Source: a virus | Taxonomy: Duplodnaviria > Heunggongvirae > Uroviricota > Caudoviricetes | Virus record (IMG/VR): IMGVR_UViG_2713896904_000005 | Reading direction: 5' to 3' (one strand) | Length of the DNA: 5,471 bases | In this document: one piece after another, positions 1-5,471 of the stretch | Position numbering within the stretch: the stretch's first letter is position 1 | Layout of the letters: the number at the start of each line of letters is the position of its first letter | Translations under genes and position numbers: made by a program | Notes under the pieces: model-generated | What the model was told of the DNA's origin: nothing | Databases searched by the model: none | What the model saw: only the letters and a program-made list of their open reading frames with translations

Positions 1-770
1 AGCTCAGGGAATCGGGATTCGAAGAAATGCGGCTGCGTCTCGCGTGGATTTGCAGGACTGGTGATGTTCTTGCCGAACATGCAGCCTTTCGCTGTCAGCG
101 ACCAGAATTTTTTGATGTTGTTAATCGCGGTACGGCTGTATCGTTCGCGCTGCTCGACGATCCCCAGCTTCGCCATCTGGTGATATGCCTGATTAGCCGT
201 CAGGCAGATACCATACTGTTTCAGCAGTGCACTCAGTGACAGTGTCGGGCGACTTGAGCCATCGTGTGCATCAGCAGGAGCATCAATGGCATAGCGCGGT
301 GCCAGATTCGGTAAGCCAACAGCCTCCTGGAGTTTCTGACAGGCACCAAGCACTGAAGAGTTAGACAGGTTTAACTCCCGGCGCATAAAGTCCAGCAGGA
401 TCACGCCAGCCTGCATCTTGTCAGCAGCCTGCCCGGATAATTTTTCCGGTGCACTGGTTACCATGTCGAAAGTACGGATCACCTTCAGATGGAATGACGG
501 GCTGATCCACATTGCATAGGCATACACCAGTTCTTTGCAGACATACGTCCCCTGGTTATTTCCGCCACGAATAACGTTAACTGGTTCTATATTGACCGAG
601 TTGCAAATCTGCAACTCGCTTATTAAACGTTCAGTTTGCTCATTGCGGAGCCAGAATGCAGGCTTATGCTTATCCAGAGAACCAGCAGCCCTGTGCAGAT
701 CGTTCAGGCTGTAACGCCCATAAGCATCACGACGAACTTCAATACCATCAATAACCATCAGATTATTCAT
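1..770 (-). CDS. KilA-N domain protein (antirepressor-like), N-terminal ~256 codons; gene continues past the left edge
   Basis: Reverse complement of 1..770 is an uninterrupted frame from ATG (770..768) with an SD-like AAGAGGAGA (rc of 779..787) 8 nt upstream. Translation starts MNNLMVIDGIEVRRDAYGRYSLNDLHRAAGSLDKHKPAFWLRNEQTERLISEL...TYVCKELVYAYAMWISPSFHLKVIRTFD, which I recognise as KilA-N-like (RYxLNDLH, YAMWIS motifs). No stop before position 1, which is why it is missing from the ORF track. Confidence 0.8.
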   Translation of the reverse strand, partial: MNNLMVIDGIEVRRDAYGRYSLNDLHRAAGSLDKHKPAFWLRNEQTERLISELQICNSVNIEPVNVIRGGNNQGTYVCKELVYAYAMWISPSFHLKVIRTFDMVTSAPEKLSGQAADKMQAGVILLDFMRRELNLSNSSVLGACQKLQEAVGLPNLAPRYAIDAPADAHDGSSRPTLSLSALLKQYGICLTANQAYHQMAKLGIVEQRERYSRTAINNIKKFWSLTAKGCMFGKNITSPANPRETQPHFFESRFPE

Positions 771-789
771 ACTTCGTTTCTCCTCTTAA

Positions 790-1179
790 TCAGGCGGCTG
801 CACCCGCCGGTTTCTCGTACTTCCTGATAGTGATCTCGACCTTCCCTTCCGGGATAACCGGTCCCCACTCCACCAGCATTCTTTTCACCTGACTGTCGTC
901 TTCCCACACACCCGCGTGGGTCAGGGCGTCAAACAGCGCCTTGTTATAGTTGTCCAGATCGCGGATCCGGTTATCCGGAGGAAACAACACGATCTCCACT
1001 GAAGCAGGTGCCGACGTTGGTTTTGGCAGACGACGTAACTGCTCAACTATTGCTGCACACGCCGCGCTCTGGAATTTGTGCCCCGCTGCGCTTATCAGGC
1101 TCTTACCAGCAAACGCCCCTTTGTTAGGGTGTCGCCAGTACGTGTTCACGCTGGGCGGAAAAGGCAGTATTAGCTTCAT
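790..1179 (-). CDS. rusA: Holliday junction resolvase RusA (crossover junction endodeoxyribonuclease)
   Basis: 129-aa ORF MKLILPFPPSVNTYWRH...DNRIRDLDNYNKALFDALTHAGVWEDDSQV matches E. coli RusA as I recall it (LPWPPSNNRYYR...[29 protein letters not shown]), including the acidic catalytic residues. Start overlaps the upstream gene by 4 nt (ATGA). Confidence 0.9.
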   Translation of the reverse strand: MKLILPFPPSVNTYWRHPNKGAFAGKSLISAAGHKFQSAACAAIVEQLRRLPKPTSAPASVEIVLFPPDNRIRDLDNYNKALFDALTHAGVWEDDSQVKRMLVEWGPVIPEGKVEITIRKYEKPAGAAA

Positions 1180-1502
1180 ACTTTCAGGCCCCTCTCATGT
1201 AACCAGTGGGCTGCACGCAGCCTGGCGTTTTCCTCACCGGCAAGCAGTGAGCGGATAATCCCGACCGCCTCGCTGTCGTCGTCCTTCACCGCGGTATGAA
1301 GCGTTATCCCCCGGGCCACGCCACGCTTTATCGTGATGACGCCTTTTTTCTCCAGCGCACGAAGATGCTCCACCGCTGCATTCACCGAACGGTATCCCAG
1401 CATGGTTGCCACCTCCTGATTGGTTGGTGGGAAGCCACGTTCTTTCTGATAAGAAATCAGCATATCCAGCACCTGCTGCTGGCATTGAGTTAACGTCGTC
1501 AT
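1176..1502 (-). CDS. LexA N-terminal DNA-binding-domain-like protein lacking the S24 peptidase domain (108 aa)
   Basis: MTTLTQCQQQVLDMLISYQKERGFPPTNQEVATMLGYRSVNAAVEHLRALEKKGVITIKRGVARGITL aligns colinearly with the LexA N-terminus ([68 protein letters not shown]). The ORF stops about 40 residues after the domain; no Ala-Gly site or Ser/Lys dyad. ATG at 1502..1500 overlaps the upstream TAA (TAATG) and follows a GGGGG SD-like run. The ORF track's alternative start at 1535 is a GTG. Confidence 0.7.
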   Translation of the reverse strand: MTTLTQCQQQVLDMLISYQKERGFPPTNQEVATMLGYRSVNAAVEHLRALEKKGVITIKRGVARGITLHTAVKDDDSEAVGIIRSLLAGEENARLRAAHWLHERGLKV

Positions 1503-1990
1503 TAAGCCCCCACGTAATTCCCTGACAGATACCACTCTTCACCCGATGCAGCGCGCTTGCTGCTTTTCCGTAAGCACCGCTCACGACGCGCCAGAAAATT
1601 GTTTCGTTCTGGCTGGGAGTGGCTTTCACGGAATGCCGCCATCCACACCGTTGCAGCACGACGGTATAAGCCCCTGGACTCCAGTTCTTCAGCCTGGCGG
1701 GTCAGGCACAAAATCTCCCGCGGGTCGTTAGTGCCGACATAGAAATTGCGCACAGGTCTGGTTTCACGAACTGGTTGTGGTTCCGCCTCCTGCGCTCTCT
1801 CAGTCAGGCGCGGGAAATGTCTGCGTGTATCCCCTTCACAACGGTGAGCCACACGACCACTCTGACGTAACTTGCTTGCTGACTGCAGAACGCGCTGCCG
1901 TGAGTAACCTGCAAAAGCATCCGCAATGTCTCCGGAAGTACACCCCGGATGGGCTTCAATGTATTTCTGAACTTCATTCAAAAGACTCAT
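1502..1990 (-). CDS. Hypothetical small regulator with a PerC-like C-terminal motif (162 aa)
   Basis: ORF directly after the O-like gene. ATG at 1990..1988 is 2 nt after the O stop (TGA 1995..1993) and is preceded by GGGGGTGA. The C-terminal segment LESRGLYRRAATVWMAAFRESH...RRERCLRK resembles the PerC/Pch family motif (GLxRRAAxxW...CL) from memory. The N-terminal part (LLNEVQKYIEAHPGCTSGDIADAFAGYSRQRV) looks like a small helix-turn-helix. The track's 1996 start is a GTG two codons upstream. Confidence 0.6.
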   Translation of the reverse strand: MSLLNEVQKYIEAHPGCTSGDIADAFAGYSRQRVLQSASKLRQSGRVAHRCEGDTRRHFPRLTERAQEAEPQPVRETRPVRNFYVGTNDPREILCLTRQAEELESRGLYRRAATVWMAAFRESHSQPERNNFLARRERCLRKSSKRAASGEEWYLSGNYVGA

Positions 1991-1992
1991 GA

Positions 1993-2934
1993 TCACCCCC
2001 TGAATCCTGCCGGGATCTGGCTGTAGTCCACTTTGTCGTAACTGGCTTTGAAGTACGGGTCTTCGCGTTTTTCGGTGTACGTGCTGACGGACGGCGATAA
2101 GCGCAGGGAAAGCTCATCCCATTTTTCCCGCAGCTTCGACGGGCTGAGCACGTTACGGCACCAGAACGGATCGCGACTGACGCGGCTGTACATCTCGCAG
2201 ATTTGTTTGTGAGTACGACCATCCTGCACACACATCAGGCGAATTTCGTTTGCCCAGGCTGTCCAGTTCGGTTCTTTGGGACGAACCACCTCGCCGTCAC
2301 ATTCGGCGGCCTGCTCGTACAGGGCGATGATTTTTTTCCAGAGCCACTGTGCGCAGGTCAAATCATCCTGCGTTCCCCACTGGCGCTTTTTAGGGCTGAA
2401 TACAACCGCATCAGGATGGCGAGTTAAAAACTCCTGTTCAGCCGTCTGCGTGTCCGGTTGCGAAGCGTCCGGACGAGAAGTTTTTTTATCTGACGGATCA
2501 TGTTTTGATTTTACTGACGGATCCCCGCCAGATTCTGACGGGTGAAAACCCGCTTTTTTGCCAGATTTCGACGCATCAAATTTTGACGGGTCAGATTTTG
2601 ATGCGTCAGATTTTGACGGGTCAGAATCTGACAATTGAGAAAATGCCGCTGCCTGAAGCTTCGCAATGTTAAGCTGATAAACATTCGACGCATTGCGGTT
2701 ACCCTGGCGACGCGCCTTACGCGTTAACCAGCCTTCTGCTTCCAGCCGTGCGATAGCCGTTCTGACGGTACTCATCCCCGCGCCAATCTGACGGGCAATG
2801 GTTTCAATTGATGGCCAGCACACACCTTCGTCATTACTGAAATCAGCCAGGCGGGCCATAATTGCCACGCTGGATAATTTCATGCCTGACGCTGCGCAAC
2901 CATCCCATACATAGCCGGTTAATTTAGTGCTCAT
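1993..2934 (-). CDS. Replication initiator protein, lambda O-like (N-terminal helix-turn-helix, iteron-encoding linker)
   Basis: 313-aa ORF with N-terminal MKLSSVAIMARLADFSNDEGVCWPSIETIARQIGAGMSTVRTAIARLEAEGWLTRK, typical of phage replication-initiator HTH domains. AGAGG SD 6 nt before ATG 2934. Low-complexity linker (DPSKSDASKSDPSKFDASKS) is encoded by a tandem DNA repeat array, the lambda O arrangement. Follows cro/CII-like genes. Confidence 0.85.
   Translation of the reverse strand: MSTKLTGYVWDGCAASGMKLSSVAIMARLADFSNDEGVCWPSIETIARQIGAGMSTVRTAIARLEAEGWLTRKARRQGNRNASNVYQLNIAKLQAAAFSQLSDSDPSKSDASKSDPSKFDASKSGKKAGFHPSESGGDPSVKSKHDPSDKKTSRPDASQPDTQTAEQEFLTRHPDAVVFSPKKRQWGTQDDLTCAQWLWKKIIALYEQAAECDGEVVRPKEPNWTAWANEIRLMCVQDGRTHKQICEMYSRVSRDPFWCRNVLSPSKLREKWDELSLRLSPSVSTYTEKREDPYFKASYDKVDYSQIPAGFRG
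2486..2635. repeat. Putative phage origin of replication: array of 15-bp iterons (consensus TCAGATTTTGACGGG) plus flanking AT-rich tract, inside the O-like gene
   Basis: Five contiguous 15-bp units at 2561..2635 (ccagatttcgacgca / tcaaattttgacggg / tcagattttgatgcg / tcagattttgacggg / tcagaatctgacaat). Further copies of the TGACGG core at 2491, 2515 and 2536. A T-rich stretch at 2477..2490 lies on the side expected for an unwinding element. Confidence 0.7.
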
Positions 2935-2943
2935 GACCGACCT

Positions 2944-3282
2944 CTATTTCCCTGAATTTACGACGAAACTGTTCGAGCGGGCTGAAGCACTCATGCTCAT
3001 AGCCTTCACGGAGGTAGATAACCCGTTGTGTTTCCGGCTCCCAACGAATGACTCTGACGGGCACTCCGTAGTGATCTTTGAACCAGCGGTTAACTTGTCG
3101 CAAAGGACTGTCTCCTTCTGCCGGTTGAAATCACCCACAGCCCACTCTGCAAAGCTGTGGGTTACAATTTCCCTGTCACCTGGTACATTCACTGCATAGC
3201 AATACTCCACCTTCGCTTTTCCACCCGGTACAGGAAGCGCAATCAGTTGCGAGCGACGGTAGTGTGTTGTTAAACTGTTCAT
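2944..3282 (-). CDS. Hypothetical protein (112 aa), no recognisable domain
   Basis: ORF between the CII-like and O-like genes. ATG 3282..3280 overlaps the upstream stop (ATGA) and is preceded by GGAGA (rc of 3292..3296). Position and coupling argue for a real gene. Confidence 0.55.
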
Positions 3283-3842
3283 GCGTTAGTTTCTCCACAG
3301 TCACGACACGCCACGGCGCCCGGAGCTGCACACTCGCGGGCGTCATTACTTTCTGAAATGCAAAAGATTTTGTAGACCAGTGCTGCATGCTCCTGCAGCT
3401 TCGAAATTGAGAGATACAGCTCGTCGTTAATTGCTGTCTTCTCATGCGGTTCCACTACACCGTCTTCGATTGCTGAACGAATCTGTTTTGAATAACTGCC
3501 GATCTGTTCAATGACTTCCAGCAGACGCTGGTTAATATCGGCGTTGTCCACATCCTCGACGTCAGGAAGAGACACAAAGACGCCATTTGCAGACTGCGCC
3601 ACAGCGTCAGCAATGAAGTGAGTTCCACCAGCACGTTGCAAAATCATTGCCCATCCCAGCGGGAAAATCTGATCGCCATCGGCACGAAGGCGGTTAAATA
3701 ATGCGTTCTCTGTTACATCCAGCCAGTCAGCTGCTTCAGCGTAACCACCCGGCAACTTTGCGATAGTTTTTCTGACAGCTTTCACGTACCACTCAGGCTG
3801 TTTTTCTACTTTCCAGTGATGCTTACCCACGGTTAGCCTCAT
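3279..3842 (-). CDS. CII-like phage regulatory protein (187 aa; CP76/YdaT-like position after cro)
   Basis: Second gene of the rightward operon, 31 nt after the cro-like stop. N-terminal half has an HTH-like stretch ([42 protein letters not shown]) loosely resembling lambda CII. C-terminus carries four Cys (C-x9-C-x7-C-x2-C). No clear SD before ATG 3842, and no in-frame alternative start upstream before a stop at 3900..3902. Confidence 0.6.
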
Positions 3843-3873
3843 CGTTCTGTGGTTAAAAATTGAAAGTGTTCTG

Positions 3874-4074
3874 CTAATCTTTCGGATAGATATCCGGTCT
3901 TAAGTCAGATTTCGTAATTGCACCTGATGTGTATTGCTCAAGTTTTTTAGCCAGCACAAAACTGGCTTTTTTATAGCCATTGAAAACCAGCCGTAAGTAG
4001 CCAGGTGTTGAGCCAACTTTTCCGGCCAACTCGCCCTGCTGTTCTTTGGTTAAAGAGTCCCAATACGCTTTCAT
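3874..4074 (-). CDS. Cro-like helix-turn-helix repressor (66 aa)
   Basis: MKAYWDSLTKEQQGELAGKVGSTPGYLRLVFNGYKKASFVLAKKLEQYTSGAITKSDLRPDIYPKD is a small Cro/YdaS-type HTH protein with the characteristic C-terminal ...LRPDI motif. Divergent from the CI-like gene. ATG 4074 has GGAGG (rc of 4085..4089) upstream; the track's 4098 start has no SD and falls in the operator region. Confidence 0.8.
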   Translation of the reverse strand: MKAYWDSLTKEQQGELAGKVGSTPGYLRLVFNGYKKASFVLAKKLEQYTSGAITKSDLRPDIYPKD

Positions 4075-4164
4075 ACAATATGTACCTCCGGTGTACATAT
4101 TACATGATTAAAATGAACCTTCAAGATACTTGTACCTTAACGGTACAAGGGTTTTAATTTCGTT
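4075..4164. promoter_or_regulatory. Divergent promoter/operator region (OR-like) between cro-like and CI-like genes
   Basis: Two 19-bp inverted-repeat sites: 4080..4098 ATGTACC-tccgg-TGTACAT (6/7 half-site symmetry) and 4130..4148 TTGTACC-ttaac-GGTACAA (perfect). Candidate cro promoter on the minus strand: -35 TTGAAG (rc of 4119..4124), 16-bp spacer, -10 TAATAT (rc of 4097..4102). Candidate cI promoter -10 TTTAAT at 4153..4158, just before ATG 4165. Confidence 0.6.
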
Positions 4165-4839
4165 ATGAAAACAATCCATGACATCCGGCGGTCTAACGCC
4201 AGAAAACTGAGAGATGGTGTTGGCGGGAATTCTTCCTTTGCCACTATGATTGATCGCGAGCCAACCCAGACCAGCAGGTTTATGGGAGATGGTGCTACTA
4301 AAAATATCGGTGACAGCATGGCACGACACATCGAAAAATGTTTCGACCTGCCTGTAGGATGGCTCGATCAAGAACACCAGACAACGAACATCACAAAAAA
4401 ACCTGATGTTTCAATCACTAATAAACAAATCACATTAGTCCCTGTCATATCATGGGTACAGGCCGGAGCATGGAAAGAAGTTGGATATTCTGAGGTTGAT
4501 TTGAGCACAGCAGAAACGTATCCCTGCCCTGTACCCTGTGGGGAAATGACTTATATCTTGCGGGTGATAGGTGATTCAATGATTGATGAGTACCGCCCGG
4601 GAGACATGATTTTTGTCGATCCTGAAGTACCTGCCTGCCACGGTGACGACGTTATTGCATTGATGCACGATACAGGTGAAACCACCTTCAAAAGGTTGAT
4701 AGAAGATGGGACACAGCGTTATCTCAAAGCGTTAAACCCAAACTGGCCTGAGCCTTACATTAAGATCAACGGTAATTGCTCTATAATTGGTACTGTGATT
4801 TTCTCAGGAAAACCAAGAAGATACAAAATCAAAGCCTAA
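4165..4839 (+). CDS. CI-like phage repressor with N-terminal HTH and C-terminal LexA-type S24 autopeptidase domain
   Basis: 224 aa. HTH region (FATMIDREPTQTSRF...MARHIEKCFDLPVGWLD). Probable cleavage site VQAG-AW (compare lambda CI VQAG-MF). Ser nucleophile in LRVIGDSM and Lys in TTFKRL, matching the LexA/CI Ser-Lys dyad context. Divergent from the cro-like gene. Confidence 0.9.
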   Translation: MKTIHDIRRSNARKLRDGVGGNSSFATMIDREPTQTSRFMGDGATKNIGDSMARHIEKCFDLPVGWLDQEHQTTNITKKPDVSITNKQITLVPVISWVQAGAWKEVGYSEVDLSTAETYPCPVPCGEMTYILRVIGDSMIDEYRPGDMIFVDPEVPACHGDDVIALMHDTGETTFKRLIEDGTQRYLKALNPNWPEPYIKINGNCSIIGTVIFSGKPRRYKIKA

Positions 4840-4851
4840 TCAATGTTTATG

Positions 4852-4874
4852 AACCTGCTTCGGCAGGTTTTTTT
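4852..4874 (+). terminator. Rho-independent terminator downstream of the CI-like gene
   Basis: Stem AACCTGC (4852..4858), UUCG tetraloop (4859..4862), stem GCAGGTT (4863..4869), then a T run through 4874, 13 nt after the CI stop. Confidence 0.75.
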
Positions 4875-4878
4875 ATAC

Positions 4879-4912
4879 TTGACAATGTACCCTTTAGATA
4901 CATAATGTACCC
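4879..4912 (+). promoter_or_regulatory. Strong sigma70-type promoter (pL-like) with embedded operator
   Basis: -35 TTGACA (4879..4884), 16-bp spacer, -10 CATAAT (4901..4906). The spacer and -10 contain the 19-bp site ATGTACC-cttta-GATACAT (4885..4903), same architecture as the two OR sites. A further ATGTACC half-site lies at 4905..4911. Confidence 0.65.
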
Positions 4913-4990
4913 AAGAGAAACAACAAACAGGCAGGACGCCCACGAAGTAGCCGCCTGGGGCATATGAAGTCCAGGATGATTCGTTAGCAA

Positions 4991-5028
4991 CAAAAAAGCG
5001 CCCTACAGGACGCTTAGCTCTTTAACAA
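4991..5028. promoter_or_regulatory. Leader hairpin plus boxA-like element (GCTCTTTAACAA)
   Basis: Inverted repeat AAGCGCCC-taca-GGACGCTT (4996..5015). On the minus-strand RNA it forms an 8-bp stem with one G-U pair followed by U6, so it is terminator-like for leftward transcription. On the plus-strand RNA the stem has a C-A mismatch. Immediately 3' on the plus strand, GCTCTTTAACAA (5017..5028) matches the rrn/nut boxA consensus as I recall it. Confidence 0.4.
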
Positions 5029-5073
5029 TCTGGTCCCCATCAACAAGTAACTGATAACTTGAGGAGGTGTGAA

Positions 5074-5280
5074 ATGCACAAAACAGAACCAAAAATCGTC
5101 GCACCCGGATACACAAATGAGGAAATTTACGAGTGGATGGCAAAGAAGCTGGCAGCTATAAACCAGCTTCGTGAAGTGCTGTCTTATCGACAGGAAACAA
5201 TAGACTCCTTAAAAAAACTGGATCAGGAAATCACGGTTTTATCACAGGATGTTACTTTAGATATTGTGCAGACAAATTAG
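5074..5280 (+). CDS. Small hypothetical protein (68 aa), first ORF downstream of the pL-like promoter
   Basis: ATG 5074 preceded by a strong SD GAGGAGG (5061..5067) at 6-nt spacing. Product MHKTEPKIVAPGYTNEEIYEWMAKKLAAINQLREVLSYRQETIDSLKKLDQEITVLSQDVTLDIVQTN is predicted helical/amphipathic with no family I recognise. The track's 5059 start is a TTG that falls on the SD itself. The antisense strand is full of stops. Confidence 0.6.
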   Translation: MHKTEPKIVAPGYTNEEIYEWMAKKLAAINQLREVLSYRQETIDSLKKLDQEITVLSQDVTLDIVQTN

Positions 5281-5471
5281 GATCCCATTCATTTTCGTCA
5301 AAATCATCAAAGTGATGAATTTGTGATCTCCAGTCTCGATAATCTAAAAATTTCTGGGCGGTTACGCTTATTTTATCAAGCGTGAGTTCATCCTGAATTG
5401 AAAGAAGAAGTTCATCTGAACCGCCCCGGGTTTCCTGGAGAGTGTTTTATCTGTGAACTCAGGCTGCCAGA

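Follow-up and report, generated by a model that had tools for sequence, protein, structure and literature searches.

A short LexA-type protein without a protease domain, encoded in the early operon of SfV/e14-like lambdoid prophages, is probably a DNA-binding regulator

Introduction

In the Bacillus phage GIL01, a truncated LexA homologue, gp6, binds a palindrome of its own that overlaps the -35 element of the late promoter P3, and activates this promoter (PMC6182141). The N-terminal domain (NTD) of LexA is still able to repress SOS genes when it is free (PMC10584840). Besides gp6, no experimentally studied stand-alone phage homologue of the LexA NTD was found. For the enterobacterial family of short LexA proteins, no functional study was found in the full-text literature, and no expression or binding data in the searchable literature. 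A preprint on the "bully phage" phi1720a-02, which encodes an identical protein to that described here, ascribes the phenotype to Cro and leaves the LexA-NTD gene unmentioned.

The window analysed here is a stretch of 5,471 nucleotides from a virus of the Caudoviricetes (IMG/VR record IMGVR_UViG_2713896904_000005). The original prediction, made from the sequence alone, had described in it a LexA paralogue reduced to the DNA-binding domain. The gene is already catalogued as RefSeq WP_000210164.1, PHROG 362 and SfV orf42.

Results

The gene was located at positions 1176-1502 of the minus strand, read from 1502 to 1176, on the basis of the list of open reading frames, the RefSeq locus and the matches in Pfam, PHROG and NCBIfam; the original prediction had given no strand for it. 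It starts with ATG and ends with TGA (1178-1176), and its 108-aa product is 100% identical to WP_000210164.1, annotated as "LexA family transcriptional regulator". In a TAATG (1504-1500, minus strand), the ATG shares one base with the stop codon of the yfdN/PerC-like gene that precedes it, a coupling that had been correctly predicted, and a GGGGG run resembling a Shine-Dalgarno sequence is found 6-10 nt 5' of the start. At the other end, the stop codon overlaps the start codon of rusA in an ATGA (1179-1176, minus strand).

The whole protein (residues 1-108) aligns with positions 1-106 of the 106 in the phrog_362 profile (E 1.4e-59), its homologues are 105-135 aa long, and rusA follows directly 3', all of which agrees with the earlier view of an intact gene. 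A frameshifted or truncated lexA fragment was ruled out by the overlap of rusA with the stop codon and by full-length homologues that share this C-terminus in many genera; a Pfam search of the window revealed no S24 domain anywhere downstream of the ORF. The ORF is a real, intact gene.

Homologues with the conserved C-terminal tail were present in about ten genera among the Enterobacteriaceae and relatives listed (Escherichia, Shigella, Salmonella, Citrobacter, Cronobacter, Klebsiella, Enterobacter, Atlantibacter, Kosakonia and Hafnia). Of 5426 complete E. coli genomes, 2233 (41%) contain the gene with 95-100% nucleotide identity, and it is intact in 2223 of these (at least 80% coverage). Proteins that are 97-100% identical are encoded by SfV, SfII, SfIV, mEp460, the cdtI phage, phi1720a-02 and several Stx2a and Stx2c phages. 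In databases, members of the family are labelled "transcriptional repressor" or "LexA-like protein", by annotation only.

Residues 1-69 (positions 1296-1502, minus strand) form a LexA-type winged helix-turn-helix domain, as identified with PF01726, AlphaFold2 and Foldseek. The match to the LexA DNA-binding profile that the original prediction had anticipated covers the complete model (PF01726, positions 1-65 of 65, E 2.9e-19, 69 bits against a gathering cut-off of 23.7). Searches with phmmer matched the structures of the E. coli LexA DNA-binding domain 1lea (E 7e-16) and 3jso, with values between 1e-15 and 1e-16, and BLASTP aligned the protein with E. coli LexA at 43% identity over 90 aa (E 1e-21). 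The AlphaFold2 model has a mean pLDDT of 83 for the whole protein, with means of 79-89 for blocks of ten residues over residues 1-70. In this domain it consists of helices at residues 6-22, 28-35 and 40-52 followed by a beta hairpin (56-58/66-68). As had been proposed, the model superposes on the N-terminal domain of E. coli LexA bound to DNA: the top Foldseek match was 3jso_B, a LexA-DNA complex, with an rmsd of 1.0 A over 68 columns and 50% identity, and the rmsd to 3jso and 1lea ranged from 1.0 to 1.2 A.

The recognition helix SVNAAVEHLRAL corresponds to residues 39-50 (positions 1353-1388, minus strand) in alignments with LexA, and had been read correctly against its LexA counterpart in the original prediction. 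According to the helix-3 residues named in PMC3091678, a secondary citation for contacts at residue level, four of the five DNA-contact residues of LexA are kept (S39, N41, A42 and E45), whereas E44 is replaced by Val. With these residues, occupation of LexA-type operators by the allele of the window appears plausible.

The alignment with the LexA NTD had been claimed for the whole length of the protein. This holds for residues 1-69, but the helices that follow are specific to the family, and the statement that the protein ends shortly after the LexA domain overlooked a conserved tail of 39 residues. This region, residues 70-108 (positions 1179-1295, minus strand), was delimited from alignments, column entropies and AlphaFold2, and comprises an acidic linker and two predicted helices, at residues 75-88 and 93-103. 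The block means of the model over the tail are 61 (residues 71-80), then 88, 86 and 76. A97 is invariant in 40 of 40 aligned sequences, with A79 and A93 nearly so; L101 is nearly invariant in the same alignment and invariant among 13 sequences that are at most 80% identical. The tail can be summarised by the motif hydrophobic-hydrophobic-R-x-L-L ... A-R-x-R-A-x-x-[WFY]-L-x-x-x-G. Judged from this conservation, the two helices are a putative module for dimerisation or for binding to a partner.

No match to the peptidase domain PF00717 (Peptidase_S24) was detected by Pfam in the 108-aa protein, and the LexA equivalog model TIGR00498 matched only with its N-terminal part (positions 1-91 of 203) and below its cut-off (70.8 against 110.95 bits), confirming that a Ser/Lys protease domain is missing. 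The protein has no S24 domain and is therefore unable to cleave itself in response to RecA* as LexA does. Because it lacks the protease domain, the labels "SOS-response repressor and protease LexA" and "RecA-mediated autopeptidases" are wrong for this family, and should not spread further.

The original prediction was mistaken in stating that no Ala-Gly cleavage site is present. Ala88-Gly89 is encoded by GCC GGT (1236-1241, minus strand) within an Ala88-Gly89-Glu90 (1241-1233) that both HMMER and BLASTP align with Ala84-Gly85-Glu86 of LexA. The dipeptide is not conserved, as residue 88 is A, N, E, K, D or T and residue 89 is G, D, R, E or N across the family, with LLANEE or LLVGEE in this region of close relatives. 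DSSP of the AlphaFold2 model places it at the C-cap and turn between the two tail helices. With such variation, and with a predicted position in a helix or turn, a working Ala-Gly cleavage site appears very improbable.

The genes around the LexA-NTD gene are on the same strand. Upstream lies a YfdN-like gene (1502-1996, minus strand; RefSeq yfdN; phrog_1324, E 2.2e-77) coding for 164 aa with a C-terminal PerC domain (PF06069, E 7.5e-09); an N-terminal winged-helix region is suggested by weak matches only, to the MarR-family phrog_1687 (5.6e-05), to the Ren-like phrog_142 and, below threshold, to BilQ of NCBIfam. Downstream, a RusA Holliday-junction resolvase is encoded at 790-1179 (minus strand; PF05866, E 1e-14; phrog_34, E 1.3e-56). 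Further upstream, the rest of the rightward early operon (1993-4098, minus strand) was defined with Pfam, PHROG, RefSeq and repeats, and contains cro/ymfT (to 3874), the cII-like ymfL (3842-3279), a DUF4222 gene (3103-2924) and an O-like replication initiator (2934-1993) with iterons at about 2505-2640. No convincing minus-strand terminator was found between cro and rusA. The position in the early-right operon that had been predicted is thus borne out, as the gene shares its strand with cro, the cII-like and the O-like genes and is coupled on both sides.

A divergent cI-type repressor gene (ymfK-like) occupies 4165-4839 of the plus strand and carries the S24 self-cleavage domain (PF00717, E 1.5e-26), which corroborates the earlier mention of a co-resident cleavable CI. 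A repeat search located operator palindromes near it, at 4071-4107 and 4129-4149, and this repressor controls transcription of the rightward early operon. The prophage also has its own Q antiterminator besides this S24 repressor. A search with PADLOC for membership of a defence system gave a weak, irrelevant match only.

In the nin-like region the genes next to it are closely packed and leave hardly any intergenic DNA. The same nin-like position is occupied in the window, in L001 and in the phages SfV, mEp460 and phi1720a-02, as well as in Salmonella, Cronobacter, Citrobacter, Atlantibacter and Enterobacter prophages; the gene lies there between the replication genes and DUF968/Q, an interval that in most lineages also holds RusA. 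In Klebsiella, a variant order dinI-x-gene-x-DUF968 was found, with neither a replication module nor rusA nearby.

In the recognition helix, the family is variable at positions 40 and 42-46. At least 35 variants of helix 3 were counted among 180 sequences of the short family, in which S39, N41, L47 and L50 are fixed; positions 44 and 45, with column entropies of 2.3 and 2.1 bits, are among the most variable of the family, and the wing residues R64-G65-I66 are invariant. The alleles of helix 3 are SVNTIAGHLRAL in Citrobacter, SSNAVLLHLRAL in Klebsiella and SPNAATDMLRKL in Cronobacter. In the syntenic block shared by E. coli and Citrobacter, the neighbours are 78-94% identical, whereas the LexA-NTD protein, the most diverged of the block, is only 65% identical, with four consecutive changes in helix 3 (AAVE to TIAG). 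This faster divergence could reflect relaxed constraint or allele replacement and not a change of specificity.

Target sites were searched with a position weight matrix (PWM) derived from 20 E. coli SOS boxes, which themselves score 13-27 bits. No match of 9 bits or more was found in the window, and the best match in the whole 33.1-kb prophage, 13.4 bits, lies inside a tail-fibre assembly gene. The sequence CTGT-N8-ACAG does not occur in the complete 33.1-kb prophage, where the pairing of CTGT with ACAG shows no enrichment for any of the spacings 0-16. The suggested repression of a phage anti-repressor does not proceed by way of an SOS box in cis, as the prophage has neither the consensus nor a match comparable to real boxes. 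As the prophage has no SOS box, any LexA-type target would need to be in trans. In the carrier phages mEp460 and phi1720a-02, dinI is accompanied by SOS boxes, and in Klebsiella an SOS box matching at 18 of 20 positions, together with dinI, precedes the homologue by about 600 bp on the same strand.

Other candidate operators were discarded. Two adjacent CTG-N10-CAG sequences in the KilA-N gene (325-370) were attributed to chance, as they have low PWM scores, are coding and are missing in the Salmonella lineage. The palindromes common to four carrier phages corresponded mainly to homologous coding blocks and to a terminator downstream of Q, and revealed no operator. A hairpin at 3133-3162 was ruled out by its lack of covariation with helix 3: the Citrobacter lineage keeps CCACAG (with a G.U pair) despite its altered helix, and the compensatory changes in Cronobacter are typical of RNA structure.

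Discussion

In the most likely reading, the protein is a DNA-binding regulator of the delayed-early phase that does not respond to RecA. The gene is intact, and SfV/e14-like lambdoid prophages would keep it under selection within a delayed-early rightward operon, in the order cro > cII-like > O-like > yfdN > LexA-NTD gene > rusA > KilA-N > DUF968 > Q. From this position and from the coupling, the protein would be expected only after inactivation of cI, or on infection. It would bind DNA as a dimer, which we infer to be held by the helical tail, and act as a transcription regulator during lytic development, with an operator specificity that would be set by helix 3 and differ among phage lineages. 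A dimeric lytic-phase regulator of this kind, combining the LexA-type domain and the tail and having a lineage-dependent specificity, is probably what the gene encodes. Within this picture, operators proper to each lineage and other than the host SOS boxes, as in GIL01 gp6, are quite possible, at somewhat less than an even chance, and the binding of LexA-type boxes in trans is doubtful.

Several observations bear on what the protein would bind and do. A RecA-proof mimic of LexA could bind CTGT-N8-ACAG sites of the host and of co-resident elements and, because it is uncleavable, repress the SOS regulon again during lytic growth or infection. The evidence for this tentative reading, which goes back to the original prediction, is mixed, although silencing of the host damage response is plausible. 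It agrees with the retention of S39, N41, A42 and E45 among the five contacts named in PMC3091678, with the superposition of the model on DNA-bound LexA at 1.0 A, and with the fact that the free LexA NTD keeps SOS-box binding and repression and needs removal by ClpXP (PMC10584840). Moreover, in place of the C-terminus laid bare by cleavage there is here the extended tail, the lack of an SOS box in the prophage would put a LexA-type target in trans, and the carrier phages invest in SOS modulation, with dinI and SOS boxes in some and dinI nearby in Klebsiella. However, the absence of a canonical SOS box from the prophage itself also weakens this reading as the purpose of the family. Most members of the short family have another residue for E44, also a contact by the residues given in PMC3091678, and positions 44 and 45 are hypervariable though the genera share one SOS box. 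A mimic of the host box should show purifying selection in helix 3, whereas the changes in this protein, the fastest-diverging of its syntenic block, are concentrated there. In addition, gp6 is 44% identical to the NTD of its host LexA and yet binds another site (PMC6182141), and the 12-bp spacing of half-sites is imposed by the LexA dimer, so that another dimerisation module need not match it. After derepression of the prophage or on infection, a mimic might occupy SOS boxes of the host type in trans and shut the SOS regulon despite RecA*, and the turnover of helix 3 would then be an arms race over the silenced LexA-controlled elements, a reading that we consider unlikely.

A role mainly outside transcription, as a protein-protein or replication/recombination accessory acting with the O-like protein, Dam, RusA or the origin, would fit a gene that is translationally coupled among DNA-metabolism genes (O-like, RusA and, in most relatives, dam), and the protein gave weak, sub-threshold matches to DnaD_N (E 0.15) and to the O-like phrog_678 (E 0.0086). 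Neither match comes near the threshold, and both reflect the winged-helix fold in general, whereas the strong and specific similarity is to the DNA-reading head of a repressor, with S39, N41 and R64-G65-I66 invariant; as the Klebsiella and Enterobacter genes are also away from the O-like, Dam and PerC genes, such a role is improbable. Sensitivity to damage could be recovered if host LexA, UmuD or the prophage cI, each an S24 protease, cut Ala88-Gly89 in trans together with RecA*. The tripeptide does align with the LexA site, after a similar acidic linker and hydrophobic stretch, and intermolecular cleavage by the C-terminal fragments of LexA and cI has reportedly been observed. This is nevertheless very improbable, since residues 88 and 89 vary in the family, with LLANEE or LLVGEE in close relatives, the dipeptide is modelled where a confidently predicted helix ends and a turn follows, and not in an extended strand-loop, and cleavage in trans is inefficient. 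That the gene is a functionless remnant of a captured lexA, as its resemblance to the 5' part of lexA through the cleavage-site region might suggest, is scarcely credible: the open frame, the length and the C-terminal extension are conserved in about ten genera, the gene is intact in the 2223 E. coli genomes mentioned above, and it is translationally coupled to both neighbours.

The consequences of a DNA-binding regulator would depend on its operator. If SOS boxes are bound, many lysogens of E. coli, Shigella and Shiga-toxin phages would carry a RecA-proof SOS repressor that is switched on at induction, with a bearing on the induction of Stx phages, on how prophages compete and on the mutagenesis that antibiotics induce. 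A mimic of LexA would damp the SOS response arising from phage replication, as well as the LexA-controlled antirepressors of rival prophages, colicins and toxins; under silencing in trans, SOS-induced mutagenesis would also be suppressed by a gene carried by about 40% of E. coli strains. If the protein has its own operator, it would add a level of regulation, so far overlooked, to lambdoid phages of a very common group.

Among known systems, SfV orf42, PHROG 362 and WP_000210164.1 belong to the same family, at the same nin-like position and without sequence differences, although most relatives have dam between yfdN and the LexA-NTD gene, which is absent from the window. The anti-SOS proteins, the prophage DinI homologues and GIL01 gp7, would have the same outcome of damping or reshaping the SOS response if the protein is a mimic of LexA, but they act on RecA or LexA by protein contacts and not by operator occupation, and have no kinship in sequence or fold to the 108-aa protein.

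The NTD of E. coli LexA, which corresponds to the autocleavage fragment LexA(1-84), is folded alike, with an rmsd of 1.0 A for 68 columns and an identity of about 50% within the domain, with a common recognition-helix framework S-x-N-A-A-x-E-H-L-[KR]-A-L and an invariant R-G-I in the wing, and the likeness runs on through the acidic linker to the aligned Ala-Gly-Glu. LexA, however, has the S24 domain, which is also its dimerisation domain, in place of the two-helix tail; its E44 is Val in the 108-aa protein, whose gene is phage-encoded and part of a lytic operon.

With GIL01 gp6, BLASTP gave no local alignment at E <= 100, and orthology was ruled out. Because no pairwise similarity can be detected, both proteins are independent derivations, that of gp6 from a Firmicute LexA. 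GIL01 gp6 has 66 aa and no tail, and GIL01 is a tectivirus whose lysogeny depends on host LexA and gp7, whereas the prophage described here has its own cleavable cI. Both are nevertheless LexA DNA-binding domains without the protease domain, encoded by temperate phages and made early in the lytic cycle, a timing that for the 108-aa protein is suggested by its position in the operon. If this protein also binds an operator of its own, it would be, after gp6, the second and independent re-use of the LexA reading head by a phage.

A protease-less LexA-like protein in a known phage family

The entire Pfam LexA_DNA_bind model was covered by the LexA-like protein (E 2.9e-19). The E. coli LexA DNA-binding domain was matched by phmmer at E 7e-16, and BLASTP against E. 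coli LexA gave 43% identity over 90 aa (E 1e-21). No S24 domain, the LexA-type self-cleavage protease, was found in the protein by Pfam and NCBIfam profile searches. AlphaFold2, run with 40 homologues, gave a model (pLDDT 83) that superposed on DNA-bound LexA (3jso) with 1.0 Å over 68 columns, at 50% identity. Both the profile searches and the superposition, which had been proposed with the original prediction, bore out its core, a LexA DNA-binding domain without S24.

The protein was a full-length member of the phage protein family PHROG 362 (E 1.4e-59) and identical to RefSeq WP_000210164.1, a "LexA family transcriptional regulator", with 97-100% identity to SfV orf42 and to proteins of SfII, SfIV, mEp460, the cdtI phage, phi1720a-02 and several Stx2a/Stx2c phages. 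Among 5426 complete E. coli genomes, 2233 carried the gene, in up to 4 copies, and the exact protein was encoded on at least 1000 contigs. Short relatives of 105-135 aa, 39-66% identical and all with the C-terminal tail described below, were detected by profile search in Citrobacter, Salmonella, Cronobacter, Klebsiella, Enterobacter, Atlantibacter, Kosakonia and Hafnia. Other proteins of 140-350 aa (P0132, P0133, P0152, P0153, P0156 and others) carried two tandem LexA DNA-binding domains per chain without S24; each such chain would amount to a pseudo-dimer of the LexA reading head.

RefSeq, PHROGs and many phage records already list the sequence and annotate it at the domain level, and no functional study of the enterobacterial family was found in full-text literature searches; therefore, the finding is the correct recognition of a catalogued, uncharacterised family. 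A preprint on phi1720a-02, which encodes an identical protein, assigned inter-prophage interference to Cro. Some public records (KF030445.1, LR595862.1 and AB285204.1) name it "SOS-response repressor and protease LexA" or "RecA-mediated autopeptidases", which is misleading for a protein that lacks the protease. New in this analysis are a helical tail that is conserved, an Ala-Gly vestige, the absence of any SOS box from the gene's own prophage and a recognition helix that evolves fast.

The C-terminal tail and the Ala-Gly pair

It had been claimed that the protein ends shortly after the DNA-binding domain and has no Ala-Gly cleavage site; the first point was incomplete, and an Ala-Gly pair is in fact present. 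Residues 70-108 comprise a linker and a pair of helices predicted at 75-88 and 93-103, conserved across the family. In an alignment of 40 sequences, A97 was invariant and L101 nearly so, the latter being invariant among 13 sequences at most 80% identical; A79 and A93 were also nearly invariant. In each helix the hydrophobic positions share one face, a pattern that fits a helical hairpin, from which we infer a putative dimerisation or partner-binding module.

Ala88-Gly89-Glu90 (nt 1241-1233) was aligned with LexA Ala84-Gly85-Glu86 by both HMMER and BLASTP and, similarly to LexA, follows an acidic linker and a hydrophobic run. Across the family, position 88 is A, N, E, K, D or T and position 89 is G, D, R, E or N, with LLANEE or LLVGEE found in this region already in close relatives. 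The pair lies outside the conserved core of the tail, at a helix C-cap and turn of the AlphaFold2 model. We read it as a vestige of lexA descent, retained for forming a turn and not for being cleaved; cleavage in trans at this pair is highly improbable.

Operon position and gene neighbourhood

The window comes from an SfV/e14-like lambdoid prophage of E. coli, of which it is the immunity, replication and nin-like segment; a prophage adjoining tRNA-Thr/proA in strain NT1F25 was 99.5% identical to it. A cI-type repressor gene with an S24 domain lies on the plus strand (4165-4839). The minus strand carries cro/ymfT, the cII-like ymfL, a DUF4222 gene, an O-like initiator gene with iterons, the YfdN/PerC-like gene (1996-1502), the 108-aa LexA-like gene (1502-1176), rusA (1179-790) and a KilA-N gene. 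The ATG of the LexA-like gene is preceded by a Shine-Dalgarno-like GGGGG run and overlaps the stop codon of the upstream gene in TAATG, the coupling originally described, and its own stop codon overlaps the rusA start in ATGA. No convincing terminator was found on the minus strand between cro and the LexA-like gene.

Several other elements were observed in the window. At 2505-2640, inside the O-like replication gene, inverted and direct repeats (GTCAGATTTTGAC and variants) cluster and overlap; they are probably the iteron array of the phage origin, comparable to lambda O/ori. A pair of strong terminator-like hairpins with T-runs face each other, one directly after cI (4851-4870, plus strand) and one upstream of a small phrog_1744 gene at 5059-5280 (5015-4996, minus strand). 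A 112-aa ORF without RefSeq annotation (2944-3282, minus strand; phrog_1170, E 2.9e-70) overlaps the DUF4222 gene (2924-3103, minus strand) in a different frame; since it begins like SfV orf37 (antirepressor-like, 278 aa), it may be a rearrangement remnant. The motif ACGC[AG]TGAACAGTTTAA at 3265-3285, where the ymfL stop meets the start of the next ORF, was invariant in six lineages (the window and loci L005, L007, L009, L014 and L015), and the protein downstream of it diverges between lineages (one version starts MNSLTANNRL); a signal in the DNA or RNA, instead of a coding constraint, may explain the motif.

In the 9 lineages examined, the LexA-like gene lies between replication genes (O-like, PerC-like, often Dam) and RusA, KilA-N, DUF968 and Q. 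A 654-bp dam gene directly upstream of it in most relatives (29614-30267 in SfV) is cleanly absent at the window 1502 junction, where the yfdN-like and LexA-like genes are joined. Klebsiella prophages depart from this pattern, and their order on one strand is an 18/20 SOS box, dinI, a 96-aa ORF, the LexA-like gene, a 67-aa ORF and DUF968; because of this arrangement the homologue, which has 130 aa and an N-terminal extension, may itself be SOS-induced. A near-consensus SOS box, TACTGTTTATTTATACAGTA, overlaps the dinI promoter of these prophages (5385-5404 in L002-L004).

Search for SOS boxes and operators

A position weight matrix was derived from 20 E. coli SOS boxes, whose own scores were 13-27 bits. 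In the complete 33.1-kb prophage of the matching strain, CTGT-N8-ACAG did not occur, the best match scored 13.4 bits within a tail-fibre assembly gene, and CTGT/ACAG pairs were not enriched at any spacing tested. On these grounds, SOS-box control of a phage gene in cis is excluded for this prophage. Two CTG-N10-CAG motifs 26 bp apart in the KilA-N gene (325-370), which read CTGT-N8-TCAG and CTGT-N8-CCAG on the coding strand, were rejected as SOS boxes and are probably due to chance, as they scored low and were not conserved in the Salmonella lineage.

Other carrier phages contain multiple strong SOS boxes, located at dinI, within cI genes and, downstream of Q, at the 5' end of a methyltransferase gene; these boxes are not constant partners of the LexA-like gene. 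In several carrier phages, one of them, TACTGTAAAAATAAACAGTG (22.5 bits), forms codons 3-9 of an N6_N4 DNA methyltransferase gene that separates Q from the lysis genes (34170-34189 in SfV, 41021 in mEp460, 10310 in locus L006 and 31556 in phi1720a-02). This suggests LexA control of, or a roadblock on, a late-region moron; both gene and box are absent from the window's prophage. Very strong boxes of 25.8 bits lie within the coding sequence of cI-like repressors of mEp460 (gp38, 31970) and phi1720a-02 (regulatory protein, 39531), the latter phage having seven boxes of at least 16 bits in total. No SOS box was found in the window's cI.

No operator for the LexA-like protein was found among palindromes common to four carrier phages, which were mainly homologous coding DNA plus a terminator downstream of Q, or in the hairpin ACCCACAGC-N12-GCTGTGGGT (3133-3162, minus-strand transcript), about 100 nt past the ymfL stop codon. 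The hairpin position is kept in six lineages (equivalents at ~27356 in SfV, ~730 in L007, ~3476 in L005 and ~6240 in L014). Its arms are CCACAG/TTGTGG in Citrobacter, with a G.U pair, and CTACCA/TGGTAG in Cronobacter, fully compensatory. It was rejected as an operator because its sequence was kept where helix 3, the recognition helix, had changed, without covariation between the two; from its G.U and compensatory pairs, it looks like a conserved RNA structure.

Recognition helix and proposed role

The LexA-like protein is probably a RecA-insensitive, delayed-early DNA-binding regulator, a reading that draws on the intact gene, its fold, the lack of S24, the operon position, the conserved tail and the variable helix 3. 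Its expression from the rightward early operon would follow cI cleavage or infection. As a dimer held by the tail, it would bind DNA and read a palindromic operator through helix 3.

The original prediction went further, in that the protein could occupy LexA-type operators despite activated RecA. Of the LexA helix-3 contacts S39, N41, A42, E44 and E45 (PMC3091678), 4 of 5 are kept in the window allele, with Val in place of E44, and the free LexA N-terminal domain can still bind SOS boxes and repress, and ClpXP has to remove it (PMC10584840). As a general role, however, an SOS mimic is unlikely. Its own prophage has no consensus SOS box. The framework (S39, N41, L47, L50, K53 and the wing R64-G65-I66) is fixed in the family, whereas positions 40, 44 and 45 rank with the most variable columns, at 2.1-2.5 bits, with at least 35 helix-3 variants among 180 sequences, though the hosts of all variants share one SOS box. 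In a syntenic block of E. coli and Citrobacter prophages, cI, Cro, YmfL, DUF4222, RusA, KilA-N and DUF968 are 78-94% identical and the cI operators unchanged, whereas identity of the LexA-like protein falls to 65%, and four residues in a row have changed in its helix 3 (AAVE to TIAG). In addition, gp6, the truncated LexA homologue of the Bacillus phage GIL01, recognises a palindrome of its own and acts as an activator of a late promoter (PMC6182141).

Lineage-specific operators, with the regulator acting as repressor or activator as for gp6, are a tentative but somewhat better reading than LexA-type boxes bound in trans. An accessory role in replication or recombination is improbable, and that the gene is a functionless remnant is barely conceivable.

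Comparison with LexA and GIL01 gp6

The LexA-like protein fails the definition of LexA itself, as it scores under the TIGR00498 cut-off and has neither the S24 domain nor the catalytic dyad. To our knowledge, gp6 is the only studied stand-alone phage homologue of the LexA N-terminal domain. The two proteins are similar in architecture and probably also in timing, but their sequences are not detectably related, gp6 lacks the tail, and GIL01 has no cI of its own, unlike the window prophage. Therefore, the LexA-like protein is regarded as an analogue of gp6 that was derived independently from proteobacterial lexA.

Follow-up and report, generated by a model that had tools for sequence, protein, structure and literature searches.

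The DNA analysed here (the window, a stretch of 5,471 nucleotides from IMG/VR record IMGVR_UViG_2713896904_000005) represents the early-right operon of a temperate phage of the SfIV/SfII/SfV type, and its features are listed in Table 1. According to the open reading frames and Pfam, the interval between the replication initiator gene and rusA contains only two genes, which code for a PerC-like protein and for a protein with a LexA DNA-binding domain. The same layout is found in phages SfIV, SfII, SfV, PhiR29 and others. The initial annotation had called it atypical, a description that holds relative to lambda only, since it is very common in enterobacterial prophages in general: among 5426 complete E. 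coli genomes, 504 contain 80% or more of the window. The complete genome of the Shigella phage SfIV (39,758 bp), which is 97% identical to the window across 94% of the latter, was used as a stand-in for the sequence beyond the window. SfIV can be induced by UV, produces plaques and establishes lysogeny (PMC3851460).

Table 1. Positions of the replication module features in the window
Feature	Position	Strand	Basis or remark
RusA Holliday-junction resolvase	790..1179	-	Pfam RusA, E 1e-14; closes the replication/nin-like block
LexA-DNA-binding-domain-only protein, ORF of 119 aa, accessory	1176..1535	-	Pfam LexA_DNA_bind, E 3.7e-19
PerC-like protein, 164 aa, YfdN-type, accessory	1502..1996	-	Pfam PerC, E 7.5e-9; PHROG 1324 'transcriptional activator'
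Replication initiator CDS, 313 aa + stop	1993..2934	-	PHROG 391 'replication initiation O-like', E 1e-134
DnaT-type peptide YSQIPAGFRG, residues 304-313, proposed host DnaB-DnaC docking site	1996..2025	-	Match to the DnaT C-terminus
Spacer, residues 281-303, variable, low-confidence	2026..2094	-	Alignment; pLDDT 47-60
Lambda-O-type helical C-domain, residues 161-280	2095..2454	-	BLASTP against lambda O
Iteron-like array, 15-bp period, partly palindromic GTCAnnnnnTGAC, presumed origin	2485..2641		Within the initiator gene
Winged-helix N-domain, residues 1-98, presumed origin-binding	2641..2934	-	Pfam HTH_36
DUF4222 small protein	2924..3103	-	Pfam DUF4222, E 8.6e-19; its last 11 nt are shared with the initiator start

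The initiator, which has 2372 homologues, is a chain of modules: an HTH_36 domain, a disordered linker, an O-type C-domain, a spacer and an end peptide. The HTH_36 match (PF13730) covers residues 23-70 (E 4e-11, 42.9 bits for a cutoff of 25) and is accompanied by weaker Pfam matches to GntR, MarR and DnaD_N. The AF2 model of this N-domain has a helix/hairpin winged-helix fold, Foldseek searches with the initiator model mostly retrieved winged-helix proteins (wHTH of the MarR/ArsR type), and a sequence search of the PDB returned only weak MarR-type matches, to the N-domain. This domain is presumed to bind the origin. The C-domain is homologous to that of lambda O (BLASTP E 8e-26, reaching O residues ~173-270); the two proteins are 31% identical over 216 aligned positions, with higher values in the core, and lambda O finds the window by tblastn with an E of 5e-24. 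The C-domain is modelled with a pLDDT of ~90 and its type is seen joined to many different N-domains, while Pfam has no match for the isolated C-terminal half of the initiator, even at E 10. The spacer varies in sequence and length in an alignment of 29 homologues. Both peptide strings that the initial annotation had quoted from the initiator are found in its translation, and its proposal to relate the C-terminus to the O and DnaT families was partly borne out: the lambda O C-domain and a DnaT-type end peptide are there, but the DnaT DNA-binding domain (PF17948) is absent, as is the DnaT N-domain (Pfam, NCBIfam). An hhalign comparison of the C-domain profile with DnaT has a probability of 0.5%, and no remote relationship of the O-type C-domain to the DNA-binding domain of DnaT is claimed.

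The disordered linker (residues ~99-160, pLDDT <50 in the AF2 model) consists of SDPSK/SDASK repeats encoded by the iteron-like array, and homologues differ in this region by indels of repeat units. The array is made up of the repeat families D1 and D2 and the inverted repeats I1-I9; the pattern TCTGACSCRTCAAAA has 8 matches where 0.61 are expected, a count reached in 0 of 200 shuffles. By analogy with lambda, whose ori lies within O, we infer that the array is the origin. DnaA boxes are not enriched (13 matches for 10.7 expected), and there is no obvious AT-rich unwinding element beside the iterons (lowest GC 0.375).

No P/DnaC-type helicase loader follows the initiator, in agreement with the initial annotation: Walker A scans and tblastn were negative across the window. 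Neither the window nor the SfIV genome contains a credible ORF with the strict Walker A motif. Since the strict pattern misses the GKPGTGKN of DnaC, a relaxed pattern and tblastn panels were also used. The only match to the relaxed motif in the window is an out-of-frame ORF within the initiator gene, which is not credible. A panel of 14 reference loaders and helicases, among them E. coli DnaC, five phage DnaC clades, two phage DnaB-like proteins, four P-like proteins and one unknown, gave no tblastn match with E<1e-3, either to the window or to SfIV. As controls of detection, the phage DnaC of one related locus (L100) matches IstB_IS21 at E 2e-18 and the P protein of another (L154) matches Phage_lambda_P (PF06992) at E 1.9e-58. 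Relatives of P, DnaC or DnaB are thus lacking both in the window and in the complete SfIV genome. The latter result refutes, for this phage type, the earlier alternative that a loader is encoded elsewhere: neither Walker A scans nor the tblastn panel detected a P/DnaC-like gene beyond the window in the complete genome of a viable phage. This is therefore a phage type without a helicase-loader gene, and the viability of SfIV implies that its module is sufficient in a dnaC+ host.

The first candidates to replace a loader are the two small proteins encoded before rusA. The PerC-like gene is located at the position of P, its start overlaps the initiator stop, and the N-terminal half of its product has a weak PHROG match to Ren-like and MarR families (Pfam finds nothing in this half, even at E 10). 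Nevertheless, Pfam assigns both proteins to transcription-factor domains and, as initially annotated, neither has an ATPase motif (Pfam, Walker A scans) or similarity to P or DnaC; for the PerC-like protein, there is no significant BLASTP match to lambda P, none to Ren, and no PF06992 in Pfam. In addition, both genes are missing beside initiator C-domains that are 98-100% identical in several viral contigs, and their variable presence beside near-identical initiators indicates that they are dispensable. Lacking a Walker A/B AAA+ domain (IstB_IS21 or Bac_DnaA), P/DnaC similarity and constant presence, both were rejected as loaders, and it is very improbable that either is a functional substitute for P. 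The LexA-like protein has no Peptidase_S24 domain and matches only positions 1-91 of the NCBIfam lexA model; its start is likely the ATG at 1502, which gives 108 aa, the length annotated for its SfIV counterpart gp43.

A loader of an unrecognised kind could also be sought among the other early proteins (DUF4222, a 112-aa ORF, SfIV gp30/34/35/36, DUF2303 and DUF968). Phages often swap non-homologous helicase loaders (PMC11087808) and several SfIV early proteins have no Pfam match. The family of the 112-aa ORF is even restricted to P-less loci in the sample (95 loci in 10 groups), although the bias of the sample makes this exclusivity weak evidence. Yet, no gene family is common to all 23 P-less locus groups. 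DUF4222 occurs in 13 of these and in 5 of the 20 P-containing groups, so that it is not specific to loader-less modules, and the genes 3' of near-identical initiators differ between loci (perC-lexA-rusA, dam-lexA-rusA or dam-rusA). A hidden loader among these proteins appears improbable.

The end of the initiator offers another explanation. Its last nine residues, SQIPAGFRG, are identical at 8 of 9 positions to the SQIPPGFRG of E. coli DnaT, and both peptides stand at the extreme C-terminus; E. coli dnaT lies directly upstream of dnaC. The motif IPxGFRG, with a variable x, is kept in 107 DnaT cluster representatives, and P308, G310, F311 and R312 show little or no variation among 29 initiator homologues (55-94% identity). 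The G-F-R residues are encoded by GGA/GGG/GGC/GGT, TTC/TTT and AGG/AGA/CGG/CGT/CGC, and their maintenance through synonymous codon changes indicates selection on the protein. These codons have a second role in many loci, where their AGGGGG (F-R-G) also serves as ribosome-binding site for the gene that follows. A literature search for the tail motif strings or for an initiator-only naming of such modules returned nothing relevant.

The end peptide tracks the loader type without exception in 155 related loci. The 119 loci with a DnaT-type tail include none with P, 5 with a DnaC-like gene and 114 without a loader; the 36 loci with another tail include 35 with P, none with a DnaC-like gene and a single one without a loader, which has a truncated ORF. 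Lambda-type tails are accompanied by a P gene in 35 of 35 loci. The sample is dominated by enterobacterial loci, has much redundancy and amounts to only ~16 independent clusters at 80% identity; at this level P is found in 0 of 10 DnaT-tail clusters and in 6 of 6 other-tail clusters. The N-domain types are common to both tail classes. C-domains ~60-70% identical to that of the window also occur in initiators upstream of P, and therefore the core of this domain cannot account for the absence of a loader. An insertion of 10 residues in the same domain (the 'long type') was considered as a mark of loader-less modules and rejected, as the same long type is present, ungapped, in P-containing loci.

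The reverse test gave a congruent picture: all 75 initiators encoded upstream of a phage DnaC that is 48% identical to E. coli DnaC and matches Pfam IstB_IS21 end in IPPGF[RS]G, and 24 of the 75 have no O-type C-domain. The tail also shows a gradient with the DnaC clade. In phage 666R9 it reads ..IPPGFRG in a protein without the O-type C-domain, in Aeromonas pAEv1818 it reads ..KPPGFN in a protein with the DnaT DNA-binding domain PF17948, and in Vibrio PGA it reads ..PPPGWE in one with a DUF1376 N-domain. Where the adjoining DnaC belongs to a more distant clade (27-32% identity), the initiator ends in an unrelated tail. Part of the association between tail and DnaC could be due not to contact but to the inheritance of initiator and dnaC as one cassette from a common ancestor.

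Because it co-varies with the loader, the tail can be read as a 'loader address', which would be of the DnaT type for DnaC(-DnaB) and of the lambda type for P. The phage would then supply the origin and the protein that recognizes it, and the helicase and loader, DnaB-DnaC, would come from the host. The HTH_36 domain would presumably bind the 15-bp iterons within its own gene, and the tail would dock the host DnaB6-DnaC6 onto the initiator-origin complex. Judging from these sequence comparisons, we give about an even chance to the proposal that the tail binds DnaC or DnaB-DnaC and recruits the host complex, making a phage loader dispensable. An initiator that directly recruits the host DnaB/DnaC is thus the favored one of the two alternatives in the initial annotation, but through its end peptide and not through the C-terminal stretch quoted there.

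Alternatively, the O-type C-domain or the whole initiator may contact the host DnaB directly, in the manner of iteron-plasmid Rep proteins, the tail being irrelevant to helicase recruitment. Initiator-only replicons that use the host DnaB and DnaC are normal among plasmids: R6K pi, pSC101 RepA and RK2 TrfA are single iteron-binding winged-helix initiators of this kind. In that case, the tail could help oligomerisation, act as a signal for stability or degradation, or simply be the shadow, at the protein level, of the ribosome-binding site of the downstream gene; the last option is encouraged by the fact that in many loci, dnaT-dnaC included, AGGGGG probably acts as Shine-Dalgarno sequence for the gene that follows. 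Nevertheless, G-F-R is also kept with codons that make no Shine-Dalgarno sequence (CGG TCA, CGT GGT) and at varied distances to the next gene. Moreover, the similarity of the core C-domain in initiators that need P means that the core alone does not distinguish the loader-less modules, and an irrelevant tail is difficult to reconcile with an association that has no exception in the 155 loci. We consider direct contact of this kind rather improbable; if the tail were indeed irrelevant, the finding would shrink to an ordinary, already catalogued loader-less layout.

Another possibility is that the tail docks PriA or PriB, so that a PriA-type primosome forms at the origin and DnaB-DnaC arrives via the host DnaT. 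PriA-type primosomes have precedents at phiX174 and at ColE1-type replicons. The documented contacts of DnaT are with PriA (through its C-terminal domain, at a hydrophobic and conserved interface of 640 A2) and with PriB (through its linker); the text of the cryo-EM paper names no DnaT residues of the hydrophobic PriA interface, and the crystal structures have no model for DnaT residues 154-179. Yet, in all of the 75 phage loci mentioned above the tail is accompanied by a neighbouring DnaC gene and not by any PriA/PriB-like gene, and modified forms of it persist in the Vibrio and Aeromonas phages with a DnaC of their own. It is also mutually exclusive with P, a protein that replaces DnaC and not PriA. 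Docking to PriA or PriB thus seems unlikely.

If the host DnaB-DnaC is indeed recruited by the tail, this would account for the initiator-only replication of a very common class of enterobacterial prophages, which includes the serotype-converting Shigella phages and many relatives of Stx phages, and it would predict that such prophages depend on hosts with DnaC. How PriA, PriB and DnaT recruit DnaB-DnaC was called unknown in papers from 2014 and 2026 (PMC4132743, PMC13377028), and the published view favors the DnaT N-terminal domain as the recruiter of DnaB/DnaC (PMC13377028). The comparative pattern points to a single mutable peptide of 7 residues for the recruitment of DnaB-DnaC to the preprimosome. 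A more general and more tentative extension would be that such 'loader-address' peptides are interchangeable and carried on flexible spacers: IPxGFRG would recruit DnaC-DnaB, for DnaT too, ..TDWIYGV.. and ..EAWENTL would dock P, and the SfIV-type phages would mimic the DnaT tail.

The module resembles known systems in different parts. As in lambda, the iterons are located within the initiator gene, in the segment coding for a flexible linker, the initiator has an O-type C-domain and its gene follows cro/cII-like genes, at the corresponding place of the early-right operon. It differs from lambda in its N-domain, which is HTH_36 and not Phage_rep_O (PF04492, without a Pfam match in the initiator and matched by lambda O itself at E 5.7e-36), in the presence of a PerC-like gene where lambda has P directly downstream, and in its end (IPAGFRG instead of ..TDWIYGVDL). 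With DnaT it shares the IPxGFRG at the very end of the protein and, in related phages, the tail-bearing initiator is encoded directly upstream of a DnaC homologue, as in dnaT-dnaC; no dnaC adjoins the initiator in the window, however, and apart from the missing DnaT domains the initiator would be specific for an origin, whereas DnaT is specific for fork structures. The prophage modules described as 'O-like + DnaC-like' (Escherichia phage 666R9, Shigella phage POCJ13, Rac-type) likewise have initiators with a DnaT-type tail, ..IPPGFRG, and some, such as that of locus L095, also agree in the O-type C-domain and in the HTH_36 N-domain, but they carry their own DnaC, unlike the phage of the window. 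The iteron plasmids likewise encode one winged-helix initiator, whose iteron binding and reliance on the host are proposed here for the phage protein; nevertheless, there is no sequence relationship beyond the winged-helix class, and plasmid origins usually need the DnaA boxes that are not enriched in the window.

DopC has an HTH_36 N-domain and a 'DnaT C-terminal motif', an expression that may refer to the IPxGFRG peptide or only to the DnaT DNA-binding domain (Brezellec et al. 2017, PMC5509034), and the union of HTH_36 with a DnaT motif shows that the same parts recombine. Contrary to the phage module, the DopC-DopE system is chromosomal and domesticated, and the partner of DopC, DopE, is a P-like loader (PMC5509034), a combination of a DnaT-like element with P that was never seen in the sampled phage loci. 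Finally, the Stx phages of the types Eru5/6/8/11/13 have been reported as lambdoid phages without O and P that encode an HTH_36 (PF13730) protein near cI (PMC8951638); that work is descriptive and proposes neither a tail motif nor a mechanism. Many Stx2c/Stx2a phages carry parts of the window.

The window comes from a temperate phage of the SfIV/SfII/SfV type and comprises its immunity and early-right region. Shigella phage SfIV is 97% identical to it over 94% of its length, and among 5426 complete E. coli genomes, 504 carry at least 80% of it. The initial annotation described an O-like initiator followed by PerC-like and LexA-like genes up to rusA, a layout that is correct. The 112-aa and DUF4222 ORFs overlap in different frames (2924-3282) and each has family support. 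Since PHROG 20047, a family of 63-aa proteins, matches the 112-aa ORF in its first 63 residues only, this ORF may be a read-on over a real DUF4222 gene, or the two may truly overlap or form a frameshift pair. In the cI-like repressor, the N-terminal ~90 residues match no HTH model in Pfam; PHROG groups them with repressors.

Features of the 5471-bp window
Feature	Coordinates	Strand	Remarks
cI-like S24 repressor	4165-4839	+	Peptidase_S24 (residues 93-212) is the sole Pfam domain
cro-like gene	3874-4098	-	
CII/CP76-like gene	3279-3842	-	
112-aa ORF	2944-3282	-	overlaps DUF4222 ORF; PHROG 1170, E 3e-70; annotated in SfIV
DUF4222 ORF, 59 aa	2924-3103	-	Pfam E 8.6e-19
Initiator, 313 aa	1993-2934	-	
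15-bp repeat array	2485-2641		partly palindromic
SDxSK repeats	2455-2640	-	columns ~101-170 in the alignment of initiator homologues
Initiator end	1993-2010	-	TTC AGG GGG TGA; serves also as likely Shine-Dalgarno of the following gene, whose start region it overlaps
PerC-like protein	1502-1996	-	
LexA DNA-binding-domain-only protein	1176-1535	-	Pfam E 3.7e-19
RusA	790-1179	-	

The PerC-like and LexA-like proteins have, as already claimed, no ATPase motif. They also lack similarity to Ren, DnaC and lambda P. In the window, tblastn with 14 diverse loaders and helicases gave zero matches at E<1e-3. The suggestion that a loader is encoded elsewhere did not hold up in the complete SfIV genome, which was searched beyond the window region: none of its 54 annotated genes is annotated as helicase, primase, P or DnaC, the 14-member panel matched nothing (tblastn), a scan for Walker A gave no credible motif and relevant Pfam domains are absent from the uncharacterised early proteins. 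Since SfIV is UV-inducible, forms plaques, propagates lytically and can lysogenise (PMC3851460), the loader-less module works. Its "replication module" was described there without remark on the absent loader (PMC3851460), and HTH_36 modules that lack a loader have been listed for Stx phages (PMC8951638).

The only Pfam match of the initiator is an N-terminal HTH_36 winged helix. In its AF2 model, residues 1-98 form a confident wHTH and residues 161-280 a confident helical domain; residues 102-160 between them are a disordered stretch, and the end is of low confidence. The disordered stretch is an SDPSK/SDASK repeat, and the DNA encoding it is the 15-bp repeat array (8 matches to the iteron pattern versus 0.61 expected, a number reached in 0 of 200 shuffles). 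This array is the putative origin; in lambda, the origin likewise lies within O. The repeat number varies among homologues in whole units, so that iteron copy number and linker length co-vary. The helical domain corresponds to no Pfam model but is homologous to lambda O's C-terminal domain (BLASTP E 8e-26). A whole-library search yielded 2655 relatives of this domain, fused to many N-terminal partners, HTH_36, Phage_rep_O-like and DUF1376-like among them. In lambda, established genetics and biochemistry assign cooperation with P to this domain of O, so a C-domain of this type in the absence of P calls for an explanation. A 10-residue insertion in this domain was considered as a mark of the loader-less class and rejected, as C-domains that show no gap against ours (58-70% identity) precede genuine P genes (PF06992, E 1.9e-58, in viral contigs).

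The feature that separates the P and P-less classes is the extreme C-terminus, beyond a variable spacer. Among distinct sequences, 33 associated with P have the terminus ..HWN[TS].EAWENTL or lambda-type ..TDWIYGV.., and 49 without P have ..IPxGFR[GSV]; the same N-domain types are seen in both classes. Across 155 tabulated loci, the 119 with the IPxGFRG-class tail, here called DnaT-type, comprise none with P, 5 with a DnaC homologue and 114 without loader, whereas the 36 with another tail comprise 35 with P, none with DnaC and a single one without loader, which is a truncated ORF. When C-domain plus tail were clustered at 80% identity, P accompanied 0 of 10 DnaT-tail versus 6 of 6 other-tail clusters (p about 1e-4). 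Among annotated phages, lambda, Mulock, Klebsiella phage 5, Pm34, Edno5 and phiARM81mr have non-GFRG tails and P; Klebsiella phage ST101-KPC2phi6.3 ends in ..SGFRS and has no P. Two Pantoea homologues (P0045 and P0068) have our HTH_36 N-domain and C-domain, yet a lambda-type tail (..NTDWIYGIEE..). If the tail names the loader, DnaT-type for DnaC(-DnaB) and lambda-type for P, a P gene is predicted downstream of both. The O-type C-domain initiator of Vibrio phage K75 (OZ195745.1; locus L263, 2105-3431) ends in neither of these tails but in a third type, ..SEGDPQFRF, and is followed by a 143-aa protein without similarity to P or DnaC, a candidate for an unrecognised loader in a DciA-type host.

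The P-less tail is that of DnaT. E. coli K-12 DnaT ends in ..NTVSEPDSQIPPGFRG and the initiator in ..KVDYSQIPAGFRG, with 8 of 9 residues identical, both at the extreme protein end. Representatives of DnaT clusters (n=107) read I-P-x-G-F-R-G with variable x (P, R, T, F, K, H, Q), as do 29 aligned initiator homologues. In E. coli, dnaC lies directly downstream of dnaT; in the five DnaT-tailed loci with a loader, a 248-aa DnaC homologue (48% identity to EcDnaC; IstB_IS21/Bac_DnaA matches) begins 7 nt past the initiator. A reverse search from this phage DnaC recovered 80 viral loci, 75 of them with an upstream ORF, and all 75 ORFs end in ..IPPGF[RS]G. The O-type C-domain is wholly absent from 24 of these, so the tail is a module in its own right; Escherichia phage 666R9 likewise has an initiator ending in ..IPPGFRG without this domain. 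In Aeromonas phage pAEv1818, "primosomal protein I" (locus L266, 1051-1968) carries the DnaT DNA-binding domain (PF17948, E 1.6e-16), ends in ..KPPGFN and precedes DnaC, which looks like a phage counterpart of the dnaT-dnaC operon. The DUF1376 initiator of Vibrio phage PGA ends in ..PPPGWE and is also followed by DnaC; initiators adjoining distant DnaC clades have unrelated tails.

Part of this conservation could reflect translation, as in many loci the gene that follows probably has its ribosome-binding site within the F-R-G codons (TTC AGG GGG); these loci include dnaT-dnaC, whose E. coli junction is built like that of the window (TTC AGA GGG TAA CG ATG; locus L261, 3976-3990). Nevertheless, G-F-R is also encoded with GGC/GGT, TTT and CGG/CGT/CGC codons and is retained in stop contexts such as CGG TCA TGA and at differing distances from different downstream genes, so selection acts on the protein. 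Judging from these codon patterns, the ribosome-binding site is not the whole explanation.

Several partners may be envisaged for the tail. Its co-variation with loader type and its linkage to dnaC point to DnaB-DnaC. The initiator would bind the internal iterons, the flexible linker would let the O-type C-domain and tail project, and the DnaT-type peptide would recruit host DnaB-DnaC, so that within this proposal a phage loader is not needed. We give this explanation an even chance. Alternatively, the partner may be PriA or PriB. How DnaT recruits DnaB/DnaC was called unknown in 2014 and 2026 (PMC4132743, PMC13377028); the later paper speculates on the DnaT N-domain as recruiter (PMC13377028), and residues 154-179 of DnaT are missing from crystal structures. 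The module is an initiator-only replicon of the kind known from plasmids, here assembled from lambda-O and DnaT parts. A DnaT C-terminal motif was noted in the domesticated O-like DopC by Brezellec et al. (PMC5509034). In the searchable literature, the coverage of which is incomplete, we encountered neither a description of the tail/loader dichotomy nor any mention of an IPxGFRG motif common to DnaT and phage initiators.

The PerC-like and LexA-like neighbours are accessories. Beside C-domains 98-100% identical to ours the usual downstream order is perC-lexA-rusA (60 loci), with dam-lexA-rusA, dam-rusA and perC-dam-rusA as alternatives, and no gene family common to all 23 loader-less locus groups was found. 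The PerC-like protein consists of an N-terminal half with weak winged-helix matches (MarR-type and Ren-like in PHROG, BilQ in NCBIfam) and a PerC/ANR-type C-terminal half; its gene is probably translationally coupled to the initiator, since its start overlaps the initiator stop. The LexA-like protein matches NCBIfam lexA at positions 1-91 and has no S24 cleavage domain. Its gene adjoins RusA and occurs in some related phages but not in others. The protein may mimic LexA at SOS boxes without being cleavable.

Follow-up and report, generated by a model that had tools for sequence, protein, structure and literature searches.

What is the product of the gene that directly follows the replication initiator in this phage, and what would it do there? 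The question arises from a stretch of DNA of 5,471 nucleotides from a Caudoviricetes record (IMGVR_UViG_2713896904_000005), called the window from here on; it corresponds to the immunity and early-right region in a temperate phage of enterobacteria. A preliminary description had seen behind the initiator a PerC-like regulator with a small DNA-binding fold at its front, placed in the slot of the helicase loader. Does this protein belong to the PerC family? Does it stand in for the loader? Or, is another gene of lambda the better comparison?

yfdN and its operon

The genes of the window are the following.

4165-4839, plus strand: cI-like S24 repressor
4098-3874, minus strand: cro-like gene
3842-3279, minus strand: cII/YmfL-like gene
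3282-2944, minus strand: 112-aa ORF (phrog_1170; annotated as SfIV gp40)
3103-2924, minus strand: DUF4222 gene of 59 aa, among the small ORFs (annotated by PGAP)
1993..2934, minus strand: O-like replication initiator, 313 aa (HTH_36; phrog_391, E 1e-134)
1990..1502, minus strand: yfdN coding sequence, 162 aa, with ATG at 1990 and stop TAA at 1504..1502 (ORF list)
1176..1502, minus strand: LexA DNA-binding domain without further domains (LexA-DBD protein), 108 aa, with ATG at 1502 (Pfam LexA_DNA_bind, 68.7 bits; phrog_362; RefSeq boundaries)
1179-790, minus strand: RusA
after RusA, minus strand: KilA-N gene, of which the window holds the start only

The 162-aa ORF contains exactly, on the minus strand, the two motifs that had been quoted for it (GLYRRAATVW and RRERCLRK), and it is not a new gene: it is yfdN, a common and previously annotated member of prophage genomes. 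On a 99.5% identical chromosome RefSeq names it "yfdN: PerC family transcriptional regulator" (PGAP), with the start set at the GTG at 1996 (164 aa), and phrog_1324 covers the protein over its full length (PHROGs, E 5e-77). Prophages that are 98-99.5% identical to the whole window occur in ∼500 complete E. coli genomes, and the gene itself is present in 2,668 of the 5,426 complete genomes of this species (49%), LEE-negative K-12 among them. There it is b2357 of the cryptic prophage CPS-53, between two truncated neighbours, the O remnant yfdO and the methylase yfdM. YfdN is 95-98% identical to SfV orf40, to SfIV gp42, and to the products of the corresponding genes of SfII, mEp460, Ayreon, and Stx2c phages; the identity falls to 67% for ST64B sb43 and to 45% for a gene of Salmonella phage F1055, and homologues are also found in phages of Salmonella, Hafnia, and Citrobacter. 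InterPro may have an entry named "PerC/bacteriophage SfV Orf40". A literature search for SfV orf40 returned only unrelated ORF numbers, and PADLOC gave no meaningful defence-system match for the protein. Fusions to Dam, RusA, or HTH_36 among close homologues are singletons and were taken as assembly or frameshift artefacts.

As for the setting of the gene, the initiator ends with a TGA (1995..1993) located 2 nt before the ATG of yfdN, or in a GTGA overlap if the GTG start is used; yfdN and the LexA-DBD gene overlap by TAATG, and the latter overlaps rusA by ATGA. Because the genes touch or overlap in this way, and promoter prediction yields nothing sigma-70-like on the coding strand between cro and RusA, they are read as one long operon under the control of the repressor.

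Some features of this region deserve mention in their own right. The 108-aa LexA-DBD protein lacks the S24 protease domain and is conserved in the module across distant phages; the LexA_DNA_bind match begins at residue 12 of a longer ORF. At its junction with yfdN (1500-1504), the window is missing an adenine methyltransferase gene, and the same holds for SfIV and Ayreon; a methyltransferase usually lies between the two genes, as with dam in SfV, in mEp460, and with the yfdM remnant in K-12, and in other E. coli copies this point is taken up by an insert of ∼650 bp that includes a methyltransferase. In distant relatives the same junction is occupied by three unrelated methyltransferase families: Dam (PF05869), MT-A70 (PF05063), and MethyltransfD12 (PF02086). 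Farther upstream, the ORFs 3282-2944 and 3103-2924 overlap out of frame, both match phage families, and databases annotate either one; phrog_20047, a family of its own with 63 aa, corresponds to the first 63 aa of the 112-aa ORF, which may therefore be an over-extension. Lastly, the cI/cro intergenic region holds a palindrome at 4129-4149 with perfect 8-bp arms, CTTGTACC-N5-GGTACAAG. The scan called it terminator-like, and an operator is the more likely assignment; related words, "ATGTACCC", recur at 4877-4910.

Two domains and a family of relatives

YfdN is made of two domains joined by a linker and closed by a short tail. From the N- to the C-terminus, its parts are:

1811..1990, minus strand: N-terminal winged-helix domain, residues 1-60, basic and Ren-like (predicted fold)
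1724..1810, minus strand: linker, residues 61-89, disordered, variable in the family in both sequence and length (10-32 aa)
1544..1723, minus strand: PerC-type domain, residues 90-149, with three predicted helices, TPR-like or MIT-like
1672..1643, minus strand: GLYRRAATVW, residues 107-116, inside the PerC-type domain
1588..1565, minus strand: RRERCLRK, residues 135-142, inside the PerC-type domain
1505..1543, minus strand: C-terminal tail, residues 150-162, ending ...EEWYLSGNYVGA (family motif L-x-G-[RNKH]-[FY]-x-G)

The PerC assignment made in the preliminary description is well founded. The full protein scores 36.2 bits with the Pfam PerC profile (PF06069, residues 98-149), above the gathering score of 22.6, and the C-terminal 72 aa taken alone reach 38.6 bits; the RefSeq name says the same, so that the outcome named as fatal to this assignment, a lack of PerC similarity, did not materialize. 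In alignments of 30 and of 46 diverse sequences, L103, G107, R111, A112, R136, and C139 are invariant or nearly so. The tail is retained too: W153-G161 is invariant among close homologues, and its motif persists in members with 21-30% identity, with low model confidence for its structure, and is absent from classic PerC/Pch-type proteins.

The reading of the N-terminal segment as a small DNA-binding fold fared equally well, since residues 1-60 are predicted to form a winged helix (H1-H2-H3 followed by a beta-hairpin wing) of the MarR/ArsR type. Of 30 family members, 29 have a basic version of this domain, and the mean net charge over 30 diverse members is +3.2 for the winged helix and +5.2 for the PerC domain. 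The structure model gives pLDDT values below 50 for linker residues 63-84. The top fold matches of the N-domain include protein-binding winged helices as well; a profile search of PDB sequences returned nothing at E≤10, and Foldseek against viral predicted structures gave generic winged-helix matches only, none at E≤0.001. On these predictions, the winged helix would most likely bind DNA, and the PerC-type domain together with the tail would most likely bind a protein partner. As for selection, dN/dS for yfdN is 0.14-0.35, and the comparison with the Salmonella orthologue gives ∼0.19 for the winged helix, ∼0.17 for the PerC domain, and ∼0.36 for the linker: the two domains are under comparable purifying selection, and the linker is less constrained.

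How far does this architecture extend? An exhaustive profile search produced 160 cluster representatives of the family, and about 30 of them are two-domain proteins of 133-173 aa, with identities down to 21%. These retain the N-terminal pattern MSL...FI..NPG.T, the PerC core LE..GL.RRAA..W...R..RR..C, and the short C-terminal tail. The short relatives form two groups, one composed of a few proteins with a PerC domain plus tail and the other of the classic PerC/Pch type. An architecture with winged helix and tail, devoid of the PerC domain, was considered in the same search and rejected: nearly all matches to the N-domain only are chimeras or fragments produced by frameshifts. In P0212 (214 aa), the PerC domain is preceded by a tandem pair of winged helices.

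Among the closest relatives known are PerC itself, from the EPEC pEAF plasmid, and PchA/B/C from EHEC prophages. They have in common with YfdN a core of ∼50 residues, A..LE..GL.RRAA..W......R....RR..C (PF06069), and all are basic, encoded by mobile elements, and above the Pfam gathering threshold. The differences are equally clear. Classic PerC/Pch proteins are single domains of ∼90-105 aa that start with M[IV]KDxKAEELE and carry a C-terminal extension, ...F..L...MGI....FR, which YfdN lacks; YfdN instead has the 60-residue winged helix and the linker in front, and a tail of its own, L-x-G-[RN]-[FY]-x-G. Their positions differ as well, YfdN being encoded behind the initiator in the early operon of the phage and PerC/Pch in a moron or plasmid position.

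Other comparisons are looser. Residues 96-142 match the ANR family (NCBIfam NF033650) at 23.4 bits, below the curated cut-off of 32. Like YfdN, Aar and its relatives are small, helical, basic proteins that bind regulators; they are single-domain proteins under 10 kDa, in contrast to the two domains of YfdN. Regulators that combine an HTH with TPRs, of the PlcR/Rap/AimR type, resemble YfdN in layout only and have no sequence relationship with it; its three helices (∼1.5 repeats) are too few for the peptide-binding superhelix of those receptors.

The place behind the initiator

The initiator is 99.4% identical to SfIV gp41, and its residues 131-277 align with the C-terminal domain of lambda O (34.9% identity, E 4e-18; E 1e-24 by blastp). 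In lambda, this domain is the part of O that recruits P-DnaB. The initiator gene also contains a set of repeats:

2491..2636 (core 2562-2636), inside the initiator gene: iteron array, five copies with a 15-bp period (repeat families D1 and D2)

The repeats are CAGATTTTGACGGGT-like, encode the repetitive peptide SDPSKSDASKSDPSKFDASKS, and include GATC in two copies. The array is the probable replication origin, in a layout like that of ori-lambda inside O. Could YfdN compete with the initiator for these iterons? This idea is not supported because the likeness of its winged helix to the origin-binding winged helix of the initiator is only the generic helix-wing one (probability 9%); with the neighbouring LexA-DBD protein the likeness is of the same generic kind (probability 1%).

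Two further observations concern the initiators of this group. The one of the window has a C-domain homologous to the P-binding part of lambda O, though neither the window nor complete phages of this type, such as SfIV, have a P-like gene. Initiators with differing C-domains end in a common peptide, ...VDYSxIPxGFRG (window 1993-2040, the last ∼15 codons), at loci L001, L002, L003, L008, L011, L012, L015, and L016. This form is seen alongside YfdN; in phages without YfdN a variant is found, ...VDYSLPENSGFR[ST]. The peptide, which may serve as a docking site for a host factor, is immediately preceded by a mosaic joint between initiators of the SfV type and of the window type.

The preliminary description had placed YfdN in the slot of the helicase loader, and as a statement about position this stands: the gene is directly behind the initiator, the window contains no P-like gene, and the complete genomes of SfIV, SfV, mEp460, and Ayreon have no gene for P, DnaC, a helicase, or a primase. 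Is the protein, then, a functional substitute for lambda P, one that would bring DnaB (or DnaB-DnaC) to the complex of initiator and origin? The positional argument and an initiator with a domain homologous to the P-binding domain of lambda O speak for it. As a statement about function, however, the proposal meets one difficulty after another. YfdN has no ATPase motifs and matches no P (PF06992), DnaC/IstB, DnaD, or DnaT family in Pfam, NCBIfam, or PHROGs, in a comparison where PF06992 detects the P protein of Klebsiella phage 2b at 203 bits; the placement in a loader family that was to overturn the PerC reading is hence absent. The contents of the slot, in turn, vary. In Klebsiella phage 1 LV-2017, the initiator is full-length and 73% identical and functions in a record where Dam follows directly, and in Citrobacter phiNP, with an initiator N-domain that is 85% identical, a methylase follows directly; the family HMM finds no YfdN-family ORF anywhere in these two complete records. 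Yersinia YeP1 fills the place with an unrelated 156-aa protein, which was tested as a very distant member of the family and rejected. A 78-aa version without the winged helix occupies the slot in yet another phage, which makes this domain dispensable there, and one phage encodes both an N-domain homologue and a genuine P protein, as described below. YfdN pairs with at least three C-terminal types of initiator, and each type is also found without it. Phage 1 LV-2017, phiNP, and YeP1 are counterexamples to an obligate partnership. What YfdN and the loaders of the lambda P/DnaC type have in common is the position right after the initiator gene, with no likeness in sequence or predicted fold and with an optional presence on the side of YfdN. 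These comparative data largely refute the loader proposal, which we regard as very improbable. The gene is an optional accessory, and in the SfV/SfIV-type phages, with their lone-initiator replicons, YfdN would not load the helicase.

If not P, which lambda gene is the counterpart? The homologue just mentioned gives the lead. Klebsiella phage 2b LV-2017 encodes, in this order, O (Pfam Phage_rep_O), P (Pfam Phage_lambda_P), and a 100-aa protein (L019 4621-4923) whose gene shares its first 4 bp with the end of P. This is the exact position of ren in lambda. This protein matches the N-domain of YfdN (35.6 bits, profile positions 4-72), and it scores with the PHROG of YfdN (E 3.6e-8) as well as with the PHROG "Ren-like exclusion protein" (phrog_142, E 8.3e-7); by profile-profile comparison its probability with Ren is 81%. 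A relative of the N-domain thus exists side by side with a true loader, and therefore the lambda analogue of the slot is ren and not P. The N-domain of YfdN matches phrog_142 directly with E 0.003, in the same register as the Klebsiella protein, and hhalign of the YfdN family against a 12-sequence Ren alignment gives a probability of 67% (E 5e-5), with residues 1-59 aligned to 1-58, from Met1 on Met1 to the end of the wing. Direct BLASTP and a shallower profile comparison between YfdN and lambda Ren returned nothing. Since MarR-like winged helices cross-match easily, the relationship is probable rather than established.

The position fits as well: the place first after the replication genes, with a start over the previous stop, is common to yfdN, lambda ren, the Klebsiella 2b gene, and distant members, and the 4-bp overlap with the initiator gene is kept across members of 21-45% identity. 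Lambda Ren resembles YfdN in genomic position and in the size and predicted type of its N-domain; it differs in its length (96 aa), in a different C-terminal half with no PerC domain, and in having no detectable pairwise similarity to YfdN. A side remark concerns the tail. The Klebsiella 2b protein ends in ...NQCLAGVRK, resembling the family tail ...WCLAGRFAG, and this single case hints that the tail may belong with the winged helix, the PerC domain being inserted between the two.

PerC-type genes are also found outside the initiator context. In one satellite-like element, a two-domain member heads an operon directly behind AlpA, and its vicinity contains no initiator (L010 5316-5795); another satellite-like (PICI-type) element has a 103-aa classic PerC form behind its Ash/primase/DUF927/SSB genes (L022/L023 5001-5312).

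A possible role in lytic growth

What would such a protein do? The explanation that we favour, and to which we give even odds, is that YfdN is an optional, delayed-early accessory regulator that binds DNA, and whose PerC module engages a partner, most plausibly nucleoid-silencing proteins, to remodel transcription or DNA access during lytic growth. The analysis shows the identity of the gene, its domain architecture, its membership in the PerC family by sequence, its place in the operon, its optional presence, and purifying selection on the two domains; DNA binding, the partner, the anti-silencing mechanism, and the targets are inferred. In detail, yfdN is an optional gene of the delayed-early (pR-type) operon of temperate phages of the SfV/SfIV/e14/CPS-53 type, which would be transcribed only once the cI-like repressor has been removed and be translationally coupled to the upstream initiator. 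The basic winged helix, remotely related to Ren, would put the protein on its presumed targets, the phage DNA or AT-rich foreign DNA; the flexible linker would connect it to the three-helix, TPR-like PerC-type domain and the tail; and this module would then remodel a nucleoid-protein or transcription complex, with altered gene expression in lytic development as a consequence. The anti-silencing step is proposed because of the analogy with Pch/PerC, the only relatives studied mechanistically: Pch, in which no DNA-binding domain can be recognised, acts as an activator by perturbing the nucleoprotein complexes of H-NS/StpA/Hha (PMC4764244). As for YfdN, the literature searched contains no functional test of the protein, LEE1 activation included. 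It does report that ASKA over-expression of yfdN changed the glycogen content (PMC2853380) and that nitric oxide co-induces the gene with other prophage genes (PMC5320621).

The main rival to this explanation is that YfdN works as Ren may do, either in company with the initiator/origin complex or as a shield of replication against abortive infection of the Rex type, helpful and not essential. Ren is defined genetically as allowing escape from Rex exclusion. The Met1-to-Met1 alignment of the N-domain and the bridging Klebsiella 2b homologue, which sits in the ren position, speak for it, and the near-universal coupling to the initiator gene, together with the PerC-domain genes that trail the replication genes of satellites, keeps the idea alive. 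Against these points, the similarity is remote and maybe due only to a shared MarR-like fold, with the simpler searches silent; tight gene overlaps are general in operons of this kind whatever the function; YfdN does not co-vary with the type of initiator and is absent from phages with the same one; and the member that follows AlpA is far from any initiator. Moreover, Ren is dispensable for replicative killing by lambda and for P-lethality (PMC3640518). On balance, we rate this possibility as rather unlikely; it is the weaker sense in which the replication accessory factor suggested in the preliminary description may still apply. A lower rating, with little confidence, goes to an evolutionary extension of it, in which the YfdN-type proteins would be natural fusions of a Ren-like module with a PerC module, they would natively act at the origin or replisome (for example in H-NS clearing or Rex-like shielding), and PerC/Pch would be domesticated, truncated descendants.

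A different answer would be that YfdN, like PerC and Pch, activates virulence or host genes, its targets in the lysogen being LEE/ler or further regulons of the host. Membership in the PerC family by sequence is the obvious reason to consider it, and the literature supplies others: Pch genes are induced along with prophages by SOS-inducing drugs, and yfdN, called "the K12 unique PerC homologue", was deleted from K-12 as a precaution when ler activation was measured (PMC5931665); the glycogen effect cited above can be counted here too. However, a gene with no promoter-like site of its own, deep in a repressed early-right operon, should be silent in a stable lysogen, and yfdN is carried by half of all E. 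coli, LEE-negative K-12 included, and by phages of Salmonella, Hafnia, and Citrobacter. It is also without the C-terminal extension of classic PerC/Pch, and experience with similar proteins is discouraging: a PICI PerC-like protein acts like an ANR repressor, and other satellite PerC-like or non-canonical PerC homologues repress LEE1 or have no effect on it (PMC11773190). The role of lysogenic-conversion regulator, suggested in the preliminary description, is in its strict sense unlikely. The activator reading as a whole appears doubtful to us, and activation of LEE-type virulence could come about only as cross-talk, for which the chances are equally small.

As found, the gene carries little weight: yfdN/SfV orf40 is catalogued, annotated as PerC, and present in half of the sequenced E. 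coli. Its value lies rather in the directions in which it points. The right comparison in lambda is ren and not P. A TPR-like PerC unit tethered to a probable DNA-binding winged helix is a simple model for how PerC modules are targeted, and, in phages and satellites alike, genes with this domain are found repeatedly as the distal members of replication operons. A native phage role, if established, would help to explain both the origin of the PerC/Pch virulence regulators and the function of lambda Ren.

Follow-up and report, generated by a model that had tools for sequence, protein, structure and literature searches.

What does the repetitive linker of a phage replication initiator do, and could the DNA that encodes it be the place where the phage starts to replicate? 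The window that raises this question, the whole stretch of 5,471 nucleotides analyzed here, is a 5.5-kb immunity and early-right region of a lambdoid prophage. Besides a cI-like S24 repressor gene on the plus strand (4165-4839) it holds a series of minus-strand genes: a cro-like gene (3874-4098), the CII (CP76) gene (3279-3842), a 112-aa gene with no assigned function (2944-3282), the gene of the 313-aa initiator, an O-like replication protein (1993-2934), and downstream of it a PerC-like gene (1502-1996), followed by genes for a LexA_DNA_bind protein (1176-1535), RusA (790-1179) and, as the last one listed, a KilA-N protein (3-770). The initiator was assigned from the list of open reading frames together with its match to PHROG 391, 'replication initiation O-like' (E 1e-134), and its gene is about 99.5% identical to those of the Shigella phages SfIV (gp41) and SfII and of many E. 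coli prophages.

This 313-aa protein is the sole recognizable replication gene product of an SfIV-type phage. The annotation of SfIV lists no helicase, loader or primase, and no P-, DnaC- or DnaB-like gene adjoins the initiator gene or is annotated anywhere in that genome. As SfIV carries no other annotated replication gene, an origin recognized by the initiator is needed somewhere. A first-pass annotation of the window had placed it within the initiator gene, in a tandem array resembling the iterons of phage lambda. We now consider it probable, at roughly 80%, that this SfII/SfIV-type prophage has its vegetative replication origin at positions 2478-2634, a judgment that draws on sequence comparison throughout.

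The repeats themselves are readily detected. Tandem Repeats Finder places 4.3 copies of a 15-bp period at 2562-2625 (81% matches, consensus CAGATTTTGACGGGT), and the palindrome GTCAGAWTCTGAC, with up to three mismatches, occurs at six sites in the whole window compared to 1.28 expected. These sites start at 2527, 2560, 2575, 2590, 2605 and 2620, thus at spacings of 33, 15, 15, 15 and 15, and are packed into 106 bp (2527-2632). First-order Markov simulations (n=3000) yielded at most two sites per 110 bp, whereas the window has six. The last five starts define five head-to-tail 15-bp units (2560-2634), each an imperfect palindrome, with the coding-strand consensus sCr-TCA-rAA-TCT-GAC and the peptide (S/F)D(P/A)SK. 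All of this lies within ORF 1993-2934 (minus strand), where it is translated as ...SDSDPSKSDASKSDPSKFDASKS..., the array peptide being SDPSK-SDASK-SDPSK-FDASK; the Ser/Asp/Lys-rich linker described earlier is hence what the reading frame encodes. Two small ORFs inside the repeats, 2505-2672 (plus strand) and 2511-2693 (minus strand), were set aside as other-frame by-products of the repeat.

What lies beyond the five units had been read as three degenerate copies. The count of five holds, but the supposed degenerate copies turn out to be one full palindrome and two half-sites. A spacer with A6 and T4 tracts (2540-2559, coding strand AAAAAAGCGGGTTTT) leads from the array to the isolated palindrome, a 19-bp near-palindrome CCCGCCAGATTCTGACGGG at 2524-2542 in which 8/9 arm positions are complementary and which deviates from the 13-mer by one mismatch. 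No site is better conserved in the family; its core is CCAGAWTCTGG or TCAGAWTCTGG. The first half-site, CTGACGGATC, follows at 2514-2523 with a GATC at 2520-2523; on the coding strand it reads GGG GAT CCG TCA GTA, almost invariant in relatives with third positions included. The second copy of CTGACGGATC is found at 2490-2499 with its GATC at 2496-2499. Most relatives have GAT CCr TCA G at this point of the coding strand, and some have GAA CCA, in which the GATC is absent.

Just downstream of the palindrome along the direction of transcription lies an AT-rich tract (2478-2517), a candidate DNA-unwinding element. No other 40-mer of the gene has a GC content as low (27.5%, compared to a gene mean of 52.7%), and the tract contains both GATC-bearing half-sites; of 55 non-redundant relatives, 46 have their lowest-GC window at this offset too. 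The tract noticed earlier is thus real, although it does not come after all eight copies, as it holds two half-sites itself.

Which part of the repeat is the conserved one? The hexamer TGACGG had been proposed as shared core, and it is indeed frequent, with 12 exact occurrences in the window compared to 2.9 expected and five within 2486-2635 (at 2491, 2515, 2536, 2584 and 2614). Yet only two of the five tandem units contain it exactly, and in relatives its CGG part, a Pro/Ala/Thr codon, varies while TCA-rAw-TCT-GA is kept. We therefore discarded TGACGG as functional core. The conserved core is the palindrome YCAGAWTCTGR, which is found unchanged from Escherichia to Proteus, Yersinia and Pantoea. 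A specificity particular to this one phage, as the 15-bp repeat had been taken to define, does not fit with this picture, as relatives throughout the family share this core.

Palindromes may also act at the level of RNA, as hairpins of the early mRNA or in an antisense transcript ending at a hairpin at 2539-2552, and so control expression of the initiator. Single-stranded 2470-2640 does fold well (z = -4.0), and the spacer overlaps a small terminator-like match on the plus strand, a 5-bp hairpin with a GAAA loop plus a T-run (2539-2552). However, the consensus fold of 53 distinct relatives amounts to only -2.5 kcal/mol, an Rfam search of the region gave no match, and of the spacer the TTT is kept in relatives while the hairpin at 2539-2552 is not evidently kept. 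In the isolated palindrome, 96-100% of the 53 distinct relatives have complementary bases at mirror positions 1-4 and 7, and the free mirror pair at position 6 has no covariation, being complementary in 45% compared to 48% in shuffles. These results make an RNA element highly improbable. A search for internal promoters gave no sigma-70-like match in 1900-3672.

The relatives used for comparison, about 160 in total, were assembled from three sources. There are 80 near-identical relatives from IMG/VR, which are suited to follow copy-number variation and not to tests of divergence, their N-terminal domains being 99% identical. Nine annotated phages at 72-82% DNA identity were added, and 80 loci from Enterobacterales, with one genome per species, extend the range to 51-99% identity in the N-terminal domain. 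In every intact relative the layout is the same: the N-terminal domain, then the units, then a conserved block described below. The unit spacing is 15 bp in 222 of 224 cases, and the number of units per gene ranges from 2 to 9 across genera, most often five and always in whole 15-bp units. Among the 80 near-identical relatives the protein has 313 aa in 72; seven are longer or shorter by 5 or 10 aa, which corresponds to whole units, and in one a frameshift truncates the protein. The expectation that a change in repeat number would alter the putative origin and the protein together agrees with these in-frame, whole-unit changes.

The same observations could be read in a simpler way. The repeat may be purely a feature of the protein, a flexible low-complexity Ser/Asp/Lys linker that grew by replication slippage, with the DNA similarity as a by-product of recent duplication. 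A unit of exactly five codons and a copy number that varies in frame are what such a linker would produce, and slippage homogenizes the codons within an array. Residues 100-161 also show no predicted secondary structure in a single-sequence AlphaFold2 model, whose mean pLDDT of 43 is too poor for further use. Can selection on DNA be told apart from selection on the peptide?

The block downstream of the units offers a way to do so, since it is present in a single copy. In an alignment of 73 relatives, codons 127-154 (2473-2556) are conserved at the DNA level across Enterobacterales, and the block reads TTTGACCCG(T/C)CAGAATCTGGnGGGGATCCGTCAGTAAAtTCAAAAcaaGATCCATCAGATAAAAAA. Considering only amino-acid-conserved columns of 56 non-redundant sequences that span Enterobacterales, the fraction of the majority codon is 0.93 in the block (median 100%) compared to 0.53 in the N-terminal domain (Mann-Whitney p = 8e-8). 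Divergence is ample for this comparison, because the one unconstrained third position, in the Gly codon at the free position of the palindrome, does vary (majority codon 55%). A linker kept for its peptide leaves unexplained why this single-copy block is also synonymously frozen, from Escherichia to Providencia and Pantoea. The tandem units are biased as well: Ser is encoded by TCA or TCT in 82% compared to 26% in the remainder of these genes, and Lys by AAA in 97% compared to 61%. Concerted evolution driven by slippage could account for part of the bias in the tandem units but not for that in the single-copy block.

Further observations lead in the same direction. The last palindrome is also present in phiP27 and a prophage of Citrobacter sp. 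NCU1, but its frame differs there and it is translated as TLQNLD or TRQNLT instead of PSESG, so a site has been preserved along with a different peptide; the shifted frame is limited to these two related sequences. That the conserved element is palindromic, which is a property of DNA, also counts against a repeat at the peptide level. The motif is moreover confined to this one spot. Across 74 genes, the linker zone contains 294 copies of the 11-mer with at most one mismatch (13.7 per kb). A single copy falls in the remainder of these genes (0.02 per kb) and three in the flanks upstream of them (0.026 per kb), so that the linker zone is enriched approximately 500-fold. Both exact copies in the 39.8-kb genome of SfIV are located inside the array, with none elsewhere. 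Judged from these alignments, selection evidently acts on the repeat DNA itself, independently of the protein, and a repeat maintained for its peptide only becomes very unlikely, the more so as a change of repeats accompanies a change of the N-terminal domain of the initiator and not of its C-terminal domain.

This last point leads to the modular build of the protein. Its N-terminal part, aa 1-98 (2641-2934, minus strand), is a winged-helix domain presumed to read the iterons. It matches Pfam HTH_36 over aa 23-70 (E 4e-11, 42.9 bits with a gathering cut-off of 25) and, weakly, DnaD_N and RP-C; among 69 relatives, conservation reaches at least 95% in two of its stretches, GxSTVRTA and RRxGNRNxSN. 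The invariance of recognition-helix residues is mirrored by that of the DNA core, which indirectly favors binding of the sites by this domain. The C-terminal domain, aa ~172-277 (2104-2421, minus strand), matches no Pfam family and is homologous to that of lambda O: BLASTP aligns aa 70-277 of the initiator with aa 78-270 of lambda O at 31% identity (E 8e-26). The same search finds no similarity between the N-terminal halves of the two proteins, and while lambda O matches Phage_rep_O (PF04492, E 6e-36), the N-terminal domain of the initiator is not among the members of this family. To call the ORF O-like, as had been done from the start, is therefore appropriate for its C-terminal domain but not for the HTH_36 domain in front of it, nor for the genes behind it, where no P gene follows.

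How freely these parts are combined can be seen in the relatives. The unit of N-terminal domain, array and AT-rich tract precedes at least three unrelated types of C-terminal domain: a lambda-O-like one in the window's protein and in Klebsiella phages, Phg_2220_C in phiNP, Flotzy and YeP1, and a third type in phiP27, where DnaC and helicase genes follow. The opposite exchange is found in mEp460_4F5. This phage has nearly the same C-terminal domain (97% DNA identity) and the same downstream PerC-like gene, but the match covers only 1993-2489 of the window, which places an approximate mosaic junction at 2485-2495; below the junction coordinates the gene is nearly the same, and on the upstream side it is unrelated. 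In the same place as in the window, mEp460_4F5 has four different repeats (ATCrGGTCAAArTG) at wider spacing with their own AT-rich tract after them, together with another, unrelated N-terminal domain. As far as these mosaics tell, N-terminal domain, repeats and AT-rich tract behave as one heritable module in which the repeats change with the N-terminal domain. These observations point to this domain as the probable reader of the palindromic sites.

Mosaic junctions just after the AT-rich tract might also hint to a different role, namely that of a recombination hot spot, a boundary sequence kept because it promotes the exchange of initiator halves among lambdoid phages. However, the junction falls on the downstream edge of the block and not inside it, and a boundary sequence needs neither palindromes at fixed spacing nor a specific DNA-binding domain, both of which are conserved here. 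Among the explanations weighed in this work we regard this one as the most improbable.

An origin within the initiator gene has well-studied precedents. In ori-lambda, repeated and partly palindromic sites in the middle of gene O are followed by an AT-rich tract along the direction of transcription, and the number of iterons is four in lambda and six in Stx phages such as 933W (PMC7466680). When the two proteins are aligned, the repeats and the AT-rich tract of the window come to lie opposite codons 117-160 of lambda O, the site of its four annotated iterons and AT-rich region; the arrangement is therefore positionally the same. The likeness to lambda and 933W extends to the origin layout in mid-gene, the homologous C-terminal domain, the pairing of N-terminal half and repeats as specificity module, the exchangeable C-terminal half and the varying number of iterons. 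In lambda and its relatives, too, the specificity for the origin follows the N-terminal half of O.

Several features set the window apart from ori-lambda, though. The N-terminal domain is HTH_36 here and Phage_rep_O in lambda O, the sites are palindromes of 11-13 bp abutting at 15 bp instead of 18-19-bp iterons at ~20-24 bp, and there is an extra isolated palindrome as well as two GATC half-sites in the AT-rich tract. Also, no P gene follows the initiator. Because a P-like loader gene is absent from this position, the lambda pathway cannot be transferred step for step. Overall, the suggestion that this is a lambda-type origin embedded in its initiator gene has fared well: synonymous constraint, a site kept independently of frame, confinement of the motif and inheritance as a module all argue for it.

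Other systems share parts of this design. Gene 18 of P22 as well as phi80 and 82 have origins in their initiator genes, with the same placement and modular logic; they differ in their N-terminal domains and repeats, and a helicase or loader is encoded beside the initiator. The iteron plasmids P1 oriR, F, pSC101 and R6K resemble the locus in combining a winged-helix initiator, to which the weak RP-C match of the N-terminal domain adds, with a cluster of sites and an adjacent AT-rich tract. GATC sites within an AT-rich tract are also present in P1 oriR and oriC. Plasmid iterons are direct repeats of 17-22 bp, usually in helical phase, outside the rep gene and usually beside DnaA boxes. In contrast, the window has palindromic sites that lie within the gene at 15-bp intervals, and DnaA boxes are not in excess: allowing one mismatch, TTWTNCACA is found 13 times in the window compared to 10.7 expected, with none within 2343-3216. 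The oriJ/YdaU system of the Rac prophage was considered as a characterized relative and rejected, as YdaU is a DUF1376 protein and belongs to a different family. The phage called 'P27' in PMC7466680 is an Stx phage of lambda-O type there and is to be distinguished from phiP27 L17.

It is in light of these comparisons that a regulatory role has to be judged. The palindromes might be sites for the initiator or another regulator, serving autorepression, a transcriptional roadblock in the early operon or copy control, with the origin located elsewhere. As palindromes of 11-13 bp the sites do resemble operators, and the array has no DnaA boxes nearby. Regulation alone, however, leaves unexplained why a conserved AT-rich tract directly adjoins the sites, why they take a position equivalent to ori-lambda relative to a homologous C-terminal domain, and why N-terminal domain, sites and tract travel as one module. 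The motif is also absent elsewhere in SfIV, and no other repeat cluster is needed to provide an origin. We thus consider a regulatory function with a distant origin unlikely.

How might such an origin work? Taking the preferred reading, an origin inside its own initiator gene, we infer that the initiator binds the sites, that the DNA melts at the AT-rich tract and that the locus has origin activity. Rightward early transcription from the cro promoter would produce the 313-aa initiator, whose N-terminal winged-helix domains would bind as dimers to YCAGAWTCTGR sites, that is the five abutting units and the one isolated near-perfect site. The two half-sites would then carry binding into the 40-bp AT-rich tract, which would melt, and the lambda-O-like C-terminal domain would recruit the host helicase machinery. 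Such recruitment must use host factors, because there is no phage P, DnaC or DnaB gene. As neighboring sites are 15 bp, or ~1.4 helical turns, apart, the array can be read as alternating half-sites at a spacing of 7/8 bp, which should pack the protein densely. The same DNA would serve as the Ser/Asp/Lys-rich linker between the two domains. It would thus be dual-coded, and any gain or loss of a unit would change origin and protein in frame.

A Dam methylase gene lies directly downstream in many relatives, and methylase genes follow the initiator in those from Klebsiella. Together with the two conserved GATC sites this invites the speculation that methylation or SeqA might control the origin, by analogy with oriC and P1 oriR. 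A more far-reaching and tentative proposal, which we hold to be possible but doubtful, is that the locus belongs to an 'initiator-solo' class of origins widespread in prophages of Enterobacterales. Here, the C-terminal domain, of lambda-O type or interchangeable with it, would recruit the host helicase without a phage P or DnaC protein, half-sites at 7/8 bp would nucleate a continuous filament that melts the GATC-bearing AT-rich tract, and Dam methylation may tune firing. If this were true, ~80 bp of coding DNA would have been frozen at synonymous sites across a bacterial order by their second role.

Origins inside initiator genes are of a textbook kind; this member of the group is apparently undescribed despite being very common. 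In the searchable full-text literature, including the genome papers of SfI, SfIV and Sf101, we found no description of this origin or its motif. Recognizing the putative origin and its site YCAGAWTCTGR would improve the annotation of prophages, among them the serotype-converting Shigella phages SfII and SfIV, and a shared module predicts replication incompatibility or cross-activation among prophages. The locus would also provide a clean natural case of dual-coded DNA with a measurable signature at synonymous sites, and a lambda-O-like C-terminal domain without an encoded P protein bears on the question of helicase loading.

Of 5426 complete E. coli genomes, 2107 carry the module. In RefSeq the gene has no more specific name there than 'helix-turn-helix domain-containing protein', and an origin is not annotated. 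Even E. coli K-12 retains a trace of it: a 5'-truncated copy adjoins yfdN, presumably within the cryptic prophage CPS-53.

Two GATC sites (2496-2499 and 2520-2523) lie within the AT-rich tract of the candidate origin. Comparing the window with the related loci L003-L009, we find these sites maintained through Asp being encoded exclusively by the GAT codon; a few relatives carry GAA CCA instead and lack the second site. Just 3' of the initiator gene, many relatives (phiNP, KpF5, P7641, 733R5, YeP1 and mEp460_4F5) encode a DNA adenine methylase. The spacer that separates the repeat array from the isolated palindrome holds a terminator-like hairpin, CGGGT-GAAA-ACCCG (2539-2552), followed by CTTTTTT. 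It lies on the plus strand, antisense to the initiator gene, and its stem shows no obvious conservation among the relatives.

The most distant relatives, L167 and L169, share only 51-52% identity in the N-terminal domain of the initiator and still retain the CCTCCAGAWTCTGGAGG palindromes. In L167 these are separated by three 33-bp repeats encoding EPPVFRATSGL, in L169 by one copy of a related repeat; the arrays of the initiator family thus do not all share one architecture. The module of N-terminal domain, repeats and AT tract, which belongs to enterobacterial prophages, also appears at 65-88% protein identity in assemblies assigned to Vagococcus, Chryseobacterium, Martelella and Pseudomonas (L098, L122, L127, L159); these are likely contaminated or mislabelled. 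Within a plasmid collection it is present in two phage-sized circular E. coli records, H95 (41.5 kb) and H96 (37.7 kb), in which phage genomes, excised or replicating, may have been assembled as plasmids.

The K-12 lineage strain E. coli DH1 carries a 5'-truncated initiator pseudogene (L174, 2052-2759) that has lost its N-terminus while keeping the repeat array, the AT tract and the C-terminal domain; its neighbours are yfdN, which is PerC-like, and a methylase remnant, yfdM. One close IMG/VR relative (L034) has a frameshift in the spacer and palindrome region (…GKKSGFSPVRIWRGSVSKIKT*) that shortens the initiator to 145 aa, and is probably a decaying prophage. On two E. coli chromosomes (L140 and L168) the N-terminal domain is cut at residue 79 and continues in frame into apparently terminase-like phage sequence, probably the product of a deletion linking the early with the late regions in a prophage remnant.

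What follows the initiator gene in the window is a PerC-like gene (1502-1996), whose product is winged-helix-like in its N-terminal half. It overlaps the stop codon of the initiator gene in an ATGA (1993-1996), an arrangement suggesting that the two genes are translationally coupled. In mEp460_4F5 the same gene comes after the initiator, and so it does in E. coli K-12, where it is yfdN. Neither a helicase, a helicase loader (P/DnaC) nor a primase is encoded 3' of the initiator (790-1996), and the annotation of the whole SfIV genome (L172) lists none of the three anywhere. The initiator's C-terminal domain shares homology with the half of lambda O that binds P, yet SfIV has no annotated P/DnaC gene; in relatives with the same C-terminal domain, a methylase gene lies directly 3' of the initiator.

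Between cI and cro (4071-4149), the motif AATGTACC / GGTACA occurs repeatedly, together with the inverted repeats 4071-4085/4093-4107 and CTTGTACC-TTAA-CGGTACAAG (4129-4149). The same motif occurs twice more just 3' of the cI-like gene (4884-4922), beside a TTGACA. The two clusters are candidate operators, right and left, for this type of immunity.

Follow-up and report, generated by a model that had tools for sequence, protein, structure and literature searches.

Predicted operators of a lambda-like CI/Cro switch in the immunity region of SfV/SfIV/e14-type prophages

The immunity region and its earlier annotation

The regulatory region studied here is of a type carried by the e14 prophage of Escherichia coli K-12, by Stx2c-converting phages and by phages that convert the serotype of Shigella. 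The GenBank record of phage SfV (U82619.2) holds a regulatory feature named 'putative operator region' at 26377-26445, and phage SfIV's CI and Cro are reported to be 100% identical to those of SfV. In e14, ymfJ, which heads the PL arm behind PL, and ymfM, which belongs to the PR arm, are switched on together at a late stage of the SOS response and show near-identical kinetics (PMC11002266), and both genes are described as being under a CI-like repressor and not under LexA (PMC11002266; bioRxiv 10.1101/2020.11.19.390815). The division inhibitor of e14 is likewise reported to be outside LexA control (bioRxiv 10.1101/2020.11.19.390815), and oxidative stress elicits a response of a 'YmfT iModulon' made up of e14 genes (PMC10602906). 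A definition of the operators is absent from PMC11002266, bioRxiv 10.1101/2020.11.19.390815 and PMC10602906 and, the primary SfV/e14 papers (Allison et al. 2002; Mehta et al. 2004) aside, we found no experimental operator data in the searchable literature. Precise operators help to predict superinfection immunity between SfV/e14-type phages, to explain why e14 genes, the division inhibitor ymfM among them, are induced late in the SOS response, and to annotate the 'YmfT regulon' of transcriptome studies.

The DNA analysed here, which we call the window, is a stretch of 5,471 nucleotides from the IMG/VR virus record IMGVR_UViG_2713896904_000005, and it represents the immunity region of a lambdoid prophage of the SfV/SfIV/e14 type. 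Its cro-OR-cI-PL segment shares 99.0-99.2% identity with phages SfIV and PhiR29, 98.1% with SfV and about 95% with phage Ayreon, Stx2c-converting phages and cdtI, and it reaches 99.7% identity with chromosomal prophages of E. coli, in which the genes are named ymfK and ymfT. The near-identical cI, cro and operators, at 98-99.7% DNA identity, place it within the SfV/e14 immunity group. A match to the segment was found in 2159 of 5426 complete genomes, so that about 40% of the complete E. coli genomes carry this immunity type. The e14 prophage of K-12 has operator half-sites identical to those of the window, and its intergenic sequence differs by a single base, outside the sites.

The 90-bp spacer between the divergent genes cI (plus strand) and cro (minus strand) holds both of the palindromes that the initial annotation of this DNA had reported as OR operators. 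By alignment offset, the operator region of the SfV record corresponds exactly to positions 4080-4148 of the window. Since that record (2002) annotates the same 69 bp as an operator region, the observation of the two palindromes is not new. The record gives one undivided region, and the elements that we call OR2, OL1, OL2 and PL have no feature entries in it. To that annotation our analysis contributes a third OR site and the OL sites, a comparative footprint, and a map of the promoters; no new kind of system emerges from it.

The proteins encoded on either side of the spacer are those expected of a lambdoid switch. The cI product has a Peptidase_S24 domain (E = 1.5e-26); its C-terminal domain matches the structures of lambda CI, UmuD and LexA, and a profile of its first 90 residues matches the phage repressor DNA-binding domains 5d50 (E = 1.2e-5) and 7nkv. 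The self-cleavage site Ala100-Gly101 and the catalytic residues Ser138 (in GDSM) and Lys176 (in FKRL) are invariant in the alignment of orthologues, all of which also conserve a TQxSR helix. Cro gives weak Pfam matches to YdaS_toxin and HTH_3 and weak matches to the prophage Cro structures 8co2 and 8c7k, and its GYLRLVF helix is invariant in the orthologues from Hafnia and Edwardsiella. We took the ATG at 4074..4072 as the start of cro, which gives a protein of 66 residues as in the SfV annotation, in place of the upstream in-frame ATG at 4098 that starts the listed open reading frame. The genes to the left of cro encode a phage-186-type CII (CP76), a DUF4222 protein, a replication initiator, a PerC-like protein, a protein with a LexA DNA-binding domain and RusA. 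An Rfam search of the window at E ≤ 1 returned a spurious miRNA on iteron repeats as its sole match. In sum, divergent cI and cro, repeated palindromes on both predicted promoters, an operator cluster at PL and self-cleavage motifs in CI are all found in this locus.

Operators and promoters around cI

The features identified in the window are collected in Table 1. The pattern WTGTAC-N7-GTACAW occurs exactly twice in the window, against 0.00 occurrences expected from 200 dinucleotide shuffles. With up to two mismatches it occurs four times against 0.53 expected, and a count of four was reached in 0 of the 200 shuffles. The two exact matches are the 19-bp sites of the initial annotation, present as described with 7-bp half-sites and a 5-bp spacer; the right-hand one (OR3) is, as claimed, a perfect palindrome, with an exact 7+5+7 arrangement. 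The two further matches, OL1 and OL2, are on the opposite side of cI, in its second flanking intergenic region. In the complete genome of SfIV (39,758 bp), TGTACC-N5-GRTACA with at most one mismatch is found at four places only, all of them in OR or OL, the expected number being 0.23. A sixth motif match in the window, at 4530-4546 inside cI (TGTACCCTGTGGGGAAA, two mismatches), was discarded as a chance occurrence; it has a good left half only and lies in a conserved protein motif.

Table 1. Coordinates of genes, promoters, predicted operators and terminator in the window.
Feature	Position	Strand	Sequence or elements	Basis
LexA-DNA-binding-domain protein gene	1176-1535			domain match
cro (ymfT/croE), 66 aa	3874..4074	-		ORF; Cro in SfV and SfIV annotation, ymfT in E. 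coli
OR1, predicted operator	4080..4098		ATGTACC-TCCGG-TGTACAT	exact motif match and conserved half-sites
PR, predicted cro promoter	4097..4124	-	-35 TTGAAG (4124..4119), 16-bp spacer, -10 TAATAT (4102..4097)	
OR2, candidate weaker operator	4113..4131		ATGAACC-TTCAA-GATACTT	repeat family and motif scan
OR3, predicted operator	4130..4148		TTGTACC-TTAAC-GGTACAA	exact motif match; left half-site is PRM -35 (TTGTAC)
PRM, predicted cI maintenance promoter	4130..4158	+	-35 TTGTAC (4130-4135), 17-bp spacer, -10 TTTAAT (4153-4158)	
cI repressor (ymfK/cohE), 224 aa	4165..4839	+		N-terminal HTH and S24 self-cleaving domain
Intrinsic terminator after cI	4851..4877	+	GAACCTGCTTCGGCAGGTT then T run	terminator scan
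PL, early leftward-type promoter reading away from cI	4879..4906	+	TTGACA-16-CATAAT	promoter scan, 11/12 consensus
OL1, predicted operator	4885..4903		ATGTACC-CTTTA-GATACAT	motif match, 1 mismatch
OL2, predicted auxiliary or weak operator	4905..4923		ATGTACC-CAAGA-GAAACAA	motif match, 2 mismatches

A middle site, OR2, was detected as a member of a repeat family with OL1 and OL2 and also by a scan with the core motif allowing two mismatches. The description of two OR operators thus holds for both sites and not for their total, since OR2 adds a third site to OR and OL1 and OL2 add two more. The consensus that had been suggested, wTGTACC-N5-GGTACAw, is essentially right and can be refined to ATGTACC-N5-GRTACAT. 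On the evidence of the sequence, the two palindromes are very probably OR1 and OR3 of a lambda-like CI/Cro switch that has five operators with this consensus.

The hexamers of PR and PRM were placed by hand and by their conserved position. Both promoters fall below the threshold of the promoter scan (9 of 12 consensus positions; PR has 8 of 12), and for this reason the scan does not list them. The start of PR is predicted near 4092-4089, so that OR1 would span from about -8 to +11 of this promoter. The positions of the PR hexamers are gap-free in all relatives, with mostly TTGNNG at -35 (TTTACG in locus L017) and TAATAT or CATAAT at -10. An alternative -10, TGTAAT (4104..4099), was rejected, as it leaves a spacer of 14 bp and is not conserved in the relatives of the CATAAT type. 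The Shine-Dalgarno sequence of cro, GGAGG at 4089..4085 on the minus strand, lies inside OR1, and OR1 overlaps the end of the PR -10, in agreement with the initial annotation, which had one of the two sites overlapping the cro leader and -10. The other site had been assigned to the -35 regions of both promoters; it does cover the -35 of PRM, but the -35 of PR is found inside OR2 instead. Nor do the two sites bracket both promoters, since the -10 of PRM falls outside the pair.

PRM was positioned by analogy with lambda PRM. Its -35 matches the consensus at 3 of 6 positions, and a TNTAAT-like hexamer is found 6-7 nt before the cI ATG in most relatives. Transcription is predicted to begin at the A of the cI start codon (4165), which would make the cI mRNA leaderless, and a consensus Shine-Dalgarno at normal spacing before cI is absent in every relative aligned. 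Counted from this predicted start, the centre of OR2 is at -43 and that of OR3 at -26. The exact transcription start sites of the switch promoters are estimates, read from the positions of the hexamers.

Conservation of the sites among relatives

For comparison we scanned one genome per species with a degenerate peptide and obtained 24 loci with CI orthologues that are 61-100% identical. The genera include Escherichia, Pseudocitrobacter, Klebsiella, Atlantibacter, Leclercia, Phytobacter, Enterobacter, Pantoea, Trabulsiella, Kluyvera, Limnobaculum, Rahnella, Edwardsiella, Symbiopectobacterium, Serratia, Proteus and others. Two loci, from the phages Hafnia yong2 and Edwardsiella EPP-1, were added at 66-69% DNA identity. 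The resulting 25 distinct cro-cI spacers align without gaps from cro to OR3, and the OR1-OR2, OR2-OR3 and OL1-OL2 distances are fixed in the 25 loci.

The half-sites of OR1 and OR3 carry about 2.0 bits per column, against a baseline of 0.71 bits on average at third codon positions of cI, of which 3 of 70 are invariant. At OR1, the half-site columns stand at about 2.0 bits in the 25 distinct orthologous loci, and in its spacer the first three bases (TCC) are fixed and the last two variable; we attribute the fixed TCC to the cro Shine-Dalgarno. At OR3, the half-sites range from 1.5 to 2.0 bits and the spacer from 0.2 to 0.4 bits, with about 20 different spacer pentamers among the 25 loci. Even between phages that are 98% identical, the differences within the sites are in spacers or degenerate positions: the OR3 spacer is TTAAC in the window and CTATC in SfV, and the OR half-sites of SfV differ from those of the window only at position 14 of OR1, a change from G to A at the R of the consensus. 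Invariant half-sites with free spacers are the pattern expected of a dimeric protein that contacts half-sites about 11 bp apart, and this supports the prediction that OR1 and OR3 behave as repressor operators should. The conservation of OR1 could come in part from the Shine-Dalgarno and the -10 and not from repressor binding.

We also scanned IMG/VR with a composite OR2-OR3 pattern, which matched at least 120 contigs, 119 of them with full flanks and comprising 67 distinct variants. Among the matches listed, the motif lies beside cI in all 119 full-flank contigs: OR1 is upstream and a cI start (ATGAAAAC or ATGAAGAC) directly downstream in 119 of 119. Again among the matches listed, the TQxSR helix is encoded within the first 60 residues in 116 of the 119 contigs, PL and OL1 follow cI in 107 of the 111 that could be evaluated, and the half-site columns of OR1, which was not part of the search pattern, carry 1.6-2.0 bits in the 67 variants. 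Distant CI homologues from Variovorax, Cupriavidus and Giesbergeria are 33-37% identical in the N-terminal domain, differ in the helix and have unrelated upstream repeats; they show a change of specificity with the protein, but are too remote to serve in a test for covariation.

On the far side of cI, the terminator is annotated in SfV and Ayreon and present in relatives. The TTGACA and CATAAT of PL, a promoter annotated in phage Ayreon, are nearly invariant in the 25 loci. OL1 fills the PL spacer and runs into the -10; across the 25 loci its half-sites are invariant and its spacer free, and the differences between the window, K-12 e14 and SfV are confined to the spacer (CTTTA, TTTGA or CATGA). 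OL2 overlaps the -10 and start site of PL, 20 bp centre-to-centre from OL1. Its left half is conserved and its right half weakly so, the site is absent in Proteus, and we regard it as the least certain of the five operators.

A separate observation was made in the leader that would be transcribed from PL. A conserved element at about 4930-4982, some 17 nt downstream of the PL start predicted near 4913, consists of GGCAGGACGCCCACGAAGTAGCCG, a 5-7-bp stem with the conserved loop GGCRTAYGAA, and then ATGATTCG. The stem covaries among the relatives and also in phages whose immunity regions are unrelated (CCTGG/CCAGG, CCGGT/ACCGG, CCCGG/CCGGG, CCCCA/TGGGG, TCCGG/CCGGA in mEp237 and CTACC/GGTAG in ZF40), with compensatory changes in 5 of 7 pairs and none broken. 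The element is present in 51 phage records; in 3 of 3 records checked it is found on the same strand, downstream of the immunity region's cI side, and there is one copy per genome in the window and in the SfIV genome. It has no Rfam family match at E ≤ 1, the hairpin has no similarity to the HK022 immunity/put region or to the annotated putL-like RNA of HK639, and the sequence string is absent from the searchable literature. Since SfV and SfIV are reported to have no N gene, a leader RNA that acts in antitermination is a reasonable idea for this element. We find the hairpin more intriguing than the operators themselves.

A proposed switch, its alternatives and related systems

The sites and promoters suggest the following mechanism. 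A dimer of CI (YmfK/CohE) would recognise ATGTACC-N5-GRTACAT through its N-terminal helix-turn-helix, with half-sites about 11 bp, or one helical turn, apart. As OR1 would extend over the cro ribosome-binding site and the start of PR into the end of its -10, CI at OR1 and OR2 would block PR and keep cro, the cII-like gene and the replication genes off, and CI at OL1 and OL2, inside PL, would keep the other early operon off. The centre of OR2, at -43 from the start of the putative leaderless cI transcript, is at the position from which lambda CI activates PRM, and activation of PRM from OR2 is proposed here by that analogy. Since OR3 coincides with the -35 of PRM, CI at high concentration, or Cro, bound there would turn cI off. 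Upon DNA damage, RecA-stimulated self-cleavage of CI at Ala100-Gly101, by Ser138 and Lys176, would release both promoters. We infer from the sequences both which protein is at each site and the order of affinity.

Three other explanations of the repeats have to be weighed, of which the one with most in its favour concerns OR2. It holds that only two OR operators are functional and that positions 4113-4131 are conserved merely as the -35 and spacer of PR, unbound by repressor. OR2 indeed has three mismatches to the strict pattern and was missed at up to two mismatches against WTGTAC-N7-GTACAW; it is centred on the PR -35, an element whose own conservation is expected in any case and could account for part of that of the site; and its last two bases are shared with OR3, 17 bp away centre-to-centre, a spacing and overlap unusual for cooperating dimers. 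Yet the left half, ATGAACC, sits in the PR spacer, where the promoter has no need of a particular sequence, and it is nevertheless found in 24 of the 25 distinct sequences, at 1.6-2.0 bits across genera. It is one mismatch from the half-site consensus, and most relatives have a perfect GGTAC on the right. The conserved form of the site reads ATGAACC-N5-GRTACTT, in the same 7+5+7 register as the other sites. In Proteus the defective half is swapped, with a restored ATGTACC on the left and a degraded GAAAC on the right, which suggests selection for a site of intermediate strength. We consider OR2 a probable repressor operator, and the explanation by promoter conservation unlikely.

The other two explanations question the nature of the sites as a whole. 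If the palindromes were nucleic-acid hairpins, OR3 for instance could be an intrinsic terminator or attenuator, and a terminator scan does flag 4129-4149, with an 8-bp stem, a 5-nt loop and then GGTTTTAATT. In OR3, however, the loop is free to vary but the columns of the stem are invariant, so that compensatory pairs are lacking, and G-C pairs make up only 4 of the 8 in the stem. The half-site sequence is repeated at five sites, some of which form poor hairpins (OR2, OL2, and OR1 with its T.C mismatch). Moreover, OR3 is upstream of both predicted start sites and would be missing from the mRNAs of cI and cro alike. By its position, its G-C count and its lack of covariation, OR3 does not qualify as an intrinsic terminator or RNA hairpin, and we give this explanation almost no credence. 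Binding by a host or another phage regulator in place of CI or Cro, be it LexA, the cII-like gene product or the product of 1176-1535 with its LexA DNA-binding domain, is suggested by the SOS induction of both arms of e14 and by the very presence of this second LexA-like domain in the window. The LexA SOS box is CTGT-N8-ACAG. In the motif described here TGT and ACA are separated by 11 nt, against 8 nt in that box, and the division inhibitor of e14 is the gene reported above not to be controlled by LexA. The sites, furthermore, track the CI family one-to-one, both in the 119 viral contigs among the matches listed and across genera, while the neighbouring modules differ, and the distant CI homologues with another recognition helix have other repeats upstream. 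This explanation is therefore very improbable, if slightly less so than hairpins, and binding of CI and Cro to the five sites is the reading that we retain.

Within the proposed CI/Cro switch, the spacing of OR2 and OR3 allows one more suggestion. OR3, the perfect palindrome and best of the sites, is itself the -35 of PRM, and the site that overlaps it, OR2, is a weakened one. The centres of OL1 and OL2 (20 bp apart) and of OR1 and OR2 (33 bp apart) are roughly in phase, and those of OR2 and OR3 are out of phase. With this fixed 17-bp spacing, the dimers would be on roughly opposite faces of the helix, and occupancy of the two sites could exclude or couple; given the 2-bp overlap, simultaneous occupancy may be impossible. 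It is conceivable, though we put it forward only tentatively, that activating occupancy of OR2 and repressing occupancy of OR3 are mutually exclusive or structurally coupled, unlike the cooperative OR1-OR2 logic of lambda. If true, a leaderless cI would be under competitive autoregulation, in a switch whose conservation extends from E. coli to Proteus.

Of the known systems, the SfV/SfIV/e14 immunity region is the same element as that of the window, with point differences only. For lambda, the comparison draws in part on PMC6649833. As in lambda, cI and cro are divergent, three OR sites lie over PR and PRM with a second cluster on PL beyond cI, CI combines a helix-turn-helix with a RecA-dependent S24 self-cleaving domain, the middle OR site is near -42/-43 of PRM, and the cI mRNA from PRM is leaderless, here by prediction. 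Unlike in lambda, the sites are 19 bp long (7+5+7) instead of 17 bp and have another half-site sequence; OR2 and OR3 overlap and are 17 bp apart from centre to centre, where lambda has 23-24 bp; OR1 is at -10/+1 and over the cro Shine-Dalgarno, where in lambda it is between -35 and -10; OR1 and OR2 are 33 bp apart; only two OL sites are recognisable; and the cII-type gene is of the phage 186 CP76 family. A further comparison is with the CI/Cro(YdaS) switch of the cryptic prophage CP-933P. Cro of the window falls in the same YdaS-like HTH family, with a weak match (E = 0.02), and CI has a distant profile similarity (E = 0.0035) to CP-933P CI (7nkv/8c3k N-terminal domain; Cro 8co2/8c7k); nothing points to a shared operator specificity. 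Finally, the predicted operators resemble the LexA box in being palindromes for a dimeric repressor of the S24 family, with repression lifted by RecA-stimulated cleavage. They differ from it in sequence and half-site spacing and in being confined to the phage immunity region, and the e14 genes are induced later than the targets of LexA (PMC11002266).

A weakened third candidate operator and the start of cI

The initial annotation described two repressor sites in the spacer between cro and cI, at 4080-4098 and 4130-4148 (the latter OR3). This count was incomplete, as a third, weakened candidate operator, OR2, had been overlooked. OR2 covers the -35 element of PR, the predicted cro promoter, and has 2 bp in common with OR3. 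Its single-base defect is kept across genera, and in Proteus the defective half has switched to the other side.

At the cI end of the spacer, the cI mRNA appears to be leaderless. The -10 element of PRM, the predicted cI maintenance promoter (TTTAAT), ends 6 nt upstream of the cI ATG, and a consensus Shine-Dalgarno at normal spacing before cI was found in none of the 25 related cro-cI loci. Judged by the conserved MKT start, the annotated cI start codons of Hafnia phage yong2 and Edwardsiella phage EPP-1 are wrong.

Features located in the window
Feature	Position	Strand	Detail
LexA-domain protein gene	1176-1535	-	119 aa
Replication-initiator gene	1993-2934	-	
15-bp tandem repeats	2562-2625		CAGATTTTGACGGGT, 4.3 copies
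OR2, weakened candidate operator	4113-4131		ATGAACC-TTCAA-GATACTT
Apparently leaderless cI start	4153-4167		
cI terminator, then PL	4851-4923		PL: TTGACA-16-CATAAT
OL1, candidate operator on PL	4885-4903		
OL2, candidate operator on PL	4905-4923		
PL-leader element	4930-4982	+	GGCAGGACGCCCACGAAGTAGCCG, hairpin, ATGATTCG
Terminator-like hairpin	4996-5015	-	AAGCGTCCTGTAGGGCGCTT + T run

The PL leader

Downstream of cI, its terminator is followed by PL, a near-consensus early promoter reading away from cI, on which two further candidate operators are found. About 17 nt past the predicted PL start begins a conserved, RNA-like element, in which a hairpin with a covarying stem and a conserved loop (GGCRTAYGAA) is flanked by two further parts. 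The stem occurs in six different sequences, with compensatory changes in five of its seven pairs and none broken. The element is present in 51 phage records, at one copy per genome, and its carriers include phages of unrelated immunity (SfII, ST64B, mEp237, SPN3UB, ZF40 and YeP1); its place in the three phages checked is directly downstream of the immunity region's repressor side. An Rfam search gave no match for it, a literature search found nothing, and no similarity was detected to the put RNA regions of HK022 and HK639. In phages such as SfV and SfIV, which have been reported to be without N, it may be a nut/put-like antitermination RNA or a leader RNA. In the PL leader of yong2, a tRNA-like sequence (GTGGTGTAGCTCAGTTGGTAGAGCGG...GGTTCAAGTCCAGCCACCACA, 2353-2428 of that locus) stands at the position of this hairpin element in the window.

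Facing PL, the minus strand carries a strong terminator-like hairpin; transcription coming leftward from genes further downstream could be halted there, short of PL and cI.

A LexA-domain protein and repeats in the initiator gene

In the early-right operon, adjoining a PerC-like gene and RusA, a small gene encodes a protein with the LexA DNA-binding domain only (E = 3.7e-19), without the S24 cleavage domain. This protein might modulate the SOS regulon of the host, acting as a LexA mimic that cannot be cleaved.

The tandem repeats within the replication-initiator gene encode the SDPSKSDASKS repeats of its protein; they also produced the sole Rfam match, mir-5880, which is spurious. These repeats are probably origin iterons, which in lambda likewise lie inside the initiator gene, O.

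Follow-up and report, generated by a model that had tools for sequence, protein, structure and literature searches.

The window, the 5,471-nt stretch of Caudoviricetes DNA that was analyzed as a whole, contained a cI-like repressor gene (ymfK/cohE) and a divergent cro-like gene (ymfT), with three operator-like palindromes between them (Table 1). A gene for a CII-like activator (Phage_CP76, PHROG 101) was found downstream of cro. The repressor was identical to the ymfK/cohE product of prophage e14 of E. coli K-12 at 224/224 residues, and cro, the intergenic region and cI together matched K-12 at 964/966 nt. The sole intergenic difference was at position 4110, outside the cI promoter; the promoter, operators and start codon were all the same, and the two sequences were identical from 4111 through 4230. 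The K-12 e14 prophage is defective, whereas the window continued leftward into genes for replication, RusA and KilA-N that belong to a seemingly more complete prophage. The ymfK/ymfT/ymfL annotation occurred in 2,177 of 5,426 E. coli genomes. Phages SfIV and SfV shared 99 and 98% nucleotide identity with the window, respectively, over cI, the operator region and cro, and there the two genes are annotated as cI and cro. A "putative operator region" and a terminator are annotated in these phages as well, and their -10 element and ATG were the same as in the window; SfV showed a few operator substitutions, e.g., OR1 = TGTACCTCCGATATACA. Very probably, the locus is a lambdoid immunity switch from a prophage of the e14/SfV/SfIV type, in which a leaderless repressor mRNA is made from a pRM-like promoter accompanied by three operators.

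Table 1. Genes, promoter elements and operator-like sites around the repressor gene (positions in the window).
Feature	Position	Strand	Details
cro-like gene ymfT, 66 aa	3874..4090	-	ATG at 4074; SD GGAGG 4090..4086; YdaS/HTH_3 hits; PHROG 35
OR1-like site, TGTACC-N5-TGTACA	4081..4097	.	Centre 4089, -76 from cI start; 1 mismatch
pR (lytic), predicted	4097..4124	-	-35 TTGAAG 4124..4119; 16-bp spacer; -10 TAATAT 4102..4097; toward cro
OR2-like site, TGAACC-N5-GATACT	4114..4130	.	Centre 4122, -43; 3 mismatches; holds predicted pR -35 hexamer
-35-like hexamer TTGTAC	4130..4135	+	3/6 to TTGACA; 17 bp 5′ of the -10 element; doubles as left half-site of OR3
OR3-like site, perfect TGTACC-N5-GGTACA	4131..4147	.	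Centre 4139, -26; 0 mismatches; over pRM-like -35 and spacer
TTTAAT, -10 element of the repressor gene's pRM-like maintenance promoter	4153..4158	+	Read from sequence; conservation in relatives; lambda geometry
Discriminator ttcgtt, 6 nt	4159..4164	+	Between -10 element and start; neither leader nor SD; unconserved; without usefully spaced anti-SD pairing
Start codon ATG	4165..4167	+	A is +1 of the leaderless mRNA; K-12 ymfK mapping, window sequence identical there
cI-like repressor gene ymfK/cohE, 224 aa	4165..4839	+	Predicted N-terminal DNA-binding domain and lambda-CI-like S24 autocleavage domain
Intrinsic terminator-like hairpin and T-run	4851..4870	+	Right after cI stop; putative rho-independent terminator in phage SfV annotation
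pL-like promoter TTGACA-16-CATAAT (4879-4906) with two operators	4879..4922	+	11/12 match; promoter in phage Ayreon annotation
OL1 and OL2	4886-4902 and 4906-4922	+	1 and 2 mismatches to operator motif; direct repeat, 20-bp spacing

Residues 93-212 of the repressor matched Peptidase_S24 in Pfam (PF00717, E 1.5e-26), and the closest solved structure was the C-terminal domain of lambda CI (1f39 and 1kca, E 1.9e-9), to which the corresponding domain of the window repressor is homologous. The product was assigned to PHROG 4, transcriptional repressor. S138 and K176, the predicted catalytic residues, were nearly invariant in 26 homologues. K176 was located within TFKRLI, aligned to TFKKLI of lambda, and a WVQAGAW motif containing Ala-Gly was present in most Enterobacterales homologues. 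Pfam detected no HTH domain in residues 1-90 and no family for the predicted N-terminal DNA-binding domain. Residues 1-92 matched PHROG repressor families 12107 and 5736, and the PDB entry 5d50 "Repressor" was aligned from query residue 1 (E 0.0018).

The original prediction placed TTTAAT at 4153..4158, upstream of ATG 4165, and the hexamer is read there directly. Its location was right, but the gap to the ATG is 6 nt and not about 7, and the string quoted as the 15 nt before the ATG is 14 nt long. A transcript beginning 7 nt past the hexamer would have the A of ATG 4165 as its first base. From the spacing, TTGTAC may serve as the -35 hexamer of the cI promoter. TTTAAT does not have the canonical A at -11, a position that was variable in the relatives. 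An alternative -10 register, TAATTT (4155-4160), would bring back A-11; it is less likely, as the mapped start would be only 4 nt away and the last base of this register was unconserved (T in 7/19 relatives).

When the 33%-GC intergenic region was shuffled with its dinucleotide composition preserved, a hexamer that matched TATAAT at no fewer than 5/6 positions, had T as its last base and was separated from the ATG by exactly 6 nt arose by chance in 1.5% of cases. When a gap of 5-8 nt was allowed, the frequency was 5.5% of shuffles, and 4 of the 167 ATG triplets in the window had such a hexamer. Because of this chance frequency of 1.5-5.5%, TTTAAT by itself is only suggestive; the observation is solid owing to its conservation in relatives and to the published 5′-end mapping of the same sequence. 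A consensus promoter scan of 3800-5100, which demanded 9/12 or more matches and an A as the second base of the hexamer, called neither the cI promoter nor pR. TTTAAT was missed because of the A required at position 2, and the negative result was set aside since it is contradicted by the 5′-end mapping and by the conservation in relatives.

The claim that no Shine-Dalgarno (SD) sequence precedes ATG 4165 was borne out. The strongest anti-SD duplex within 20 nt 5′ of the cI ATG was ACAAGGGU, with -4.3 kcal/mol at a 12-nt spacing, which is outside the useful range, so this pairing is not a usable SD. In contrast, cro showed an anti-SD pairing of -10.8 kcal/mol at 8 nt, and the other gene starts in the window ranged from -6.4 to -13.0 kcal/mol at 3-9 nt. 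The sole purine run that might have been a hidden SD for cI, AAGGG (4147-4151), was rejected; it was located 12-13 nt from the ATG and was not conserved. The folding of the first 60 nt of the cI mRNA was unremarkable (z = -0.61), and its first 7 nt, 5′ AUGAAAA, were predicted to be unpaired.

A search for the repressor family found 370 loci. The relatives comprised 26 further species genomes from the Enterobacterales and Halomonas, with 51-88% protein identity, and 19 diverged relatives having the same 6-nt gap were aligned. In these 19 sequences, T-12 and T-10 were each present in 17, and A-9, A-8 and T-7 were present in all. TnTAAT was therefore conserved at -12 to -7, whereas positions -6 to -1 varied freely (0.04-0.83 bits). 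Positions -35 to -30 were kept as TTGTAC in relatives. A -10-like hexamer ending 6-9 nt 5′ of the ATG and an ATG as the cI start codon were found in 26/26 relatives, and these genomes also had an operator at about -43. The best cI anti-SD pairing over the 26 relatives varied from 0 to -5.1 kcal/mol and was nowhere usefully spaced: in 21 of them it was at 0-3 or 11-14 nt or missing, and in the other five it reached -1.5 to -3.3 kcal/mol. The cro pairing in relatives was -9.9 to -11.6 kcal/mol where the script chose the true cro start, and every one of the 19 aligned relatives had either GGAGG or GGGGG as its cro SD. At the codon start, positions +1 to +8 were fixed and +9 varied, which is a third-codon-position change. 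Residues 1-27 (MKTIxEIRRxNARKLRDxxGGN) stayed conserved in homologues with as little as ~50% identity; R8, N11 and L15 were invariant. The pairing energies and these comparisons show that cI has no SD and that its -10 footprint is conserved and, indirectly, that ATG 4165 is its start codon.

Five more distant relatives (36-40% identity, all Gammaproteobacteria MAGs; L033, L053, L058, L071, and L080) were read by eye; they were mixed, and their start codons were insecure. Three of them had a conserved GCTAAATA box farther upstream and may have leaders, and the other two had a -10-like hexamer adjoining an ATG. If this contrast is real, leadered and leaderless loci would provide natural matched pairs to test why prophage repressors are often leaderless. 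It is possible, although we are inclined to doubt it, that the leaderless layout is a selected, clade-wide design instead of a quirk of e14, with a cI promoter that would be obligatorily activated by the repressor.

Published K-12 experiments on the identical sequence place the 5′ end of the repressor mRNA on the ATG. By differential RNA-seq, the ymfK start in K-12 was the first base of the ORF, with a leader of 0 nt (class I; site RVS_(I)-1202156; Romero et al. 2014, PMC4681348, Table S3). Coordinate 1202156 of that study denotes the first base of ymfK; its equivalent in NC_000913.3 is 1202933, and ymfK occupies 1202259-1202933 there, on the minus strand. Table S2 gives 1202157 and Table S3 gives 1202156, and this ambiguity of ±1 nt allows for a leader of 1 nt (PMC4681348). 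ymfK was also included in a panel of leaderless mRNAs analyzed by RLM-RT-PCR with and without TAP (Fig. S1; PMC4681348). Few mRNAs of E. coli are leaderless: only five had a leader <10 nt, among them ymfK, racR and dicA, and three of the five encode prophage regulators (Romero et al., PMC4681348). Under a Rend-seq criterion of a 5′ UTR ≤5 nt, cohE was listed under "the known leaderless genes," and ribosome profiling gave a plotted translation efficiency for a set of expressed genes that included cohE (PMC8794815). This expression and the conserved N-terminus are indirect evidence that protein is made from the 5′-terminal AUG.

A 5′ end well upstream of the ATG had been named as an observation that would speak against the original prediction; the K-12 lysogen mapping listed no upstream reverse-strand start near ymfK (PMC4681348). 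The forward-strand start, in the cro direction, was absent from the same mapping (PMC4681348), consistent with repression of pR. In the literature, we found neither 5′-end mapping for SfV or SfIV nor an N-terminal protein sequence of YmfK. The predicted leaderless cI transcript of the lambda pRM kind is correct, but it was already known from the essentially identical K-12 sequence (PMC4681348, PMC8794815).

The promoter closely resembled lambda pRM, with TAGATT-taacgt-ATG in lambda and TTTAAT-ttcgtt-ATG in the window and a 6-nt gap in both. Both loci have a 17-bp spacer, a weak -35, a divergent cro with an SD, and three 17-bp operators between cI and cro, of which OR3 lies over the cI promoter. 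In lambda, the repressor at OR2 activates pRM, and the OR2 centre is at -42 in lambda and -43 in the window. However, the operator sequence of the window, TGTACC-N5-GGTACA, is unrelated to that of lambda, and the lambda -10 element has the A-11 that TTTAAT lacks. The operator centres are at -66/-42/-19 in lambda versus -76/-43/-26 in the window; the distances between them are 24 and 23 bp in lambda versus 33 and 17 bp here, so the spacing is not lambda-like. The OR region has a variant layout and may work like lambda OR.

There were seven matches to the operator motif in the window against 1.59 expected, and 0/200 shuffles reached seven. OR1 belonged to a longer inverted repeat (4071-4085/4093-4107) and overlapped both the predicted start point of pR and the SD of cro. 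Of the 19 aligned sequences, 18 retained GTACCTCC at OR1; GTACCCCC was found in one Rosenbergiella locus. OR2 appeared as ATGAACC..CAAGrTAC in relatives, with the full TGTACC in Erwinia and Proteus. The OR3 palindrome reached 4129-4149, and OR3 was conserved in all relatives. OR2 and OR3 abut and OR3 is the best palindrome, which could mean a different occupancy logic. From these sequence features, we infer the roles of OR1, OR2 and OR3 and the assignment of pR.

In a lysogen, ymfK/cohE, the cI analogue, is very probably transcribed from a weak sigma-70 maintenance promoter, TTGTAC-17 bp-TTTAAT. Transcription very probably starts on the A of ATG 4165 and yields an mRNA with neither 5′ UTR nor SD, so that the ribosome and initiator tRNA would directly recognise the 5′-terminal AUG, as for the lambda cI mRNA from pRM. 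Leaderless initiation in E. coli needs a 5′-terminal AUG, a point for which PMC8630535 cites Brock et al. 2008. Of the three 17-bp operators in the 90-bp cI-cro space, OR1 would cover the cro promoter start together with the cro SD. OR2 would cover the cro -35 and is placed where lambda OR2 (-42) lets CI activate pRM. OR3, over the cI -35 and spacer, would turn the cI promoter off once its occupancy by repressor or Cro is high. Positive and negative autoregulation, as well as the ribosome pathway used, are proposed from this arrangement. The further claim, that a leaderless transcript ties translation of the repressor to one particular mode of initiation, was not established: the known E. coli leaderless mRNAs, including cohE, showed the same kasugamycin sensitivity in vivo as ordinary mRNAs (PMC8794815). 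A special 70S initiation pathway, for which kasugamycin resistance of these genes was not found, is thus not supported in vivo.

Other explanations for the hexamer and the missing SD were considered. The repressor might be made mainly from a leadered transcript with an upstream start, e.g., an establishment promoter that depends on CII, is located close to ymfL/ymfT and is directed antisense across cro, in which case the hexamer would be incidental. The internal AUG would then be used via the weak and distant SD AAGGG, or by SD-independent initiation depending on S1 and A-U-rich sequence. The presence of the CII-like activator gene, the pairing of AAGGG with the anti-SD at -4.3 kcal/mol and the U/A-rich region 5′ of the ATG agree with such a transcript. 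However, the primary 5′ end in the K-12 lysogen was on the ATG, with no upstream reverse-strand start nearby; AAGGG was not conserved in relatives and was 12-13 nt away; and the TnTAAT footprint at a fixed distance is hard to account for unless it is a promoter. A mainly leadered origin of the repressor is therefore improbable. Since the CII-like gene is present, an establishment promoter with a leadered cI mRNA is probably used during infection, as in lambda. The two routes could be complementary rather than exclusive, with the leadered one serving establishment and the leaderless one maintenance.

An internal Met as the true start (M28 at 4246, M40 at 4282 or M52 at 4318) would imply a leader of at least 80 nt. 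Three in-frame ATGs do occur in the first 52 codons, and the lack of a Pfam HTH in residues 1-90 would favor such a start, but no SD was found at any internal ATG, and third-codon-position changes occurred in the first codons. The PHROG 12107 and 5736 profiles and PDB 5d50 aligned from residues 1-4. The conservation of residues 1-27 effectively refuted an internal start, which the original prediction had named as the other finding that would overturn it, and we give it almost no credence. Coincidence in an AT-rich intergenic region, with no regulatory meaning, was given equally little credence: the hexamer appeared in 1.5-5.5% of shuffles, lacked A-11 and was uncalled by the consensus scan, but TAAT at -10 to -7 was present in 19/19 relatives beside unconserved flanks, and the published mapping of the identical sequence refuted chance as an explanation.

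A leaderless start at the first codon, as at ATG 4165, has also been found for other prophage immunity or maintenance regulators, racR (Rac), dicA (Qin) and paaR2 (CP-933P), which are likewise divergent from a cro/ydaS-like gene. Their 5′ ends were on the start codon or ≤3 nt away (PMC4681348, PMC8630535), and for paaR2 both 5′ RACE and sequencing of the protein N-terminus confirmed the leaderless start (PMC8630535). RacR, DicA and PaaR2 belong to other protein families, whereas YmfK is a full CI/LexA-type repressor with predicted autocleavage. RacR and DicA are annotated only as predicted regulators (Romero et al., PMC4681348), and the mass of PaaR2-His was 15,081 Da (PMC8630535).

Little was added biologically, as the same sequence had been mapped before and a special translation mode is unsupported in vivo (PMC8794815). 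What was contributed here is the conservation of TnTAAT, the SD contrast and the N-terminus in relatives, together with the lambda-like three-operator layout. The leaderless gene was correctly recognised from sequence alone, which shows that a -10 hexamer followed after 6-7 nt by an ATG, without an SD and with cro divergent, is a pattern by which prophage repressors can be annotated. In the window, an in-frame TAA was located at 4138, with no start codon from there to 4165. On the practical side, gene callers that expect an SD misplaced the starts of some homologues, lengthening them by 22 codons upstream, through operator DNA.

The window (5,471 bases) represents a lambdoid prophage's early-control region (table). 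BLAST matched the module to the immunity region of the e14/SfV/SfIV type (SfIV 99% and SfV 98% identity, with the genes there annotated as cI and cro); of the 5,426 complete genomes of E. coli, 2,177 contained it as ymfK, ymfT, and ymfL. The nearest solved structure to the repressor was the lambda CI C-terminal domain (E 1.9e-9).

Features of the early-control region (centres relative to the A of ATG 4165 as +1)
Feature	Coordinates	Strand	Remarks
KilA-N protein		minus	
RusA		minus	
LexA-DNA-binding-domain-only protein	1176-1502	minus	108 aa
PerC-like protein		minus	
Replication-initiator-like gene	1993-2934	minus	holds four 15-bp iteron-like repeats
CII-like activator (ymfL)	3279-3842	minus	Phage_CP76 / PHROG 101
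cro-like gene (ymfT)	3874-4074	minus	domain and PHROG matches
OR1, putative operator	4081-4097		centre -76
Predicted lytic promoter	-35 4124-4119; -10 4102-4097		TTGAAG, within OR2; TAATAT
OR2, putative operator	4114-4130		centre -43
OR3, putative operator	4131-4147		centre -26
Proposed cI promoter	-35 4130-4135; -10 4153-4158; +1 4165		TTGTAC; 17-bp spacer; TTTAAT
Repressor gene (cI, ymfK/cohE)	4165-4839	plus	224 aa; C-terminal half peptidase S24 domain, E 1.5e-26
pL-like promoter, strong	after cI terminator		TTGACA-16-CATAAT
OL1, putative operator	4886-4902		inside pL-like promoter
OL2, putative operator	4906-4922		ends just downstream of pL-like promoter
PHROG 1744 gene (function not known)	5074-5280		strong SD, -13.0 kcal/mol

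The original prediction was that the cI mRNA might be leaderless, since TTTAAT adjoins the start codon and no Shine-Dalgarno sequence (SD) precedes it. Direct reading confirmed this layout and its stated positions, in which the hexamer is followed by ttcgtt (4159-4164) and ATG 4165. Within the 20 nt upstream, the strongest duplex with the 3' end of 16S rRNA was only -4.3 kcal/mol, 12 nt from the ATG, whereas the divergent cro had GGAGG (-10.8 kcal/mol, 8-nt spacing) and the remaining gene starts of the window ranged from -6.4 to -13.0 kcal/mol with spacings of 3-9 nt. The hexamer by itself is weak evidence: when the 33%-GC intergenic region was shuffled with its dinucleotides preserved, the hexamer arose 6 nt before the ATG in 1.5% of shuffles, and in 5.5% when a gap of 5-8 nt was allowed. 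The cI promoter was not called by a consensus promoter scan because the hexamer has no A at position 2. The first seven mRNA nucleotides, AUGAAAA, were unpaired in the predicted folding.

An internal Met as the true start would undermine this reading. The next in-frame ATGs were codons 28, 40, and 52, none with an SD, and there was no ATG, GTG, or TTG between the in-frame TAA at 4138 and 4165. The N-terminus MKTIxEIRRxNARKLRD was kept down to ~50% identity, with R8, N11, and L15 invariant in 26 homologues, and PHROG repressor profiles and PDB 5d50 aligned from residues 1-4. The conserved N-terminus and the lack of an SD at the internal codons upheld ATG 4165. In three Serratia/Erwinia-type homologues (P0017, P0031, and P0035), the database gene calls were 22 residues longer upstream (e.g., MHLLNEPARYLYRTGTRRLIRG-MKT...). 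Among the added residues, LY(P/R)(T/L)GT resembles a translated GTAC-rich operator palindrome; the extension is probably a misannotation that arose because the SD is missing.

Published evidence came from E. coli K-12. Over cro, cI, and the intergenic region between them, 2 of 966 positions distinguished the window from K-12 e14; the proteins were identical (224/224), and the sole intergenic difference, at 4110, lay outside the cI promoter. The feature is e14 ymfK/cohE itself, the same rather than merely similar. In differential RNA-seq mapping of K-12 transcription starts, just five mRNAs of E. coli had a leader shorter than 10 nt; ymfK was one of them, and the group also included two prophage regulators, racR and dicA (Romero et al., 2014; PMC4681348). 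Table S3 of that study lists the ymfK start RVS_(I)-1202156 with a 0-nt leader; this is the first base of ymfK in the paper's coordinates and equals 1202933 in NC_000913.3, the ymfK end on the minus strand. Table S2 gives 1202157, so the start carries a 1-nt uncertainty. Leaderless mRNAs including ymfK were also examined by RLM-RT-PCR with and without TAP (Fig. S1; PMC4681348). The published list contains no forward-strand start for ymfT (PMC4681348), which is consistent with a lytic promoter repressed in the lysogen. A 2022 ribosome-profiling study, which took leaderless as a 5' UTR of <=5 nt from published Rend-seq data, named cohE among "the known leaderless genes" (PMC8794815). The sequence observation is confirmed, and the lambda-pRM-like leaderless interpretation is supported by the mapped start and this classification; the phenomenon was already known. 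The further proposal, that leaderlessness couples production of the repressor to a particular way of initiating translation, was unsupported in the single in vivo test found: for the known leaderless mRNAs of E. coli, among them cohE, kasugamycin sensitivity matched that of bulk mRNAs (PMC8794815).

The layout was conserved beyond E. coli. From 80 fetched family loci, upstream DNA was read for 26 non-E. coli relatives with 51-88% protein identity that matched from residue 1, and all 26 had a -10-like hexamer ending 6-9 nt before the ATG. In the 6-nt-gap alignment (window plus 18 relatives, n = 19), T-12 and T-10 were each found in 17/19 and A-9, A-8, and T-7 each in 19/19, while positions -6 to -1 carried 0.04-0.83 bits. 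Position -11 was variable (A2, C5, G3, T9; n = 19), with T in the window, so that the conserved element is TnTAAT. The A at -11 is normally the most conserved base of sigma-70 promoters, and its variability is unusual for this class. T-14 and G-13 were partly conserved, one base off the canonical extended -10. Anti-SD pairing before cI in the relatives was at best 0 to -5.1 kcal/mol; in 21/26 it was absent or at 0-3 or 11-14 nt, and in the other five it was very weak (-1.5 to -3.3 kcal/mol). GGAGG or GGGGG preceded cro in 19/19 aligned relatives, and in those cases where the script chose the true cro start, the pairing scored -9.9 to -11.6 kcal/mol. In five Gammaproteobacteria MAG loci (L033, L053, L058, L071, and L080; 36-40% identity), a GCTAAATA box lying ~20-30 nt before the presumed start replaced the e14-type layout, and some may have short leaders; L033 (TATAGT, 6 nt, ATG) and L058 (TAAAGT, 7 nt, ATGATG) again looked leaderless.

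The motif TGTACC-N5-GGTACA had seven matches in the window against 1.59 expected (0/200 shuffles reached seven), five of them in control regions, and OR1, OR2, and OR3 were all kept in relatives. The match TGTACCCTGTGGGGAAA at 4530-4546 in the cI coding region (2 mismatches) may be due to chance, because ~1.6 matches are expected per window. The cI promoter is weak. Repressor on OR1 and OR2 would block the lytic promoter, and on OR2 it would be placed to activate the cI promoter; OR3 lies across the -35 hexamer and spacer of the cI promoter and would let the repressor limit its own synthesis, or let Cro shut it off. The 90-bp intergenic space is taken up by two promoters and three operators with putative roles; it therefore has no room for a cI leader, and this offers one simple rationale of the leaderless design. 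By analogy with lambda and because ymfL is present, a CII-dependent establishment promoter would probably yield a leadered cI mRNA during infection.

Lambda shares the geometry by direct reading (TAGATA, 17 bp, TAGATT, taacgt, ATG). The repressor gene of the window most likely works like lambda pRM-cI and like the other leaderless prophage regulators racR, dicA, and paaR2; for paaR2, 5' RACE together with N-terminal sequencing gave confirmation (PMC8630535). Operator centres lie at -76, -43, and -26 here and at -66, -42, and -19 in lambda. OR2 and OR3 are directly adjacent (17 bp from centre to centre), and OR3 is the most perfect palindrome, so the occupancy order may differ from that in lambda. 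No published description of the clade-wide TnTAAT-6 nt-ATG layout or of the operator map with its -43 site was found in the literature searched; both are modest additions.

OR1 lay within a longer inverted repeat (4071-4107; TCATACAATATGTAC / GTACATATTACATGA, 87% complementary, arms 7 nt apart) that takes in the cro start codon and GGAGG, and thus the operator half-site TGTACC plus TCC also encodes the cro SD; GTACCTCC was kept in 18/19 aligned sequences. The first ATG of the CII-like gene (3842, minus) had no SD, and GTG 3830 (minus), preceded by GAGG with a 6-nt spacer, may be its true start; the PHROG CII profile aligned from residue 5. Lambdoid origin iterons sit within the O gene, and the four tandem 15-bp repeats at 2562-2625 (consensus CAGATTTTGACGGGT) in the replication-initiator-like gene resemble them. 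The LexA-domain protein, encoded between the RusA and PerC-like genes, consists of the LexA DNA-binding domain alone (PF01726, E 2.9e-19) without the S24 cleavage domain, and could be a competitor for LexA boxes or an uncleavable LexA mimic. Between the pL-like promoter and the gene that follows it lie about 165 nt (4907-5073). The scan scored hairpins in this stretch (4943-4927 and 5015-4996) as terminators on the minus strand; they could act as nut-like or antitermination elements, or could terminate convergent transcription.

Follow-up and report, generated by a model that had tools for sequence, protein, structure and literature searches.

Positions 4879–4923 of the window, the 5471-bp stretch of DNA that was analysed as a whole, very probably constitute the early-left promoter-operator (the analogue of lambda pL/OL) of a lambdoid prophage of the e14/SfV/SfIV type. 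Judged by gene order only, this promoter would drive a leftward early operon that extends to xis and int, as is characteristic of pL in lambdoid phages. The element is of a textbook kind, and for this immunity group the only earlier record of it appears to be an unqualified 'promoter' annotation in a single GenBank entry. With its assignment, the regulatory map is complete for an immunity type that is very common and is also represented by the K-12 prophage e14, by the serotype-converting Shigella phages SfIV and SfV, and by several Stx2c and cdt phages.

The window represents the immunity/early region of a lambdoid prophage of the SfIV/SfV/e14 type. Shigella phage SfIV agrees with positions 3800–5416 at 99% identity. 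For the immunity part, the identity is 98% with SfV and 95–96% with Ayreon, cdtI, 2H10 and a group of Stx2c phages, and at least 80% of the window is present in more than 500 complete E. coli genomes. The annotation of those genomes follows the nomenclature of K-12 e14, with ymfK for the repressor gene, ymfT for the cro-like gene and ymfL for the cII-like gene. The CI-type repressor gene (YmfK/CohE homologue; 4165–4839, plus strand), labelled cI in the SfIV and SfV records and ymfK in E. coli, is an open reading frame whose product has an S24 self-cleaving peptidase domain at its C-terminus and matches PHROG 4 ('transcriptional repressor', E 1.7e-49) and PF00717 (E 1.5e-26) in profile searches. 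Positions A100-G101, S138 and K176 of the repressor are kept in the alignment of its homologues. Profile searches also identified a Cro-like repressor gene (3874–4074) and a CII-like gene (3279–3842), both on the minus strand. Thus oriented, cI reads rightward, and cro, cII, the replication genes and Q read leftward. In the complete prophage of NZ_CP075472, the plus-strand genes past the promoter include, at their far end, an excisionase-like HTH gene and an integrase gene at tRNA-Thr, with one oppositely oriented gene, beginning ~340 nt downstream, interrupting the plus-strand series between promoter and int. The layout of e14 matches, with ymfK and ymfJ followed by ymfH, xisE and intE.

The promoter consists of a −35 hexamer TTGACA (4879–4884) and a −10 hexamer CATAAT (4901–4906) on the plus strand, separated by a 16-nt spacer (4885–4900). 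An earlier note had called this arrangement near consensus, and both its coordinates and its letters proved exact, with 11 of 12 hexamer positions matching the sigma-70 consensus. It is the sole match of at least 11/12 on either strand of the window, where ~0.067 would be expected (2000 first-order Markov resamplings). The placement of the promoter past the cI terminator and on the cI strand was borne out as well. The intrinsic terminator of the cI transcript (4851–4876, plus strand) is real, with an 8-bp stem, a UUCG loop and seven T residues that abut the −35 hexamer; its stem shows compensatory changes among relatives, and it is annotated in the SfV and Ayreon records. The −35 hexamer lies 40 bp beyond the cI stop codon. 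The Ayreon GenBank record independently marks a promoter at the homologous position, and in the SfV record only the terminator and the OR region are annotated. A description of the promoter was not found in the SfIV paper (PMC3851460), data for ymfJ are absent from the Reg-Seq supplement, and the papers that were searched or read contained no footprint or EMSA for YmfK/CohE and no mapped start at this promoter.

Promoter geometry predicts transcription to start at the A residues at 4913–4914, 7–8 nt after the −10 hexamer. The notion that the leftward early genes begin at ~4913 therefore needs to be divided, as it holds for the predicted start of the transcript but not for the genes, the first open reading frame beginning only at 5074 with a structured leader in between. 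This first frame of the leftward transcript (5074–5280, plus strand, 68 aa) is preceded by a strong ribosome-binding site (GAGGAGG, 5061–5067), matches PHROG 1744 (E 4.8e-34, function unknown) and is labelled a hypothetical protein in NZ_CP075472.

Operators of a single class are found on both sides of the repressor gene. The site after cI, termed OL1 here (ATGTACCCTTTAGATACAT, ATGTACC-CTTTA-GATACAT; 4885–4903), covers the whole spacer and the first 3 bp of the −10 hexamer, exactly as the earlier note had described for a 19-bp site. Its assignment to the OR class is supported by a score of 11/12 against ATGTAC-N7-GTACAT, compared with 12/12 and 10/12 for the two clear OR sites. The better of these (ATGTACC-N5-TGTACAT, 4080–4098) lies in the −10/+1 region of pR, is the best palindrome and is conserved in all relatives; its centre holds the Shine-Dalgarno sequence of cro on the minus strand. 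The other (TTGTACC-N5-GGTACAA, 4130–4148) lies beside cI and overlaps the putative −35 hexamer of pRM. Between them, a weaker site (ATGAACC-N5-GATACTT, 4113–4131; 9/12) overlaps the putative −35 hexamer of pR and may serve as the middle OR operator; in relatives it is kept as ATGAACC-NNCAA-GRTACT. When the window was searched for TGTACC-N5-GRTACA with up to one mismatch, matches occurred only at 4081, 4131, 4886 and 4906, against ~0.04 expected, and this count was reached in 0 of 200 shuffles.

The match at 4906 belongs to a second half-site, ATGTACC (4905–4911), which lies at about −9 to −3 relative to the predicted start and is kept in most relatives. The 19 bp from 4905 to 4923 score 9/12, the left half being perfect and the right half poor, in agreement with the further half-site reported just downstream of the full operator. 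The apparent conservation of the right half (AACA) more likely reflects the conserved RNA leader beginning at this point, and the half-site together with 4912–4923 may act as a weak OL2. The full site and the conserved left half-site are 20 bp apart, centre to centre, and with the start taken as ~4913, OL1 would extend from about −28 to −10 and the half-site region from about −8 to +11. As the terminator abuts the −35 hexamer, there is no upstream room for a third OL site.

To follow the element beyond this prophage, repressor homologues were gathered, a spread of them was aligned and 79 genomic loci were retrieved. At 27 loci from ~20 genera, encoding repressors 43–100% identical to this one, the repressor gene is followed by the terminator, TTGAC(A), A, TGTACC, five variable bp, G(G/A)TACA and TAAT. 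The genera with this unit include Escherichia, Klebsiella, Pantoea, Serratia, Erwinia, Edwardsiella, Proteus, Rosenbergiella and Morganella. Over the 27 loci there is next to no variation in either hexamer or either operator arm: the −35 hexamer is TTGACA in 24 and TTGACT or TTGACG in the other three, and the −10 hexamer is CATAAT in 25 and CATTAT in two Symbiopectobacterium loci. The five central bases of the operator, by contrast, differ in almost every lineage, which is apparent even among the closest relatives (CTTTA here, TTTGA in e14, CACGA in SfIV and CATGA in SfV, with identical arms). Fixed arms and hexamers around a variable centre are the signature of a site for a dimeric protein inside a promoter. 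The half-site ATGTACC is unchanged at 19 of the 27 loci and differs by a single substitution at another one; in Symbiopectobacterium, Proteus, Rosenbergiella and Morganella it is either degenerate or missing.

More distant loci support the view that the promoter-operator unit follows the repressor rather than a position. In Salinicola and Halomonas caseinilytica (51–52% identity), an extra gene, with a P-loop motif in two of the three loci, is found after cI, and TTGACG-AT-GTACC-N5-GGTAC-TTTAAT recurs 0.9–1.1 kb downstream, past the inserted gene. In Kushneria (six loci, 43% identity), TTAACCA replaces TGTACC; it surrounds the TTGAC hexamer after cI at all six loci and clusters between cro and cI at five of them. 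The operator word has thus shifted both at OR and at the promoter after cI, which indicates that the latter operator tracks the specificity of the repressor. At one Halomonas locus (L037), no operator was found after cI within the retrieved flank.

Comparison with phages of the same immunity placed mosaic breakpoints at ~4922 (cdtI and 2H10), ~4936 (Ayreon and the Stx2c phages) and ~4985 (SfV). Breakpoints directly past the unit are expected if the promoter-operator belongs to the immunity module. From ~4986 onwards the DNA is a mosaic insert that SfV and e14 lack, and the neighbouring ORFs 35 and 36 were singled out by the SfIV authors as unique and of unknown function (PMC3851460), so one could imagine a constitutive 'moron' promoter that serves only the 5074–5280 frame and is active in the lysogen, with the operator being a non-functional remnant of an OR duplication. 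We regard this as highly improbable, however, given that the promoter-operator is kept over at least 10 different downstream contexts, that invariant arms beside a drifting centre do not resemble the decay of a remnant, and that in Kushneria OR and the site after cI have changed their operator word together.

A regulated early-left promoter is hence our preferred reading, and it suggests a simple mechanism. In the lysogen, dimers of the CI-type repressor would occupy the 19-bp operator over the spacer and the −10 hexamer, and probably also the adjoining half-site over the start point, so that bound repressor would keep sigma-70 RNA polymerase off the promoter, steric exclusion being the most likely mechanism. 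Upon DNA damage, RecA-stimulated self-cleavage of the repressor, a step suggested by its conserved Ala-Gly cleavage site and Ser/Lys catalytic residues, would free both the promoter after cI and pR. Plus-strand transcription would then proceed from ~4913 through the leader (4923–4984) and a candidate boxA (5017–5028) into the leftward operon that ends with xis and int. We infer this extent of the transcript, and the first genes downstream include the oppositely oriented one. On the other side of the repressor gene, the mRNA of ymfK was mapped as leaderless in K-12 (PMC4681348). This is consistent with a TTGTAC-17-TTTAAT promoter whose last base lies 7 nt ahead of the cI ATG, a further resemblance to lambda.

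Expression data are available for e14, whose ymfK–ymfJ spacer has this promoter together with the operator arms and the half-site and differs only in central operator bases. In K-12, ymfJ, ymfH, xisE and intE of e14 were strongly induced by AZT only with cleavable LexA, when SOS was on (PMC11228462), and the left-arm genes are co-expressed with the right-arm genes, sulA and recN as a single module, designated the 'YmfT iModulon' (PMC10602906; gene list in PMC12132413). The authors of the AZT study credited the induction of e14 to weak LexA boxes within the prophage and not to its repressor (PMC11228462). Applied to the present promoter, this would mean direct control by host LexA, for which the need for cleavable LexA and the proposed weak boxes both speak. 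Dependence on LexA cleavage is, however, equally expected if RecA/SOS is needed to cleave an S24-type repressor, and the operator matches the OR of the prophage. No LexA box was detected near 4879–4923, and a LexA-repressed SOS promoter was rejected: the window contains 0 matches to the 20-bp LexA consensus at up to three mismatches, and of four matches to CTGT-N8-ACAG at up to one mismatch, none is near the promoter. Direct LexA control is accordingly very unlikely in our judgement. SOS-dependent self-cleavage of the repressor, releasing pR and the promoter after cI together, would be more economical than weak LexA boxes and would provide a simpler account of the SOS induction of e14, in which one S24-type repressor governs two promoters facing away from its gene.

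Past the predicted start, an alignment of 18 phages and prophages revealed a conserved structured RNA leader of 62 nt (4923–4984, plus strand). It folds into a closing helix P1, a 3-bp hairpin P2 and a 7-bp hairpin P3, joined by invariant single-stranded stretches. The RNAalifold consensus of the 18 sequences comprises three helices, and compensatory double changes are seen in 9 of its 15 pairs. Of the pair cells, 97% hold standard pairs, compared with 23–43% when the partners were slid by 1–3 columns. Shuffles reached the observed values in 0 of 500 cases on four of five measures and in 9 of 500 on the fifth. The single-sequence fold of 4913–5073 is uninformative (z = −0.43), so that the structure is visible by comparison only. 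A covariance model (R1) scored 90.8 bits at 4923–4984 and 79–96 bits on 23 leader loci, with one copy in each and always on the cI strand; three further matches were weaker (18–67 bits). As a covarying plus-strand RNA that begins ~10 nt past the predicted start, the leader provides independent support for plus-strand transcription from that point.

The leader is conserved in SfV, e14 and many genomic loci, and its distribution extends well beyond the present immunity type. It also occurs past the repressor genes of phages with other immunities (SfII, ST64B, phiNP, Eeyore, ZF40, AH07, YeP1, mEp237, SPN3UB and a Klebsiella phage), where it is preceded by a promoter that carries the OR-type words of the respective phage; altogether, the leader promoters carry dozens of different operator types. 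A 21-nt core of the leader is found in at least 120 IMG/VR contigs, and a sigma-70 match of at least 9/12 lies within 72 nt of the leader in 80% of 97 distinct upstream contexts, as against 4.8% of random segments. Downstream, ten recurrent first open reading frames belong to unrelated PHROGs (function unknown). No N family was found among these first frames and no Arg-rich N-terminus stood out, and the SfIV authors stated that SfII, SfIV and SfV are without an N gene (PMC3851460). Mosaic flanks on both sides and a consistent position at the head of the early-left transcript are most simply explained if the leader acts on the transcript or the elongation complex in its entirety. Its roles could hypothetically include processive antitermination, anti-pausing or stabilisation of the 5' end.

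A search of the whole window with Rfam cmscan (E ≤1) gave no match to the leader and only a spurious mir-5880 hit at 2559–2633, which is attributable to iteron-like repeats in the replication gene. Likewise, a full-text literature search for the leader core found nothing, and no second (putR-like) copy of the leader was present in the window or in the 17.4 kb of the complete early region. The put RNA of the HK022 type was considered as the identity of the leader and rejected, as R1 run with filters off had no match at putL or putR of HK022 or at the putL-like RNA of HK639, its best off-target score in this check being 12 bits, elsewhere.

Beyond the leader, a hairpin at 4996–5015 begins after a gap of 12 nt. 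It has an A-run at its plus-strand 5' side and no U-tail on the plus strand, and the terminator scan identified it as an intrinsic terminator on the minus strand, for transcripts converging on pL and cI. It is followed by the candidate boxA GCTCTTTAACAA (5017–5028, plus strand), read directly from the sequence and identical to the core of the rrn-type boxA, the NusB/NusE binding motif (rrn boxA consensus TGCTCTTTAACAA). The pair of hairpin and boxA is present at 23 of 145 leader-bearing loci. Where the leftward transcript crosses the oppositely oriented gene it would be untranslated and thereby exposed to Rho, and a complex of Nus factors at boxA that helps the transcript across the antisense gene is plausible on these sequence features.

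The same features could be read differently. The promoter might yield mainly a short regulatory RNA, namely the 4923–4984 leader, possibly ended at the 4996–5015 hairpin and the U-rich boxA, with the operator acting chiefly as a distal OL for looping to OR and with no long early-left operon being driven. The leader does behave as an autonomous module with mosaic DNA on either side, the hairpin and then AGCUCUUUAA come 12 nt past it, and the oppositely oriented gene follows ~340 nt downstream. Most other phages, however, have no hairpin after the leader, their open reading frames coming directly; the hairpin here lacks a proper U-tract on the plus strand and obtains a terminator score on the minus strand only; and in e14 the left-arm genes up to intE are induced together (PMC11228462). 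We therefore consider a mainly short RNA product unlikely, if somewhat less so than the two readings discounted above, and retain the leader as the 5' part of an early-left transcript.

As for what the leader does there, it may represent an undescribed class of promoter-proximal, cis-acting RNA that renders RNA polymerase termination-resistant, or conditions the entire leftward early transcript in some other way, in N-less lambdoid phages, joined here by an rrn-type hairpin-boxA for crossing the antisense gene. This proposal is tentative, and we hold it to be possible rather than probable. On an antitermination reading, the leader may do the work of HK022 put by means of an unrelated fold. If it acts on elongation, it would constitute a second, widespread route to N-independent early antitermination in lambdoid phages. 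We regard the leader RNA as more consequential than the promoter-operator itself.

Compared with lambda, the present arrangement shares a strong sigma-70 promoter downstream of the cI unit and in the same direction, an OR-class operator overlapping that promoter, presumed repression in the lysogen with release by SOS, and a leftward early operon ending with xis and int. Lambda OL has three sites, of which OL2 and OL3 extend upstream over the −35 hexamer, whereas here one full operator and a half-site are located in the spacer and over +1. In lambda, rexAB lies between cI and pL, where the present prophage has the terminator alone, and the inserted gene of Salinicola recalls the rexAB-like arrangement. 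The distance between OR and OL is ~0.8 kb here and 2.3 kb in lambda. Lambda also has N and nutL (boxA followed by boxB), neither of which follows the promoter here; N and nutL are absent from some accepted members as well, such as HK022, and their absence is hence not decisive. The earlier comparison to lambda pL/OL in position and logic thus stands with regard to strand, terminator and OR-class operator and is backed by the co-evolution of the unit with the repressor, but it does not extend to three OL sites, N or nutL.

The rrn leader, with its boxB hairpin followed by boxA, resembles the segment at 4996–5028, in which hairpin and GCTCTTTAACAA come in the same order. Unlike in the rrn leader, no boxC was identified here, the pair is restricted to a subset of relatives and the hairpin doubles as a minus-strand terminator. 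HK022 (pL-putL) and HK639 are likewise N-less lambdoid phages with a structured RNA of ~60–70 nt directly past pL. Their put RNAs, which fold into two long stem-loops, resemble each other and not the 4923–4984 leader, which has a closed three-helix fold and occurs as a single copy. RNAs of the HK022 put type bring about terminator read-through in cis that depends on the zinc-binding domain of the beta-prime subunit of RNA polymerase. The closest counterparts are those of e14, SfV, SfIV and Ayreon, which possess the same element: hexamers, operator arms, half-site and the first part of the leader are identical, and the differences lie in the central 5 bp of the operator and in the DNA past ~4985, which is a different mosaic module.

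The transcript from the predicted early-left promoter, pL, begins with a conserved structured RNA leader of 62 nt that folds into three helices (4923-4984, plus strand). Compensatory changes were found in nine of its 15 base pairs. The leader was common to phages of many immunity types, with mosaic DNA on both of its sides, and viral contigs carrying it numbered at least 120. A search of Rfam returned no match for this RNA, and its identification as a put RNA, the structured antiterminator of HK022 and HK639, was ruled out as it did not match the put RNAs of either phage. Downstream lies a hairpin that, for minus-strand transcripts, is an intrinsic terminator; read on the plus strand, it leads directly into GCTCTTTAACAA, an rrn-type boxA core (hairpin and boxA together, 4996-5028). 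The hairpin-boxA pair was present in 23 of the 145 loci with the leader, and through Nus factors it might shield the leftward transcript as this crosses an antisense gene.

Just inside the leftward operon, a 68-aa ORF (5074-5280, plus strand; PHROG 1744) and an ECs1072-family gene (5252-5471, minus strand, continuing beyond the window; PHROG 5286) form a convergent pair with a slight overlap. The neighboring genes were described as unique among Shigella phages by the authors of the SfIV genome (PMC3851460). In the rightward operon, a small protein gene (1176-1502, minus strand) is annotated as a “LexA family transcriptional regulator” in NZ_CP075472, and its product looks like a LexA protein that has the N-terminal DNA-binding domain but lacks the peptidase domain. 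If so, the induced phage would make a non-cleavable LexA-like protein, which would be of interest. The replication gene (1993-2934, minus strand) contains iteron-like direct and inverted repeats of TCAGATTTTGACGG and its variants (2505-2640), which are probably the origin; these repeats also account for a spurious Rfam match to mir-5880 at 2559-2633.

TTGTAC (4130-4135) and TTTAAT (4153-4158), separated by 17 nt on the cI strand, probably constitute pRM (within 4130-4167). Because TTTAAT ends 7 nt upstream of the cI ATG (4165), a leaderless cI mRNA is implied, as in lambda, and the K-12 ymfK mRNA has been mapped as leaderless by dRNA-seq (PMC4681348). The strongest OR operator (4080-4098) has a conserved CCTCC center, since the Shine-Dalgarno sequence of cro (GGAGG, minus strand) is located there; in the OL site, by contrast, the center can vary freely.

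The OL sites of HK022 (L086, 820-900, minus strand) have similar half-sites (ATGTAC/GTACAT and ATGAAC/GTACAT) with a spacing shorter by 2 bp; no likeness to YmfK was seen in the N-terminal domain of the HK022 repressor when the sequence was judged by eye. In the Salinicola/Halomonas caseinilytica loci (L032-L034), the repressor gene and the conserved pL/OL unit are set apart by an inserted gene (at about 3200-4300), which shows a P-loop motif in L033 and L034. This gene is a candidate for a lysogen-expressed exclusion or defense gene, and its position equals that of rexAB in lambda.

Follow-up and report, generated by a model that had tools for sequence, protein, structure and literature searches.

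How might an early-left operon be transcribed through a gene that points against it, in a prophage in which no N-like protein is found? The question is raised by a short site in a 5,471-nt stretch of Caudoviricetes DNA (IMG/VR record IMGVR_UViG_2713896904_000005; this whole stretch is referred to as the window). The original prediction, made from the letters alone, placed at 4991-5028 a leader hairpin followed by a boxA-like element of the rRNA operon (rrn) type. It proposed a host-factor-only antitermination site, a barrier against convergent transcription into the immunity region, or both. Nus-factor antitermination that uses boxA alone was long regarded as specific to rRNA, and it has recently been widened to suhB and CRISPR arrays only.

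Anatomy of the immunity region

The window is the immunity region of a prophage of the SfIV/e14/SfV type (Table 1). Phage SfIV and E. coli prophages match it at 98-99.7% identity, and the gene order in these relatives is cI, PL, a small ORF, a convergent gene of the ECs1072 family and then yfdR...xis-int. The repressor encodes a Peptidase_S24 domain (Pfam, E=1.5e-26); its counterparts are annotated as repressor or cI in SfIV and as ymfK in E. coli. The terminator behind it folds with -11.6 kcal/mol (z=-4.3), and its SfV counterpart is annotated as a terminator. An operator-like palindrome, ATGTACCCTTTAGATACAT, lies at 4885-4903 and spans the PL spacer, and TGTAC-N7-GTACA palindromes are also present in the cI/cro intergenic region (4081-4097 and 4129-4149). 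The PL start is predicted near 4913, which puts boxA at about +104 of the predicted transcript. The Shine-Dalgarno sequence (SD) of a 68-aa ORF begins 32 nt after boxA. This ORF accompanies the ECs1072-family cargo gene (phrog_5286, unknown function) and overlaps the cargo 3' end by 29 nt. The cargo coordinates were taken over from an intact E. coli locus (L003, 6413-6847). Similarity to intact loci ends at 5416, and the last 60 nt of the window match thousands of IS3-family copies.

Table 1. Features of the window around the early-left promoter.
Feature	Position	Strand	Remarks
cI-type repressor gene (ymfK/cohE-like; HTH and S24 peptidase)	4165..4839	+	co-oriented with PL
Intrinsic terminator of repressor gene	4851..4877	+	8-bp stem, UUCG loop, T7 run
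PL-type early-left promoter	4879..4906	+	TTGACA, 16-nt spacer, CATAAT; 11/12 match
Conserved structured leader RNA ('leader X')	4930..4983	+	adjoins the module, not a fixed part of it
Two-strand module (terminator, boxA and extension)	4992-5033	both	42 bases
U6 tract of minus-strand terminator	4992..4997	-	A6 on + strand
Terminator stem-loop for convergent cargo gene (predicted)	4996..5015	-	folds more weakly in PL transcript
rrn-type boxA GCUCUUUAACAA in predicted PL transcript	5017..5028	+	putative NusB/NusE site
Conserved 3' extension UCUGG	5029..5033	+	UCUGGAU in most relatives
68-aa ORF	5074..5280	+	strong SD (GAGGAGG), co-oriented with PL, not N-like
Convergent cargo gene, 3' part (ECs1072-family phage-associated protein)	5252..5416	-	last ~55 codons left
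End of IS3-family element (IS1203/IS629-like)	5417..5471		interrupts cargo gene

The boxA had been described as nearly identical to the rrn core, and the match proves to be exact. The 12-mer GCTCTTTAACAA at 5017-5028 on the + strand agrees at 12/12 positions and is identical to the boxA of the E. coli K-12 rrnH leader. It is the sole exact match in the window, and the exact 12-mer is found in 0/200 dinucleotide-preserving shuffles. When up to two mismatches are allowed, one more boxA-like match appears inside the cro-like gene (4047-4058, two mismatches); 0.49 are expected, and this match was dismissed as being at chance level. The functional boxA consensus GYTCTTTAANA was derived experimentally (PMC5725501), and the whole SfIV genome (39.8 kb) contains a single match to the boxA consensus, namely this site. 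The order of hairpin and then boxA, predicted by analogy with rrn operons, is also confirmed: boxA follows the inverted repeat at 4996-5015 after a gap of 1 nt, a hairpin precedes boxA in the rrnH leader too, and no boxB-type hairpin stands 3' of boxA. The likeness continues past the core. The extension TCTGGAT matches the boxA context of the E. coli 16S-23S spacer, which reads GCTCTTTAAAAATCTGGATCAAG in rrnH, as well as that of the T7 early leader, CGCTCTTTAACAATCTGGTAAAT (PMC11863960), and identity with the rrn spacer reaches 22 nt in the modules of two loci (L218 and L220). The UCUGG extension may belong to the Nus-factor site, and a mosaic junction lies just 3' of it.

A lambda-type nut site was considered and rejected, with boxA standing here without a 3' boxB stem-loop and no N-like protein being found. 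No hairpin 3' of boxA is conserved among the relatives compared, and in the lineage of this window the sequence diverges about 5 nt 3' of boxA. The gap between the cro-like and cII-like genes is 30 nt and has no room for a nutR. The first downstream ORF had been said to lack the arginine-rich motif of N proteins, and it is not N-like: the 68-aa product contains two Arg residues, no arginine-rich motif was found in it, a Pfam search gave no match, and its sole match is phrog_1744, of unknown function. Ten early-region SfIV proteins were scanned likewise and no N family was found among them, in a set that left out cro, O, the KilA-N protein, DUF968 and Q; an unrecognised factor may nevertheless be encoded. 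The Nus-dependent mEp021-type phages, which have the N-like Gp17 and boxA-boxB nut sites (PMC11893012), were considered as relatives and set aside as a different group. An Rfam scan of the whole window (E<=10) returned nothing at 4900-5100 on either strand and noise only elsewhere.

Strand asymmetry of the hairpin

The inverted repeat at 4996-5015, AAGCGCCC TACA GGACGCTT, stands at the head of the terminator-like sites listed for 3800-5471. Its two strands fold unequally. Minus-strand RNA forms a continuous 8-bp stem (5 G-C, one G-U) with a 4-nt loop, followed by U6, and folds with -11.5 to -11.6 kcal/mol, compared with -7.5 kcal/mol on the plus strand, where the stem has a C.A mismatch and is not followed by a U-run. 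The same asymmetry is seen in the relatives. The minus strand is the more stable one in 45/46 hairpin variants (mean -12.2 vs -7.6 kcal/mol), substitutions in the stem give G-U on the minus strand and C.A on the plus strand, and those module variants that were listed carry an A-run of 4-9. The loop varies freely, and the minus-sense loops include UUCG, UACG and UGCG, which are UNCG tetraloops. Energies, U6 tract and variants agree with the earlier claim that the repeat is a better terminator for the opposite strand.

A plus-strand attenuator was rejected: the stem is weak and carries the C.A mismatch, a U-run is missing, and boxA comes after the hairpin. The 'leader hairpin' of the original prediction is thus retained in position and revised in role. 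As judged from its folding and variation, it would be primarily the terminator of the convergent cargo gene and not a leader (boxB-like) element.

Position-specific conservation and the link to convergent cargo

The 42-base module was found at 24 loci from ~14 enterobacterial genera and in 762/5426 complete E. coli genomes (~14%), and among the matches listed it is unannotated. Comparison with related prophages finds the boxA motif conserved, its consensus fitting 58/60 distinct module variants from ~14 enterobacterial genera, although these variants share ancestry and have spread by recombination, so that they cannot be counted as independent events. Against GCTCTTTAACA, the scores fall into two separate groups, with the 60 module variants at 10-11/11 and 49 unrelated terminators that have the same hairpin at 3-7. 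The boxA is perfect in 46 variants, and 12/14 one-off variants differ only at position 10, which is N in the consensus. The base before boxA is free (A/C/T). One lineage (L088/L105) has retained the hairpin, and its boxA has decayed to CACTTTTGAAC. The orientation of boxA relative to the repressor gene and the leader is constant in 36/36 representatives with an upstream ORF called, and the conserved leaders lie on the strand of boxA in the module variants among those listed. The alignment indicates purifying selection that acts on boxA position by position, in the PL-sense orientation.

The module is carried by many immunity types (8/8 upstream ORFs tested are HTH repressors with or without S24), it adjoins at least six unrelated cargo families, and mosaic homology breaks within a few bases of it. 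Similarity to PhiR29-type phages stops at 5033 and similarity to SfV at 4985, and Klebsiella phage Kp4882-1 has only these 42 nt in common (4990-5031). The unit might then be a cargo terminator combined with a conserved joint at which mosaic phages exchange cassettes, its likeness to boxA being without Nus function; hairpins of the form AAAAGCGCCC-NNNN-GGACGCTT are common generic terminators. We regard this as quite unlikely. A joint predicts even conservation, whereas the loop, the -1 base and position 10 vary and the ten constrained positions are kept in all but two of the 60 variants. Moreover, the stretch of 17-22 nt that is conserved agrees with rrn and T7 sequences when read in the PL-sense orientation, and the 49 unrelated terminators that have the same hairpin show nothing boxA-like. 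Use as a recombination joint could nevertheless account for part of the conservation of the module.

The conserved bases might also act in minus-strand RNA, as a shared 3' UTR of the cargo genes (GGAUAUCCAGAUUGUUAAAGAGC plus terminator) that forms an sRNA or an element for chaperone binding or stability. The conserved stretch does lie between the cargo stop codon and the terminator, where 3'-UTR sRNAs arise, and conservation runs on into TCTGGATATCC past boxA. Under this explanation, the exact reverse complement of rrn boxA and spacer would be a coincidence. It also has to contend with the lack of an Rfam family on either strand, with the failure to find ECs1072 and its neighbours in Hfq-CLIP supplements, and with known prophage sRNAs that map elsewhere (the anti-sRNAs AgvB/AsxR and Pas; the PR' moron region or other loci). 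This makes a minus-strand role highly improbable.

A function of boxA in the PL transcript is favoured by what lies downstream. In 36/39 representative loci, the stop codon of a minus-strand ORF lies 5-240 nt beyond boxA; the ORF has 71-255 aa (98-255 aa in 34 of these loci), and the flank is too short to judge in the remaining three. The cargo stop in this window is 236 nt from boxA; the 68-aa ORF lies between the two, and the IS cuts the cargo gene. Searches of the cargo genes with Pfam and PADLOC gave no significant family. A second sample was anchored only on the upstream leader and comprises 146 distinct contexts. The boxA is present in 51 of these, and the largest downstream ORF is convergent in all 51; boxA is absent wherever a co-oriented gene directly follows the leader (e14 ymfJ, SfV orf33 and ~49 others). 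At locus L085 the module stands after a co-oriented ORF and directly before a convergent gene. Across these contexts, boxA appears to go with convergent cargo rather than with the leader. It is not obligatory for such cargo: two loci (L398 and L422) have convergent cargo directly after the leader without the module, and the boxA of the L088/L105 lineage has decayed.

These contexts also bear on the sign of the effect. The boxA could be a real Nus-factor site that acts negatively, as in suhB, blocking translation of 5074-5280, exposing the transcript to Rho and so damping or timing the early-left genes (xis/int). Translational repression and Rho termination by boxA are established for suhB, and the effect is reported to persist when more than 50 nt separate boxA from the start of the gene (PMC5725501). 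The strong SD 32 nt after boxA in this window would fit, as would the ~9 of ~40 contexts in which boxA is followed at 20-45 nt by the SD of a small co-oriented ORF. We hold such a negative role to be unlikely. Most contexts (cargo families B-E) are without a co-oriented ORF after boxA, the convergent stop following within 5-40 nt, and boxA is missing precisely from those contexts in which the gene directly after the leader is co-oriented. In addition, boxA and its 3' extension match the antiterminating rrn spacer and not suhB (GTTCTTTAACA). Assignment to the suhB class was rejected, the 32-nt gap to the SD being only loosely close in this window and most contexts having no such closeness. Of the alternatives in the original prediction, comparative evidence, in the form of convergent genes and selection on boxA, favours 'both'.

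Proposed passage from PL through the cargo

We consider it rather probable that the 42-base unit joins the terminator of a cargo gene to a NusB/NusE site of the rrn type that works without N, and by which PL transcripts would be shielded from Rho. The module would then border a slot for cargo ('moron') genes within the early-left operon of a lambdoid prophage that apparently has no N. During lysogeny, PL would be repressed and the cargo gene transcribed toward the immunity region. Its transcript would end at the hairpin and U6 (minus strand, 5015 down to 4992), so that it would not run antisense into PL and cI. Upon induction, RNA polymerase from PL (~4913) would make the leader and pass the repeat, which should be a poor terminator in this direction because of the C.A mismatch and the missing U-run. 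The GCUCUUUAACAA-UCUGG segment of the PL transcript would bind NusB/NusE(S10), like boxA of rRNA operons. With NusA, NusG and probably SuhB, the polymerase would become Rho-resistant without N protein or boxB. It would then cross several hundred untranslated cargo-antisense bases and reach the early-left genes (yfdP...yfdT, xis and int). Host Nus factors would thus probably carry PL transcription through the cargo gene backwards. It is known that an rrn boxA-spacer alone suppresses Rho-dependent terminators and that N and boxB are not needed (PMC2724277). What we infer here from sequence comparison is that Nus factors bind, that the antisense stretch is sensitive to Rho, and that termination occurs in vivo. 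About 550 nt of the PL transcript are antisense to the cargo and predicted to be untranslated. A C/G-skew scan of this region found one 78-nt C-rich, G-poor window (C/G 2.9), a rut-like stretch that is suggestive only.

Upstream of the module lies an undescribed, covariation-supported leader RNA (4930-4983). Its consensus fold, obtained with RNAalifold from 26 variants, has the helices GGC/GCC (4930-32:4938-40), CGAA/UUCG (4943-46:4980-83) and CCUGG/CCAGG (4954-58:4971-75). Paired cells amount to 94.5%, and slid controls have 24-47% paired. The covariation score is 0.262 against 0.079 for shuffled alignments, a value reached by 0/500 shuffles. Across many immunity types of N-less phages, the leader starts close to the site at which PL transcription begins. 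It is also present in e14 and SfV, both of which are without the boxA module; a covariance model finds these two (E about 1e-24 to 1e-27) and finds nothing in the HK022 PL/PR region. A literature search on the module and leader sequence, and on boxA with SfV, SfIV, e14 and KplE1, returned no description, and its sole text match was the T7 leader.

It has to be asked whether this leader is the real antiterminator by itself, in the manner of HK022 put, and boxA an accessory or a vestige. Its covarying structure, its place near the PL start across immunity types and its occurrence without boxA in e14, SfV and many others would all suit such a role, as would the terminator-like sites on the + strand downstream of the leader in SfV (annotated) and L422. 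This is very unlikely in our judgement: neither alignment nor the covariance model detects similarity to put, Kp4882-1 carries the boxA module without the leader, and the position-specific conservation of boxA would be left unexplained. A further proposal keeps the fused terminator and Nus-factor site and adds the leader to it. The early-left operon of N-less Enterobacterales lambdoid prophages might run on a two-part system that needs no phage protein, with the leader as a put-like processive antiterminator and the rrn-spacer-type boxA enlisting the antitermination machinery of host rRNA operons against Rho at convergent cargo. We put this forward tentatively and consider it doubtful. If it is true, the boxA-terminator unit would be a portable adaptor that lets head-on, lysogen-expressed cargo be inserted with the operon left intact.

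The proposed site can be compared with several known systems. Like the E. coli rrn antiterminators, it has the boxA core (GCUCUUUAACAA in the leader, GCUCUUUAAAAA in the spacer) with a hairpin immediately 5'. It shares the 3' context UCUGGAU with the rrn spacer, it would likewise need no N or boxB, and by analogy it would be expected to act against Rho on untranslated RNA. Unlike them, it lies in an early-left leader, is without a boxC-like GU-rich element, and has an upstream hairpin that appears to be selected as an opposite-strand terminator and not as boxB. The boxA of CRISPR arrays protects untranslated arrays from premature Rho termination (Stringer et al. 2020, PMC7665894). It is a host-factor-only site outside rRNA, near the start of a long untranslated transcript (PMC7665894), as the prophage site would also be, whereas the untranslated stretch in the prophage is the antisense of a convergent protein gene and boxA is fused to the terminator of that gene. 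The nut sites of lambda, P22 and 21 also lie just downstream of PL and have a consensus (CUUUA)-type boxA. They differ in having a 3' boxB, an N-like arginine-rich protein, a nutR and the order boxA-then-boxB, where the prophage has hairpin-then-boxA. The boxA of suhB (Baniulyte et al. 2017, PMC5725501) also lies outside rRNA, in a 5' leader, and fits GYTCTTTAANA. However, 6 nt separate it from the SD, and it represses translation and thereby promotes termination by Rho (PMC5725501). The entries for suhB, prsA and a few other E. coli genes in the supplementary boxA list of Baniulyte et al. include none that is evidently this locus. HK022 is a lambdoid phage without N that has a cis-acting leader element just downstream of PL. 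Its put, in contrast, is an RNA of ~70 nt with two stems, which binds the zinc-binding domain of beta' with no Nus factors involved, and neither the boxA module nor the leader at 4930-4983 resembles it. Homology of either to put was rejected, the best local alignment being trivial and the published put numbering showing no relation on HK022 PL. The T7 early leader boxA shares a 17-nt identity, GCTCTTTAACAATCTGG, and lies downstream of host-RNAP promoters in a phage without N; T7 differs in being virulent, and no convergent terminator adjoins its boxA. To our knowledge, no role has been established for it.

If the function proposed here is true, temperate N-less phages that borrow the host rRNA antitermination signal would form a third natural class of boxA-only antitermination. 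The signal would be used exactly where the early transcript turns untranslated, running antisense through inserted cargo. This would account for the presence of convergent, lysogen-expressed genes within the PL operon while xis/int expression is maintained, and it would provide a sequence rule for recognising convergent cargo slots. The RNA around boxA that forms the putative NusB:NusE target reads UUAGCUCUUUAACAAUCUGG.

Gene order of the immunity region

The window (5.5 kb) covers the immunity region and early region of an SfIV/SfV/e14-type lambdoid prophage. Positions 4840-5416 are 98.3% identical to Shigella phage SfIV and 99-99.7% identical to prophages adjoining thrW-proA in many E. coli genomes. 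The promoter preceding the leader RNA occupies the position of lambda PL, and transcription from it should start near 4913 and run rightward through the boxA unit, a 42-nt module at 4992-5033. Spanning the spacer of this promoter is an operator-like palindrome (4885-4903) similar to the TGTAC-N7-GTACA palindromes that separate cI from cro (4081-4097 and 4129-4149); all of them probably serve as operators for this type of immunity. In intact relatives the 68-aa ORF is followed by the convergent ECs1072-family cargo gene and then by the co-oriented early-left genes yfdR, yfdT, xis, and int, while in the window an IS3-family element interrupts the cargo gene from 5417.

Annotated features of the window
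Feature	Coordinates	Strand	Remarks
KilA-N protein, RusA, LexA-like regulator, PerC/YfdN, O-like replication protein, ymfM		minus	in this order, before ymfL
cII-like ymfL	3279-3842	minus	
cro-like ymfT	3874-4098	minus	
cI-type repressor	4165-4839	plus	S24 peptidase domain
Intrinsic terminator of the cI-type repressor gene	4851-4877	plus	
Near-consensus promoter	4879-4906	plus	TTGACA-16-CATAAT
Conserved structured leader RNA	4930-4983	plus	begins near the PL start site
68-aa ORF	5074-5280	plus	
Convergent ECs1072-family gene	5252-5416 (remaining)	minus	stop at 5252; last ~55 codons only
End of IS3-family element (IS1203/IS629-like)	5417-5471		terminal ~55 bases

Tail to tail, the ECs1072-family gene overlaps the 68-aa ORF by 29 nt. 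The two always travel together and may form a two-gene cassette. In relatives, other ECs1072-family cargo genes also have a small co-oriented partner ORF, whose strong Shine-Dalgarno sequence (SD) lies 20-45 nt past boxA. Inside the O-like replication gene, tandem, partly palindromic repeats of the TTTTGACGGGTCAGA and TTTTGATGCGTCAGA type (2505-2640) look like origin iterons. An Rfam mir-5880 match to the same stretch is spurious and is caused by these repeats.

The inverted repeat and its convergent cargo gene

The original prediction described a hairpin directly followed by an rrn-type boxA, with no N-like protein downstream, and its description is right on every point. The boxA, GCTCTTTAACAA at 5017-5028, is matched exactly nowhere else in the window, nor in any of 200 shuffles. 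A second boxA-like sequence, ACTCTTTAACCA at 4047-4058 on the minus strand, has two mismatches and lies within the cro-like coding sequence; it was rejected as a boxA, its frequency being that expected by chance and the functional consensus being broken at position 1. The first downstream ORF, that of 68 aa, contains two arginines, matches a function-unknown PHROG family, and has no match in a Pfam search. None of the ten early-region SfIV proteins scanned, a set without cro, O, the KilA-N protein, DUF968, and Q, matches an N family. Only 30 nt separate the cro-like gene from the cII-like one, too few to hold a nutR.

The inverted repeat lies just 5' of boxA at 4996-5015, with A6 (4992-4997) before it, and ranks first among the terminator-like sites of the region. 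Its plus-strand RNA fold contains a C.A mismatch and reaches -7.5 kcal/mol; in the minus-strand RNA the 8-bp stem is uninterrupted, includes one G-U pair, reaches -11.5 to -11.6 kcal/mol, and runs into U6. Relatives were collected by a scan anchored on the hairpin with boxA left free, by one anchored on boxA with the hairpin left free, and by a scan of one genome per species. The strand asymmetry holds among them: 45 of 46 distinct hairpin variants fold more stably on the minus strand (mean -12.2 vs. -7.6 kcal/mol). Rare stem substitutions keep pairing in the minus sense only, as in GGACAC, where a second G-U pair arises. The loop is free to vary; among its minus-sense forms are UUCG, UACG, and UGCG with a C-G closing pair, Klebsiella phage Kp4882-1 being one example.

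The anatomy of the surrounding locus is shared by 36 of 39 representative loci, those with enough downstream flank; the remaining three end too early to judge. A plus-strand ORF ends ~120-400 nt upstream of the module, and 5-240 nt past boxA comes the stop of a minus-strand ORF that is 71-255 aa long; in 34 loci its length is 98-255 aa. Each of the eight upstream ORFs tested encodes an HTH repressor; the types differ, and some have an S24 domain while others do not. Among the convergent ORFs there are six or more unrelated families, and Pfam and PADLOC recognise none of them. Minus-strand stability, the stem substitutions, and the convergent layout together argue that the repeat is very probably the intrinsic terminator of a convergent, moron-type cargo gene, and it would be expected to end minus-strand transcripts in vivo. 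This agrees with the earlier suggestion of a barrier to convergent transcription. By itself, the terminator half of the module is ordinary.

The presence of boxA follows that of convergent cargo. In a sample anchored on the PL leader alone, which comprises 146 distinct but not independent downstream contexts with ORFs called by a crude heuristic, a consensus boxA occurs within 400 nt downstream in 51. The largest nearby ORF is convergent in every one of these 51, and no context with a co-oriented gene straight after the leader has a boxA. e14 of K-12 and SfV share with the window the PL leader that lies upstream of the hairpin; both lack the module, and their co-oriented first genes (ymfJ and orf33, respectively) come straight after the leader. 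At locus L085 a co-oriented 77-aa ORF comes first, and the module stands after it, immediately before the convergent gene. Loci L398 and L422 are exceptions in which convergent cargo directly follows the leader with no module; boxA would therefore be helpful rather than indispensable.

Conservation of boxA and its proposed role

The 11 bases after each hairpin of this type were scored against GCTCTTTAACA. The distribution is sharply bimodal, with 49 unrelated terminators at 3-7 and 60 distinct module variants at 10-11. The comparison with related prophages recommended earlier found boxA perfect in 46 of the 60. Conservation is position-specific: 12 of the 14 single-change variants are altered at position 10 (C to A or G), the degenerate position of the consensus GYTCTTTAANA, which is based on mutational and comparative data (Baniulyte et al., PMC5725501). 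Changes elsewhere are limited to two singletons, L076 and L288, and the motif has decayed in one lineage (L088/L105). The base preceding boxA is A in 24 variants, C in 26, and T in 9, and the hairpin loop shows no constraint. Judged from these alignments, boxA is conserved in its own right and in the PL sense.

The module is found in 24 loci from ~14 genera of Enterobacterales and in 762 of 5426 complete E. coli genomes; the 12 matches listed for these genomes overlap no annotated feature. Its carriers are phages with many differing repressors and leaders; Kp4882-1 has only bases 4990-5031 in common with the window, and the 39.8-kb SfIV genome contains one consensus match, at the module. The module does mark mosaic junctions and might be a mere recombination joint, but its conservation is uneven rather than even.

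Conservation runs past the boxA core into UCUGG(AU). The E. coli K-12 rrnH leader reads GCGAC-loop-GUCGC AACU GCUCUUUAACAA UUUAUC, the same hairpin-then-boxA order that had been predicted, and the rrnH 16S-23S spacer reads UUUU GCUCUUUAAAAA UCUGGAUCAAG. Prophage variants with A at position 10 (e.g., L218 and L220) are identical to the rrn spacer over 22 nt, TTTGCTCTTTAAAAATCTGGAT. The variant of the window joins the rrn leader core to the extension found in the rrn spacer. In T7, CGCTCTTTAACAATCTGG lies in the early leader, 3' of the promoters used by host RNAP (PMC11863960, Table 1), and 17 nt including the UCUGG extension are common to T7, the prophage module, and the rrn spacer. Were the conserved bases a minus-strand 3'-UTR element instead, their identity with rrn and T7 sequences, in this orientation, would have to be coincidental. 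In rRNA operons the binding site of NusB:NusE is boxA itself and that of NusA the adjoining spacer. Suppression of Rho-dependent terminators, the only kind affected, needs no more than boxA, this spacer, and a few bases upstream, and neither N nor boxB (PMC2800207; PMC2724277). The boxA is probably a genuine Nus-factor site.

We propose that the lysogen expresses the cargo gene and that the cargo transcript ends at the hairpin and U6, so that it would not extend antisense into PL and cI. Upon induction, PL polymerase would cross the repeat, a poor terminator in the plus direction, and make boxA-UCUGG, on which a NusB/E/A/G(/SuhB) complex would form. This complex would confer Rho resistance across the untranslated antisense of the cargo gene, allowing transcription to get to the early-left genes, including xis and int. 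In an intact E. coli locus (L003) this antisense stretch is ~550 nt with one C-rich, G-poor window. The right operon has tightly packed co-oriented genes and no boxA, which fits a need limited to the left operon. Functionally, the nearest precedent is the boxA that precedes untranslated CRISPR arrays (PMC7665894). A negative, suhB-like role, with boxA repressing the small ORF at the level of translation and so promoting Rho termination, is conceivable in the window, where an SD lies 32 nt downstream of boxA, but most contexts have no co-oriented ORF. We moderately favour the explanation combining a cargo terminator with an N-independent boxA acting against Rho, and lean slightly towards its specific anti-Rho component across the cargo gene. 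The boxA half would best be filed under N-independent, rrn-type boxA antitermination, already known for rRNA and CRISPR arrays; in these phages it is fused to the terminator of a convergent gene, the two lying back-to-back at the cargo slot. Neither the boxA nor the module was found described in the SfIV paper, the GenBank features of SfV and SfIV, or the searchable literature.

The structured leader RNA

The highly conserved leader RNA upstream of the module sits behind many different promoters, operators, and repressor types in many enterobacterial genera, with or without the module; e14 of K-12 and SfV, which have no module, carry it too. An alignment of 26 variants supports three helices, with plentiful compensatory changes in the third (CCUGG/CCAGG, CCCGG/CCGGG, CCCCA/UGGGG, CCCGU/ACGGG, and CCUUG/CCAAG). 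In it 94.5% of cells are paired, against 24-47% in slid controls, and the covariation score is 0.262 vs. 0.079 shuffled, a value reached in none of 500 shuffles. Rfam gave no match to it, and a relation to HK022 put was not detectable.

SfV (annotated, after orf33) and L422, both N-less relatives, have plus-strand terminator-like sites 3' of the leader RNA, which suggests that PL transcripts need antitermination in such N-less phages. A put-like, cis-acting antiterminator role is therefore an attractive hypothesis for the leader RNA, which may instead be some other leader element. King et al. 2011 reportedly lists further put-like RNAs. If the leader RNA alone provided antitermination, however, selection on boxA would be left unexplained, and Kp4882-1 carries the module without the leader RNA.

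The L422 site, on a viral contig, is a hairpin with a T6 run, TCACCTGCGAGGTATGCAGTGATTTTTT, ~80-120 nt past the leader RNA and within the 3' end of the convergent cargo gene that lacks a module. A Stx2c-converting phage with the same cI and PL (L327, 1590-2160) has a different, ~570-nt non-coding leader before its first early-left gene, with neither leader RNA nor boxA module. A second conserved leader element, GCGCAGCAGGUUUAAACGUUCCGC-stem-GCGAUAAGGGCA, is absent from the window and occurs at L004 (3450-3500), L019, L053, L250, L329, L337, and other loci. It is found alone or straight after the first leader RNA, often just before the SD of a co-oriented gene.

Follow-up and report, generated by a model that had tools for sequence, protein, structure and literature searches.

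A YdfC-family gene at the start of a prophage early-left operon overlaps a convergent ECs1072-family gene, its possible cognate partner

What does the first gene of an early-left operon do in a lambdoid prophage when the place of N is taken by a short open reading frame (ORF) of unknown function? The question is raised by a 68-codon ORF in IMG/VR record IMGVR_UViG_2713896904_000005, for which a strongly translated, short helical product had been predicted from the letters of the DNA. The window, that is the whole stretch of 5,471 nucleotides that was analysed, comes from an e14/SfIV/CPS-53-type lambdoid prophage of Escherichia or Shigella and covers its immunity and replication region; Shigella phage SfIV and many E. 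coli prophages are 98-99.7% identical to it. Family searches identified minus-strand genes for RusA (790-1179), a LexA-DBD protein (1176-1535), a PerC/YfdN-like protein (1502-1996), an O-like replication protein (1993-2934), a CP76-type CII-like protein (YmfL; 3279-3842) and a Cro-like protein (YmfT; 3874-4098), and a plus-strand gene for an S24 cI-like repressor (YmfK, Peptidase_S24; 4165-4839). A minus-strand ORF of 112 residues lies at 2944-3282. In the orientation of the window, "leftward" early transcription corresponds to the plus strand and runs rightward of cI. A search of positions 3800-5471 against Rfam at a permissive threshold returned matches at chance level only.

The cI-like gene, of the ymfK type, ends in an intrinsic terminator detected by a terminator scan (4851-4874, plus strand), and a rho-independent terminator is annotated at the same place in SfV. 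The gene and its terminator stand directly upstream of a pL-like sigma-70 promoter, TTGACA-16-CATAAT (4879-4906, plus strand), which agrees with the consensus at 11 of 12 positions. Operator-like AATGTACC repeats at 4884-4891 and 4904-4911 lie over both promoter hexamers, and related GTAC palindromes are present in the cI/cro intergenic region. The similarity of phage Kati, which carries a different repressor, to the window starts only at ~4922, just beyond the promoter, the upstream sequence having been replaced. This is the pattern expected if a pL/operator specific to the immunity type precedes a shared leader. Alignment places the conserved early-left leader at 4922-5033 (plus strand), where it is common to prophages with different repressors and different cargo. 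The ORF follows ~160 nt downstream of the promoter and is, as had been proposed, the first after the pL-like promoter and leader.

The ORF runs on the plus strand from an ATG at 5074 to a TAG at 5278-5280, with exactly the protein sequence first quoted for it, and corresponds to RefSeq WP_000549626.1, annotated as "hypothetical protein". The near-perfect Shine-Dalgarno (SD) sequence recognised by the original prediction, GAGGAGG (5061-5067, plus strand), is well spaced, 6 nt before the ATG, and an SD-like motif is found 5-8 nt upstream of the ATG in every homologous lineage. Strong translation would be expected from so excellent an SD. The dN/dS ratio in the ORF frame is 0.10 between the window and Kati, 0.16 between two Serratia copies and 0.25-0.35 between distant pairs, values that indicate purifying selection. 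The ORF is carried by ~410 of 5426 complete E. coli genomes, it is annotated as an intact CDS in all 15 full-length matches sampled across the ranking, and its conservation and synteny hold in related prophages. Shortened variants in draft assemblies, which diverge at the A7 run (5211-5217), represent a small minority of clusters. Predicted local RNA structure around the ORF is unremarkable (z ~-1.4). That this is not a chance frame is shown by the match to phrog_1744 over its whole length, by homologues that are equally long and align without gaps, by the dN/dS values and by the retained SD, and the ORF is almost certainly a real gene of the YdfC family.

Although no family had been recognisable by eye, the ORF protein belongs to the YdfC family over its full length. 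It matches phrog_1744 with an E-value of 4.8e-34 over positions 1-68 of 68, and K-12 YdfC matches the same PHROG at 1.6e-39. Direct comparison with E. coli K-12 YdfC (b1573, Qin prophage) by BLASTP gives 39% identity over 66 residues without gaps (E 9e-17). An exhaustive HMMER scan recovered 32 representative relatives with identities of 30-52%, the majority of near-equal length and alignable without gaps. Members of the family measure ~65-78 residues and share the N-terminal motif M-x-K-x-E-P-[K/x]-I-I-A-P-G-Y-[ST]-[DN]-[DE]-E-[IL]-x-x-W-M-x-x-K. Residues E5, W21 and K25 are invariant in the family alignment and are all present in the window protein, which thus fits the family in length, motif and possession of a single long helix. 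The AlphaFold2 model consists of a disordered or extended N-terminus and one helix spanning residues 15-67 (pLDDT 85), in agreement with the short helical product anticipated earlier. The N-terminal 25 residues are the best-conserved part across genera, while the helix retains only a heptad-like hydrophobic pattern. A sequence-profile search of the PDB returned designed antiparallel coiled coils as its sole matches. The YdfC-like protein is probably a coiled-coil oligomer presenting a conserved N-terminal peptide. In long forms of YdfC, of 128-171 residues, the same N-terminal module is followed by C-terminal extensions of at least three unrelated kinds.

The YdfC family is catalogued yet functionally blank, and ydfC forms part of the E. 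coli "y-ome". Scans of the ORF protein against Pfam, NCBIfam and PADLOC gave nothing above noise, and none of their models represents the family. Literature searches for ydfC, ydfABC, WP_000549626 and ECs1072, the family of the neighbouring gene described below, found no functional study, in accordance with the unknown function stated for the ORF at the outset; a 2026 preprint used YdfC solely as a starting point from which to evolve proteins in yeast by directed evolution. YdfC genes reside in repressor-controlled early-left operons. They are the first ORF after the S24 repressor in the window, in Serratia, in Rahnella and in metagenomic loci, and Qin ydfC lies within the dicB operon. The exception to this early-left placement is provided by remote members in Salmonella phage ST64B and Klebsiella phages, which are located in the late region.

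The ORF had been considered the only open frame on either strand of its segment. This is incorrect, as a minus-strand gene of the ECs1072 family (NF033230, phrog_5286) is convergent with the ORF and covers its last 29 nt. The window holds the 3' part of this gene, its last ~55 codons (5252-5416, minus strand), with the stop at 5252-5254, and the minus strand of 5252-5446 matches positions 91-143 of the ECs1072 HMM with an E-value of 2.8e-22. An intact gene of this family encodes 144 residues; in the window it is cut at ~5416 by an insertion sequence (IS), of which the terminal inverted repeat and end, from an IS3-like element of the IS1203 family, occupy 5412-5471. Homology to SfIV and NT1F25 ends at 5416, and the sequence beyond that point is found in thousands of IS copies, which are annotated as IS3-like members of the IS1203 family. 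Because the IS end interrupts the gene, the ECs1072-family member is hard to spot from the letters. The ECs1072 protein is predicted to be soluble and all-helical (pLDDT 82). It yielded no informative fold or profile match and no match to Pfam SieB. Neither the ECs1072 protein nor the YdfC-like protein had a Foldseek match among viral structures or a match in PADLOC.

The two genes recur together. Of the complete E. coli genomes, 410 carry the ORF and 419 the ECs1072 gene, distributions that are essentially co-extensive, and the pair is also present in E. albertii, in Serratia with two immunity types, in Rahnella victoriana and in contig L024. In the loci compared, a short YdfC-like gene standing first after an S24 repressor is always accompanied by a convergent, 3'-overlapping ECs1072-family gene; the two genes overlap by 29 (E. 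coli), 41 (Serratia), 59 (Rahnella) or 80 nt (L024). The two proteins have diverged in parallel: between genera the YdfC-like proteins share 28-44% and the ECs1072 proteins 26-33% identity. The two Serratia loci have YdfC-like proteins that are 90% identical and ECs1072 proteins that are 67% identical, next to cI genes that have been swapped (12%). In Salmonella ST64B and several Klebsiella phages, the stretch from the Q region to the holin gene contains an ECs1072-like ORF in antisense orientation. Here Sb50 of ST64B and GP45 of Klebsiella, remote YdfC homologues (QPYFFNPGMTxEQLEDWL...; hhalign probability 95%, E 2e-8), converge on the ECs1072-like ORFs and overlap them by 71 and 95 nt, respectively. 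The pair thus recurs in a second, unrelated genomic slot. Its polarity is the same in the two slots, the YdfC-like gene pointing with lytic transcription and the ECs1072 gene against it. The pairing is conserved yet not obligatory. YdfC occurs without an ECs1072 partner in Qin, Evi and PPompW phages and in the 128-171-residue long forms, and an ECs1072-like gene stands alone in the Rac-like context of L026. A Rosetta-stone fusion of the two families was considered and rejected, as the C-terminal extensions of the long forms are not ECs1072 homologues (hhalign probability at most 2%).

The start of the pL operon is a variable cargo slot with conserved flanks that is filled by alternative cassettes. 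On one side, a leader segment of 48 nt (4986-5033) is present in ~1072 E. coli genomes, most of which are without the ORF; on the other, ~130 nt upstream of the ECs1072 gene are common to ~2190 genomes, including K-12 e14, where they lie between ymfI and ymfH. Besides the ORF with its ECs1072 neighbour, the slot may hold a single minus-strand gene (phrog_1244, or a membrane-protein gene of phrog_6315), the e14 gene ymfJ converging on ymfI, or SfV orf33. The ORF therefore belongs to an exchangeable cargo cassette and is not a backbone function of the phage, since other E. coli cassettes in the same slot have no YdfC gene. Abortive-infection genes, among them rexAB and bstA, are documented to occupy a mosaic hotspot adjoining cI (PMC8585504), and at the equivalent position of lambda N converges on sieB. 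What is new here is the context, a YdfC member locked in a conserved convergent overlap with an equally blank family. In addition, the start of the pL operon emerges as a cargo hotspot in e14/SfIV-type prophages, which a large proportion of E. coli genomes carry.

The leader also contains a hairpin that is best read on the opposite strand, as an intrinsic terminator for minus-strand transcripts of the cargo genes (4986-5015, minus strand; 8-bp stem at 5015-4996, then a U-run). The folded minus-strand RNA has an 8-bp stem with one G.U pair and a predicted energy of -12.1 kcal/mol, followed by UUUUUUGUUGCU, whereas in the plus-strand RNA a C.A mismatch replaces the G.U pair, the energy is -7.5 kcal/mol and the U-run is lacking. 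By this predicted asymmetry, which favours the minus strand, the hairpin of the leader serves mainly to terminate minus-strand transcription. In prophages L011 and L012 the same hairpin follows another minus-strand gene (phrog_1244), ~50 nt beyond its stop codon, and in a third prophage it stands 200 nt past the membrane-protein gene (phrog_6315). The terminator is lineage-specific, as it is not kept at the same place in Serratia or Rahnella. Given its placement, an ECs1072 transcript would cover the whole ORF including the SD in antisense, from 5280 to ~4990. Downstream of the hairpin is a candidate boxA-like site, AGCTCTTTAACAA (5016-5028, plus strand), which matches the rrn-type boxA consensus TGCTCTTTAACAA at 12 of 13 positions and is the sole one-mismatch match within the window; it is kept together with the hairpin in L011, L013 and Kati. 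A reading of hairpin and boxA as a conserved nut site tied to the ORF was rejected, since the element is found where the ORF is not. It is also contradicted by the Serratia and Rahnella leaders, from which boxA is absent, and by the e14 leader, which is devoid of the whole hairpin and boxA segment. The original prediction had missed the YdfC identity of the ORF, its convergent overlapping partner, the minus-strand terminator role of the hairpin and the membership of a cargo cassette.

From this organisation we infer an expression pattern, a protein-protein interaction and a defence activity as follows. The ORF constitutes the lytic-sense half of a two-gene cassette, of which the convergent, 3'-overlapping ECs1072-family gene is the other half. 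The ECs1072 gene would be transcribed independently from the opposite strand, in antisense across the entire ORF, and its transcript would end at the hairpin at 5015-4996. In the lysogen, where pL is repressed, only ECs1072, a moron-like cargo gene in a known hotspot, would be expressed. Firing of pL upon induction or infection would then turn the ECs1072 gene down through convergent transcription and RNA duplex formation, and the YdfC-like protein would be made. As a coiled-coil oligomer, this protein may bind the ECs1072 protein through its N-terminal motif and neutralise or retune it. The outcome would be that the phage's own lytic cycle is spared, a form of cognate self-immunity or "escape" like that of P22 SieB/Esc/sas and BstA/aba, and partnerless YdfC copies, as in Qin, Evi and the long forms, would represent orphan counter-defence genes. 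The orientation of the ECs1072 gene, its slot and the minus-strand terminator fit the pattern of an exclusion gene. Against the model, a consensus promoter scan found no promoter for the ECs1072 gene, and the terminator is lineage-specific. The one hint of expression is that Sakai ECs1072 has been scored as differentially expressed in uninduced culture (PMC2241611).

The proposal that a lytic-phase YdfC-like protein counteracts or regulates the ECs1072 product, in the manner of self-immunity, is our preferred reading and is given a probability of roughly 0.35. That the two products are functionally linked in some way is an evenly balanced proposition, and that the link takes the form of antagonism or self-immunity is a tentative suggestion. 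More speculative still is its most specific form, in which the pair would be an undescribed prophage two-gene system with ECs1072 as a lysogen-expressed anti-phage or exclusion effector, the YdfC protein, confined to the lytic phase, as its cognate antidote acting together with the ~290-nt antisense overlap, and unpaired YdfC as orphan counter-defence. This specific form, if true, would provide a first function for the K-12 y-gene ydfC. The conserved context offers a cheap and concrete hypothesis for two orphan families, whose products may be partner proteins with possible roles in defence and self-immunity. If this hypothesis is wrong, a clean annotation remains, that of a real YdfC-family gene that is not cIII, Kil or N.

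Comparison with known systems reveals both parallels and differences. SieB of P22 and lambda is a precedent in which the phage escapes its own exclusion by means of a phage-made factor and an antisense RNA (PMC12197685, PMC7067206). Lambda sieB, an exclusion gene expressed from the prophage, faces the convergent gene N, the first to be transcribed from pL; here the gene in pL sense likewise faces a convergent, moron-like gene in that slot, and the antisense overlap is extensive. SieB and ECs1072 have no sequence relationship, ECs1072 being predicted as a soluble, all-helical protein. Esc is an in-frame product of sieB itself, whereas the YdfC-like ORF is a separate convergent gene, and exclusion by ECs1072 and escape through the ORF are hypotheses. 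The BstA/aba system resembles the present pair as a prophage accessory locus adjoining the repressor gene in a mosaic hotspot, and BstA requires a cognate element for the prophage's own lytic cycle to be spared (PMC8585504). It differs in that aba is a 63-bp DNA element and not a protein, bstA is co-oriented with cI, and there is no homology.

A parallel in position is found in e14, where the slot is filled by an allelic cassette, ymfJ and ymfI, and the repressor that precedes it is identical (WP_000848748.1). Here too a pL-sense gene, ymfJ (102 aa), converges on an antisense gene, ymfI (113 aa), with an overlap of 63 nt. Both e14 genes are uncharacterised, and the e14 locus differs from the window in lacking the leader segment with hairpin and boxA. 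YmfJ and YmfI were examined as homologues of the YdfC-like/ECs1072 pair; none was detected, and they belong to different PHROGs. The K-12 Qin YdfC (72 aa) and the ORF protein (68 aa) are, in contrast, full-length homologues sharing PHROG, N-terminal motif and helix. Both genes lie in the repressor-controlled early-left operon of a lambdoid prophage, and function is blank in both (PMC5069750). Qin ydfC comes third in the dicBF operon, behind ydfA and ydfB and ahead of the dicF region, and has no convergent ECs1072 partner, whereas the ORF is the first after pL and overlaps a partner gene.

The main rival to the partnership described above is that YdfC acts as an independent early modulator, its N-terminal motif binding either a host protein that is conserved but not essential or a defence protein with no relation to ECs1072, while ECs1072 is a neighbouring moron linked to it only physically. 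Such a role is possible, if doubtful. It would account for the conservation of the N-terminal 25 residues over a helix that keeps its heptad pattern alone, for the fusion of this module to at least three unrelated C-terminal extensions, and for the occurrence of YdfC in Qin, Evi, PPompW phages and the long forms without ECs1072. It also agrees with the finding that, in every pL context, YdfC genes stand first or nearly first after the promoter of the early-left operon, and with the absence of toxicity of YdfC in K-12 (PMC5069750). Physical overlap alone could hold both genes linked, and in the window the partner has been destroyed by the IS, yet the ORF is intact, which runs counter to the partner model. 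Against independence, the same convergent overlapping pair appears in the wholly different slot of ST64B and Klebsiella phages, and the pair persists down to ~30% identity while its neighbours are exchanged. Moreover, the other E. coli cassettes of the slot are devoid of a YdfC gene, so that a modulator belonging to the backbone is not indicated.

The likeness to small phage modulators that was suggested at first, of the cIII or the Kil type, finds little in its favour. According to the former reading, the amphipathic coiled coil would shield the CII-like YmfL (3279-3842) from FtsH and thereby bias the lysis-lysogeny decision. Like lambda cIII, the ORF product is a short, pL-made protein with an amphipathic helix, which in cIII is the active part; the best, non-significant hhalign stretch, YTNEEIYEWMAKKL versus CPSESLLERITRKL, falls on the essential cIII region, and a CP76-type cII gene is also present in most pL-proximal loci. 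However, the two proteins are not homologous (hhalign probability 0.3%, E 0.18; Pfam Lambda_CIII matches 0 of 24 family members at E <=1), and their genomic position and distribution differ. The YdfC family extends to Qin- and L024-type prophages without CP76 cII and to the late region of ST64B, while no YdfC-like ORF is present in sister E. coli prophages whose cI, cro and cII are the same. A cIII-like modulator is therefore unlikely.

A role at the level of transcription could take two forms, that of an N-substitute antiterminator acting at the boxA leader, or that of an ORF whose translation alone shields the pL transcript from Rho ahead of the antisense cargo gene. The ORF does occupy the N position, downstream of the hairpin and boxA-like sequence, and in sister prophages the pL transcript must cross at least 0.5 kb of untranslated antisense RNA. 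Yet the protein is not N-like, as was correctly noted from the letters. It has no arginine-rich motif, its N-terminus MHKTEPKIVAPGY contains no arginine at all, and hhalign against lambda N gives a probability of 0.1%. The same leader serves prophages without the ORF there, and the Serratia and Rahnella homologues lie behind leaders without boxA. Selection at the protein level and the conserved motif argue against translation alone. Both forms are very unlikely.

Finally, a toxic inhibitor of cell division or of another essential host process, of the Kil or DicB type, would suit a small early-left protein from an operon region that holds Kil and DicB genes, but it is the least probable reading of all, given that Pfam Kil matches 0 of 24 family members, that hhalign against lambda Kil gives a probability of 0.06% and that induction of the K-12 dicBF operon with ydfABC, in the absence of dicF and dicB, caused no growth inhibition, a result obtained with the K-12 homologue that argues against a Kil-like toxin (PMC5069750). 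The regions recovered in filamentation screens are accounted for by dicB/dicF and ymfL/ymfM (PMC6206680).

The pL leader carries a boxA-like site at 5016-5028 on the plus strand (AGCTCTTTAACAA). Of its 13 positions, 12 agree with TGCTCTTTAACAA, the boxA consensus of the rrn type, and it is the only match with a single mismatch in the window; by chance, an exact 12-mer is expected approximately 7e-4 times in 5.5 kb, counting both strands. The site is located ~100 nt into the leader, just downstream of the hairpin at 4996-5015, and this succession of hairpin and boxA follows the same order as the boxB-boxA arrangement of rrn. It is retained at every occurrence of the 48-nt leader element (~1072 E. 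coli genomes), and the prophages that carry it include ones whose pL transcripts must traverse at least 0.5 kb of untranslated antisense cargo. The leaders of Serratia, Rahnella, e14 and SfV lack it. The site might direct an N-independent, Nus-factor-dependent anti-termination.

The leader also contains a second terminator-like hairpin on the minus strand, at 4927-4943 (GTGGGCGTCCTGCCTGT followed by TTGTTGTTTC), which is weaker than the one at 4996-5015. The two minus-strand hairpins may jointly keep antisense transcription from reaching pL and cI. The leader segment that holds the weaker hairpin is also common to SfV and e14. This hairpin sits between the first minus-strand terminator and the pL promoter.

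Other cassettes occupy the same slot at the start of the pL operon. Prophage e14 of E. coli K-12, whose repressor is identical to that of the window (WP_000848748.1), carries ymfI and ymfJ there (5498-6085 of locus L010; locus L028), with the pL-sense ymfJ (102 aa) convergent with ymfI (113 aa) and overlapping it by 63 nt. The ymfJ/ymfI pair is unrelated to that formed by the 68-aa ORF and the ECs1072-family gene and has the same design; the presence of one architecture in two non-homologous cassettes suggests that a common regulatory logic lies behind both cassette types. Further cargo of the slot comprises minus-strand genes for a 171-aa coiled-coil and Cys-rich protein (phrog_1244; 3069-3584 of loci L011 and L012) and for a 159-aa predicted membrane protein (phrog_6315; 3262-3741 of locus L013), both positioned immediately upstream of the shared minus-strand terminator. 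These two uncharacterised proteins are candidate exclusion or defence functions.

In the window, the end of an IS3-like element of the IS1203 family (~5412-5471) is inserted within the ECs1072-family gene, and thus the partner retains only its last ~55 codons in this genome, beside an intact 68-aa ORF. In locus L002, outside the window, a tandem direct repeat of two copies, CTGGTTAT(T)CCCCAACAAC, lies on the minus strand at 6870-6935. The repeat shortly precedes the start codon of the ECs1072 gene, in its 5' untranslated region, and falls within the right flank of the slot, which is widely shared; it might serve as a regulator or RNA-binding site.

Truncated or frame-shifted clusters of the 68-aa ORF product (e.g. 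P0034-P0043) all cease to agree with the intact protein beyond residues 47-49, at an A7 run within the ORF (5211-5217); sequencing error, pseudogenisation or slippage could account for this divergence. In some E. coli, the TAG stop at 5278-5280 is replaced by TGG, and the longer product then has 103 aa (P0006; 25 contigs); in the ECs1072 gene on the opposite strand, the replacement represents a synonymous Pro change (CCT to CCC).

Within the O-like replication gene, repeated GACGGGTCAGA(T/A)T(T/C)TGA-type units (2505-2640) encode a repetitive DPSKSDASKS stretch and, by analogy with lambda O, look like origin iterons. A 112-aa ORF on the minus strand (2944-3282; phrog_1170), for which no Pfam match was found, has the size of ymfM of K-12 e14 and, like it, is positioned after a ymfL-like gene; RefSeq annotates the e14 ymfM as a cell division inhibitor.
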